DNA of 64,000 nucleotides, from the NCBI RefSeq assembly GCF_009834535.1, contig NC_045696.1, positions 10,728,001-10,792,000 on the forward strand, written 5' to 3'. Below the pieces are notes generated by a model. The model saw only the letters and a list, made by a program, of their open reading frames with translations, made no database searches and had not been told where the DNA came from. Below, piece by piece: positions 1 to 64,000 of the stretch. The first letter of the stretch is position 1. The number at the start of each line of letters is the position of its first letter. This DNA comes from Camelus ferus (Eukaryota). Both the position numbers and the translations under genes were made by a program.

Positions 1-497
1 CTAACTTTTAGGGCCAAGATTTCAACTTGGGTCTGTATATTTTGAAAATTTTCATGCTTTTATGGCAACTCAGATGAAAGCATTATGTTTAGCTTTTAAG
101 TATCCTCGCTGATGAAATAAACAAATCAAATAAAAATGTAAATAAATAAAAGATTTACATTTATTTATTCTCATCAACTACCAACATATATAATGCTATA
201 TTTTAAGTAATGTCCATTGGCTGAATACTGGATATTGGATACCTTGCAAAGTGAAAGCAGGCGCTATCCGTGGTCCTCAGTCCTTTTGCTCTCTATGGTA
301 CCAACGGCTCAGCAGCTGCCCAAAGGCCTCCATTGCTGCAAGGTCAGACACAGATTATCTCACACTTTGGAGGCCAATTCAGAAGCAAGCCCAAGCTTAA
401 GACATTTTGATGTGAAGAATCCTCATCCTCTGTCCAAGAGAAGACACACAATTGATAATTAGAACCTGGAATTATTTCCTAGAATTACATATGGTGG

Positions 498-630
498 TTC
501 ATTCAATTAACCCATAAATATTTACTGAAGGCCTACTAAATGCCAGGTACCATTCCAACTTCTAGGGATAAAACAGTAATGAAATTAACACAATTCTTGC
601 CCTCATTGACCTAACATTCTAGCAAGTGAA
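498..630 (-). mobile_element. L2 LINE 3' end fragment
   Basis: ttcattcaatt...aaatatttactgaaggcctactaaatgccaggtac... is the reverse complement of the L2 3' terminus. Confidence 0.75.
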
Positions 631-814
631 GGAGTAACACCTCCAGGTCAATTTCAGGACAACAATACTGCAAAACTCAAAAGGGAAGAAAGTCTGAGGG
701 GACAGGTTATAAAGTGTGTCTAAATTTATTGAAACCCTCTAGCGGTGTCATAGCCCCCTCAGGATAGAATCATGGGGTGTTCCTGCCTGGTGGGTGCCCA
801 GCTCTAAGTCTTCC

Positions 815-1410
815 TTTATTGTTTGTTTATTAAGTTTTGTCTTACAGTAATATTCATACAAAAGTAGAGAGTATAATATAAAGAACTATCAAGTACTCAA
901 CAACCAGCTTTTATATATCAGTACAGTATCATCTTGCTTCATCCATACCTCCACCCATCACCCTCTTCTTAGATAATTTTGTAGTGACATTAAGTACCTT
1001 TATTTGCAAATATTTCAGTATGTGCCTCTATTAGATAACTGTTATTTAAAAAAAAATTACCCCAATAGTATATTGTACTTTAAAATAACATTTCTTCCTT
1101 AATATCTTTAAATTACTGTCATGTTCATATTTTCCTAGTTGTCTTACAGCTTTTAAATACATGGTTTGAATAAGCATCCAAAAAAGCCCCTACTTTGCAG
1201 TTTCTGAAATGACTTATAAATCTCTTTTATCTATGTGGGTTTCCTCCTCCTTCTTTTTCCTTATTTCTTTTTCTAAAATTTTTATTATTTTTGTTGAAGA
1301 AATTGGATCACTTATCCTATAGCATTTCCCACAGTCTGGATTTTGTTGATTGCAGCCCTATGGTGTCATTTAATGTCTTCTTCCATCCCTTGTATTTCTG
1401 TCCACTTGTA
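815..1410 (-). mobile_element. Old L1 3' UTR (L1MC4/L1MC5-like)
   Basis: aaaagtagagag...atatttcagtatgtgcctcta...ttccttaatatc...gtttgaataagcatcca resembles the L1MC 3' end. Confidence 0.65.
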
Positions 1411-2390
1411 TGTCCACATCTCTTCTGTCATTTTTTCTTTTATTCCTAGTTATTTTCTAAATTCTGCCACCTCTTTTTCCAAACTTCCTTTTCTCCAATC
1501 CCCTTAAATCTGAGGTGTTTTTTTTTTTTTTTAACTCTGAGGTATGTTGTTCTTTCATAGCTTCTATCATTTCCTTAATTTCCTTTAACTTATTCTGGAA
1601 TATTTGAAACATTCTGTGAACATTTCATCCTAGAAGGCGTTCATTGTCTGTAAGACTTTCATTCTACTTCTTTTCTTTTTCTTTCTCTTAAGTTAATTTT
1701 TATGGGTTTCCATCCCAGGGCTTTTCTGTTGTTCATTTTCTAAATGAAAAATTTCCTCTACTTTTAGGAGCCCAGGGAGTGCCAAGACAACCTTTCTATT
1801 TTAAAGGCTCTAGAGCTGTCTCTTCTGTTGTTTTCACAAAGATGTAAAACAAAAAGCTTCAAACTTTTTGAGAGCTGCCTCCTCTGCTCTGCACCCCTAT
1901 TTATCTGCATCTTTTTCCCTTGCCTCTAACTTCTGCTCAGGTGTTCCTTAATGCAAGGCTTCATATGAGAAGGGAGTGTGTTCACTTTGAGAGTGTAGGG
2001 GTCCCAAATCACCCCCACACCACCAGGCTTATTGGATCATGGCCCCACTGCACTTAACCACAGCAGGTTGTCAGAACCCTCTCCTGGTTTCAGCAGCTGT
2101 ATTCAGCTTGGCTTGCTGTGCCCTCCAGTTAATACCTACTGGTGATTTTGTGATTCCCCCATTCTCAGCATCTTCTGAGCCACAATTTTCTTTCCTTCTC
2201 TTTCCCAGCACTGATGCTGCTACCACACAGTTCTTGACTTTTAGATTCTTTGTCCAGACCTGTTAGTATTGGCCCGTAGGGGGATTCCGTCATCATTGTT
2301 GTAGACACTGTCCATGGTGCTTTAGCTTTGCTAGTCTAGTTGCTCTGTTTAGTGGGGAGATTTGAGAAGATTCTAAAACTACCCAATTAT
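1410..2390 (-). mobile_element. HAL1-like (HAL1b-type) 5' part, degraded
   Basis: T-rich antisense body ending in ...ttgctagtctagttgctctgtttagtggggagatttgagaagattctaaaacta, like the HAL1-family 5' end. Confidence 0.45.
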
Positions 2391-3039
2391 TTTTCATTCC
2401 TTCTTTGCCTCCTCTTGGTACCCACTGTGACATCTCAAGACAGTAGATGAGTGATCAGTTCAAATTAATTAGAAGTTTAACTCAATGAAATATTTGAACT
2501 CAGGGATGGGTTTTCTCACAGAGGCCATGACTCCTGCTTCATTTAGTGCTTTCAGGAAAGCACACAGCATGAGAAAAGTGGGCCAGGGATGATAAGGGAC
2601 AGCAGTTGGGTGGGCATGGCTGTTAGAACCCACCTAAAGGCCAAAATGTTGAGTTCTGCCTCTGATACCACCTCTGGCAAAGTTCTCAAGGAGAGAAAAA
2701 AATCACACAGGAAGTGAAGGGAAAACAGCACTAAAAACAAAAATTCTAGTGACCCACCTGGGAATGCCCCAATATTCAACATTTGCAGATTTGCATCGGC
2801 CTCCAGCTTTGTATTGTTGGGCAAGAACTGCACCACCTCCTTCCCACTCCCCCCACTCCCCTCCCCCACCTCTGCTGTTTCCTTGCACTTCCTGGGTGGT
2901 GCAGGGTTGTGATGTCTTGAATACCAAGAGTGAGGCTGAACATATGTGAACCTTTCCTAATCCTGCTAATCTTTCTTCAAAAAACCTTTCTCAAAGTGTA
3001 GGCAACATCCAGATTGTAAAAAGAGAGCCGGAGTGAGCC

Positions 3040-3390
3040 TGAGCATTTTAATGACAAGTAATCTTTGTCCAAGGGGGAGGGGGCGGCTAGCTCAGCTGGA
3101 GATGGAGCTGATGGACTACAGCAGGTAGAAATAACGGCCCGTATTACCTCCTGTAATCTCCACCATTCAGGGGCAGCTGAGGTCTGAATGCAGGAAGAAA
3201 TCGACTTTGCTTTTAAACTGGAGACTTTGCACCCACGACGACTATTAAGCGGTAATTAGTTGTGACACAGAATTACCAGCCCCACAATGGTAGAGGGAGC
3301 CTTGCAAGGCCTTTGAAGCTGATTAGAGAAACTGAATGGATGCTACTTGCAATTTTAAAAATCTGTTCCGATGTGAGCATGAGGTAAGAC
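3040..3390. promoter_or_regulatory. Candidate conserved enhancer
   Basis: Unique sequence with clustered TAAT/ATTA cores (ggtaattag), SOX-like ACAATG at 3284 and TCF/LEF CCTTTGAAG at 3310. Confidence 0.4.
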
Positions 3391-4479
3391 TTCCCTCCTT
3401 TCTGTCCCTTGCTGTCTCCCTACCACCTGACAAACAGTGAATGTCTCCAGAGTGAGGCTTTTTACAGCTGGGTGAATGTTCTCCCTGGGGCTAGTGTTCC
3501 TCGAGACAGATTAGATACCAATTGGTCCTTGGAATTTACCGAACCAAAGGGAGGTGACTTTGTAGATTCCACTGACAGAACAGAATCAGGGAGATTAACC
3601 AGGGCTACAAAAAAAAAAAAAAAAAAAGGAAAAGTATTTGGGGACCAGCTGAGGCAACCAATCACACACGGTTCTAGAATGGAAAATCAATAACAGACCC
3701 TGAGAAATATAAGCTCATAGAAACCAGCCTTGTCAAGAGGCAGACGTCTAGGGCTGGGAGAACAAAACACTTAGTCCCAACGAGATGGCTTTGCCAGTTA
3801 TGCAACCTCAGTGGAGCCTCTGGTCCTTGAGGATCCAGAGCCACAGTAGGGGAAAGAAAGACCTGGCTGCTGCTGCCCTGCCCACTGGGGCTCCTCCAGA
3901 TGGGAGCTTGACTGCAAAGCATCAGCCCCTCTGGAGATCTGCTGGTCCAGGTGGCGGAGGTGTTTCCCAGCCAATCGTGTCACATTGTTCATGTCTGCCT
4001 TTTATAAGATCTCTGCCAAGTGAGATAAAAGCTCTCAGGGGAGGAGTTTGGGGTTGTGAGGTTACTACCTGGATAGATTTGCTAGAAAAGCCAGGTAAAA
4101 TAATTAAATAAACTTCATGAATTGTCCCACTTCTCCTTTAGAGAACAAGGTTAATGTTTCAAATAGCTGTGGATTCACTTTAGGTTTTGTATATCTGTGT
4201 CTGTGGCTACATTTGTCATACTCTGTAATTAAACATAAATAATCAATAGGTATATGGATAAATATTATATAATATAAAACTTCTGTATAGTTCAAATATA
4301 TATTGAGAGAAAAAGGGGGAGATTGCTGTAATTATTTTAATATATATGTATAAAATTAAGGCACCTCCTCACTGTCCTTTAAGTAAATGGGCCTCCCTCA
4401 CACAGGTAAAGGACTTTTTTCACCTGATGCTGGCCCTTGAGCCATGTAAGAATGCAGCTGCTATCTCCGTTTTCCAAAT

Positions 4480-4562
4480 GACTTGCTGTGTAACATGAGA
4501 AAGGACCATACCTCTGGGGGGCTCAGTGTCCCAGTCTGTAAAGTAGAGGGGATTAACCAGTC
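4480..4562 (+). mobile_element. MIR core fragment
   Basis: cttgctgtgtaacatgag...cctctggggggctcagtgtcccagtctgtaaagtagagg. Confidence 0.6.
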
Positions 4563-5471
4563 CACCGGAATGATGATGATACAGTGGAGCCTTCAACACC
4601 TTGTTTACTAATCCACTCAGATGCCATTAGGAGTCTTGTGTTTTGATCAAGGCCGATTGTTTCACATTTTGCCAGGAGAAAGGACTTCAGTTTCTGCTTC
4701 TGCCTGAAATTGCATTTCTAGTAAAATCTCTTGGTCTTGGGCCATTTCTGTGAACTTCAGATGGCAGTCATAGTGTTGGTATTTTTGTTGAGTTTCTTGG
4801 GTGATACGCACCCAGTTCAGCCATCGTAACCAATCAGGTCACAACGTCCACGGTTAAGTTTACATGTCATCAAAAAGAGATTAAATTCCAGAGCTTGGAG
4901 CATGGCTTCCCAGTCAGAAATGAAAGGATATGCATTTGGAGAAATATGGAACAACACACTGGGGAAGAGGGAATAATGTATCTGGAGAGTCAGAAACCCA
5001 GAGTCCTAACTTGGGCTGTTCTTTTCTTAACTCTGAGCCTTCACATTGTTTGTTGACAATTGTCAAAAAGTTGGTCCCTCTGTTAATAACAGATATATTA
5101 TCATGTATATTCACTATTGAAGAATGGGACTGTGATTCTCATAGTCATTGATCTGTTTTGTATGCTGTTTTAAAAGCTTGTAATGTAGGTTTACGGTGGG
5201 CTGGCTACAAGAGAACTAAAACTTTTCACCTTTAAAAAATGGAATAAAATGGAGATTATGATGGACTATTATGAGAATCATAGGAAATAATATAGGTAAT
5301 AGCATTTCACAGAATCCAAAGTAAAACATAATCATCTGAACTCAGTCCTAGATGAAACTCATTTACATACTGCAATCATTTTGTAGTAGAAATGGTTCCT
5401 GACTGGAAAACAGGTTGTATGTATAAAAATACAGATTTTCAGGTGGATTTATAATTTCAGAAGATGAATAA

Positions 5472-5590
5472 GTATAAACACTTTGAGGGCAAGATACCGA
5501 TCTCATCTTTGTATCTCCAGCACCTAATTCAGCACCTGGATTGCAGTCATGTGCTTATAAATATTTGTAGAAAGGAAGGAAGGAAGGAGA
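5472..5590 (+). mobile_element. L2 3' end with (GGAA)n tail
   Basis: tttgagggcaaga...ttgtatctccagcacct...ataaatatttgtagaaaggaagg. Confidence 0.65.
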
Positions 5591-6384
5591 GAGAGAGGGA
5601 GAGAGAAATGGAATAACTTTGATGCCCCATATGGTCTTTAAATAAACAAATCTTTTGTTTTAAAGCCCATAAAGAAATTCTATAGGGAAAAAAATCCTAA
5701 AAGAGTATCAAACTGAACAATGTCATTTGAGATTAAAAATTCTCTATGTCAATAAACACTATATAATTTTATAGCTGTGAATAGTTCACCCATACTTTCT
5801 AGTTATACTTTATTTTAAATTGTAAAGATAATCTGGAATTGTCCTACATATTTGAAAGAAAAAAAACCCCAACCAATGAGAAAGTGTACAAAGTAAAAAG
5901 TACAAGTTCCCTTTCTCCCACCACTAGATCCCAAACGCCTCCTCTTAGGAAAATCCTGCTAACAGTTTGAGAAATAAAACATCTTTTTATTGGCTTTGCT
6001 CATCTTATACCTGTCTCTGAAAAAGGGAATTGGAGGGGCTTATGAGGGGCATGCATGAATTCACTAAGACAACTAAAAGAGAAATAAAAAATGGGAAGTT
6101 CTGTTTGGAGAGGAAACTAATAATAATAGAATTTAGGTGAATGTAATTAACATGTGTTATCATTCACTCAACACATTAACTGACCTAGGTGCTAGGTAAT
6201 TGGATCATGGTGGTAAACAAAATAGAATGCCAGTGGGGGAATCAAACATCAAACCAATGACTAACCAAATGTAAGTGAATTTAAGTTTAAATACTTCTTC
6301 TCAAACCATCCTTTTATTTTTCACTTATGTTTTATTTTCTTTATTGGTTTCCTTTGTTTTATTATTTCTAGTCCTCTGCTTCCT

Positions 6385-6570
6385 TTTTTTTTTTTTTTTT
6401 TAGCTTTTTATTTTAAAAAATTTCAGACTTTCAGGAATGTTGGGAAAACAGTACAGGAGAGTTTCTATATATCCTTCATTTAGGTTCCCCAAATATTAAT
6501 ATTTGATCACATTTTCTTAATCATTTTCTTTTTCTCTTTAAATAAATTCTGGGCTGTTGGAGAGTAAGTA
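6385..6570 (-). mobile_element. Old L1 3' terminus with polyT
   Basis: polyT followed by ttttattttaaaaaatttcagactt...acagtacaggagag...tccccaaatattaatatttg. Confidence 0.55.
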
Positions 6571-7539
6571 GCATCTACTTTATCTTGACTCAATGTCTTT
6601 TCTGATGATTGTGTTCAGAAATTTCTTTGCTACTCAGGTATTAAATTTAAATTACTTTAATTTCTGATATACTTTTAAATTTTAAAATTTGATTGCTTTG
6701 AAATCTAATATGATGATGTACATATATATTTCTACCTTTTGGCATTTGCTAAGTAATTAAATGGCAGAATGTTGTCATCTTTTGTGAAAGCATTCTTTTT
6801 TTTAAAGAAGATTGAGGGAAACATGTGTTGCTTTGTTCTCCATTTGGCTCTTTCTATATACATGTCAGTTTTGTCTTACTCTGATTTCTAAAATTAATTA
6901 TTTGCCTATTTGTTTTTATTTTCTTGGGATGTTTCAGTCAACCATAGGTATATTTCAGTTTACACTTTTCCTTATATTTATTTTTATTTTATTTATATAC
7001 ATCTTGTTAATATGCTGTTTGGCACATATAAATTAAATATTTTTAGGTGTCCAATGTTGAAAGCATCTTGATTGTTATTAGTGTTCTTGTTTTCTGTGAA
7101 AAATGCTTTATTTGACTACATAAATTATAGTAATTGCCATGTAAGAATTGCTGCAACACACTGTGTATGAATTAAACCACCTCCCATGTTAATCAACAAC
7201 GTCAAACTGCAATTGTGGGCAGTCAGAGAAAAATGCATCTCAGAGAGATAAAAAGAATAAAAAGATGTGACAGCAGTTTAGCAATCCGAAAAACTGATTG
7301 AGAGGCTCCAACTTTGGAAATAGGTGGAAAATTCAGGTGGGAACGTTCACAATTAAAGAGAGACACAAATCCTCAGCCCCAAGTGTACAGTAAATGCTGT
7401 GCCAAAATCCACCCATCAGTAAATCCCCACTTAAGCCTAATGTAATGAAATGCAGATATACAGAGAAGGGTCTTAACAAGATTTTAGAAAGAAGACAAAT
7501 TGGAATAAAACTGATAGTTGATTTCTCTTTATTGTCAAA

Positions 7540-8560
7540 GAATATTCCATTGTATGGATACACAATTTACTGTATCTGTGGATCAGCTGACAGACATTTG
7601 GATTGTCTGCACTCTTTGGCTTTTATGAATAATGCTGCTAGGAACACTTGTACACAAGTTTTTTTGTGTGTGTGGAAATGTGTTTTCATTTCTCTTGGGT
7701 ACATACTGAGAAGTGGACTTGCTGGTCATATGGTAACTCTATCTTTAGCCATTTAAGGAATCATCAGACTGTTTTCCAAAGCAGCAGCACCATTTCTTAG
7801 TCCCAACAAGCAGTGTAGGAGGGTTCCAATTTTCCCACGTCCTCACCAACACTTGCTGTTACGTCTTTTAATCTAACCATCCTAGTGGGCATGAAGAGGT
7901 ATCTCACTGTGGTTTTGATTTGCCATTTCCCTGATGGTCAATGATGTTGAGCATCTTTTCGTGTATTTACTGGCCATTCATATATCTTCTTTGGAAAAAT
8001 ACATTAATTTCTTAGGGTGACTGTAACAAAGAACTACAACTGGGTGGCTTAAAACAATAGAAATGTGTTCTTTCACAGCGCTGGAGGCTAGAAGTCTGAG
8101 ATCAAAGAGTCAGCAAGGTTGGTTCCTTCTGAGGACTCTGTGGAGCATCTGTCCCATATCTTTCTCCAAGCTCTGATGGTGGCCAGCAATTCTTGGCATT
8201 CCTTGGCTTGTCACTCTGTTCTCTGCCTCTGTCTTCACACGGCCTTCTCCCCATGTCTGTGTCTTCGCTGTTTTCTTATAGGGACACCAGTCGTATTGGA
8301 TTAAGGCCCATCCTACTCCTGTTGGACCTCATCTTGACAATTGCATCAATAACAACCCTATTATCAATGAAGGTCACATTTTGAGGTACTGGGGGGTAGA
8401 ATTTCAACATATATTTTTGGAGGGACACAATTCAGCCCATAACAAATATCTATTCAGGTTCTTTACCTATTTTTAATTGAGTTATTTGTCTTTTTATTAT
8501 TAAATTGCATTAGTTCTTTGTATATTCTAGATGTAAATTCCTTACCAGATACTATGATTT
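7540..8560 (-). mobile_element. L1 (L1MB/L1M-type) ORF2 3' region, interrupted by an MLT1 LTR
   Basis: Typical antisense L1 text (aatattccattgtatgg..., gtatctcactgtggttttgatttgc...); breaks at ~8000 and resumes at 8445 (aatatctattcagg). Confidence 0.85.
8000..8444 (-). mobile_element. MaLR solo LTR (MLT1B/C-like)
   Basis: Starts ...ttaatttcttagggtgactgtaacaaa...tgggtggcttaaaacaatagaaat and ends gggacacaattcagcccataaca. Confidence 0.85.
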
Positions 8561-8564
8561 GTGT

Positions 8565-8867
8565 CTTCTACATTGGTTAGTTGGCATTGTATCATAAAGA
8601 AAAACTTTCCCTTCATTTATTTAGTTACTCATTTATTTATATCAGTTTATATGTTTTAATCAATAGATAGCAATCTGGTAATATTGTTACTTAGTTTGAC
8701 CCTCAATTGTCCTAGCTTTGGCTGCTGGGAGTGGGTTCAAGCTGATTTCTGTTTCCTTAATTCTTTGAGGATTTAATTACTTTGTGGCATTAGGAGATGT
8801 TTCAGGCTCATTTATACTTTCTCTGTCCCAGCCCAGAATTGCTCATTCTGCACAGAACTTTTGTGGG

Positions 8868-8898
<31 letters not shown>

Positions 8899-9310
8899 TT
8901 TTTTGCTTTTTTTTTTTTGATGTAGGAGTATTTACAAACCAGGATCTAGGAGCTCAGTGGGTTCATTGTTATTAGGGTGTCATTGTCTCAGGGGAAAGGG
9001 TTAGTAAATGTACAAACGTGTGAGGGCACACATACATCTATAAAAGTTTCCATATCTAACTGTATATGTGCGCATATAATATACATACAGATTATAGGAT
9101 ATATTCGTGAATATAATACATAATATATATTAAAATTATTTTAAAATGGTAGTTCTAATTCTAATCCAACACCTCAGAGTTCTTTCTAGCCTCCTCCCTA
9201 ACATCCTTTTAAATCCTTTCTTTGACAGTGAGAAACCAGCTTCCCACTATTCTCAATATATTTGCTTAATCATTTAACTTATTTGTTTAATGTAACCAGT
9301 CTCTAAACTA
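8565..9310 (-). mobile_element. Old L1 3' UTR (L1MC4/5-like)
   Basis: ctcaattgtcctagctttggc..., gatgtttcaggctcatttatac..., gtatttacaaaccaggatctagg. Confidence 0.65.
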
Positions 9311-9719
9311 CTTTGGCTACTTTCCCTGCCTACCACCTCCATCTCCCCCACCCCTAGAGCCTGGTATCTTGGACACTAGCAAGGTGCTGCTGCCACCTCC
9401 ACTTGGGAGGGGAAGGGAAGACAGACGAGGAAGAGGATGGGAAGAGAAGGGGACCTAATATCCTCTGTATAAGGACGCAGGTGACAAATGTCAACTGGAT
9501 TTCAATGACAGGAAAAAAAAATGGATAGTTTCAGTTTATTTTACAGTAAACTTGGGGCCCAGCCTGATTTTCTGTTTGCTTGGAATGACACTTGCCCCCT
9601 ACGCTCTCTGCCCAGTGGACCACTAGTCATGAATCAAGACTTGGCTTATCATTGCCGAAGTGGTGCTTTCTCTAGGTTGGTCCCACCACCCTTGCTTTTA
9701 TAAGGCAGGAGGCACCAGA

Positions 9720-10270
9720 AACAAAGTTAAAAGACAAATTACCAACTGGAAAAAACTCTTGCAACATATGGGAAAAAGTGATAGCAATTTTGATAAATCA
9801 CCTCAATAGAATAATGGACAGAGGATATAAACAAAACATGAGAAAACATGTTTATCTTCTCTTTTAATCAACTGAACACAGATGAAAATGGGACCTCATT
9901 TTTTTCTTGTAGGATGCCCATGATGACAAAAAGTGATGTTGACATGACCGATGAGGGTTTGGAGAAATGGTCTCATAAGCTCTAGTGGAAATATCTTTTC
10001 AACTAATCTTTCTGGATTAAAACCTAGCAATATTGTATGTCTTTTGATTCAGTAACTCTCTCTCTTAGGAAGCTACTTAAAGGAAATAATAAGATGGGTA
10101 TTAAAATATATATATGTATGTGTATATAAGGATGTTCATTGCATCATTGTTTATAATATCAAAATTTGGAAAATGTAAATATTCATCATTAGGAATTTAA
10201 TCCAATAAATAATGATAGGATGGAAGATAATACAGCCCTTGACCAAGCAAAGATGGAAACTTATGCATCG
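9720..10270 (+). mobile_element. Ancient L1 (L1ME-type) fragment
   Basis: gagggtttggagaaatgg..., ttttgattcagtaactc...aaggaaataat, aaggatgttcattgcatcattgtttataat. Confidence 0.6.
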
Positions 10271-11407
10271 ATACAGAGAACCAAATTCTGTTTTATTCAT
10301 AACCAAAAAACCCGCTTGTATAATACTATCCATGTGCTAGCTGCTGTTGTAAATTTATTACAGATATTAACTTACTCACTGCTCACAACAGCCCTGTGGG
10401 GCATACAAAACTCGAGAGTCCTTGTTCCTGAGCACCACAGACCGCTGCTAATGAAACAAAACAAAACAGACAAGGCATTTCCTGATAAAATATATAGAGA
10501 ATGAAATCTATGAAGCTTTCAACAGTGGTTCTTTCTGGAACTTGAGATTAGTTTCCATCAATCACATATTATCAATAAAGCCAAATTATTTAGTCAATTG
10601 AAAAATAAGCTTGAGGAAGAGCGAGGAAGAGTGAAGGTCACTCAGACCGCCCTGCTCTGCTCCTCTGAAGCTTATCTTTCGGGTGCCCCAGGGCAGGTGG
10701 GCCCATGTCATTTGCTGGGGCAGTGAGCCCCTTACATTCTAGCTCCTGTCCTGCTGACAGGCCCTCTTGACCCTGCACCATCCCCATGTGCCCTCTGCTT
10801 TGCTTCGCCAAGGAGTTCAGAAAAGACACGCCTTAGGTGAGACAAGTGAAAGTAGGAAGCTGACCAAGAATATGCCACAATGTGATGCACAGCACCAAAT
10901 AGGGAGCCAGGAGATGTGGGTGCTCTTAGCTGGCTGGCTGATACCTCCCAGGATCAGCTTCTTACGAGGAGATGAATGGGTCTCCAGCATCTCGTGGACT
11001 CTCAGGAAAAAACTCACTGGTGAGGCTACAAAAATCAGTGTGTAGATGAAGCACAGAGCACCATGCCTTGTGTGGGGCAGGTGGGAAATGAGGGGCAGTC
11101 ATTGTCATCACTGTTATTCTTACCTGTTGGTGATGGGAGGGTGAGGGCAGGTGGACCACAGGAGGGGCACAGATCTGGAGTTTGTGCACTTTAGGAAATA
11201 TCCTCAGCTGCTCAGGCCCCAAGGGCTGAGACTCAGGATTTGAATTTTCTGGAGCCAAATATCAAGGTATTGTATGATAGAGATCCAAGCCAAGAAAACC
11301 AGAAATAAGCCAGCAAATACTGAAGACTTTCACATTGTACAAAATGAGAGCACTGACATTCGCAGGACAGTTCCTTCCTTCCTAATCATGCTAGACTATC
11401 ATTTTAC

Positions 11408-11580
11408 TGATAACTAATATTTAGTGTGTATTTGCTCTACTCCAGCCCCTGCTCTGAGCACTTCATATTATTTTATTTCACCCTCTCAGCAATGCCCTGA
11501 AGTAAGTACTCTTTCCATCTCCATGTTACAGGTGAGGAAACTGAGGCACAGAGAAGTTACTTAACTCGTCCAGCCTCAGA
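11408..11580 (-). mobile_element. MIR SINE
   Basis: Core ttacaggtgaggaaactgaggcacagagaagttacttaact. Confidence 0.85.
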
Positions 11581-11718
11581 TTTTTGACATTCTCTCAGGG
11601 ACCCTGTCGACAGGCCCCGTGATCTGGTTTCACAAGCTGATAGAAACAGCAAAGCAGAATGAAGGCAGCTTGCTCCCACTGGCAAAAGTGACGGCTGAGG
11701 GACACAGTGAAGTTGTAA

Positions 11719-11845
11719 AAAGCAACAAGGTCCTACGGCACAGCACACGGAACTATATTCAATGTCCTGTAATAAACCATAATGGAAAAAATACGAAAAA
11801 GAATGTATATATGTGTGCGTGTGTGTGTGTGTGTGTGTGTATATA

Positions 11846-11901
<56 letters not shown>

Positions 11902-11982
11902 ACTTTGCTGTACACCAGAAACTAACACAACATTGTAAATCAACTATACTTCAATACAATTTTATTTTGATTAAAAAAAAAA
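11719..11982 (+). mobile_element. Artiodactyl-type L1 3' end with internal (TG)n(TA)n microsatellite and polyA
   Basis: aacaaggtcctac...ggaactatattcaat...cactttgctgtacaccagaaactaacacaacattgtaaatcaactatacttcaat followed by an A tail; microsatellite at ~11806-11898. Confidence 0.85.
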
Positions 11983-12225
11983 GGCAGGCACCAGACCTTC
12001 CAAACCAGCATGGCCTGGGTCGTGCCGCTTGGGGACACAGTCACTGAAAGAAAAATTGGCCCACGGCTGCCTTTTGCTGAGTGGTTTCCAGAACATTTTC
12101 ATTCTGTTTCATTTGACCCTGAGTCAACGAAGTTCAATCCAATTTGGTTCTTCTGTTTAAAACCACGGATGTGTGCCGTATAGTCAAGGAAGGGTGACTG
12201 ATATTTTTGAGAACTTGTTGTTTTA

Positions 12226-12332
12226 TTTAATTTTAAATTTTTTTAAAATGGAAGTACTGAAGATTGAACCCAGGACCTCCTGCATGCGAAGCACGCACTC
12301 TACCACTGAGTTATACTCCTCTCTGTCCCCCA
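12226..12332 (-). mobile_element. tRNA-derived camelid SINE (vic-1-like), short form
   Basis: Antisense A and B boxes; exact 16-bp TSD agaacttgttgtttta at 12210-12225 and 12333-12348. Confidence 0.9.
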
Positions 12333-12576
12333 AGAACTTGTTGTTTTAAAAGAGTTAAAAAAGTTATCTATTACCCCAGAAATTAATTTAGGTAAACAAC
12401 ATCATGCAGGTGCCAGGTTCCGAGGTGCCCGACATGTATGCAGTGATGTCATTCTTGGTCCATGGCCGGCACAATTTGATATTACCACGTTACACAGAGA
12501 GAGTTAAATTAAGGGTGAGAAACTCATTTTTGTGAAAATTGCTCCTCCCTCATTCTTAGCTATGAATGGTGGCCCG

Positions 12577-12660
12577 TCCTTCCTTCCTTCCTTCCTTCCT
12601 TCCTTCCTTCCTTCCTTCCTTCCTTCCTTCTTTCTCTCTCTCTCCCTTCCTTTCTTTTTC
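12577..12660. repeat. (CCTT)n microsatellite grading into a CT-rich tract
   Basis: Directly visible. Confidence 0.95.
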
Positions 12661-13155
12661 AAAACTAGTCAATAAACAATCTGTAATAGAAATAGAAAAC
12701 ACTTTTATCTGAGCCAAATAAGGACTATAGCCCAGAAGACAGCCTCTCAGATAACTCTGAGGAACTGCTCCGGAGAAGCACGGTTTTCATCTTGTCAGAA
12801 CAAGGAACATCAAACAAGGCAGGGATACATTCCTTCAAGGGTTAAAAAAAAAAAAAAAAAAAAGATCAGTACATACACAGCGAGTCAGTATGGCCTTGGC
12901 GCCTGGGAAGGGAGTCTGATCATTGAAGGAGGACCAGCACTGGCGTCCCAGGAAGGGAGGCACTTAATCTTTATTGTTAACGTGGACACTCTTCACCTCT
13001 GGTCCATGTGTTTTTTCTTTAATAATTAAAGCAGATATACAATGTATGTTTGATAGGCCACAAACAGGTTGGTTAGTTAGCATAAAATTTGAGTTAATGT
13101 CTGCATAAGCCAGAATGACTTCCCAGACCTCAATGCATGTACATTTCTGTCAGCA
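12660..13155 (-). mobile_element. ERV1-type solo LTR (ungulate lineage)
   Basis: ggactatagcccagaagacagcctctcagataactctgaggaactgctccg resembles the antisense U5 of ungulate ERV1 LTRs; ends ...tgtcagca; no clean TSD seen. Confidence 0.6.
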
Positions 13156-13199
13156 CTTTCTTTCACCCAGCTTGACCAGTTGTTAACATTTTGCCACAT

Positions 13200-13337
13200 T
13201 TCCTTTCTCATTCATTCTCTTTTCCTCTCTCTCTCTCTCCTTCCCTTCCTTTCTCCCTCCCTCTCTTCCTCTCTCCCTCTTTCTGTCTCTCTCTTTCTTT
13301 CCTGTTTCCCTCCCTCCCTCCTTCCCTCCTTTCCTTT
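13200..13337. repeat. CT-rich polypyrimidine low-complexity tract
   Basis: Directly visible. Confidence 0.9.
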
Positions 13338-13599
13338 GGATGACACCTAAGGCTGGAGCCTGGCAGATGACAATGCAAGAAAAGGTGGGTGTTGGGCCAT
13401 GAAGGACCTGACTTAGCAAACATATGAGATGTTAGGGTCCCGTTCCACCTGCTCCTGCCTCTCCTTGAAGGCAAACCATGGGACCTCTTGGACCATGCTC
13501 CAGCCCATTAGCTCAGACTCCAGATTCCCCAGCAGCTCCATCCCAGACCCAGAGGGGAGGGACTGTCCAGCACCCAGTCTCTTCTAGGCTCTCCCCCAT

Positions 13600-15560
13600 G
13601 GCCCAGCCATAATTTATTGGAGAGGGTCCCGGGGCAGAGAAGGCCCTGTCTGTTTTTGTTTTAATGGTAATTTACAACGTGGGCTGCCCTCATGGTCACC
13701 TTCCCCTCCGCTCAAGGAGGTGAACACAATGTTTCCGTCTTGGTTGCCGCAGAAAGGGGCTTTCTCCCGGGGCGCCATGAATTGGCCACGGCTGCGCCCC
13801 TGACAGCGGGGCAGGGGGGCGATCACCCCACACAGATGAGAGCCATTAACAAAATGGAGTGTGCCATCTTCACAGCACAAATATTCTCCCTGACCATAAT
13901 ACCCTCTTAAGGAGACCTCAAGTGGCCCGGCCTTGTCAGCAGCTCTTCTAGAGACACCACCAATCGCTTTTACTGCTGCTGGCATTTGCAGGGAGGAGAG
14001 GCGGGAGGAAGGCAGGCCCCGAGAGCATCCCAAGAGATCCTGGCCCTTGTGGCCTATTGTTCTTTCTCTCGAAGACAAAGAACCTCCCAAGCCTTTCTCT
14101 AGCGAGTTGCTTAAGCTTCATCAATAAATCAGAGTCTAGTTCGAGCTATTCAGAGGCTGCCGAGAAATCCCGAAGGCTCTCCGACACATCTCCTTTCTAG
14201 GATGTGCAGGATAGGGGAGATTTTTCTGCCTCACGCGTTTTGTTTGAATTCCGCCCCCCCTCCCCTTTTCTTTGTCGCTTTTCTCTTTTCTGTCCGGCTC
14301 CGTGTGGAACAGAAGATGCGTTTGTAGGCCTGAATCAGGGGAACTGTTTCCATCATCAGACCAGTCACGCCTGTCCCTCCCCTGTTGTAAAACACCAGCC
14401 CGGCCGGGGAACAGCGGCCCCATTGTGCGGCCCCCCGTACCACCCAGATTTCACCTCAGCCTTCGCTGAGCCCCCTTTTTGTTCCCAGTCAAAAGAAAGC
14501 ATTTGCTCAGGGGAGGGGAGGGATGTTCCTATTGCTTCCACGAACATGGAGGTTAAAGGGAAGATTGATGGGAGAAAGTTCACCTAGAAAACCAGGATAA
14601 ATTTCTTGCCGGCCAAGGCCAGTTGTTTCATTGTCCTGGGGCCATGTTTTTTGTTAATTATCTCTCACTCTCTCCTTTTATCAAGGAGAAGGGTAGCAAA
14701 GCGGGGAGAAAGGAACAGGATATAGGGGTCAGGGGTCCCATGGGCCACCTAGGTGTTCCATTCTAAGGGCTAGGGTGGGTGAGGCCGAGGGTGAGGCTTA
14801 TCCAACTTGGGGGTGGAGAAGAGTGGTGAGCATCAAAATCATAACAAATTTAATGCTGCTGCTTATGGTGGAAACGGCCCACCGCGCGGCCCTGGCTCCG
14901 GCCCCCTGTACCCTTTCTCCAGCTCCCAGGGTCTTTATCTTCTTTCCAGCCCTTGGCCTGTTGCCCCCAACCACCCACCCACCCACCCACACACACACAC
15001 ACATACACACACACACACACTTTTCCTTTTTTAATTTTAAGCCCCATGAAACTGTAAGGGAGATTTTGGAATGAAGTGGGGAGGGGGAGACAACAGCGAG
15101 AGAAAGGCTAGGAAAGTTGGTCCAAACAAGAACATGTTGTCAAGGAAATAAACCTTGGTGAGAGCAGGCATGAGACCACAGCTGCTGCACTTGGCGGGTC
15201 TCAGACCCTGGTGGTAATGACAATGATTCTTAATGGCAGCGCCCCAGCTCCAAACATAAATAGGGCTCAGCCTGAAAGGAGAGGAAATGGAACAAAACAG
15301 TTCCTTGGGTACCACTGGCAAAGAAATAACATCAATTTCAATTTGGGGGGGAAGGAAAGCCAAAGAATCTCCCTGTTTCCCCACATTAGCAAAGGCAAAT
15401 TCATAACTCGCCAACAAAGTACCTTTGAAATGCAGCTGCACTCCACGAACACACTGCCTTTTTCCACCCAGAGAGACAACCCTGTCTTGACCAGAAAGAA
15501 AGGAGAAAGAAAAAAAAGCACACACTATTGAAAACCCACCAGAGAGGGTAAAGGAAGAGG
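13600..15560. promoter_or_regulatory. CpG-enriched, repeat-free candidate regulatory block
   Basis: About 19 CpG counted by eye in 14101-14470; TAAT, SOX (aacaaag, acaatg) and TCF (cctttgaa) motifs; no transposon recognised. Confidence 0.45.
14970..15020. repeat. (CCCA)n/(CA)n microsatellite
   Basis: Directly visible. Confidence 0.9.
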
Positions 15561-17164
15561 GGAGGGGGGATGCTGGGGGCTGGAGGCGGAGAGGGAGGGG
15601 AAAAGTGTGGATCTTGGCAGATGCGAAAGATAAGCTCTACCTAATATAATGCAACCTTCTTTGCCTTTCCAAGAGGAGGCCTGCGATGAATGGCCACACA
15701 GATTCTGGGGAGAGGGGGTGCTCACAGGCAGCTGTTGGACAAAAGCAACCATGTGGCCAGGAAGGAAGGCTACTGGCTCCCAGGTATCAGGCTCTTGGCT
15801 CCCAGTGTCCCCGAGGAGCAGAGCAGCTGCTGCCCCCCTGGGGACATCTCCCGCTACGAGGCCAGAGCCAGGATCCCAGTGGTCCAGGGATATGTCTCTA
15901 TGACAGCACTTTGGGATGAAGCACAAAGATGGAATTCTGGGTGCCTGCTTCCCCACCAGGCTCTCTGGGGTAAGCACCGAGCCGGCTAGGCCAATCCAGC
16001 TTCTACAGATAAGAAAAAGGTGGTTCAAAGTAGGAACACAAAATTCGGCCCCACCAATGTGATGCTTTGCCTCTAGCCTGACAGATTTCAAAACTTGTTT
16101 CTCCTCTACCACCAAGAAGATTCTGGTGCTGAGCACCAGGGACGAGTCCTAATCACAGTATGATTTCTGATTCTGCCATCTCCTGTCACCCTCCTGGGGG
16201 ACTCCACTAGTAGGCAGCAGGGGAAATCCTGGAAGACATTTCCATATCCTGGTGGCTTGTAACTTAACTAGAGAGAAGTGACGGCAAAGCACACAAATAA
16301 ATCCCACTAACCCTACCCCGCAACTCAACTGCCCCTTGGCTGCCCCCCCAGATGCTCTCAGCCACTTCAACACCCACCAAAACAGGAAATTGGGAAAGAG
16401 GCAGAGTAGAAAGCGACGGTGATCTCAATGGATTGTGGTTAAAACATCTAACAGATGCAAATTTTATGAAAACGTACGACCACATGAACAAGTTGGAAGG
16501 GCCTTTCCCAAGCCTTGGAAGGGACCATGCAAATGAGGGTCCATTAAGCTTCAGCCTTACTAGCTTCACTAGAAAGTGGCCTCTGCCCACATGGGTGACT
16601 TGGTCAATGTCGGTATCTGCACGACTGGGTCCTGATCATTTTCACAGTGCACCTCCTCCACGAAGCCTTCCCTGATATCCTGGGGAGAAACCCTGAATCT
16701 CAACAGAGTATTTTTTACACGGCTTGATCCTCACTGGGGTCCCAGGGACTATAAGTTGCTGTGGGACATGAATTAAGTCTTCCTCCCAGAGCAGCAATTA
16801 CAGTCACTCGCACCTGGGTCTCAACAAGCACATGCTGAAAACAAGAGAATGAATGAGTAAGAGACACCAGGTAAAACCCCAGGCTTAGCCGGCTTCTGGA
16901 AAGAAGATTTGCACTTCCCTACTCTGCTTTGGGGGTGGGATGAACGGGACTTGGCATGAAGAGCAGTACTGGGGAGAGACAACCCCTTGTCACCGAAATT
17001 CCTTGTCCCAAGGTGCCCAGTGACTGTGCCCACCCTGAACCCCCTGTTCATTCACAGGGCCTGAAAGCCACTGGGTAGGAGGAGTTTTATTTTCATGAGT
17101 GTCTTGTCTGTTAGTTCCTGTGCTGGGGGCTGGGAATTGCCCAATGAATGAGGGAATAAATTTG

Positions 17165-17315
17165 GGCTAAGCATTTTGTAGAAGCTCATATGATCTACAT
17201 GATGAGACTCATTATGGACGAGGAAATGAAGGTCTGGAAGAAGTTAAATGACTTGTTGAGCGTCACACAGCTCCGAGGAGACTGGAGTTGGGACGTGAAC
17301 CCAGGTCTGCCTGCA
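17165..17315 (-). mobile_element. MIR SINE
   Basis: gaggaaatgaagg...gaagttaaatgacttgttgagcgtcacacagct...gtgaacccaggtctg. Confidence 0.75.
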
Positions 17316-18387
17316 GACACTGATAAGCTCAGAGCCCAGTTGGGAAGGGAGCACAGGAACAGATTAGTACACGGTGGGGTGAGCGTTCAACAGGAGAATG
17401 AACGCACACATGCTCTCTGAAGAGAGAGGAAGGAGTGGGTGGTTCTGCTGGGGTGGGACCTAGGGAGAGAGGATTTGCAGGGCAGGGTGAGTGAGAAGTT
17501 TCCTTTTTTCCCTCAGTTTTCTCTTCACCCAGGTCTGTGGCTTTGGGGCTAGATGACTTTCCACCCAACTGTGCAGGTCAGATTCATGTGTGTTCCACCA
17601 CGATTTGGAGAAGAACCACGTGGAGACCCAGTCTTGCTTGCCAAGGGGCAATCTCTATAGCCCAGGCTACTTCCGTATACACTTTTCCTGAATTTTATTA
17701 TCCAAGGTCACAAGGGGTGGGGGAGGGCAGGAAATGAAAATGTTTTGAGGGCAGTGAGAGAGACAGAGATGGGGCTAGTGGGGCAGGGGCTGGGGGAAGA
17801 TGGAAACCAGTGGTCGCCACGTTCTGAATTGGCCACTGACACTAATAGATCCTCTCCTTGAACAAGCTACTAACCATCCCAAAGGCCCCCACTCACACAA
17901 TTCCTCCCCCAAATGAAGGGTCCACTCTGGCAAATTACCATACCTTTCTCTGGTTTGCCCTTCCCAGTACTTGACGGTCCCTGTCTTCCCCTAACCCAGC
18001 CATGGTGCCTGGAAAGGCCATCAGCTGGATCCCAGTCTCTCCTGGACTTGGGGGTCATCATCAATGGCATAGTCCAGCTGCGAGCAATACTGTGTGACTC
18101 ACAGCCCCACGGGAGTCAGTAGTGTCCTGGTCCAGTCAGAAGCCAGGGCTGATCCATTCCTGATGGGAGCTAACGGCGAATAAAAATGCCGCTTCCTTCC
18201 TTTTCTAATGGCTTGGGCTGAGTTCCAGCCCTTCCTCTTGGGTAGCAGGGATGGAAGGCGGAGTTAGATCTGCGCACCATCTGTGCTTCCTGCTTTATAC
18301 TTTTCCATTACCCACATGGGTGGGGCCTTACAATATTGAATCTACATGTTCTTGTTTCTCATGCCCTCCTAGCCGCAAACACCAGGT

Positions 18388-18403
18388 GCGCCATCTGCAG
18401 TGG
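18388..18403 (-). promoter_or_regulatory. Possible CTCF site
   Basis: Minus strand reads ccactgcagatggcgc, a partial match to the CTCF core. Confidence 0.35.
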
Positions 18404-18570
18404 TGATGCGGCGGAGCTGCGGAGAGAGGGGGTGTCCACCCAGCTGAGGCAGGTTTACTTCCCTAATAACAGTGGCTATGCTTCCATGATGCTGACACAT
18501 TTTCTTAGACCCTCTTGGGTCTAAGAGGTCTATAAACGGCCACATTTGGCTCAGCCATCCATTCCATAGA

Positions 18571-18652
18571 TTTTTTTTTTCTTTTTTAAAATTGAAGTGT
18601 AGTCAGTTATAAAGTGTCAATTTCTGGTGTACAGCACAATGTCCCAGTCAAT
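18571..18652 (-). mobile_element. Extremely 5'-truncated young L1 (~80 bp)
   Basis: polyT plus aattgaagtgtagtcag...tttctggtgtacagc; TSD ttcca(t/c)agattttt at 18562-18575 and 18653-18666. Confidence 0.85.
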
Positions 18653-19399
18653 TTCCACAGATTTTTCATAGTATGTCTGCTCTGAGCTACTGTGTCACGG
18701 AAATTATATTTTTAAGAAGGAAGAGTATTTGAGCTGGGCTGGCCACAAAGAGTTAGATATTTAGGGATTTTTCTTTTAACCACACCATCTGCAAAGTGCA
18801 TTGACAAATGACTTCCCCATTTCTGTGCCGGCGGAGTATTTCCATAAAACAGAGCCAGGCCTAATGCGAAATTTACAAAAGGAATGAGAGACTCTTGCCC
18901 CCTGTTATTTTACTTTCACTCCTTTATCTTTTCTATCCCTATTCAAGGTCGCTTGAGACATAGTGAAAAACAAAACAAAACAAAACAGAAAAGCCACTGT
19001 GAAATAATTGGAAGTCTTTGCAAGAGGTCACAGAGAGTAAAATCTTTGCTGCTCAAAATCAGTACTTTAGGCATTGATAAAATAAGTGAGCATTCGTTTC
19101 CCTTTGTCTTAATCTTTCAACAAAGTTTCAAGCTTTGTGAGTATGTAAATGTATTCATAAAATGAAAACTAAGTTGTCTGATTCTGGGGTACTCACAGGA
19201 TTCCAGTTGTTACAGGACCAATTTCTTTGTTCTCAGTATTAAAGTTTAGAGTGTTCACAGATATTCAATATACGGAGGTATTTAGCACCACTAAGAAATT
19301 ATTTGATTTGGCTTGATTTCCTGTTTTCTTTTCCTTTCTTTATGTCCTACGTGTTATTAAGTAATCAGAGTGATGCAGTTACTTATTATAATACTCCCG

Positions 19400-19990
19400 T
19401 GGGTATATTATTTAATCTCAATCAATTGAGACTGGCTAAATAAAAATACAGGAAATCCTATAACTCAGTGCTGATGAGACCATGGGGGAAGCAGATATTT
19501 CATCCTTTGAAAACTGGTACAATGCCTTTTGAGGGCGTTTGGCAATCAATGCAGGTCATAGGTCATAAAAATGTTTGTACTCTTTGACCCTGTAATCTCA
19601 TTCTTTGGAATTTATTTCAAGGAAGTAATTTAAAAGAAGAAATGGTGTATGTATTGATATATTTATAGCAGCATTATTTATGATAGTAAAAAACTGAGAA
19701 TAACCTAAAGGTTTAGCAATAGGCGATGGATAAACAAATCATTAAATATTGATATAATGGAATATTAACTATTACTAAAAAATGACAAAGGTGATAATTA
19801 TTTAGGACTATGGAAAAGAACACAATGTCATATTTACAGAATTACTGAAATGATGTTAAAACATTACACATGTAAGTAAAAATCCAAAGAGAACAGAGAA
19901 TGAAATGGAGGAATGAAAACTGTTGTTTTATAAGATAGTAGAAATATGGGCAAAATTCCTTTAAATTGAAAATGGCCATTTTTTATATTT
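19400..19990 (+). mobile_element. Ancient L1 (L1ME-type) fragment
   Basis: tactctttgaccctgtaatctcattctttggaattta..., atttatagcagcattatttatgatagtaaaaaactg. Confidence 0.65.
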
Positions 19991-20020
19991 TCACCTTTGT
20001 CTAACAACAAATGTTAGTTT

Positions 20021-20176
20021 TTTAAAAAAATTTATTAATTTCAATTTTTTTTTTTTTGGCGGAGGAGGGAGGTAATTAGGTTTATTTATCTATTTTAGAA
20101 GAGGTACTGGGGATTGAACCCTGGACCTCATGCATGCTAAGCATGCTGTCTACCACTTGAGCTATACCCTCCCCCT
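20021..20176 (-). mobile_element. tRNA-derived camelid SINE (vic-1-like), long form
   Basis: gaggtactggggattgaaccctggacctcatgcatgctaagcatg...gagctataccct; TSD acaaatgttag at 20007-20017 and 20177-20187. Confidence 0.9.
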
Positions 20177-21353
20177 ACAAATGTTAGCTTTAATTTGGGA
20201 GAGACCTTCTAAAGCATTGCTACAGTATTAAGTGTTTCTATTACCCCATTTACCTGTTAATCTTCATCCCTTGTCAAGTAACTTGAGTTCCCACTTTTGA
20301 ATTAAATCATTAACAAAGAGACTTCAATCAGAACAAAATAGGGTTGGCCTATGGGTAAAATAGCTCATCTTGATATTGAAGGACCTTAAACCCAGGTAAA
20401 GGGAGTGACAGCCCTGTCCCCTCCAGCTTGCTGCTTCTACTCCCAGCCAGGGACGCATCCTGGCAGCTGGACATATACGACTTCTCGGACTGTGCTGCCT
20501 TCACCCAGGAGAGGGACTGGGGGTCTGGTTTTTCAATATTCCCAAACCAGCTTTCTTTAAGAGCAAGGGGGACCAGCCACCAAATTTAAAACAAACACAG
20601 AAAAAGAATCAACGTTTTCTGTTCCGTCCTCTGCACATTGAATGGGGAATCTGTTCAGAGTCTGTGGGTGAACGACGCCCACTGCTCTCAAAATTAATAT
20701 CTGAGTTGCTCACAGAGGACAGGACTGGGCCTTGTATGTTGCAGCGGAGGACACTGAGAGCTTTATAACACAGACAATAGCAGGGCTGTGCAGGGAAAGA
20801 AAAGGCGTCGCATGTTGGTGGGATATGGCTTCTTGCCCCCAGACTGGTGGGTCGCCCTTCTCCTTTGCTCTGTGCAAGGAGCCGCTTGCCTCCCAGACCC
20901 AGGGCCTGTTCTCTGAGGGTCCTCATCAATCACGCGTCCTGTTTGCTCCACGCTGGCCTGATCGGGTCCAGCCCACCAGCTGCTGTGGAGACGTCTGTGT
21001 CGGTGCCTGCCAAGGGGGGGGGGGGTCACAGATGTGTGTGAGATGAGGGATGGGGCCAGATGCTGCTGGGAGCCTCTTCTAAGCAGCGTGCTCCCAGCCA
21101 GCCTATCTGCAGAGAAAACTTTGCTCCACTGAGTAGAGAGGGCCCGCTGCCTTTCCGTCAGTGGGGATACTCACATGGACTTTGTGGAAGACTGCAAGTA
21201 ACACCTGAGTATCAGGCATGAAAAAGCAAAAGGGGTTTCATGTTAATTACGTTTCAAATTACTAACACTTATTTCATATGGTGGCAAAATTTGTTGTAAA
21301 ACTAACAATTTTAGGCAAAAAACTAATTTAAAATGCTTGTACATGTCCCTGCC

Positions 21354-21637
21354 TTTTTTTTTTTTTTCGATCTTCTTTTTTTAAAATTGAAGTATAGTCA
21401 CTTTACAATGTTGTGTCAATTTCTGGTGTACAGCATAATGCTTCAGTCATACTTATACATACATATATTCCATTTCATATTCTTTTTCATTATAGTTTAC
21501 TACAAGATATTGAATATAGTTCCCTGTGCTCTACAGTAGAAACTTGTTTATCTATTTTATATGTAATAGTTAGCATCAACAAATCTCGAACTCCCAGTTT
21601 ACCCCTCCTGACCCCCTTACACCTCTGGTAACCATAA
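21354..21637 (-). mobile_element. Young L1 3' end
   Basis: polyT plus aattgaagtatagtcactttacaatgttgtgtcaatttctggtgtacagc...gatattgaatatagttccctgtgct. Confidence 0.85.
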
Positions 21638-22623
21638 TCAGAGTTTTATAAATACAGATTCTACTTTTCCTGATGGCTTTTCGTTAGAATTTTAAGCTTA
21701 TTTGTACATACATGAAGAGCCTGATTTTTGTTTTTTGGAATCGTTTTTCTGTTTGTTTGTTTGCTTGTTTGTTTTCTGTTTTATGCTGCCCTCTTTCCTT
21801 ATCAACGATTCTTTCTTATAGCGCCTGGACCTATCCTTTCATATTTTCAGAGGGAAATAAATACCTTTTATTTACTCAAAACCAGCAACATTTATTGAGC
21901 CCCTAATCAAGACTTCGGTATAATGTGAGATCTTAACCGTGAAGAGAACACATAGATGTTGAATATTTAGCTACCCACCTCCATGGATTGGCTGGGAGGT
22001 CGTAACTGGACCCTTTGGCTCAGATCCTTGCAGGTTGTGAAGGCTAATTACAGGTCAGTATGGTCAGCTAAGCACACTTGTTTAGTACTGTGGGCCTGAC
22101 CCACTTTCTGGTTTGCATGTTTTATTTCTGAATAGAGAAACAGATACTTGACATGTGGTATCGCTGGTCTGGTACAAGTAAAAGGCAGATACCAGAGAGA
22201 GAGCATAAAGAAGTTTTAGCAAGACAATGATGTGCATATATATATATGACATATATATGATGTATGTGATATGTGTACATACATGTATATAGGTATATAT
22301 CGCTGCTTTCTATACAAATATCTGCTCATTTTTCTAGATTGGGTCCTCCTCTTCTTCCTCTTTTTTTCCTCCTCTTCTTCCTTTTTCACCACATCATTAG
22401 ATTCTACTTGGGTAGCCCTGGTAAATAAGGACATGACCATATAAATAGAGCTGCAAGAATCAATTCTGAGGCTAAACAAAAGATATTAATAATACTCTCC
22501 TTTTGCAGAACCCTGAGAAAGATAATTTTATTGTTCCAAAATAGAAACAAAAATGAGGGAGAAAGAGAAAAGGCATCTTTCTTTATTTCCTTCTCTCTTT
22601 ATGTGGATCTCAGACAAGGCGCT

Positions 22624-22694
22624 TCCCAGGCCCGGCACCCCTGGCCACAGCTGGATATCCCAGGCCTGGCACCCCTGGCCACAGCTGGATATCC
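22624..22694. repeat. 34-bp tandem duplication
   Basis: tcccaggcc(c/t)ggcacccctggccacagctggata present twice with one mismatch, followed by tcc. Confidence 0.95.
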
Positions 22695-23526
22695 ATGGGG
22701 CACTGGGTCTCACTTCTTCTCCATTTGGTTTCGTTTTCCTCATCCTTCATTTCTAATTCTAATCCATTGAAAATCTACTTGTTTCTTTAAAAGGCAACAA
22801 AAAAGGAGAAAAATATCCTTAGGGAGGAGAAATCCCCAATCACCGTTTCCTGAGAGGCAGATCCAGTTTGTAATTAAATTCTTCGGCAACATCTGTAGAC
22901 GTCAGTACCTGTGACTTACAAGGGGCAGCATTAATCAGTCAATCTCAGAACACGGTTTATTTCATTACTTAGGCCGGTGTCCTTTCATCCTCCCGCAATG
23001 GTCTGTTATTCTTAAGTCACATGGAATATGGCTGTGATTCTTGGGAGAAAACTAAGTCACACTAAAGTATGAAGCAAGGTTCCACTTCTGGCTCTGAAAA
23101 CCCCAAGCTGCAGTGTCCAGCTGTCAGACAGCTGGTGGAAGAAATCAGCTCTATCAGCTCTTTCCTGGCACATTGGATTTCCAGGAGAAGTGAATGGCTA
23201 TGAGGCTCCTGCGCCCTCCACAAACTTCAAAGCCCCCATTAATATCATCTTGGCATTTAGCTGAGGTTAAACTATTGCTTTGGAGGACAAAAAGCACTGC
23301 TCTGAGTGCTTAAGCAGAAATGGAGTATTTACATAGTCTCAAAGTATTCAATAATCACACAGGGAAAAATAGTAAGTTTACAGTGGAGAACCTGGCAGAT
23401 AACACCTTAGCCAAGTGGTCAGGGTAGACATGCCGAGCTGAGGACTGAAACCTCTGGTTTCTCTCCCAGTGATGCAGAACCCCAGTCTAATCATGAGAAC
23501 ACATCAGACAAACCCAAATGGAGGCA

Positions 23527-23858
23527 TGCCATGGATTGAGTGTTTGTGTCCCCCTGGCTGAAGCCCTTTGTTGAAACCTTAGTCCCCAGTGTGATGGTAT
23601 TTGGAAATGGGGCCTTTGGATGGTGATTAGGTCATGAGGGTTGTACCCTCATGAATGAGATTAGTGTCCTTACAAGACAAGATATGAAAGCGATGTTCTC
23701 TCTCCACATATGAAGATACAAGAGGAAGGTGGGTGTCTGTAAACCAGAAAATGGGTCCTCACCAAAAACTTCCAGCCTCCAGAACTGTGAGAAATAAATG
23801 TTGATTGTGTAAGCCTCCCTGTCTATGGTGCTTTGTTAGAGCAGCCCGAGCAAAGACA
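23527..23858 (+). mobile_element. MaLR solo LTR (MLT1A0-like)
   Basis: tgccatggattgagtgtttgtgtccc...gattaggtcatgaggg...ccagcctccagaactgtgagaaataaatg...aagaca. Confidence 0.85.
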
Positions 23859-24080
23859 GGGGGCATCCTACAAAGTACCTGACCAGTACTCTTCAAAAAA
23901 GTGTCAAGGTCATAGAATCAAGGAAAGACTATGCAACTCTCATCGACTGGAGGAGGCTAAGAAGGCTAAGAAGATGTGATGACTCGATGCAATCTGGTGC
24001 CCTGGATCAGACCCTGGACCAGCAGAAGGACATTGGTGGAACACTGATGACAAGTGGTAAGTTCCGTACTTTAGTGAATA

Positions 24081-24522
24081 TGAGACTGGAAGAAAGGGAG
24101 CAGGGCACAACCACTGAAGTGATGACACAGCCGCTGAGGACAGGACAAACTGGTTAGAACCAAGATGGCACAAGCATTGACTTCCAGTAGACCTTGAGCC
24201 TCATGGCACACCCACAGGTGCCATGACATTTCCTAAGCTGACCAGAAAAGGTCCAAAAATGGGTGGGAGCCCAGTTCCTGGAAAGCTCTGCTCCTTCTCC
24301 GACAGAGCTGGAATAATCCTCCCACTTGTTAGCATACGACATTATGGAGCCCATAAAAACTAACAACTCTGCACCTCGCGGTCGTTCTCTTTCTTGCCTT
24401 CGGAGATGGCTTGCACTCGGTCCATGAGTGTGTATCTCTCTAAATAAACTTGCTTTCACTTTACTAAGCCTCGCTCTTAAATTCTTTCCTGTGTGAAGCA
24501 AGAACCCTATTCTCTGGCAACA
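24081..24522 (+). mobile_element. ERV1 solo LTR, MER41-like
   Basis: TG...CA termini, AATAAA followed by cttgctttcacttt, ctcgctcttaaattctttcctgtgtgaagcaagaacc; 4-bp TSD aata/aaca. Confidence 0.8.
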
Positions 24523-25549
24523 AACAGTATCATGTAGAGGTTAGTTTCTTAATTTTGATTGATGCTGTAAGGTTATGTAAGAAAAGGGGGGCTGAGTGAA
24601 AGGCTTACAGGAACTGTGTACTATTTTTGCAACTCTTCTGTAGATATAACTTAATTTTATTAAAAAAAAATATTGCTGTAACTCAAAATGGCCAAGTGCA
24701 ATCAGAAATGTCTATCAGCATTTTGGGGAGCAAGTGAACAAAACTACATCGGGCTTATAAGAAAGAAAATTGCTTCTTTTATGAAGAAGCTGCCAAGGAG
24801 CCTTAACGAATATTAGGCAGGCTTAGTGCCCTCAATGTGGGAAAGAAACCAATAAATTATCCAGAATGCTAAGGAGATTATCAATGGTTTTTATTCCTCT
24901 ATCCTGTTTACATCTCCCTGCTCATTAGAAGTAATAAAGATGAGCAGGTTGAAACCAGAGTTAGTCTTAATTTACTATTCCCGCTTTGTTTATCGTCCTG
25001 TAAAACTTCCAAAAGCTTGGCTTTACCTTTAATTCAATAGCAAGAACCAAATTGAAGTAATCAAATCAAGCTACTGTTATTATGTAAAGCTATTTTCTTG
25101 GACCCCTGCTTTGAGTAAATGATTCCTATTAACATGCAGATTTGCTGGGGATTACCAGAAAGGCTCTCAAAATAATCATCAGAAGATGTCTTTCTAAAGA
25201 ATACTTTTCTTTCTGACTTGGATCAGGATTCAGTCCATAAATCTCTCCCTTCTTCTACTCAGGGACAATCCGGGACTCCTCCGTGACCAGGATGGGAAAA
25301 TGGGGACTCCTCATTCACAGAGTTGAACAAAAATGAAAATACAGATCAGGCTCCCTCCCCCTCCTCCCTGCCTCACATTCTGCTGATTTTAGAGTTCTGT
25401 CACAGTCCGTTCATAGGAAGGAAATTCAGGAGGGTCAGGATTAACATTGTATGTGTGTATAGAGAAGACAGGAGGAAGGTGGGAGTTCTCTGGCACGTTT
25501 TTACTTGACTGCATTATTTAATACAGAATTTCACATAATGGAGAATGAG

Positions 25550-25750
25550 CGGCAGCCTAGTGCTGTGATCTAGGAGGAAGGGCCCAGGAGTCAGACTTAG
25601 TAAAGTGAAACACCTCTGCTGTTATTTACCGTTAGTGAGTTACTTAAACTCTCTGGGCCTCAGTCATCTTCACTGTGAAAAGAGGATATTAGTTACGCCT
25701 ATCTTTTAGGCTATTGTCAAGATTAAATGAGCAAATCCATATAAGAGCTA
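25550..25750 (+). mobile_element. MIR SINE
   Basis: ggagtcagac...agttacttaaactctctgggcctcagt...ctattgtcaagattaaatgag. Confidence 0.8.
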
Positions 25751-25937
25751 ATCATGAAAGGATGACTACTGAAAACTAAGAAATTTTCTATCTTTTAAAA
25801 AGTTTATATATATTTATGTAAATATATGCAAATACATGTATATACACATATGTTATGTATATATGTGTGTGTATATATAAAATCTTCAGTATATTTATTT
25901 CTAATGGGGGAACATTGGACACAATCTCAGTGCTGAA

Positions 25938-27060
25938 TGGTAGTAGAATGTGCTACCCCAAAACGTGCCTAGGAGTTCAGGACATGCCACCCAAAACTGT
26001 GCCACTTTGGCATATTGATTTTTTTGAGCTGTATGTGTTACTGAACCAAACTCTGTTTTGCTCACCTGACATGCAGCAAAGTCAATGTACTGGCCTGGTG
26101 TTGTGGTGAAGGAAAGTAAAGCGTTTATTGCAGGGCACCAAGCAAAGGAGTGGGAGACAGGCCTCACATTCGCTCCCACTTAGTCTTTGAGTTAAGAGGG
26201 CTTTTTTTCTTAAGGGGGAAGAACGAAGAGGCTGAGCTTAATCATTGTCTTGTGACATTTTTAAGTTGTAGTTTGGGAGTCAGGATGTCTCTGGTTTATG
26301 ATTCTCAGGTCAGGTGACCCATAGCTCAGTGGTCTGTGAGCTCATCTTGCCCTGGAGAAAGGACCTCACTTTGTATGGTAATGATGATGTCTACACTAGC
26401 AAATCTAGTACATTAACAATGTTATGGACAACAGCAATTTTAGTTATCTGACCCTGGTTGATTAGCATTCAGTTAGCACAGAATTGAGCTCAGAGGGGAC
26501 AAGAAAGGGAAGTAAATTTTGGACAGAGATTCATCATAAACTGGATAAGGGAAATTGGCTTGAGGGGGACTTGGTTTAATAGACACTTGAAAAACAGCAA
26601 ATGCAGGAAGAGGCCTTCTCTGAACTCATTTTTATCCAGACAGAGCCTCTAAAAGAACACAAATATCACAAATCTCTTCCTGTGCAGTGTCATCAACCAG
26701 GGAAGACTGACTCATCACAGGAGAGGAGACTGGAAGTCAGGACCACACCAGACACACTTTGTCACAAATACCAGACCTTCCATCTAGTATTCCAAGGGCT
26801 CCTTCATCTTTCCTAAAAATCATTTACTCTCCCTCAAGAGGCCTCCCTCCCCCTCCCCATTTCCTTACTGAGATGGCATTTAATCCTGAATTCTAAGCCA
26901 CCTTGGGAGTTACTCGTTTTTCCCTGGGTAGCTCTCTTTTATAAGGTAGACACATTAATAAACTTCTGTTTGTTTTGCTCTTGGTAATCTATCTTTTATT
27001 ACAGAAACCTCAACTAACAATGCAGAAAGGTAGAAGGAAATTATTTTTTCCTCTTTATGT
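25938..27060 (+). mobile_element. ERV1 solo LTR, MER34-like, split by a younger LTR
   Basis: catgccacccaaaactgtgccactttggcatattgatttttttgagctg ... resumes at cacttgaaaaacagcaaatgcagga ... ttaataaacttctgtttg ... aggtagaaggaaattatttttcctc. Confidence 0.75.
26036..26579 (-). mobile_element. Younger ERV1 solo LTR nested in the MER34-like LTR
   Basis: Starts tgttactgaaccaaact, antisense polyA signal (gtttattg), ends cttggtttaa; degenerate 4-bp TSD tatg/taga. Confidence 0.7.
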
Positions 27061-28562
27061 GGCCCATCAATGGGGAAATGGTTAATTGATGATATATCTA
27101 CTCAATAAAATATTACACACCCATTAAAATAATTATTTGGAAGACTCTGTCGCCACCTGGTAGTGTTCAAGGGAAAAGTAGATCACAAGCTGTTATGCAC
27201 AGTATAATTGTAACTGGAAAGTTATAAATTCATATGGGTCAGTAACTTAAAGGGAATACAGACACATTACAGTGGTTGTGCAGTAATGGGCTATAATGGG
27301 GGACTCCCCCCACTCCAAGGCTGTCTATTTTCCAGCTTAATGATTTTTAAAAGTCTTTTTTTTTTTTTCAGAAGTAGAAACATTTTAAGTAAAAATAACA
27401 GTGGGAACAAGAATTTAGTGGCTATTTCCATCAGAATAGCCCAGCTCGTTTGGCTCTCTCCCTCTCTCCTGTGCCTGGGTTCTGATCCCATCTAAAAGTG
27501 ACCCATGGGTGTCATTCAAAGATTCTCTCCCCTCCTGGTACCTTCCCAAGAAAGAGTCTGTCTGCTCATAAAAACTGCCAAGAAAACTGAGTGGAGCTGG
27601 GATCCAGGGCAAAGATTTGATTCAAAATTTGGGGAGGATGTTTTCCCCTGCCCCAAATCTTTTTTTGTTTTGATTTGGTTTCTCTACCATTGACATAATA
27701 TATAGGGGCCCATTTTATTTACAAAGCAGACCTCTCAGCTGGCAAATTCTGGCACAGATCTATTAAAAATAGTAAGTTGTAAAATTAAATATAAAACTCG
27801 TCAACAAGACACAATATTATACATCTTATTTCTGTAGCTATTAATTATCAATGATGCGTTGCTATTCTCCTCGTCTGGGGCTTTCTGTGCTGCCTTCCTT
27901 GATGAATGAAGCCATAGACTTTGAGCCTGGGTGTGGATGCAAATGAAATGGGCTGCATTTAAAAAATGTATTATCACAACCAACAAAGAATATTGAACAA
28001 CCAAGAAAATGGACTTTTTAGTAAGTCTTAAAGTCATTTAGCAATTCTATCTTTGAAAATATCCTTTTAAAGAAGTAATAAAGCAGTATTTAGACAAGGT
28101 TCAAGGTGGGAACAAGAAGGGGTCCGGAGAAAATAAAGTGTTCTTCTCAACTTTGCCAAAGTTCTAATCAAATGTATGAGAAGGTTACAATGTCTTTTTT
28201 CTCTTTTCCTACCAGGAGCAATAGAGTTTGTTATTAAGGAAAATCACAACTTTCCAGATTTGTGGTTGAAACGCTGTCTTAATCCTGAGCAAGTCTCTGC
28301 TATTTATAGCCCCAGTGCAGCCAGAGCCCCTGAGGATGAGGCTGTAGACTTGCTGTTTTCCTCTATATCTGATGGTCCTTGCCTTCTCCCAAAGTGATGG
28401 TCAGCCAATTTAATGTGAGTCCTTGCTCCCTTACCCCTGCTCCCCATCCCCTAGAAAAACCTTCAAGCATCATTTTGATGGCCTATGGAGGTAATTTATA
28501 CTTTCTGCTTTTTTTTTTAAATTTCATGAGCATTTGGGGAAGAAAGAGGACTCTAGAAGCAG

Positions 28563-28950
28563 CCTACTAAACCATGAAGCTTCGAGGGCGGGACCAAGTT
28601 TCATTCATCTCTGTGTCTCCATAGCCTAGTGAAATGCTGATTAAGAGCAATTACAGTAAAACAAAACAACTAATAGTAAGTTAAGAATAGTAATTCTTAC
28701 TCTCTGCCCAGCACTTTACATGCATCAACTCATTTAATCTTTAAAGCAATCTGATAAGTAGAAACTATGATAACTCTCCTTGTAGAGGTAAAGGAACTGA
28801 GGCTCAGAGAGGTAAGTAACTTGCCCAAAGACACACAGCTGGAGCTAGAATTCAGGTCTTGATGTTAGATCCCATTCCCTTAACCACTGGGCTACACTGC
28901 TTCAGAGCACATAGTAGGTGCTCAACAGATGTTGGCTGCATGAATAAAAG
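28563..28950 (+). mobile_element. L2 3' end interrupted by an antisense MIR (~28670-28900)
   Basis: aagcttcgagggcggga...tagcctagt | actgaggctcagagaggtaagtaacttgcccaaag | gcacatagtaggtgctcaacagatgttg. Confidence 0.75.
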
Positions 28951-29942
28951 AGTGCCTGGAAAACACCTGGGCAGAGGTGTTTGGCATCATAGGAATGTTC
29001 TCAGTCTAGGCTGTGAAAGAAGTCAGACTTACAATATCACATCCTTTATCTATCCTTCCTCTTTTGCCAGAACTGGCCTTCAGCCTTTCAGGGCCAGACC
29101 CAATTTTCCCACTGAGGTGCTCACAGTGAGGACTAAGGCTGTGCAAAACCCCAGGCTGGGAGGATTCCCTGTTCCCTTGGAGCATGTCAAGTGCAATTCA
29201 ACTGTTCCCTTCCCTGCCTGGGTTACTGGGAGCAACCTTGAAATTCCAGAAAAGAAGAAGGAAATCTTATTCTGTGCAGGACAGCAGATGCTTCATCTGC
29301 AAGCTTCAGAAACAGAAGATTGTCCCTTAAACAGACTCTGTGGGCAGACAATGATGTTCTTGAAATCTGGGTGCAATCCCTTTGGATTGAGAACTGCCCC
29401 TTTTGCAAAACTGCAAGTCTCAGTGAAGAAAGCAAGATTCAGACTGATACATTGACACACTGATATAAACTCAAATCCCAAAACCAAATCATAATACCTC
29501 AGGCTGTTCCTGGCTGCATATGGAAGTATTAAGACTGGACAAGAAGATACCAACCAACATGGGAGTGGGGAGAGGAATGGATGGGGGTGGGTAGCGAGAA
29601 AAGGGTCTCCCTTTAAAAAAAAATACTGAAAACAAATTGAAAATATGTTAAATGTTGTGAATTCTGGATGATTACATGTTATTCTGTGTACTTTTCTGTG
29701 TCTTTAAAATTTTCAAAGTAAAAAAAGACACGGTGGACTGATTTATATAATTTCTTGGAGTGAACAAAAGGACACAGGGCCGAATCTAGCACCTGGTGCT
29801 GCACAATAATCCAACAGGCTCCCTGGGAGGTAGTGAGTGCTCATCAACAGTCCTGGAGAAGAGGAGGCGGGTGACTAAGTGGCAGGATTGTACATCTTGA
29901 AGGGTGGAAGATCCTAGATTTGGAGGGAGGTCCATTCTAGAA

Positions 29943-30194
29943 CAGTGTTTTTTGGACTTTTTTGATATAAGTTTTAGATTAGATTAGATTTATATTCACA
30001 CATATACCCATTCGCTCCTGAAATAAATTTACATGAAAATAAAATAAAAATAAATAAATAGAAATAAAAACCACCCTCACCTAGCAACCTATAATGCAGT
30101 CTGCTATTTTCATTTTTAAAAATACTAGTCAAGACCCATTAAACTGATTTCATGGTCTCTGAATGGTCAGTGATGCCCAGTTTGAAGAGCCCTG
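29943..30194. mobile_element. hAT/Charlie-type MITE
   Basis: Degenerate terminal inverted repeats cagtgttttttggact and cagtttgaagagccctg; gacccattaaactgatttcatg. Confidence 0.55.
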
Positions 30195-30425
30195 AATGAA
30201 GGGTCTTTAAGGCCCTGGGAGGTCAGGTGCTCTGTGCCTCTTTTCAGATTGTTTTCTCTCCTCGTCCCCTCTTATCTCTGCCTGACAATGACCTACCCAT
30301 TCTTCAGGTTTCCAGTCAAATCCCCTGTCCACCAAACAGCCTCTCAGATGCTCTAGGGCAAAGTGAATTTCTCCCTCTCCTAAACTCACATGCATTTCGT
30401 GCTCCGTATGGCATTTTTTTCACAT

Positions 30426-30600
30426 TTCTTCATTCATCTAACAAGTACTTTTTGAGCATTTATTATGTGCCAGGCACTGTCCTAGGTGCTGAAACAGTAG
30501 TTAACACATTAACCAACCTTGGTTCTCATGGCACTTGCACAAGACCAGGAGGAGATGCACAACAAGGAAATAAGGATGCAACTTTGTCAGGTGCTGGAAA
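30426..30600 (-). mobile_element. L2 3' end
   Basis: ttcattcatctaacaagtactttttgagcatttattatgtgccaggcactgtcctaggtgctg. Confidence 0.85.
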
Positions 30601-30699
30601 GCTTTAACAACTGCTTTTGATGTAAAATCTGGTCTCCACCTCATCATGGACCCAGAAGTCCAGTGAGCTGCTTAGCACCTCCCTCTGAGTACCTAAATC

Positions 30700-31175
30700 T
30701 GAGGAAAGCATGGGAAAGATGACAAAAATGAACTGAGACGAACCCAGAGGGAATAGAGACAATTCAATAAACTTCTCTAACTGAGTAGACATTGTTTGGT
30801 AAAACTGTGACTTTTTCAGAAGTGTAAAAGAAAATTTTCATTCATGAAACAAGAACAGAAAGATATAAAAATGGATCAGTCAAAGAACCAGAGTTCTTGA
30901 AGATTAAAGTAGAATAACTGAATGAAAAAATAAAACATAATGAAGTGTTAGAAAATATAATCAAGGAAATTCCCTAGAAACATACCATCCAGAAGTATGG
31001 AGGTAAATTCCAGAAAAAAGAAAATAAGATCAAATAGTTGAAATTCCTTGCAGGGGAGTGAAAGTAAAGATTGAAGAAATGGATCAGGGAACTGGGTTTA
31101 TTCCTTATGATCCATTAAAGTACTATTTGATTTTCAAATGAGAGAATGTCTACTGGTAAAAATAAGCTATCTTTT
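30700..31175 (+). mobile_element. Internally deleted HAL1 fragment
   Basis: ttcatgaaacaagaacag...gagttcttgaagattaaa ORF1-like text joined to a HAL1-like 3' end (gtactatttgattttcaaa). Confidence 0.5.
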
Positions 31176-33644
31176 AGAATTGTTGACAATAATTTTCAAG
31201 ATTCTAGAAATGTATGACAAAATCGAACATGCCCTAAATTAAACATACATGTAGTGTATATGCTTTAGGGACTCAGTATAAATAAATTACATTGAAAATT
31301 AAAATTCATAATTTGAGCCAGGCTGTTGGGAGAATGGTACAGAAATAGTGAATTTTCCTAAAAGACAGGATATGGTCTTCTTGGGTTGGCCAGTGGGTGA
31401 GTGGGTAGCTGGCATCCCCTGTATCCCAGGTTGCATGCCCTTGGACAATGGTCAGGAAGCTAGTCAGGACTCTCAGCTTTCATTCCCTAAAAACTTTTTC
31501 AGACTCCTGCATTGTTCTCGCTGGGGCTACACAAGACCCTACCCAGACAGGTTTCTCACCACAAATCTCCTCTAAGAGTCAAAAAGATTGCATAGTCAAA
31601 ACTACTTTATACTCAGAAATAAGTAAATGGCTGGTGGAATCTCTGAGTCCTGATTAATATCAGGAGGAAAGGATGCTCTTTGGACCTCTTCATCTTATAC
31701 CAGAAGATGGAGTCGGGGTGGGAAGTGGGGGCACACCACACACAGAGAAGAGGATGAGAACAGCATGACTTAGGTTCGTTTTCTCACACTTACTCACATT
31801 TCTTCTCTCTGGTGAGATGAGAGGCTGGATGAATTGATCTCTGGGTTGTCTTGAAGATCTAAGGATGCCCCACACTTGCAGGGTGCTGGCTGGTCCGAGT
31901 GCTTCCTGACTCGCATCTCAGCCCCATTTGGGCAGATGAAAGTCAGTCCCAGATGGTGAGAGCCTGCCAAGAAAACAGACAGTACAGAAAATAACGTGTC
32001 TTGTGGCTGTAGGAAAATCATCTCGTGTCCTGGTAGTGCTTCAAAGGCTTTCTGACTTTCCCTGAACTCCTCCACATTTCCTGATGTGTGGACAGGCTTC
32101 AGGCAAAAGTTATTTTAAAAACATTGCTTCGTGGGAATCTGCTTCCCCCACCCCCTGCCTCCGCATGCACCTGATAGACAGTATTCACAAGTGCTGGAGA
32201 AGACACTGCATGATACAAAATTCAGTTTTATATGGTAACAGTAATAATAATAAAATAATCATAGTAATAACAAGAGCTAGTTTTTACTAAGAACTTACCA
32301 CGTGCCCAGCTCTCTCCTAAGAGATGCTAGCTGAAATTCTTCATGATCCAATCCTTCTGGGGTAAAGACAGATTTCACCTTATAAAAGAAACAGAATGGC
32401 TTTTTGGTGAATAAGCATCATCTTGCTGACACACCTGCCTCCATTACAGACTTTTATGTCCTAACGGTCAGATTCCCCAAAAGATAAAACACCGTTTGGG
32501 GTTCCATTCCTGCTCCTCTGTTCCACCCGAAGTAGCTACTAAAGCCTAATCTGAAATTATCCAGGGATTCAACTTCCTGCTGAAAGACTCAACATTCCAG
32601 CTTCTTTTGATTTTCTTTCCTGCCTTGTGGAAATTTACTGCAATAGAATCACTTTGCATGAAACTTAGACACCAGAGTATTTTGTCCCAAACGATTACAT
32701 CACATGGTGCCTTACAATCAGAGCTATCCCAGTGCGGAACCCTCCTCGGAAATGTGGCACTCGAGGAGAGCTTTGACCAACGCACGTCGATGCAAAACCT
32801 TCACCGCGTTGTCTTTTCCCTCTTGGCTGCCCAGTGTGCTGCTTGTACGTGAACAAGAGTAGGATAAAGAAGGTGCAACTGAGTTCCCTGAGTTAACGAC
32901 TCTGATAAAAGAGCATGGAATAAACGATAATGGTGACAACTGGTTTTGGGACTTTCTGGCGCTTTAAATTACCCAGGCCTCTCTTGCTTTTAGGGATAGC
33001 TGAGAACAGGACTACTCATTCGGTTGGGAAGGTTGTTCATTGCACAAGAGCCCTGGACCAAGGAGGTGAGCAGAGACTGAAATCTAGCTTGTACTTTGCT
33101 TACTAAGTTGGGCGCCCTGCATGGGGCTCAGTCCACCTTAGTTCACCCAAAGCCATTATATGGGCTAGCAGTGGCCCCCATTAAAGGCATATTCCACAAT
33201 TCAGCTTTATGGATTAGCATTTGGGGTGGAGGTGGGGGAAGGAAGGCTGGTGGGGAAAAAAAAAGGGAAACCATAAAAAAGGTGTTGCCAGTGAGTAGGA
33301 GGCTGTGGCTGGAGACACAAGACTAAGCTGAGATGTGACATGATGCCGTGTTTGTTGGTCTCCCCCACACCCCCCGCCCCATCTGATGGTTCGATTCCAC
33401 AGGACGCATGTGAGCTTAGAGATCCTAACACTGGGGTGGGCTGTTCTCCAAACATTTCCTGAGTGGCAGGGTTTGTTTTGTCCTCCTGGAACTCATTTTT
33501 CAAGAAAACTTTCAAAGTCTGAGGGGATTTTTTAATCCAAGTGGGTTTGTCTGTCGCTTTTATCCTGCCATCGGGACTTGGTGCCACAGCCACCGTGGGC
33601 CTGGCACGCTACTCTGTCCTTGGGGTTGACAGCCCACGGTGCTG

Positions 33645-33850
33645 CTCTGGAGATGGCAGCGCGTAATGGAAAGAGGCTGAATTGTTTGTTTCACAGTCAA
33701 GTGACAAATTATTTAATTAGTACATATGCCATTTGTCTCCACAGCTGTGATCATCGGTACTAATTGCAAAGCGGTCTTAATTTACTGTCGATATATTGCT
33801 TCGTGATGCTAATGTGGTCATTACAAATGGCCATTATGCCCCTGTATCAT
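33645..33850. promoter_or_regulatory. Candidate highly conserved non-coding element
   Basis: Dense TAAT cores (gtaatgg, tttaattag, ctaattg, cttaattt, ctaatgt), FOX-like tgtttgttt and retained CpGs in AT-rich unique DNA. Confidence 0.55.
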
Positions 33851-34834
33851 GTTTGGAAATGAGAGCAATTCCTCCACATGGGGAAAAACACATTTCCCAT
33901 CCTGGCCGATATCTGCAGCCACTACTGTCTCGTCACGGGAGCATTTAAAAGAGCAGTGCTCCTTTGGAAATCTTTTCAGCTGCACTTCCGAGGATCGGAG
34001 CTTGGACCAGGTTACCACAGAGAGCCACCAGCTTTCAAGCCAGTCCTCGCTCCTACCCGCCTACCTGCAGACAAAGGTCAGAGTGGACCCTGGCACTGGC
34101 GGTCCAGAATTGCCCTCCCTCCCCTGCCCACCCGCCACTCACAAAGGAGAGCTTTTCCCTTCCTGCTCCCCTTAATCACGTATGCTTCATGGGCCCACGA
34201 ATGGGAAAGTCAGAGCAGTGTGCTCACCTCGGGACAAACCCTGGAAGCGTCTTATTAACAAACACCAGTGATCAAAAATAGCAATCCAATATCCCTGTGA
34301 ACAGGGGCTGTGGCCACAATGACCCCTGTAGGTGGAGGACCGGGTGGGAGTCGGGGCAGGGCACATGGTGGGATCAGGGTCGGTGAAGGGTGTGCACATA
34401 CTCAACTGGGGAAGAGTTTCCCCAAATCTTTATCCCCAAGTCTTCCATTAAGTGTGGTATTTGCGTCTGGGGAGTTTGGTTTGATTTAAAAACGTGGTCC
34501 AAATAAAATGATGCAAAACCCATTGGAGGAGAGGCAGCAGGGAGCAGGAGGTCAGAACACCAAACTCTGTCTGTCCAGCAGCACTGGTGACGTCTTGTAG
34601 TTTAAGCTTAAAGTTGAGAGGAGAGTCTTTTAGTACAGCTGGGGCCTGGGAACCACATGTTAACCAGCCAGGCTAATTAGTGGTCTTTCTGGAAAACAGC
34701 TACTCATCTATTTTCTCATTATCCTCTTAACACTCTGCGATGCAGGCAGAGGATGCTGCTGCCCTGACAGGTGAGGGATAGTGGAGGTGGGGGGTGTGGA
34801 GGTGGCCAGCCCAGGGGGCCTGGTAGGGCAAGGA

Positions 34835-34949
34835 TAGGGTTGCCAGGTTAAAATATAGGACATTCAGTTAAATCTGGATTTCAGGTAAACCATATATCAC
34901 TTTTTAGTGTTTGCTGTTCACCTGAAATACAGATTTAACTGAGCATCCT
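34835..34949. mobile_element. MER53 palindromic MITE with central deletion
   Basis: tagggttgccag terminus; 34-nt inverted arms at 34857-34890 and 34916-34949. Confidence 0.8.
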
Positions 34950-37900
34950 TCTTTATTTGCTCCATCTGACATCCCTAGATGAAGCTGAGATGAAGAGGAC
35001 AAAGGCCAACATATCTCTTTCTAAAATCTCCGTTTGGGGCGGGGTCCCTGCCTGCCTCCAGCCACACACCACAGGAGAAACCTCCAAGCTGGGGTCCTTC
35101 TGTGAGACCCCTACATCCACCTGGCAGTTGGGCGGGCAACTCCAGGGACCCTGTGAGGCTCCCAGAAATGCCTCTTTGCCAAGCCTGGGTCTCCCTGCCT
35201 CCGTGCCACCTCGGTGCCAATGTGGACAGGACCCTGCTGCCCTGGATGTGTTTCCCCCATCACTATATTGGATAAAAGGCTTTATTAAATCAAGCAAATG
35301 TCAACCCCACAGCTCAGTAATAACCAGACGACAGGGGTGGACAGATAAAAGTCCCCTTGCGGTAGAATTGGCATAAAAGGGGGCCCGAGGGGGTGGGGCA
35401 GGGAGGGTGTGTAGGCGGAGGGAGCACTAGCCAGCCAGGCCCCAGCACTACTTTTCAGGTGGCCACTGCTCAGAACTCTGTCAGCTGGGCCTGTCCCCCA
35501 GCCGGCAAATTAAAAACAGCAAATGTAGCTCTATTCTTTTCTATTTTCCTCCCTCCCCCCTCCTCCCCTCACCCCTTTTTTTCTTTTTCCTTTCTTTCTA
35601 TTTTTCTTTTTTTTTTTATTTTGGTCAATGCAGAATACAAGGCCACTGCCAAAAACATATCCCACACAATCAAACATCAGATGGTGACTCCTTTCCCACA
35701 GCTTGTGTGAGTGAAAACAGGGAAATTATACCCATGTTTTAGCGGCGAATCCCCTGGTGTTCCAGCGGAGGCTGGCCCCGCACTGGCTCTTGTTGGCGCC
35801 TTTTTGTTCCTGCGTTCGCAGTGTTTTTAGCCTTGGACACCATTCAGCCCGCATTCAGCATTGTATGTCACTTCACATATGGTTCATCCGCTCCAAATGT
35901 GTGCATGTACCCAGAAAATGCAGCTTTTCATGATGTATTCTCTATGTAACAGAAAAGATTAAGATATAAGCCTGGTGAATGCGGCAGGAATTAGTTGGAC
36001 AGATGAAGAAGGGGAGAAATGAATCTGGAATGATGGTGGATTTGGTCTAATGATTGTGGGAGGGCGTTAAGAACTTGCTGGTAGGTTTCAGCCCTTTTAA
36101 TCCCAGGCTGTGTGTGTATTTTGGCAGGGGAAATGCTCCCTCGGAACTCCATCTAGAAGAGTACAGTAAGAGATGCAGGCGCTCACACACAGACACAACG
36201 GAAACCCCTCCAACCTGAGCAGATGAAAGATTTCCACGAGGAGCCTGGCTCCTCGGCCCTAAAAGCCTCCAGACTTTCTCTGGCGGTTCAGAGGACTCCT
36301 GATTTCAACATTCAGCTTTTAAAATAAAAGTGGGAAGCCTTCCTGCCACTGAAGGCACTTTCCTTTTGTATTAATTACATTTTATTTTATTTGTTTGGCC
36401 TTAAAGACAGGATCCAGGCCGAGAAGAGCAGACTCTCTAAAATGGATTTGATTTTGAACAGTCAACAAAAGCTAAAACGTTCTTAGATGCTTTTTACATC
36501 GGCACCCAAATTAGAAAAAGGAGAAAAGAAAAAAGAGTTATGGTCATTCGAAATGCATTACTTTGATGACTTTGGGGACTAAAACTCGTCAGTTAGAAGC
36601 GCTGGTTGACACGGTTGAGTTTTCCATCAGCATTCGCAAAAGATACTTGTTTCATATCATTGTTCTCTGGCTTAATAAGAAGCCAGGAAGGAGAAAATTG
36701 AGATTTAGGCTTACTTACTTCTTACCCTAGTTTCCAGAGAAAGATTTTTTTTTTCCCAGCCAATTTTGATTGAAAAATCAAGATTTGCATCACAATAGAG
36801 ATATTTCAAAAGTGTAAACACAAAAGGCTACAACTTCAGAGACCTCTTGGTCAGATGTGTTGGTCTCTGGCACATCATCTCAGAAAGCCTCTGGGAAGCG
36901 GCCGTTTTCAGAGTCAGCCCAGAGAAGGCTCTGCTCACTGCAGAAATTCACACGGCAGACTCTTCTGGAAACTCACATGTGACTATTTAATGTGGGGGAG
37001 GGGAGCACTGCAACATTTCAACTTTTGAGAAAATCGTTTACATAACTGAATTCACGGATATTTTTGGTGGGAGGAAAGGGAACAAATTATACTGTTTGAC
37101 TAATTCACATCAAAAATAAGCTTATTTTTTGAGTTTAACAAAATCAGACAAAACTACCTTTTGGAGTTGTCGCATAATCTATATATTTTGGTATTCTCTT
37201 GCATAATTGTGGTCCAAACATTTGACAAATACCTTTATTTGAGTAAAAAAAAAATGCACATTGCAAAGCCACACTTAATCAATGAGAAATTGTATCCTTC
37301 CCCTCCTTTTAATTTAAATGAATTCATTTTCATTTTTACACGTGATGTGATCAGTATTTCGTGATTTAGCTCTCAGGTTCATATTACCCTTACAGAAATG
37401 TTAACACTTTAAAAGTTTCTTTTCCATAACTAAAAATGCCAGGCTTTCCCAAGTTTTTCCCATTCCTATAAGCTTCTCACACACTTGTGACAACTATTGT
37501 GCAAAGCTGAAAAAATTTTGTTTTGAGGCTCCAAGTTCTGTTTTTCTTAGCTGAGTCCAGGATTTGGACTTGTGGAAGATATGGGACCGATTAAAACATC
37601 ATTCAATTTTCATACCATTTTTAGACAAATTGGTGTCTTTTGATAATGCCTTAGGGGGAAAAAATGCTGATATGTGATCTATCTTCTTATTTTATGTAAA
37701 GCTTAACCTGCCAGAGCCATTTTCCTCCTGGGGTCTTGGTTGGAAAGGAAGAGCTCTTGGGTTCTCATTCCAGTACAGGCTGGACTAAATCCAGCAGAGG
37801 GGCCATCCCTGCATCCTGGTTTAGTCATTTATTTTCATATAAGTTCCTGGTGTACCCATTTCTCTTGGGTGCCTGGAAAGCAACACAACACGCATAAAAC

Positions 37901-40379
37901 TCTTTCCTTCAGCCTGAATAATCTGGTATCATTTTTCCACAATGCTTTTCCTTTTTTTTCACAATGGGAAGTGTTTCCATTTGAAACAGTTTACATCAAC
38001 ATGATAAGCACGCCTTCTCACTCTCTTTTTTTTATCCCAGAAAATTTAATTGCATTTTAGAATCTTAGCAAATAGGCTGGTTTTGCAATAAACAATCCTG
38101 GAAAAGTGGTGCTGGCAGAAAACTTAGATCATAATTTGCCTGACAGAACAAAACGGCCATGCCTTCTGCTTTGTCTTTGTGTATATTTGGGGTTCTTATC
38201 AGTGTTGCGGCTTTCTGTGCTAAATACAGGGCTGGACCGTGGAAAATCAAAAAACAAACTGGCATTTGGAAGGGCAATAACTTTTCCCGAAGAAGGGAAG
38301 GGCTCTACCATTCGCCTATTATTTCAGACTTACTTCTGCTTCCCTACATCTTCCAAGGTAACAAATGAAGACGGGTCACCCACCTTCAGTCCTGCAGCCT
38401 CAGAAAGCAACAGAAGCCTTCTCTCCAGGAATTAGAAAAGGAAACCTGTTTGCTTTTAAAGTTTCGAGTCCTCCCAGAGAGATGAAAGGGAAATTAAAGT
38501 GAGTTACCCCTGTGGAATCGCCAAAGTGAAAACGGGTCGCTTTATCCCGGCCCTTCAGAGCTCTTTAAGACCTGACGGTCTGGATTGAAATCCGTATAAT
38601 ACTTTCATTCACTAAGTCAAGATTAATAGCACTGGTGTTGTGTCCTTGGGGGAGCGCCTTCAGAAGGCATTTGGAAATAGAGATTGTTTGAAACACTTCC
38701 TCCGAAGCACACATCAGAAAAATGGATTTTATTTTATTCCCCAGTAAAGATTTCTCTGGCAGCTGATTTAAATCCACTAAATCCTTTCCCCCATATAAGC
38801 TAAGTTTCCCCCACGTCTTGTCTTTATGTCTCAAATATAGCTGGTTCTCACTGTTTCTCCTCTCCCCAGCATAACGCTTTAAAAAACAGTCACTGGGTGA
38901 TATTTTGCCTTCTCTTCTTAGTCACCTTATTTTTAAGCATCACCCTCATCTTTTTATGTCACCCCCCGGGGTTTCCATAACAATATTTGAGATAGCTGTG
39001 TTTAGGACCAGGAATAAAAACCTAAGTTTGCTTGTCTTCTCAAACATGTTTTAAAATAAAATTGGAGGGAAATCACTTGGAAATAATGTAGATTTGATTT
39101 TAAGTTCTTAGCACAAATGAGATTTTATTTGCTTTCGGCTTTGCCCTAGGAAACAGAATGATATAAAAAGTAAAATAGAACCCAAACAATGGCTGAGTGA
39201 AGGAAGTGGCTCTGTGTGCATTAAGGTGAAGAAGAAATTTGCGTCGGAAAGTTCAGTTCTGAAACTTACACGGCTGCAGAGGTGCCGAGCCTGATGGCTG
39301 CTCCAAGGAAGACTCTTACAGGAACCTCCCAAGGAAAATTTCAGAAGTTTGTTTTCCTTTTGCTGACTTTCCCTCTTTCTCTGCATCTGAATGTACTTCA
39401 GTTTTAGTGGTGGCTTTTTGCACGTTGGGAAGATTTTACTTTTAAAAAGCCATAAACCAAAGAGAACGCCTTTCGGTTCATCTTAAACCACAGAGCTGGC
39501 CATGCAGGTTTCAGTGCCAGCTGTGCACTGGGCAGTAAATCCTGGGGAAACAGCCTAATCCCACACAAGCCCCTACGGCAAATTCTGTCCCTGGCATTGT
39601 GCTTCCTAACCAGCTCGGATGAATACCATATTGATCCTAAAAACGTGCAGCTTCTTAGCTTATAAGTGCTCCCTTTAAGGAGCACAGAGAGCCAAGGCGA
39701 TGGAACAGGTGATTGCATCTTAGGGCAAAGAAAGGAACAAGGTGCACCTGTTGGAGGGATTTCGCCTGGTGTGTGAGCTCAGTATTGTCAGTTAGTTTAG
39801 TCTTTCTGTCAGCTGTTTCACTGGTGTCTGATTAATCCTACTGGTCACTAGGGGTAAAGCCAGGGTTTCATCTGATCTAGGAACAAAACTTTTCCTCTCT
39901 TGGACAGAAGGTGGTCTGTCCAGGTCAGGGTATGGGTCATTGCAAGGTCAGCCTTAGGGAGCCTGCGTTTTCACAGCAACCACTTGTTACAATTAGTTAT
40001 GAAAAAAAAAAAAAGAAGCTAACATGCAGTGAATTGACACTTTTGTGGGTCCCTTAGTCTGGATGGTAGTGCAATTGTTCTGGAAAACAATGTCAGCATC
40101 TTCGTTTGGAAATGGAGAGGACGACCGTATTTCAAGTTGCAGAATCACTGCATTCAGCCATTTGGGGGTTTCATTTCCTTCTGTGTCTAGGATGCTATTC
40201 CTCCTGCTCTGTACTAAATCCAAGTATATGAAATGAAAATGCAGGAATGAAGAAGGGTTAAATTGAGCAAGACAGCATCTGAGCACACTGTCCCCGCCAG
40301 CTCCCCAACGGGGCTGACAAATCATTCACAGAATTGAAATTGGAAGCAGATTCCTTGAGCCCTGGGAAGGAGTGCCTTC

Positions 40380-40828
40380 GGGCTGCGGTGAAGTCTAGAC
40401 ATCCCCCAATATCAGTTCTGTGGTTCCTTTGCAGTGGAGACCCCATTTCAGAGCTGGGCATGTGTCCACCTGAAATAACAACACTATATTTCAGAGAATT
40501 GCTCAGGGTGGCCTTGTGACTAAGTTCTAGCCAAAGGCTGAAGGTAGAAATGGTGTACAACTTCTGGAAAGTGTGCTTAAAGGGAAAAGGCATACCCTTC
40601 TTTGCTTTCCTTCCTTCCTGCTGACTGGCAATGCAGATAGGAAGGCTGGATGCCTCACACTAGGAGAATTTGTGCTAAGGAGGCAAAGCAGCCCCCCATG
40701 ACCCAAGCAAGCTGAGCCATCCCACCAGCCTTGGGCACGTGAGACAGAAATAATCTTGGGAATTTTTCAAGCCATTTTTATTTGGGGACCTGGGTCTTAG
40801 ACAGATGAACCTAATTCTAATAAATACA
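40380..40828 (+). mobile_element. Old MaLR LTR (MLT1J/K-like)
   Basis: gtggccttgtgactaagttctagcca..., cttcctgctgactggcaatgcaga..., ends gaacctaattctaataaataca. Confidence 0.7.
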
Positions 40829-41489
40829 GGTGCTCAGGGGATTCTCAGTCCTGCCAAGTCCAGATCAAAGTTTTATAATGCAGATTTCAATCTGAGTCTC
40901 TGGACTCAACTAGAAAAGCAAAATGAAAAGGTAAAACTGAGGGACTCCAGCCCCAGGTGACAAGCTGGCTAGGTCAGGAAGCTCTTGTGAACAAAAGCTG
41001 CCCCTGCCAGAAGCCAAATCACCCTGCAATGCTGTTCTCTCAGGGGGAGTGTTGTGTAGATAAAGAAAATTGATTCTCAACTGAAGTTTTCCATTTACTG
41101 CTGTTTTTTGTACCTTTCCATGGGCTCTTCACCCGGCTACACAGGCCCTAGAGATACTAGAAGGAGCAACACTTCAAGTATATTTGTATAAAAATAAGTA
41201 AATAGATAATAAATGATAAAGGCTAGAGGTCTCCAAAACTAAATGCCAAATGATGAATACCTTCTGCTTCACTGATTTTCTTTTGTGAAAAGGAAAGGAT
41301 ATACATTTAAGAGTTTTAATTGTGTTTTCTAACACAATTAAAGCAAGACCTGCACTGGTGTAAGAAACGTGTACAAACCACTGAATCGATGAGAACTTTA
41401 GTCTTTCTATGTACCTAGTTGTTAATATCCAGCAGACATTGCAGGGAGGATATAGACACCATTCCTTGTGAGGTAGTCCAGAAATCAGC

Positions 41490-42743
41490 AATGGGTATCC
41501 GCATGCAAAAGGATGAAGCTGGACCCCTACCTCATACCATACACAACACTTAATTCAAAATGGATTCTAAACCTAAACATAAGAGTTAAACTATAAAATT
41601 CTTAGAAGAAAATATAGGAGTGAATCTTTGTGACCTTGGATTAGGTAATGATTTCTTAGACATGACACCGAAAGTGCGAACAACCAAAGGGAAAAATGGA
41701 TATGTTGGACTACATCAAAATTTAAAATTCTTTTTGTGTTACAAATGATGACTTTAAGAAAGTGAAAAGAAATCCACAGGTTAGGAGAAAATAGTTGCGA
41801 ATCATATATCTGATATGGGATGAGTATCCAGAATGCATAAATGACCCTAACAATTCAATAATAAAAAGACAATCCAATTAAAAGTGGACAAAGGATTTGA
41901 ATGGACACTTCTCCACAGAGTATGTACAAATGGCCAATAAGCACACCAAAGGATGCTCAATATTGTTATCCATGGAGGAAATGCAAATCAAAACCACAGT
42001 GAGATACTGCCTTACACCCACTAAGCTGGGCTAGAATTGAAAAGATACATAATTTCACTTGTTGGTGAGGATCTGGAGTAATTGGAACCCCCATACACTG
42101 CAGGTGGGGATGTCAAATGATTCAGTTGCTTTGGAAAAGTTTGGCTGTTCCTCAAAAGCTTAAGACTAGAGGTCCATGTGACACAGCAATTCTACTCCTT
42201 GGTACATATCCAAGAGAAATGAAGACATACATCCAAACAAAAGCATGCACACAAATGTTCATAGCAGCATTGTTCATAATAGCTAAAAAAGTGGAAACAA
42301 CCCAAATGTCCATCAACTGAAGAATGGATAAATGAAAGCAGCGTCTACACACAATGGAATATTATTCAGCAGTAAAAAGGACTATAGTACTGATACGTAC
42401 TCCAACATGGAGGAACCTTGAAAGCATGATGCTAAGTGTAAGAAGTCAGTCACAACAGACCACATGGTGTATGAGATGTTCAGAATAGGCAAATCTAGAG
42501 CAAAAGAAAATAGATTAGTGGTTGCCAGGTGTGGGTGGGAAGTGGGGATGGGGAGTGACTGTTAATGGGTTATAGGATTTCTTTGGGGGTGATGCCAGGA
42601 TTCTAAACTTAGTTTGAAGTGATGGTTATCCAACTCTGCAAATATACTAAAACCACTGAATACAATTCAATTTACTCGAATATACTTGAACCACTTAAAT
42701 GAGGGAATACAACTTACAGCTCAATAAAGAAGTTTTTTAAAAA
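41490..42743 (+). mobile_element. L1MB-type 3' end (ORF2 C-terminus and 3' UTR), degraded
   Basis: gaagctggacccctacctcataccatacac..., gaaatgcaaatcaaaaccacagtgagatac..., ends ctcaataaag. Confidence 0.9.
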
Positions 42744-43064
42744 GGGAGATAGAGTTGACCCAGCAACCAAAATGAAATGAATCCAAGAGGAAAGAGCCTG
42801 TACCCAGGGTCTGGGTTTTCTCCAGGGCTCTTGTTGCTGAAGTGCCTCATCTGCTGGGTGAGGGACCAAATGGCCTCCCCAGTCTGCATATGATGCCTGA
42901 GCCTTCCTGCCTGGGCTGGACCTCCCTGGACGCTGACTCACGTCCTGCCCAGCCTGTTCACTCCATTGGCCCCTGTCTGCTTAGCTAGCGCCTGACCCCA
43001 CTCTTTCCGGGCCAACCCCTCTGTCACTGTGCATATTCCTGGTGGAACTACTCTGTGTCTACAT

Positions 43065-43310
43065 AGTAATAGTTGTCACATATGAGCACCTGCTCTGTGT
43101 CAGATGATGTCTTAGGTGCCTTGCATGTTACATATAATTCACTTTTAATTCTTAGAACAATTCTCTCTGAAATAAGTTCTATTATTATCTCAACTGTGTA
43201 GATATGGAAAATGAGGCCAACCAGATGACCAAGTTCACACAGGTGATTAACGGAGATGGAGGACTCCAGTCTAACTCAAGAGACGACCCTTAACCATGTA
43301 TCACTTTCCC
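43065..43310 (-). mobile_element. MIR SINE
   Basis: tgagcacctgctctgtgtcag...gatatggaaaatgaggc...ccaagttcacacag. Confidence 0.65.
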
Positions 43311-43409
43311 TCAGCTGGCACTTGCTGACAGGAGGTTGATGGAGCCAAAGTCATGACCTCTAGGTCTTGTCTTTCGGCGCAAAATCCCACTGATGGAGAA
43401 GGACTGGAT

Positions 43410-43831
43410 TGTTTAAGCCCTTCTCCTTTGGGATCTCCTTAGATCCCTTTTTCTCATTTTTGCATTCTTCCCCCTGGGGTTTGCTTTGCTTCTGATAGCC
43501 AGTGCCTGTAGCCTCCCGTGGTTCCTGGAGCCCCACTTTGCTCAAAGATATGGAGGTGGAAGTGCCTTGGAATTTATCTTCCTCCAGGATGGCTCTTAGC
43601 CTCCAATGATGTGTGATTAAGAAAGCTCCAGCTTCCTTGCTTCCACTGAGGACTACTCTAAGGGGTAACTGCAGGGTCAGGGGGAAGCCACCTCTGAACG
43701 ATTTTGCCTGAGATCACACCTGGGCTTGCTTTCCTTGCGTTCCTTGTCCTGCTTCCTCACCTCTTGACCCACTTCCCCTGGGAGCTTAACCTTTGTTTCG
43801 GAGTCTCCTGGGAAACCCAGTCCTAGGGCAG
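43410..43831 (+). mobile_element. ERVL solo LTR (LTR16-like)
   Basis: gagatcacacctgggcttgctttcc...ccttgtcctgcttcctcacc...cccctgggagc...gggaaacccagtcctagggca. Confidence 0.6.
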
Positions 43832-44304
43832 AACATATGTGAAGTACTGAACACAGCCTGGAGCACATAGTATGTGCTCATTAAACTGCCTCTGTTATTG
43901 GCTTTGCCATTCTAGTGACCATAGCTTCTGAAGGATGCTCGTCTCTTCTCCTACTTGCCCCTCAATTTTAGGACTAATTCTTGAATTATGAAGAAGAGGT
44001 AGGGAGAGCAGAAAACTAGACATCACAGGTCAGTCTTGATTCTGCCGCTGTTTGCTTCTCTCAAGAGCTACCCAGCTCTTATACCAGACAGCCCCTGCTC
44101 CCACCACACACCAGTGCTCACATCTGGCCTGAAAGGTGCCACCTGACATTAAAAAAGAGACATTTGTTAACAGCTGAGAGGAGAAGCTGGAGGATTAGTC
44201 TTCTAAGAAGCTAGTTTCCAATGCTTTCCCAGCCCTAACCCTCAAAGTAAAAATAAAATATTTATTGAGAGTTTAATGTGTAAGTATAAAAAAACTGTTG
44301 TAAT

Positions 44305-44485
44305 AAAATTAAAATAATGAACATTTGTATAGTCCTTGTCACACACTAAAGTCTTTTCAAAGTACCTTAACTATATTAATTAATTTAATTTTCTCAACAA
44401 CCCTATGAAGCAAGTGTTGTCACCATCATCAGTCCCATTTTTACAGATGAAGAAACAAGGTCAGAGACATTAAGTAACTTCTCTT
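44305..44485 (-). mobile_element. MIR SINE
   Basis: ctcaacaaccctatgaag...cccatttttacagatgaagaaacaaggtcagaga. Confidence 0.8.
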
Positions 44486-45173
44486 ATTCCTTGAGGGGCT
44501 GCTATGTGGAGTCCGATTGTCTGAAAGGAATGAGTGCACACAGGGACACACTCACCCGCACGCCTTCTACCAGGGCCTGGAGTTACTCCTCTCTGGTTAA
44601 ACTTCTCGGTCTCCAGGTACAGCTGCCCTTACTAGGCGGACCCACACATAGCCGTTATTATCCCCTGGTGCCCCTAGACATAATCAGTTTATTGCATTAC
44701 CCAGCAGTTCTCCAACAAAATTTTGATCCAGTCTTTCTTAGACAGTCTGTACTTTGTGGAAAGCAGAAAGGAGGTGGTGGGCATCTGCGTGTTTCACAGC
44801 ACCTCAAACGTCCCTCCTACAGAGGAGCTCGGAAAGCCTTTGAGGGATGCGTGGATGAAGAGGGGAAAGAACCACTAAATGGTTTCCAAACTGAGTTCTG
44901 AGGAACTCGGGGGTTCCCTGGGGGGTCCTGCCAAGGTCCAGCACTGGGGGATCAGGAGAAAGGTGATGCCAAGGCAGGGGTCCCCTCTCCCTAGCCTCTC
45001 CTGCCTCCAGCCTCCTCACTCACCCTCTTCGTACTTCAACCAGAGAAGCTCTGCCTCCGTGTTTTGCATATCTTTAAATGGGTTTGCTGCTCAAACAGCA
45101 TTTGAAACCCCCTTTTCAAGGAGAGGATGGAGGGCTCCCCTCCGTGCCCCCGCTGCTCAGCCAGCAGCAGGTG

Positions 45174-45300
45174 GGCTGACTCAGCCAGAGACATTCCCAC
45201 CTCTCATTGTCCCACCCTCCGATGATGTCCGACGCGTGGCCCACCGCCCCTCCCGGAGGGTCTGCCTCTGTGACACTCTCTGACTCAGATGCTGAGCCAG
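45174..45300. promoter_or_regulatory. AP-1/ARE/MARE motif cluster
   Basis: GGCTGACTCAGCC at 45174-45186, TCTGACTCAGA at 45279-45289 and tgctgagcca at 45290. Confidence 0.4.
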
Positions 45301-45519
45301 CTCGCAATTAACCAGGGGTGCATGTGTCTGTTTTCAGGTCACCCAGATACGGTAGCCTGTCCCCGGATCCTTTCCCCGCATCCCGCACACTAGCCTCGCT
45401 CCTAGGGAGGGATGAGAAACTCCGGCCAGCAGTCGTAGAGGGGCTTGGTGACTCTGGTGAAACCTTTGGTGGGGGACCCTTAGGAGGCGTTAGACTGCCA
45501 CCCTCCCCTATGCCCCTTA

Positions 45520-45706
45520 TTACTGGGGACCAAGTGTGGTCTCTGGGCAGCAGAGCAGCGTCACCTGGGAACTTGTTAAGAGAAGCTTTTTCTCGGGCCC
45601 CTCCCCAGACCGATGGAATTAGGGACTCTAGAGCGAGGCCCAGCCAGACGTGTTTTCATAAGCCCGGCAGGTGACTCTCCTGCTTGCAGGCATTTGCTGA
45701 ACTCCG
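45520..45706. mobile_element. MER5A-like hAT MITE
   Basis: aagtgtggtc...cagcgtcacctgggaacttgttaaga...ccccagacc...gtgttttcataagcc...aggtgactct. Confidence 0.75.
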
Positions 45707-47109
45707 CCGCCGGTGCCGGCATCAGCCGTGCCCCTCGTACAGACAGCTCTCTGTGTCCCGCTGTCAGTAACCGCGTGGGCCTGGGCCCTGGAGCCGAAAG
45801 AGGCTCAGGCAGGGCCCGTTATGAACACACTGATTCGCAAATTATGACTTGAGGAACTTGCTCGGACTGAATGAAGGGGTACGGAAACCAGAACCCATGT
45901 GTTTCCCATTCCAGAAAAATCCTCAGAGACTTCTTGGATGTAGGTCTTTCAAGTAAGAAAACATCAGGCAGGTTTCCTTTTAGTTTCACAAAAAAGTCAG
46001 CGATCCTGGGGCCACTGAAAAGCCACGTGATGTCTTGGGGTCCAAAGCCTGCCAAATAGGACGGCATCAGAGTCATGGGGCTTCAGAAAATGTCCCACTT
46101 TCAGGGTACCTGTAGGATGTTCTAGCCATGTGATCCCCAGACAAGATGACTTCTTCCTTTGGAAAATAAATCATTTGTTTTCACTGACCAAGGGAGACAC
46201 TGAAATATTACTTGAAGCTGGTCACGTATTGTGGGCTCTGGAAATGCTGAGTAAGGAATAATTACTGGAGAAGAGTCTGTATATTGTATGTCTCCGAACG
46301 TGAAAATTTACCTAGCCTATGACCTCCCAGTTTCTGTGAGGCGCTTGGTACCTAGAGCATCCCATGCCTTTAATTCTCTGTGGCTAGTTTTCTAAACTCA
46401 AAGCAAGGCTTCCCATATGCTTTATGTGATTATCATTTTCCTTTTGCAGTGTCCGCCTGCAAACCCTTTTGACTTTTTTTTTAAAAGGACATGCACTCTT
46501 TCCAAAAGAGCACAGTAATAATCCCACCTTTTCCCCCTGCCTCCTTTCTATGAAAAGATACAAGTATGTGTGTGGATGATAGAGGGAAATCACTTTCAGA
46601 AAGACATCCGACCCTAAGCTTTGAATCACATTATTTTTATACACCAACAAAGAACAAATGCATTTCTCAATTATGAAACCCATCTGTGAGGTGCCTTTCA
46701 AGGCACGCAGTGGTGCAACCAGACTTTGGATCAAATTCTTAAATCATCTTGAAACAGTAGTTGCCCCCTGTCCCTCTGCACGTTTGCATGTGCAATGTGA
46801 TAGCATTGTCTGCTTCGCTTTTTAAGTTAAACACGTTTTCCATTTATTCCAACTGGCACCAAAGTGATTCTGAAACACTGAGGGTGGCAACGAACAGTGG
46901 TAACAGCCCCTTGGGGAGAATCGTCAGCAAACAACTTGAACATTTCAGCTGCCATAGACCTGGAATTGGTTTTCTCTGCCTGAAACCACCACCCTTTCCT
47001 CTTGGGAAGTGTTCGCTGGACTCACCGTTAGCACTTTATGGAGTCAGTCCTATTCTCAAGACTCCATAGCCATAATTTCAAGAAACCAGGAGAGACTTTT
47101 GAAGCCATC

Positions 47110-47517
47110 TGTTAAGGATTGAATTGTGTCCCTCCAAAAGATGCCGAAGTCTAACCCCCGGGAACTGGGAATGTGACCTTATTTGGAAATAGAGTCTTTG
47201 CAGATGATCAAATTAAGATGAGGTTCAATATGATTGTTGTCTTTATAAAAAGGGGAAATTTGGATGCAGGACAGACACGCACACAGGGAGAAGGCCATTT
47301 GCAGATGATGTCAAGGAACAGAAAAAATGGGCAGCCACCACCTGAAACTAGGAGAGAGCCTGGAACAGATTCTTCCTCACAGCCTCAGTAGGAACCAACC
47401 CTGCCAACACCTTGATCTTGGACTTCTAGCCTCCAGAACTGTGAGAAAATACATTTCTGTTCTTTAAGGGACCCAGGGTATGGTACTTTGTTACAGCACC
47501 CCTAGGCGGTTAATGCA
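47110..47517 (+). mobile_element. MaLR solo LTR (MLT1B/C-like)
   Basis: TG...CA termini; perfect 5-bp TSD ccatc at 47105-47109 and 47518-47522. Confidence 0.9.
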
Positions 47518-48013
47518 CCATCTAACCCACCCAAGTCTGCAGAAGAGATTTTGAGTCCCGAGGGTCCCATAGAAACAGATGTTTAGGGTAAAACTGAACC
47601 TTCTTAGAGCCTGAGTTGCAGTCAACCATCTTTCCATTACTGTGCCATCAGTCCCACTACTAATGGAAATAATCGTAGTCCTTGCCTTGAGAGATCATTA
47701 TAGCATCACCTTCCAAGGCTTCAATTAAAATCTGCCTCTCAAGCATCAGGGGACTGAGAACAGGAAGATGCCCAAGATCCAGCCCTCAGCCAGCAGGTTT
47801 CTCTGAGGCAAAGCCTTCTTTAGCTATGTTGTCAGGAAGTTTTGCGGAGCCACTTTGGGCAGAAGAATGGGAGGACCCAATGTTGGTTAGTGAGGCGGCT
47901 GAGATGAAAGGGGGAGGGTTGACTCTCTAGCTTCTTCCCCAGCCCCTGGGATGCTCCATCCAAAGACAAACACAGAGCACCTTGGCAGGCCCCTGATCAC
48001 CTCTCCCTTTCTT

Positions 48014-48032
48014 GAGCGCCCTCTGGTGTTCT
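48014..48032 (-). promoter_or_regulatory. Strong CTCF motif
   Basis: Minus strand reads AGAACACCAGAGGGCGCTC against consensus TGGCCACCAG(G/A)GGGCGCTA. Confidence 0.6.
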
Positions 48033-48364
48033 GAAGCAAGGACAGCAGTACTCATTCAACAGCTCAAAGGGGCCTGAAGTCCTGCCCAGTGTCTTCCCTT
48101 GGAAAGCTGGAGTTTGTTTGGGGAACTGATTTGCTGAGTTTAGTATCTTCCAATTCTCCAAGGATGACAGAGGTAGCAATTCTGAACTCAGATCTCAGTT
48201 AATTTCTCACCATTCCCAGAACTCTTTCCAACCTTGAATGTTACTCCTGTATGTACGAAGCCTGTCTGAGTTGCACTAACTTTCCCCAGCCCCTCACATC
48301 AACCCAGTCCAAGAAAAAAGAAGGCAACTCTGACCTTACTTTCCTGGGCCAGGTTGGTCTCTAA

Positions 48365-48577
48365 AGCCACTTCTCAGCCTCGGCACTGGTGACATTTGGT
48401 GGCGGTCACCCTTGCGGTGGGGATGTCCTGTGCCTCGCTGACGTTTAACAGCACCTCTGGCCTCCACCCACCAGACACCAATGGCATTTCCTCCCTAACT
48501 CATGACAACCAAAGATGTTCCAGATATTGTCAACTGTTCATTAGGGGGTAAAATCACCCCATCGGTGAGCTAATGCT
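48365..48577. mobile_element. MER20 hAT MITE
   Basis: ttctcagcctcggcactggtgacattt...ctggcctccacccaccagacacc...tgacaaccaaagatgttccagatattg...gggggtaaaatcacccc. Confidence 0.8.
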
Positions 48578-49033
48578 CCTTACATTAAAAAAAAAAGTAT
48601 CTTTCACTCCATGAAAATGGAGCCACCATTTATAAAGTTCTCTTTGATTTTGGATGTCATATATAATCTATTTTTACATTGTTAATTAGTTGGATGCCAA
48701 CTTATTATGATACCACTGGTCTAATAAACAGAACACAATTTTCCAATCTATGGTTGGAATATAAACCTCCAAGATACATGTCAAACATATACACACATAC
48801 ATTTAATAACATATTAAATATAGTATATAAATTACATATGCTATTGTGTAATTTTAATTATATAAAATGTATATATTTAATGCTACAAATTATTATTTAT
48901 ATTAAAAAATTATTTCCAGGGCCTTTACTTTTTTCCAGAATACTCTTTCATATTTTTGAATTAAATTCTCAGAATAATCCTATAAGCTGGATATTACACT
49001 CCTTGATATTTCTTCTCTCCGTATTTCAGTTTT

Positions 49034-49260
49034 TTTTTTTCACTTTCATGCCTTTATTCAGCAAATGTTTAGTAAATGCCTACCACATACCAGAATCTCT
49101 CTTCTTCCCCATTTTTCTCTTTTCAGCTTCCCTGTCTCTGGGTCTCTCAGTTTCCCTCCCCCGCCTCCCAATGGGCAGCCATCAGCCCTGTCCTCCTCCC
49201 AGATCCTCCTCCCAAGCTCTGCATATCCCTCTTTTCTTTTCTTTTTTTTTTTTTGTGAGC
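49034..49260 (-). other. L1-mediated 3' transduction with its own AATAAA and polyA
   Basis: Non-L1 sequence lying inside the TSD pair and distal to the L1 polyA; tttatt at 49053-49058 is 12 nt from the polyT ending at 49040. Confidence 0.8.
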
Positions 49261-49261
49261 A

Positions 49262-49730
49262 ATTTCTTTCTTTTTTTTTTTTAACATTTTTTATTGAATT
49301 ATAGTCATTTTACAATGTTGTGTCAAATTCCAGTGTAGAGCACAATTTTTCAGTTATACGTGAACATACATATATTCATTGTCACCTTTTTTTTTCGCTG
49401 TGAGCTATCACAAGATCTTGTATATATTTCCCTGTGCTATACAGTATAATCTTGTTTATCTATTCTGCATATGCCTGCCAGTATCTACAAATTTTGAAAT
49501 CCCAGTCTGTCCCTTCCCACCCCCTGCCCTCTTGGCAACCACAAGTTTGTATTCTTTGTTTATGAGTCTGTTTCTGTTTTGTATTTATGTTTTGTTGCTT
49601 TTTTTTTTTTTTTTTTTTTTTTAGATTTCACATATGGGTGATCACATATGGTATTTTTCTTTCTCTTTCTGGCTTACTTCACTTAGAATGACATTCTCCA
49701 GGGACATCCATGTTGCTGCAAATGGTGTTA
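49262..49730 (-). mobile_element. Young L1 3' end (non-inverted part of a twin-primed insertion)
   Basis: polyT, ttttattgaattatagtcattttacaatgttg..., ...catccatgttgctgcaaatgg. Confidence 0.92.
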
Positions 49731-50417
49731 CATTGATGAAGGAAATTAAAGAAGACTTAAAAAAAATGGAAAGATACCCCATGCTCCTGGATTGGAAGAA
49801 TCAATATTGTTAAAATGGTCACACTGCCCAAGGCAATCTACAGATTTAATGTAATCCCTATCAAATTACCGAGGACATATTTCACAGAACTAGAACAAAT
49901 CATAATAAAATTTATATGGAACCACAAAAGACCTAGAATTGCCAAAGCATTACTGAAGAGAAAGAAAGAGGCTGGAGGAATAACTCTCCCAGACTTCAGA
50001 CAATACTACAGAGCTACAGTCATCAAGACAGCATGGTATTGGTACCAAAACAGACATATAGACCAATGGAACAGAATAGAGAGCCCAGAAATGAACCCAC
50101 AAACTTTTGGTCAACTAATATTTGACAAAGGAGGCAAGAATATACAATGGAATAAAGACAATCTCTTCAGCAAATGGTGATGGGAAAACTGGACAGCAGC
50201 ATGTAAAGCAATGAAGCTAGAACACTCCCTTACACCATACACAAAAATAAACTCAAAATGGATCAAAGACTTAACCATAAGACAAGATACAATAAACCTC
50301 CCAGAAGAAAATATAGGCAAAACATTATCTGACGTACATCTCAAAAATGTTCTCCTAGGACAGTCTACCCAAGCAATAGAAACAAAAGCAAGAATAAACA
50401 AATGGGACCTAATGAAA
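49731..50417 (+). mobile_element. Inverted L1 ORF2 segment of the same insertion
   Basis: ORFs 49815-50180 ([19 protein letters not shown]...[12 protein letters not shown]...QWNRIESPE) and 50211+ (MKLEHSLTPYTKINSKWIKDL) are L1 ORF2; premature stop at 50178; ends at the right TSD 50418-50431. Confidence 0.95.
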
Positions 50418-50664
50418 CGTATTTCAGTTTTAGAGGGACTGAATGACCTGACCAAAGTCACCCGAGGGCAGGAACTAGTTAGTGATGGCGTCCTTCTCTG
50501 CAATTCAGAGCCATGTTTGTGACACTTTGCCAGCTGCCTCTCTGAGCGTGGCCGGCAGCTGTGTGTCTTACTGTCTTTCTCGGAGACACCACGACTGCCT
50601 TCAGTGACCGCTGAAGATTATTTTATGACTAATAACTAGTGGTTTTAGTGGGTAGCAGGAACAG

Positions 50665-50845
50665 CCAACATTATTTGAGAGCTTACTCTGCACCAGTAAC
50701 AGAGCTAAGCTCCTGTCTCATGTCAGCCTTACAACAGCCCCATGAGGGATAAGTCATTATCATCATTTCACAGCTTAGGAGATGCAGGTGCAAAAGGCTA
50801 AGCAACTTAGCCAGGTCTGGACCAGCTGATGGGCTGAGAACCAGG
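50665..50845 (-). mobile_element. MIR SINE
   Basis: ccttacaacagccccatgaggga...catttcacag...ggctaagcaacttagccagg. Confidence 0.7.
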
Positions 50846-51029
50846 CCTCCCTTCCAGGCAGGTGCCTCCCATCTCTCTTCCCAGGCTCCACCTCTGTAGC
50901 TCTCAGCTACCAGATGCAATCCCCCAGTTCCCCAGTTAATAGCCACATGTCCTTTGAAGAACCTCAGTTTCCACATTTGCGTTAGTTCCTCAAAATGTCA
51001 CATAATTGCTTTTTAAAAAAAATAAATCT

Positions 51030-51265
51030 ATACAGATTGTGCATTGTTTCTCCTAAGCAGATAGATTGCATTATTAGTGTGAAAACACAGTTTGGGGGCT
51101 GAAATAAATAGTTTGATTTCCCTGACTGATAAATGCCATTTCATAGTAATCACGGCAGTCATCACGAGTGAAGGAGCAGCAATAGTGGGAAAACGAATCA
51201 TCATAATCAGGAAATTCAACTTCATTTTATTAACAATGAAAAGAAGTAATTCTACTGTGACAGTA
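51030..51265. promoter_or_regulatory. Candidate conserved non-coding element
   Basis: Unique AT-rich block with SOX motifs (cattgtt, aacaatg), TAAT cores, tgataa, and tgacag at the end. Confidence 0.4.
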
Positions 51266-51267
51266 GA

Positions 51268-51718
51268 GTGTTCGTTTCCTAGACATAACAAAAGCACCAC
51301 ACAGCGGGTGACTTAAAACAATGAAGATGTATTATCTGAGAGCATTAGAGTTTAGACGTCTGAAGTGAAGGTATTGGTAGGGTCATATTCCCTTAGAAGT
51401 CTCCACCAGAGGACTTGTCTTTATTTTCCAGCATCTGGTAGCCCCAGGCATTCCTTGGCTTGTGGCTGCATCGCTCCAGTCTTTGTCTCCATGTCTCCTT
51501 CACATGGCCTTCCTTCTCGTGTGTCTGTGTGCCTTCCCATGGCTGTCTTCTTCTAAGGACACCACTCATGTTGGATTAGGTGCCCACCCTACTCTGCTAG
51601 GACCTCATGCTAACTAATTACATCTGCAACAGCCCTATTTCCAAATAAGGGCACGTTCTGAGATACTGAGGGTTAAGACTTCAGCATGTGTTTTTAGGGG
51701 GACACAATTCCCCAGTAG
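51268..51718 (-). mobile_element. MaLR solo LTR (MLT1C-like)
   Basis: ccccaggcattccttggcttgtggctgcatcgctcca..., ccctatttccaaataagg..., gggggacacaattc. Confidence 0.85.
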
Positions 51719-52329
51719 CTGGAAGTATCAAGGTTTGCCTCTAAATCTAACAGATTATAACTGGGGCTTATGCAATATTTCGTGTGGTTTGGGGATAATT
51801 ACTGGAGTTAGGATATCTGAAACTTTGGCCTGTCCCATAAACATTCAAGAAAGAAAGAAGCAGAAATTAACGGAAATGTCCCTTGCTCCCTGTCCGTCTG
51901 AGGGAGGGGGAGGTAAATTTGTTTGGTGAGAAAGTGGGCATAAATGTTGCAGGAAATGCATGCCTGCCTAGGTGATTTGATCCACTTAGGGCTAGGGCCA
52001 GGTATATTTTTATGAATTATTTTTCTGGGAACTGGATTCAAGCTATCTTGAAAAGATGTGTTGTGTCTTTTCTGCAATGTCTGGTTGCTTCTGTCAAAGA
52101 CTCAATGCAACAGCTCCTCTCCTGGGTTCTCGTCAGATACGAGCAAGACTCAATGGCAAATGGCAAATGGCAAATGCAAAATGGAAGACGGCTCTTCACA
52201 GCTGGGCAGCTACCACTCACCATGCAGCCCAGCCCTTGGCCGCTGCACCACCATCATCACTTCACTGTCCGTACTACCCAATGGCAAAACCCTTCACCCA
52301 CCGTGTGTTAGTGGTGTGGTAGCTGGAGT

Positions 52330-52716
52330 TGTATAGTTTGCTAAGGCTGCCGTAATAAGATACTGCCGACTGAATGACTTAAATCATAGCAATTTATTTT
52401 CTCACATTCCTGGAAGCCAGAAGTCCAAGATCAAGGTGTTGGTAGGGCTGGTTTCTTCTGAGGCCTCCCACCTTGGCTTTTAGCTGCCTGCCTTCTCCCT
52501 GGGTTCTTACACGATTCTCCCTCTGTGTGCATCTGGGTCCTAATTTCCTTTCCTTTTATAAGAACAGAAGTCAGATTGGATTAGGGCCAACCTTAATAAC
52601 CTCATTTTAACTTAATTACTTCTTTAAAGACCCTACGTCCAAATACAGTCACATTCTGAGGGGCTGGGGGTGAGGACTTCAACACAGGAATTTGGGGAGG
52701 CACACAATTCAGAACA
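52330..52716 (-). mobile_element. MaLR solo LTR (MLT1B-like)
   Basis: tgtatagtttgctaaggctgccgtaa...aagtccaagatcaaggtg...acacaattcagaaca; TSD ggagt/gaagt. Confidence 0.88.
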
Positions 52717-52865
52717 GAAGTAATATGGTCATTGTTGAGGATTAAGAAGGTAAGGCCCTTGACGCCTGGGTGTTGGATGCCATCAGAAGATGCATGCTCT
52801 TATTTCCATTCCCTCCAATTCTGGTAGCGCTATGTGGACAAATTTCCTTTAAGAAGTGGGTGACA

Positions 52866-52972
52866 AGGGGTTGTGGTGGGAATAGCTCAGTGGTAGAGCA
52901 TATGCTTAGCATGCACAGGGTTCTGGGTTCAATCCCCAGTCCCTCCATTTAAAAAAGAGAAAGAAACAAACA
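52866..52972 (+). mobile_element. tRNA-derived camelid SINE, short form
   Basis: tagctcagtggtagagcatatgcttagcatgcac...ggttcaatcccc; TSD aagaagtggg(t/g)gaca at 52851-52865 and 52973-52987. Confidence 0.92.
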
Positions 52973-54784
52973 AAGAAGTGGGGGACACATAGGAAAACTG
53001 GACTTTTCTTTCAGGCAATAATAATCCCTTTAAAACATCTGGTCTGCAACCCCCCCCCGCCCCCCACCACCTCCAAGAGCCAGTGCAAGTCCAGCCACCA
53101 AGGGCCAGGGCCTCTGGAATCCCAGAAGCTGCAGAGGCCCGGGCCTGGCTTCCTGGAATCTGAGCTGAACACTGAAGCCTGAGCTGCTTTGCAGGAGAGC
53201 TGGGGGGCTCAAGCACCTCGCTGCACCTAATCCTCTTTCAGAGGTGGGGAGGCGCTTTCACGCAGCCATGGGGTCCTCTCTGTGGGCTTGCAAAGGGGTC
53301 TGGAGGACTTTGGCGCTGTCCTCACCCACTTCCCCGTGAGGCAGGGCGACCAGAAGCAAGGCCAGCAAACCTTGGGACCACCTGACTGGGGCAAAGAAGA
53401 AGGGCCACGGTCCCGCAGAGCCTGCAGGAGTGCCCTGCTGTGGGCTGGCTTCCTACCCCTTGGGAGTAGCCTCCTCTGAGAGGTCACTGCAAGGGAGCAC
53501 CCCAGCCTCCGCCAGGAGGACACCTAACATCCATTCCCCATGTCCACTGCTGCAGAGGTTGGGCAAAGTGGGGGGGTCCCTTCACTTCCTTATTACTGAT
53601 TAGGGGTTAGGTGGAAGGAAGTGGGACTCGGGGAGCTCCCAAAGCAGGCAAATAGGAAATGCTACAACCACAAACACAACCATTTTGAGGGTGGCCCCAT
53701 CACTGCTGGTGGAAGGAATGCGCCCTCTCATCCACAGCCCTTGCTGTAGGGCCTGGAGTCTCCTTGAATAGGATGCCAGCCCGGGAGATGGGTAGACACC
53801 AGGGTTGGGAGTAGGGGGACTCTGTATGTGAGGATGGAGATCTGGGCGAGGAACCTTCCGTCTCCAGGTCTCCAGTTCTTCATCTGGTTGGATCAGTGAC
53901 TTCTAATACTCTTTCCAGCTCTAATGTTTTACCATTCCATCTACATCTACACTCACCAGACTCGACTCTTCTGGTTGGACCCAGTTAGCAAGCAAGCATT
54001 GGATGTGAAAGGTGACATTCACTTTTAAAAGGAGAGACAGAGACAGAAAACAGCATGTTGTCTTGGGAAACCAAGCTTGAAGACCCGCACTTCAGAATGT
54101 AAATATCCATGAACGGTCTTCGATTGCTCCCGCAGACCAGCCCAGGACAGCTCCTTAGACTCAGTAGGTTTCAGGTAAAGTCTAAGTCATTTCAAAGCTC
54201 ACCAAAGTGTGAAGGCGACTCTTGCAGACCATTCGCTTCTTGCCTGGCCCCTTTTGTCTTGCCTTGTCCCAGACTTTCAGCATCCTCCTCTGAAGGAAAT
54301 CATTACCTACTTTACAAAGTGATCCAAACTGTACTTTGTCTAGATTCTTCCATTAACAGAATCCTCACAAAGGTATAGAAAGATGAAGCTGATGGCCCAG
54401 GGACCCACAGGATGTACCTTCTCATGAATGTTCTGGACCCCAGTAGAATGAGCAGGAGGACTTGCTCGATAGGAATTCCGGGCCTGGTTTCTGCTTTTAA
54501 CTCACTCTGGCCTCTACCATAGCAGAGGCTGCCTCTGGGCCTCTGTCAGTCCCCAACAACTCCCTGGGGGATGTTGCTTGCTTAAACCAGAGTCTCCTCC
54601 TCTTGCAATTAAATTCCTGACAAAGTGCATGATTTACAGTCATTTCTGGGTGAAATCATTTTTCTATGACAGTTTCTCAAATGGGATTTTAGCGAAACAC
54701 CCTCTAAGGAAGGGTTATACCCTAGAAGATACTTGATTTTTTTTCTTTCTCATTTGTTTTTCTAAGATTCCAGATAGACTAATT

Positions 54785-54900
54785 AATTGCATATTCATCA
54801 GCTCTTGATAGAGCGCCTCCTCTGTGCGACGCTCTATGCATTGAGCACAGCGGTGGTCAAGGCAAGGATGCCTACAGGCCGGTGCATCCTCTGGGCACTG
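54785..54900 (-). mobile_element. L2 fragment
   Basis: attcatcagctcttgatagagcgcctcctctgtgc...cacagcggtggtcaaggcaag. Confidence 0.5.
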
Positions 54901-55027
54901 CCTTGGAGCCCAGGAGTGGAGGGAACCCGTCCTGGAATGAGCAAATCTGGTGCTGCCAGGACAGACAATAGTCCCTGAGCGGGGTTCTTTGTGGGTTTAC
55001 CTCCCAAGGTGAGACTTCTGGGGAAGT

Positions 55028-55122
55028 GGGGGTGCCAGAGAAATACAGGAAGCCTGGTTACATTTGAATTTCAAACAATGAATAATTTTCTAATTAAGTA
55101 TACCCCGAATATTGCCCTGAGA
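55028..55122. mobile_element. MER53 half copy
   Basis: gggggtgccagagaaatacagga...ggttacatttgaatttca...aataatttt...aagtataccccgaatattgc. Confidence 0.7.
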
Positions 55123-55129
55123 ACTAGGG

Positions 55130-55290
55130 ACGAGTGTCATTCTACTTATGTTATGAATGAGGAAACCAAGGCCCCGAGAGGTTAAGTGACTTACCTAAGG
55201 TCACACAGCTGAGATGTTGCAGCACTGGGATTTAAACGCAGGCAGGGCCGTACCAGAGTTGTTCGCTTGTACCCTACTCAAGCAGCCTGG
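55130..55290 (-). mobile_element. MIR SINE
   Basis: atgaggaaaccaaggccccgagaggttaagtgacttacctaaggtcacacagct. Confidence 0.85.
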
Positions 55291-55939
55291 TCACACGGCG
55301 ATGGGTGTGAACCCTTCCCGGCAGCAGGGTGTTGATCCAGACTCGGGGGTCTCTAGAAAAACCTGCTCTGTTCCCGAAGCCCACCTTTCCCACAAATCCC
55401 CAAAGGAAGGGCTAGGCTTGTCCTTGGTCATTACATCCCACCGCCCAAGATAGAGACCGATGCCTAGAACCTATCCAGTATTTGTTAAATAACTAAGTGA
55501 ATAAATAATAAAAGTAATGTGAATTCTTTGCAGAAAACTTGGAAATATGAAACAAGTATTTTAGAAACACAATGCTAATTCCAACACCTACAGAAAGCCA
55601 CTGCTAATACATTCCGGCCTCAAACATTTTGAAGAGATACGTTTCATGGTCAGAACCCTCATCCTTCGAGTCCTGTACTTTCCCTCGGCCTCTTCTTTTT
55701 CTCTGAGCTTTCTTAAGGGTTTTTTTTTTTTTTTTTTTTTTTCCCCTCAGAAAAGGATGTTACACTCATTTACACTGAGGTGTAAGTGGATAATAACAGC
55801 TGAGATGACTACTTGACTAGGTAATTTATGTTACATTTTTAACGGGAGTTAAAACTCTCAGATGAAAGGATAAAGCAGCTCACGCCCCTTCCCCTCCAAC
55901 TCCCTTACCTTAGGAATCTCAGGGGCCACTACACTTGGA

Positions 55940-56060
55940 ATGATTAGATCTGAGATCTGGGCCCAGCGTTGTCACTAATCCACCTTGTGTTGTGCCCTTG
56001 GGCAAGTTATTTCATCTCCCTAGGACTTCTCTGTAAGGTAGAGGAGGGTGGTCTGAGAAA
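55940..56060 (+). mobile_element. MIR fragment
   Basis: tgtgcccttgggcaagttatttcatctccctagg...tctgtaa. Confidence 0.6.
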
Positions 56061-56134
56061 CAATAAATCACCAGTGTCCAACACACCTCCATAATAGAAC
56101 TCATACATACGTATACATGTAATATTTATTGATT

Positions 56135-56545
56135 TAATGTTTTATTATAAAAATTACAAACAAACTGGGGGGAGAGTAATAGCTCAGTGGTAGAGCACAT
56201 GCTTAGCATGCATGACATCCTGGGCTCAATCCCCAGCATCTCCATTAAAAATATTACAAACAATCTAATAAAAGTAGAGGAAATAATACAAATAACCTCT
56301 ATTGACCCATCATCCAGCTACAAAAAGCACCAATTCCTGGATCTCTGGTTTCACTTACACTGCCACCAGCTTCTCTTCAAGCACCAGGTTATTTTGAAGC
56401 AAATCCCAAATGTCATACAGTTTCATATGTAAATATTGAGTGTCAGCCTCTAAAAGATAAGGAATCTTTATTTCAGTGAGATGACTGTCATACCTGAAAA
56501 AATGAAGAATAATTTCAATTTCATCAAATAAGCAGTCAGTGGAAA
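56135..56545 (-). mobile_element. L1MC5-like 3' end, interrupted by a SINE
   Basis: aaagtagagg...cccatcatccagct...ttattttgaagcaaatcccaa...ctctaaaagataagga. Confidence 0.7.
56167..56250 (+). mobile_element. tRNA-derived camelid SINE, short form
   Basis: A and B boxes; TSD attacaaacaa at 56153-56163 and 56253-56263. Confidence 0.9.
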
Positions 56546-56667
56546 TGAGTGTGTGTGTGTGTGTTTGTGTGGGCGTGTTTGGGATTTTGTTTTATTCTAT
56601 GTGGTTTCAGGAGCCAGATCTACAAGTGCCAATTGAGCGTCTCCTAGGTGCTCAGAGGCTAGACGCA

Positions 56668-56750
56668 AGAAAGGAAGGAAGAAAGGAAGAAAGGAAGGAA
56701 GAAAGGAAGAAAGGAAGGAAGAAAGGAAGGAAGGAAGGAAGAAAGGAAGA
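56668..56750. repeat. (GGAA)n/(GAAA)n microsatellite
   Basis: Directly visible. Confidence 0.95.
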
Positions 56751-57304
56751 CTTCACGGAGAAGGTGAGGGCTGGATTTAGGAGGATGCAAGAAGGGCATA
56801 AAGATGATATAAAAGCAAAGGGAAACACTCAACTCACTTGACTTCCCAAGCTAATTTCCGGAAGGCCTGGAGTCATGCATCGGCTTGAGGTTGTGTTCGT
56901 CTCCTATTCATCTACTTGTCAAACTTGACTGAAATCTACATAATGCTCTGAGTCTAAGCAAGGGTTGGGTTTGGGGGAGGAGATGGCATGGGAGATAGAG
57001 ACACAAAGATGGAAGGAGTCATTGAGAAGCAAGCCCTCAATAAGCAGGTGTTGAATAAACACTGGGGGGGGGGTGACATGCAACTATTGTCACATGATAA
57101 ATCTGAATAATATTCATGTAGTTAATAAAGCAAATTGTCCTGTATTAAGGACAGATCTAGCACAGAGACATCATAGCATTGAGAGTGGCCCAGCCTTGGA
57201 ACCAGCTCTTTGCAAAATAGCACCCTGCCGGTCCCTGGAGGCTGTCAATCAATTCCCATTCTCCTCCACCACTCTGTGATTTTGGGCCATCTATCTCTTC
57301 CTTT

Positions 57305-59535
57305 TATTTCAAAATTACTTTAATTTAATTTTTTAAAATCAAAATTATAAGTTCACAGAATTTAGAGTCAGGTTTGGAAAGCTCATGAGATGAACGAGAG
57401 TTCCTCAGCGCTGCCTCCCTCTCTGCCGTTTCCTGATTCTGAGGCAAGCACTTTCATCTTAACAGATTCCTTTGAGGTGTGCATCCTATATCTCTGTAAT
57501 AACATGATTTCATTGCTATTTCTTGGGGGTTTTTCGGCTTTAGACGTTACCTACTGACTTTGTCTACAGAAGGATTTTACCCTTTCACATAAAACACACG
57601 TATACACGTATGCACACATGCATGCACGCACACACACACACACATACACACACAATTCTCCCTCTGTAATTTTATTGAAATTTTGAAGACTACTATTAAG
57701 CTTTTACTTTATTATGATTCTGTAAATACTCTGATTAGCGGAACCCTGAATACTATGTTCATTTTTTATTACTCAACATCTTCTGTTTTTCCTGAAGTTT
57801 ATAATTGCTTTATATTTTTCATCTGCTTTAATAATTCAGTCCCTAAACTCTGCCATCCTTTCAATGTGTTCACACAATAATTCCATCTTTTTGTAGAAGT
57901 CTACTCCAGAATCTTCTGGATTGGTTACTCTCTACATCTCTTATACAGCTTTACTTCTCTTTTGTGATAGAACCCCAATTTTCCAGACCCCACATCTTCC
58001 TCTTTTTAAAATTTAAAAAATTTTACTCCTTTTTAAATAAAAATATCTCCAGTAGCTTCCTCATAGGGCCTTGCATACCTGAAAACATATTTATTATACC
58101 CTTACATTTGATTAATATTTTTTCTGGGTATAGAATTCTACCTTTGGAAATATATTTTCTTCAGGATTTTGAAACATTTATCCATTGTTGCTTATCATAC
58201 TGTTGTTGAGAAGTCCAATGTCATTCTGATTCTTGACCCTTTGCATAAAGCATGCTTTCTTTTTTCTCCCTGGAAACTTAGTATCTCTATCCCGAATGTG
58301 ATGAAATTGCATAGTAATGTGTTTAGGTGAATCAGTTTTCATCCGTGGTGCTGGGGATAACTGGGAAACTCAGGGTCTTGGTATCTGGGAAGTTTTCATG
58401 AATTATTTCTTTGGGGCATTTTCTCTTATTGTTTCTGGATCTGCTTACAGACCTGGATTTAGACATTCTGGAGTTGCTCCTATAATTTCATTACTTCTCT
58501 CTTATTTTCTCTTTGTTTTTGTTACACATTCCAAGTGTTGTCCTTAACTTCTTCATTCTGCTCTTTCCAAGCACTTTTGCTTATTTGCTGAATTTTTAAA
58601 AATTAGAATCTTCTTTTCTTTTTTTTTTCTAATATTATTGAGATAGAATTGATATACATCACTGTATAAGTTCAAGGTGTACAGGCATCACAGAATCCTA
58701 TTCTTATTTCATGGATGCAAAATTTTCTCCTTGCGCTCTGAGAATATTAATAATAATTTAGAAACTTTTCCTTCTCTCTGTGTAACTTCTATAGCTGCCT
58801 CCAAATTACTCGCCCCTCCTCTCTGGTTCTGACTTTTCAGTTAGAGGCTGTTCTCAAATGTCAAATGATCCTTAAGTGTCTCTTTATGTCTACAAAGGAG
58901 CGCTAGACGCTGATGGTAAGTTCTGTGCATGTGCATAGGGCTTGACCATTATGGGCTTCAGTGTGGTGATCTTCCCATACTGTTTTCCTGGAGAATCTTG
59001 GGTTTCAGTCTTTTCTGTTGCATTGTTGGAAGAGCTGCAGTGAAAGCTCTTACAATTTCTCATGTGGAAGCAATAGTCCTTACTACCATTGTTCTGGAAA
59101 CAAGGTGGGGAAAATGGCTGGAGATGTCAACATTCAGAATGTGAACATCTGTTTAGCCTGGCTTTGCAGAACAGGAAAGGAAGGTAGGGAATCTAACTAC
59201 TTCTTAAAAGGACTGTTAATCAGTCATCCTGCATATAGATTGATCTTTATTCCCACTTCCATATGTCCCTAATGTCACCAATTCCTGAGCAATTGAGTTG
59301 TTTCTGGTCTCCCCCATTGGTGGCTATGATTCAGCTTTCTCAGATCTGTTACATCAGTAACCAAATATACATTTACTTTCCAGCTTCCAAATTTTATTGC
59401 TGTTATCATCGCGTTTGTTCTCTTCATCCTGTAGGTTTGTGTGTTCTCCAAAATACCTCCTCCGTTGTTGTTTTAGTGGGCTTTCAGGAGGGACTGGAGA
59501 CCAGTGCTTGCCATCTTTGAATAGAAGTTCCCCCA
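57305..59535 (-). mobile_element. Near-full-length HAL1 (half-L1) fossil
   Basis: 3' end gaggcaagcactttca...aataacatg...ttgctatttcttg...ttagacgttacctactgactt; ORF1 region ttcttatttcatggatgcaa; 5' end gccatctttgaatagaagttcccc; contains (CA)n at ~57600-57655 and a short L1 tail at ~58620-58690. Confidence 0.7.
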
Positions 59536-60219
59536 TCTCCTCTCAGTGGCCTTGGCTTTGGAATTTTTTCTGTTTTTATTACAGCAACAGTCAAGTAAGA
59601 AAGCAAAAGCCCATTCTAATATCCATTGCCACCTTATTACCTTGCTTTGACATATGGATAGAAATTTGTTCCTCCATTTCTGCACTAACACAGCAATGAA
59701 GGAAAGAACAGAGAAAAAATTTTCTGAAGCAGGAGGTAAGTGGTTCTTCCCATTCCCTGGAAAACAGCAATAGCTTGAACAGGTCCAGGAGATCTTGATC
59801 TGTATGGGTGGATCTTGAGGCATGTGCACTGCCCCCTGGTGGATGAGCTGGTACTGCTTTTAGGGCACTCCATGCTTTTCAAGATGGTGATGTGAATGGG
59901 AGTTCAGATACCATTGCCAGAGGAGGTGAGATTTGAACTCAGACCAGAAGAGAAGAGGAGGAAAAGCGTTCTAAATTTAAACTTCTTTTTCATTTCTTTC
60001 CAATTAGTACATCCATGCCAGCTTCAATCAGTACACCCACTGTGTGTGGCCTTGTAACTCTCACTTGGGATTTAGCATTCTTCCAGGAACAGCTAATTAT
60101 TTTCCTGACTTCTAGATTGTTACTACCCTGTATAAAGGGGAAGTACCAGTTTTAAGGAAGAAGACATGTCATCCACTGGGAAACTCACCTCCAGTAATAT
60201 CACCCCATCACCTTCTACA

Positions 60220-60407
60220 GCTGTGTTGTCCAGTAAGGTCACCATCAGCCACGTGACTACATTTCAATTTATTAACATTCAAAATTCAGTTTCTAGTCAC
60301 TCTAGCCAGATGTCATGTGCTTAACAGCCACATGTGGCTACCATATTGGCCAGCACAGATAGAGAACGATGTCCATTGTTGCTGAAAGTTCTACTGGACA
60401 GCATTGA
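60220..60407. mobile_element. MER3-like hAT MITE
   Basis: tgtgttgtccagtaag...cagccacatgtggctaccatattgg...gaaagttctactggacagcattg. Confidence 0.8.
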
Positions 60408-60569
60408 CCCAGAGTTCGTGCTGGTACCTGGACGTTTCTTTGATTCTCACAGGTGGAATTAACCACAACCTCATCCACGTTCCTACAAGTGTCCCCACCT
60501 CTGACACAGCAGCTATTACAGTTGGACTTGAAATGGAGTCGGTTCAATAACAGACCTGTCTCTTTCACT

Positions 60570-60685
60570 TGACGGTAAGCTTATGAGGGCAAGGACCAAG
60601 TGTGTGTCATTTGCTGTCATTCCCAGCACCTGGAGCAGAGACGGGCAAAGAGAAATTCCTGAATAAGTGATGGTTGAATGAACGA
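60570..60685 (+). mobile_element. L2 3' end
   Basis: gtaagcttatgagggcaaggacc...tcccagcacctggagcag...tggttgaatgaa. Confidence 0.75.
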
Positions 60686-61057
60686 CCTGACTGTAAACTC
60701 CCTGAAGGCAGGAATGAAATGTTCTCCTTGTTTAACTCCCCAAAGTTCCTTGAGCAGAGCAGGAACCTCAGGAACCCTCAGGGGATTGTTGCGTGCTCTC
60801 ATATCTGCCAGCCTAAGCAGGCGCTTTACTACCCCTGAGACAAAAAGCCAGATTGCTGTGCTCCCCGACCTCCCCAAGCTCCCTTTCGCCTCTGTCCTTG
60901 CACACGTTGTCTCCTGTGGCTTTGCTGCATCCCGCCCACTCTCACTGCTGCTTCACTGAGGCAGGTCTGTGCCGGCATCGCCACCACACACCTTACACAC
61001 ATGTGCCCACCATGCTTGTTCTTGAACAACCTTCCCCTCCATCCCCATACCCAGAAG

Positions 61058-61488
61058 AGTGGTCTCCAAACTGCGGTGTGTGCATCCCAGGAGTCGCCCC
61101 ATAGGAGCCTCTGCAGTGTAGAGGGAAAATGTTTGGACTTCCATTTTTGTTTTTTTTTAATCTCATTTAAAATTGTCTTAGGTGGTAGGGTATAGCTTAG
61201 TGATAGAGTGCATGTGTAGCATACACAAGGTTCTGGGTTCAATCCCCAGCACCTCCTCTAAAAATAAATAAATAGACCTAATTACCCCCACCCCCCCCAA
61301 AAGAAAAATAAAATAAAATTTTAAAAAATAAAAATAAAATGAAATAAAAGTGTCTTGCTCTGCTATGGATTTTAATATGTTAATACATTAGCATAATAAT
61401 ATGTGCGTATTTCTAAGTTAAATACACACGTTTGGAGCGTACTCTAACTTATTTTTATTGACAGGTGTATTTGTGAAAAAAGGCACTG
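61058..61488. mobile_element. hAT/Charlie-type MITE (Charlie18a-like) hosting a SINE
   Basis: Starts agtggtctccaaactgcggtgtgtgcatcccagg, has an AT-rich body and ends ...ggcactg. Confidence 0.5.
61180..61345 (+). mobile_element. tRNA-derived camelid SINE, long form
   Basis: agggtatagcttagtgatagagtgcatg...ggttcaatccccagcacctcc...cctaattacccc plus A-rich tail; TSD aaaa(t/g)tgtctt at 61169-61179 and 61346-61356. Confidence 0.9.
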
Positions 61489-61799
61489 CCCTGGAATACT
61501 TCCCGGGCTTCTACTTCCTGGTTTTGCTCACACCTGAGGAGCCAGTAAACCTCCCCGCCCCACCCCCCACCCCCTGCATCCTCCATCCACTCAGGTCCTG
61601 CTGATTTGGGGGGAATTGATGTACAGCCTTACAAACCCCTGGCATCTCCTGTTTTTGAATGCCGTAGTGTACCTCCACGGTAACACACGGCACTTTGCTC
61701 TTAAATTTGAATTATTTTCAGTTACTAGCTTTGTCTTTCCAACCAAATGGCCAATTCCATGAGCATCTTACAGTTATTTTGTGCTGAAGACCCCCTTAG

Positions 61800-61930
61800 T
61801 ACGGAAGGGCAGAGGGAATACCCAGTCCAATCCCATTTTATAAATAAAGGAGATAATAGAGACAGGGAGGTAAAGTGACCTAGTGAGGGACACACAGATG
61901 AGAGCCTTGCGTGGATTGGGATCATAGATT
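61800..61930 (-). mobile_element. MIR fragment
   Basis: cagtccaatcccattttataaataaaggaga...ggaggtaaagtgacct...gacacacag. Confidence 0.6.
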
Positions 61931-62689
61931 GGGCAGAGGAAGTTCAACAAGTTTGGGAAGGACTGTGCTTCCAAGTGTCTGCTTCAGCTCACAAATCAAA
62001 CCCAACAGCCACGGTCACGAGTTTCCTGCCTGCCTTGGGCTCCCCATCCTCGCCCTCATAGGAAGAAGCACCTCCGTGAGGCCTAAAGAAAGTCTACACC
62101 CAGAGGAGGTGTCAGCTGCCAACTTGACAAAAGATAAGAGCCAAGGTCATGGCCTCCTAATGGTGAACCAGCCTATTAGTTTAGCGATATGTGTCTCCAA
62201 TGTCAGCGTCATGCCCGGTGGAGATTAGATTTTTTATTATTCAGGAAGCCCCTTACTTGAAAATGAGAGAAACCTCTAGCAACTGCTGGAAATCCTTCTT
62301 TCAAAATAATAACAAGTAGAATCTTCACCTAAGAAACTTGGCTCCAGGCTCTTTTACATTCTGCTGTGCCCTTATGCTGGCTGAGGAGGAGGCGAGTGAT
62401 TCGAATCTGTGGGCTTTAAAAAAAAAAAAAAAAAGATGCCAATCAAATGTAAATGATGATCCCATTAAATAATGATTTTCATTCGAACTCAACAATACAA
62501 AATCTCAGACTTTGTGATTAGCTCTGTGTCAAACTTTTGCTCTTTTAAAATTTCTTTTAGCAGTTAATTTGTGATATTCTGCGATCATTTTTGGTTTGGG
62601 GGTTGAATTTTTTTTTTTTTTTAAGTACTGACCAAAAAAATCTTACTGCATTCAGTCTCCTGAGAATGTTGGGTCGAGTTTTTTGATCC

Positions 62690-62990
62690 CTGTGGCTCAT
62701 TGATTTGCGGGCTGATGTAGTACGAGGGGTCCTTATTAGTGGCGTCTGTCCCTGCTGTAATGTTTTTGTTATTTTTCCTCATTTGTTCACTCTGACATCA
62801 TGTCATTACAGAATGGTGCTGTTCAGGCCCTGCCTGGGCTGTTCGTTAGCGTGTGTTTAATGAGCAGCTTAATTGAGCTGTCTAGTAGGCCACCTGTCGC
62901 CCTCCGGACTTATTAACATACTAATGGCCTGACATTGTATTCTCTGACAGGCAACAGGGCTTACTGATTTGATGTCTGGACATGAGGATT
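62690..62990. promoter_or_regulatory. Candidate conserved non-coding element
   Basis: tttaatga, cttaattg, ttattaa, ctaatgg, TGACAG and the palindrome TGACATcATGTCA at 62793-62805. Confidence 0.5.
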
Positions 62991-63636
62991 TTATGCAGGA
63001 ATGAGAGCAGGCATTGGGAAGGAGGTTTAAAAAACCGCAAATTAACTCTTTGGTATCTCTGTGTTTATGGCTCTCTTGTGGAAAAAAAAAAAGTTTAACC
63101 CATCGCAGGCCAGGAAAGCATCTTCTAGGTCTCTTTGCAAACCCGGTTGTGGTTCTCCAGGAGAAAATAGGTTCCGCCTAAGAAGAGCAGGCTTTGTTTC
63201 GATTACAGTATTATTGTTGGGAACTGCTTCAAAGGAGAAATCTTCTGCAGCCCCGGGGAAAGTTTTGTGACTAGACTTTTCTCTACTGTGGCTAAACAAA
63301 CCAGAAGCAGCCATGCTCTGTTCAAGGGATTTGAGTGTGGTCTGCAGTCTCTGCCTTTTGAATCTGGCTGAGGACAGGACTGGGAATGCTACGCTCGGAG
63401 GGATGGCCAGAGCTCTCCCATGCATGTTGGTGGGGAACACTGGTTTTATTTGTGCTTTTCTTCTGGGTTTGTGTGATTGGGTCTTTCCCCCTGGCTTCTC
63501 TTTGCAGAAGCCGGAGGAAGAACTTCTGTCCTGGGAAATTTCAGGGGACTGAGTCTGGAGTGTGGGTATGGCACTCCCGCAGAGGGGACTAGAGGTCGCT
63601 TTTCTGTCCCCTCTGCTTTTCTCACTAGCTGTCTCG

Positions 63637-64000
63637 GAAAACTATAAAACTTTGATGAAAGAAATTGAAAAGCACAGAGATAGAAAGATGTATTCTTGGA
63701 TTGGAAGAATCAATATTGTTAAAATGATCATACTATCCAAGGCAATCTACAGATTCAATACAATCCCTATTAAATTATCAATGGCATTTTTTACAGAACT
63801 AGAACAAAAAATTTTTTTTTCCATTTGTATGGAAACACAAAAGAACCTGAATGGCCAAAACAATCTTGGAAGGAAAAATGAACCTGACTTCAGACTATAC
63901 TATAAAACCATAGTAATCAAAACAGCATGGTATTGGCACAAAAACAGACACATAGATCAATGGAACAGAACAGAAGGTCCAGAAATAAACAAAACCACAC
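63637..64000 (+). mobile_element. L1 ORF2 fragment (frameshifted; continues beyond the window)
   Basis: ttggattggaagaatcaatattgttaaaatg...aaggcaatctacagattcaat...cctgacttcagactatacta. Confidence 0.92.

What the first reader, a model, noticed from the sequence alone, without database searches (positions are those of the whole stretch)
49020..50431. Young L1 insertion carrying a 3' transduction of foreign genomic DNA, bounded by an exact 14-bp TSD
Seen: cgtatttcagtttt occurs at 49020-49033 and again at 50418-50431, where it is followed by 'ag', an L1-endonuclease-like TTTT/A site. The left copy lies ~230 bp beyond the L1's own polyA. Read on the minus strand, the insertion runs L1 3' UTR, polyA, ~190 bp of non-L1 purine-rich sequence, AATAAA (49053-49058), 12 nt, then a second polyA. 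Established: L1 transcripts that read through their weak polyA signal mobilise downstream flank (3' transduction). Inference: 49041-49230 was copied from the locus of the source L1, so it is a barcode for a formerly active camelid master element.
Basis: partly seen in the sequence, partly recalled or inferred. Interest (0 to 1): 0.75.

Follow-up and report, generated by a model that had tools for sequence, protein, structure and literature searches.

The report
Old L1 copy carrying parentless DNA
A broken, partly flipped L1 jumping gene in a camelid genome carried about 200 bases of neighbouring DNA from another locus; that source locus exists but seems no longer to hold the parent L1, an ordinary kind of event already described in humans and dogs.

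Summary
In detail: an exact 14-bp target-site duplication, a TTTT/A nick site, AATAAA 12 nt before a short terminal A-tail, and about 200 bp of non-L1 DNA behind the L1 tail. In 3 of 3 DNA runs laid, a second, about 94% identical copy of the tag runs on for 2 kb past the poly(A) site with no tail. So the tag was copied through a polyadenylated RNA: an L1 3' transduction.

Four corrections. (1) The L1 part is 5'-inverted (twin priming) and lacks about 225 ORF2 codons. (2) It is not very young: tag and donor differ at 11 of 181 sites, while three labelled organisms show 0 substitutions in 548 bp, with no empty allele. (3) No sibling was seen. (4) The donor's upstream contig runs 1-3 kb unbranched, which a related L1 would almost surely break. 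The source L1 is therefore probably gone ('parentless'), although those letters were not shown. The poly(A) signal lies in an old L2-like remnant. This is a new member of a known kind and of low interest.

The parts
49020..49033 (.). Target-site duplication, copy at the 3' (poly(A)) end of the insertion
   Evidence: flank-TSD-tail-tag junction lies in one contig in 3 of 3 DNA runs
49030..49040 (-). Terminal poly(A), A11 here (4 of them inside the TSD); A12 in runs X14 and X17; absent at the donor
   Evidence: tables 4 and 7
49041..49241 (-). Transduced non-L1 tag; 49041-49222 matched to the donor copy (11 substitutions, 1 gap); 49223-49241 not checked
49053..49058 (-). AATAAA used for the transduced transcript, 12 nt before the cleavage site
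   Evidence: donor departs from the window exactly at 49041
49053..49098 (-). Remnant of an old dispersed-repeat end that holds the AATAAA (named L2 3' end from recall)
   Evidence: a matrix from 8 other window copies scores it 24.6 bits, 0 of 2000 shuffles reach that
49242..49254 (-). Internal A13 tract (followed by GAAAAGAAAAG-type repeats): an earlier tail or an A-rich target site
   Evidence: origin not resolved
49255..49270 (-). 16-nt non-L1 spacer between two A-tracts: TSD of the source L1, or a first-round micro-transduction
   Evidence: the two readings are inference
49271..49282 (-). The L1's own poly(A), A12; L1 AATAAA at 49290-49295
49283..49620 (-). L1 3' UTR
   Evidence: follows the ORF2 stop; 74% like another L1 end at 21353-21637
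49621..49730 (-). L1 ORF2 C-terminus (human ORF2p about aa 1240-1275), one premature stop
   Evidence: (E 0.003, 25-residue stretch)
49730..50417 (+). Inverted L1 ORF2 piece (human ORF2p about aa 787-1015), one frameshift, one premature stop; about 225 codons missing between this and the sense piece
   Evidence: E 5e-58; E 3e-21
50418..50431 (.). Target-site duplication, copy at the 5' end; TTTT/AG nick site

Best explanation
A parentless L1 3' transduction, inserted by twin priming some millions of years ago. Step 1 (inferred): an active L1 sat at the donor locus just upstream of the tag. Step 2 (product shown): its transcript ran through its own AATAAA and ended about 240 nt later, 12 nt after an AATAAA in an old L2-like remnant, where it was cut and polyadenylated. 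Step 3 (shown by anatomy): ORF2p nicked TTTT/AG here and reverse-transcribed 697 nt from the tail (tag, A-tracts, 3' UTR, ORF2 end). Step 4 (anatomy shown, mechanism from literature): the second DNA end primed inside ORF2 near codon 1015 and copied 688 nt in the opposite direction; the two cDNAs joined at about 49730, leaving about 675 nt uncopied and a 14-bp duplication. Step 5 (inferred): the offspring became common or fixed, while the source L1 allele was never fixed or was lost, so the donor locus now looks like an empty site. The insert is dead and no function is implied.
For: TSD, nick motif, signal and tail. A 2.1-kb contig in X13, X14 and X17 matches 49041-49127 with 3 differences and leaves the window at 49041 into non-A sequence (tables 7, 8). 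A second contig matches 49101-49222 (8 differences, 1 gap) and runs on for 1529, 3126 and 992 letters. Contigs here break at shared 31-mers: at the 33-bp stretch common to both copies, and inside an old repeat at 47435-47438 in 3 of 3 runs. In simulation, 0 of 200 stretches of 950 bp at 3% per-copy divergence escaped a shared 31-mer even with a single other copy. ORF2 orientation and gap. Parentless transductions are the rule in dog: 17 of 18 (PMC7980453) and 24 of 27 (PMC13141329). Age: 11/181 = 6.1% (95% 3.0-10.9%); 2 premature stops in 262 codons have P = 0.007 at 0.3% divergence and 0.35 at 3%.
Against: The donor's upstream letters were never seen: one search masked 49225-49300 and dropped 4 loose ends there, so absence of the source L1 rests on contig length alone. 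The insertion's own contig to the right of 49130 was not listed in any of the 3 DNA runs, so a filter hides some records and could hide siblings. The depth of the shared node fits two copies in X13 (80 against 39.8+44.4) but not in X14 (12 against 17.8) or X17 (12.8 against 20.1). No empty allele or outgroup was seen. The 675-nt junction deletion is far above the human somatic median of 14.5 bp. Four of the 11 substitutions lie at sites with CG in one copy, which inflates the age. X13 may be the window's source, and X17 shares study P5 with two runs so flagged.
Confidence: 0.78

Rival explanations
1. Ordinary partnered transduction with the parent still in place: a related L1 sits directly upstream of the donor tag today.
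For: The upstream letters were masked, so this is not directly excluded. All transduction hallmarks are shared with the best explanation.
Against: The donor contigs pass 992-3126 letters beyond 49222 without a break, although the same runs break at one shared 33-mer and in an old repeat. The simulated chance of no break is 0.01 for 450 bp at 3% with one other copy and 0 of 200 with ten. It rises to 0.15 at 5% with one copy.
Confidence: 0.09
2. Reverse-polarity chimera: no L1 ever stood at the donor. ORF2p began on the poly(A) of a cellular RNA ending at the L2-like signal, copied about 200 nt, then switched at an A-rich stretch onto the tail of an L1 RNA.
For: It explains a donor with no L1. 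A-tracts at the junction offer homology. Run X19 (guessed to be RNA) holds donor-allele contigs, but it is not shown to be RNA.
Against: In the passages seen, described template-switch chimeras put the cellular RNA at the 5' end and are mostly U6/U6atac (PMC4476161). A lost dimorphic parent is a common, shown route to the same pattern (PMC13103737). It needs a switch and twin priming in one event.
Confidence: 0.07
3. Add-on to the best explanation, not exclusive of it: a two-generation (serial) transduction. The 16-nt spacer plus A13 is a first-round micro-transduction from a grandparent L1, and the 200-nt tag comes from the parent's locus.
For: Three A-tracts in series; the spacer ends in CA-poly(A) and starts with an AAAG, as an endonuclease site would; 16 nt is TSD-sized.
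Against: The same letters fit a parent inserted in front of an A-rich genomic tract, with the spacer as its TSD. The cut would lie 35 nt after the L1 AATAAA. The donor letters at 49223-49270 were not shown.
Confidence: 0.35
4. Two separate events or a DNA-templated patch: a tag retrocopy later hit by an L1, or genomic DNA copied during repair; or a mis-assembly.
For: Nested insertions into A-tracts are common (recalled). Templated inserts under 250 bp are described (bioRxiv 10.1101/2024.08.27.596794).
Against: One TSD pair bounds the whole unit, and L1 sequence abuts the 5' copy directly with no second TSD. The tail is untemplated and sits 12 nt after AATAAA, which points to RNA. The described templates lie within 15 bp of the site, whereas no copy lies in this 64-kb window. 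The left junction is present in two runs not flagged as the source (X14, X17).
Confidence: 0.04

Closest known systems
L1-partnered 3' transduction (human survey PMC9311842, passages seen; Moran 1999, Goodier 2000 and Pickeral 2000 seen only as citations)
   Same: L1 3' end, tail, unique flank, new signal and tail inside one TSD pair; a tail-less donor elsewhere. Tag length of about 200 bp equals the human mean of 206 bp (median 63).
   Different: Camelid host; old and apparently shared by three labelled organisms rather than polymorphic; no source L1 or sibling found.
'Parentless' LINE-1 3' transductions of dogs (PMC7980453, PMC13141329, PMC13103737; passages seen)
   Same: The donor maps elsewhere, apparently with no adjacent L1.
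   Different: Dog cases are dimorphic and point to parents still segregating. Here the 6% divergence means the parent is more likely extinct than hidden. Absence of the parent is inferred from contig structure, not read.
Twin-primed 5'-inverted L1 with internal deletion (bioRxiv 10.1101/2024.08.27.596794, passages seen; Ostertag and Kazazian 2001 seen only as a citation)
   Same: Inverted 5' piece abutting the TSD; deletion at the junction (66% of 1703 inverted insertions there); forward and inverted lengths of like size (697 and 688 nt; that paper reports a positive correlation).
   Different: The deletion is about 675 nt against a median of 14.5 bp; the size distribution is in a supplement that I could not see.

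Membership tests
L1 insertion by target-primed reverse transcription | Short flanking TSD | tested here: met
   14 of 14 identical
L1 insertion by target-primed reverse transcription | Endonuclease motif 5'-TTTT/A at the nick, and 3' poly(A) | tested here: met
   TTTT/AG at 50428-50433; A11 at 49030-49040; motif as given in PMC13141329
L1 insertion by target-primed reverse transcription | L1-derived body | tested here: met
   ORF2p matches at E 5e-58, 3e-21 and 0.003
L1 insertion by target-primed reverse transcription | Orthologous empty site with one copy of the TSD | not testable with these tools
   No empty allele in 3 of 3 DNA runs; no outgroup genome held; the MIR-continuity proxy was weak
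L1 3' transduction | Non-L1 sequence between the L1 tail and a final tail, inside the TSD | tested here: met
   49041-49270
L1 3' transduction | Donor copy elsewhere that lacks the tail and runs on past the cleavage site | tested here: met
   3 of 3 DNA runs, loose end before 49041, contigs of 2099-2102 letters
L1 3' transduction | Poly(A) signal shortly upstream of the new tail | tested here: met
   AATAAA 12 nt upstream; 10-40 bp quoted in PMC9311842
L1 3' transduction | Source L1 directly upstream of the donor (now or once) | tested here: inconclusive
   Letters masked; contig length argues that none is there now; past presence is inferred
Transduction family of a 'master' L1 | Several sibling insertions with the same tag | tested here: not met
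   Only two left-hand contexts of the tag in 3 of 3 DNA runs at 85% likeness; a filter hides some records
Parentless transduction | Donor not adjacent to an L1 | tested here: inconclusive
   Strong indirect support; not read directly
Twin-primed 5' inversion | Upstream L1 piece inverted, abutting the 5' TSD, with a deletion or duplication at the junction | tested here: met
   aa 787-1015 on plus, aa 1240-1275 on minus
Twin-primed 5' inversion | Microcomplementarity at the internal priming site and the junction | not testable with these tools
   Needs a camelid L1 reference; none held

The most novel reading that the evidence does not exclude
The donor never held an L1. The insert is a reverse-polarity chimera in which L1 reverse transcriptase started on a cellular transcript ending at an L2-derived poly(A) signal, jumped through an A-tract onto an L1 RNA, and was closed by twin priming. 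Some 'parentless transductions' in mammals would then be template switches rather than traces of lost source elements.
Probability: 0.07. Interest if true: 0.55.

Novelty: new member of a known kind. Interest (0 to 1): 0.27.

Why it matters
As a single case it matters little: 3' transduction, twin priming and parentless donors are each documented. Its use is as a fossil. If the parent is indeed gone, the tag gives the address of an active L1 allele that lived millions of years ago and never fixed. A genome-wide count of old transductions with and without a surviving parent would measure how often active L1s are purged rather than fixed. The insertion may also serve as a presence/absence marker for camelid phylogeny. 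I found no paper on camelid L1 transductions in two searches, but that library lacks most subscription journals.

Tried and rejected
No whole genome is held for this window, so the donor could not be placed or read. A 32-base piece of the tag found 0 matches in metagenome, viral and prokaryote genome contigs, as expected for mammalian DNA; this is uninformative. No RNA holder is listed on record. Testing whether the insertion splits a MIR: the loose-gap alignment gave nothing above shuffles. A profile from 10 window copies gave a weak hit, 5.1 bits with 1 of 200 shuffles reaching it, nearly all in the right flank and none in the left, so it is not used as support. The first L2 profile collapsed to one sequence and missed the tag; the ungapped matrix replaced it. 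I considered that the 0.93-share runs carry an empty allele and rejected this for the 2 of 5 laid: they differ by one extra T. Rfam found only three tRNA-like SINE copies. Look-ups of earlier scan notes by place, words and sequence found nothing on this locus. Szak et al. 2003 is not held.

Full report
1. Observation. The 14-mer stands at 49020-49033 and 50418-50431, identical and not extendable. The right copy reads on as TTTT/AG. On the minus strand the order is: TSD; inverted ORF2 piece; ORF2 end; 3' UTR; AATAAA (49290-49295); A12 (49271-49282); 16 nt; A13 (49242-49254); about 200 nt of purine-rich non-L1 DNA; AATAAA (49053-49058); 12 nt; A11; TSD. The tag has no second copy in the window.

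2. The L1 part is inverted. 49764-50147 matches human ORF2p aa 798-924 and 50181-50417 matches aa 937-1015, both on the plus strand. 49645-49728 on the minus strand matches aa 1243-1267. The two pieces meet at about 49730, and about 225 codons (675 nt) between them are missing. This is the twin-priming pattern as described in passages of bioRxiv 10.1101/2024.08.27.596794: 66% of 1703 inverted insertions there had a junction deletion, with a median of 14.5 bp, so this one is unusually large. Forward and inverted products are 697 and 688 nt.

3. The donor exists. No genome is held. A run search with 48580-49240 listed 24 runs: 13 at share 0.99, 5 at 0.93, 2 at 0.25 and 4 at 0.00. I laid 4 of the 24 on 48580-49300: X13 (organism B, flagged as a possible source), X14 (organism C), X17 (organism A) and X19 (guessed RNA). 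In 3 of 3 DNA runs one contig covers 48580-49127 with 0 substitutions (X14 and X17 have one more T). The flank-TSD-tail-tag junction is therefore real, and no empty allele shows. In the same 3 runs a second contig of 2099-2102 letters matches 49041-49127 with 3 differences and leaves the window exactly at 49041, with the same non-A loose end in all three. A third contig matches 49101-49222 with 8 differences and 1 gap. A 33-bp piece common to both copies (49098-49130) is a contig of its own. X19 holds a 151-letter contig with window alleles from the T-tract to 49154, which ties the window's right-hand alleles to the tailed copy. So one tailed copy and one tail-less copy exist, and the tail was added 12 nt after AATAAA. 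That shows passage through a polyadenylated RNA. The signal lies in an old dispersed-repeat end: a matrix built from 8 other window copies, with this locus masked, scores 49053-49098 at 24.6 bits, and 0 of 2000 shuffles reach that. The name L2 for this repeat is recalled.

4. The parent seems to be gone. The donor's upstream contigs run 1529, 3126 and 992 letters beyond 49222. Their letters were not shown, because 49225-49300 was skipped as repeat and 4 loose ends were dropped. But these contig sets break at shared 31-mers: at the 33-bp piece above, and at 47435-47438 in 3 of 3 runs, inside an old repeat with 75-77% partners in the window. A source L1 should now differ from this copy about as much as the tag does from its donor. 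In simulation at 3% per copy, the share of stretches with no shared 31-mer was 0.01 for 450 bp with one other copy, and 0 of 200 for 950 bp or with ten copies; at 5% per copy and one other copy it was 0.15 and 0.02. I therefore infer that no related L1 adjoins the donor today. In dogs this is the usual state: 17 of 18 (PMC7980453, passages) and 24 of 27 (PMC13141329, passages) mapped transductions had no adjacent L1, and one was resolved by a dimorphic parent in another assembly (PMC13103737, passages). Against this reading: the inference is indirect; the insertion's own right-hand contig is missing from all 3 DNA runs, so records are hidden; and the depth of the shared piece fits two copies in X13 (80 against 84) but is below the sum in X14 and X17. 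No third context of the tag, and so no sibling, was seen in 3 of 3 runs.

5. Age. Tag and donor differ at 11 of 181 sites, 6.1% (95% range 3.0-10.9%). Four of these lie at sites with CG in one copy. With 5e-9 per site per year (2.5e-8 per 5-year generation, PMC8605555, passages) this is 6 Myr (3-11); with 2.2e-9 (recalled) it is 14 Myr (7-25). Organisms A, B and C differ at 0 of 548 sites at the insertion. Two premature stops in 262 ORF2 codons have P = 0.007 at 0.3% divergence and 0.35 at 3%. A perfect 14-bp TSD has P = 0.42 at 6%, so it does not show youth. The runs listed are the best holders, so fixation is not shown.

6. Mechanism and rivals. Best reading (0.78): read-through of a source L1 that later vanished, cleavage at the L2-like signal, TPRT at TTTT/AG, and twin priming. 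The RNA passage, the donor and the inversion are shown; the source L1 and its loss are inferred. Parent still present: 0.09. A template switch from a cellular RNA onto an L1 RNA: 0.07; in the passages of PMC4476161 known chimeras have the opposite polarity and mostly involve U6. Nested or DNA-templated origin, or mis-assembly: 0.04. Independently of these, the 16-nt spacer and A13 may record an earlier round of transduction (0.35) or be the parent's TSD in an A-rich site; the donor junction decides.

7. Comparison and novelty. It works like, and meets the testable defining features of, an L1 3' transduction with a twin-primed inversion; the source-L1 feature is inconclusive, and the sibling feature of a 'master' family is not met. 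The tag length equals the human mean (206 bp; PMC9311842, passages). Two searches (24 papers held all terms, 20 listed; 2 papers) showed no paper on camelid L1 transduction by title or abstract start. PMC8605555 uses the word once, in a passage not displayed. Supplements were not read; those of the bioRxiv paper are closed and hold the deletion-size distribution. Verdict: real, ordinary in kind, interest 0.27.

Noticed in passing
window 12210-12348: A tRNA-derived SINE (12249-12320, minus) lies between exact 16-bp direct repeats at 12210-12225 and 12333-12348: a SINE with an intact TSD. Related copies are at 52876-52947, 56173-56244 and about 61188-61277.
   Followed up: no
window 49034-49222 (run X19): Run X19, guessed to be RNA, holds short contigs of both the tailed copy and the donor copy; the donor-allele contig ends in a T-run at an A-rich spot, as oligo-dT priming on a genomic A-tract would give. 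Not shown to be RNA or transcribed.
   Followed up: partly
window 49030-49040: The terminal tract is 11 T in the window and in X13, and 12 T in X14 and X17; this explains their 0.93 word share.
   Followed up: yes
window 49599-49622: A 24-base A-run (minus strand) starts inside the ORF2 stop codon, at the head of the 3' UTR, and could be mistaken for a tail; a 9-base run lies at 49387-49395.
   Followed up: no
window 49730: The gap at the inversion junction (about 675 nt) is some 45 times the human somatic median. It may come from early arrest of the tail-primed cDNA or from an already deleted source.
   Followed up: partly
window 21353-21637, 18571-18648, 11906-11983, 41501-41618, 63694-63990: Older L1 3' ends and ORF2 pieces, 73-76% like the insertion.
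   Followed up: no
window 50425-50461: A weak MIR-like match starts inside the right TSD copy and runs into the right flank; the target site may lie in a MIR.
   Followed up: partly
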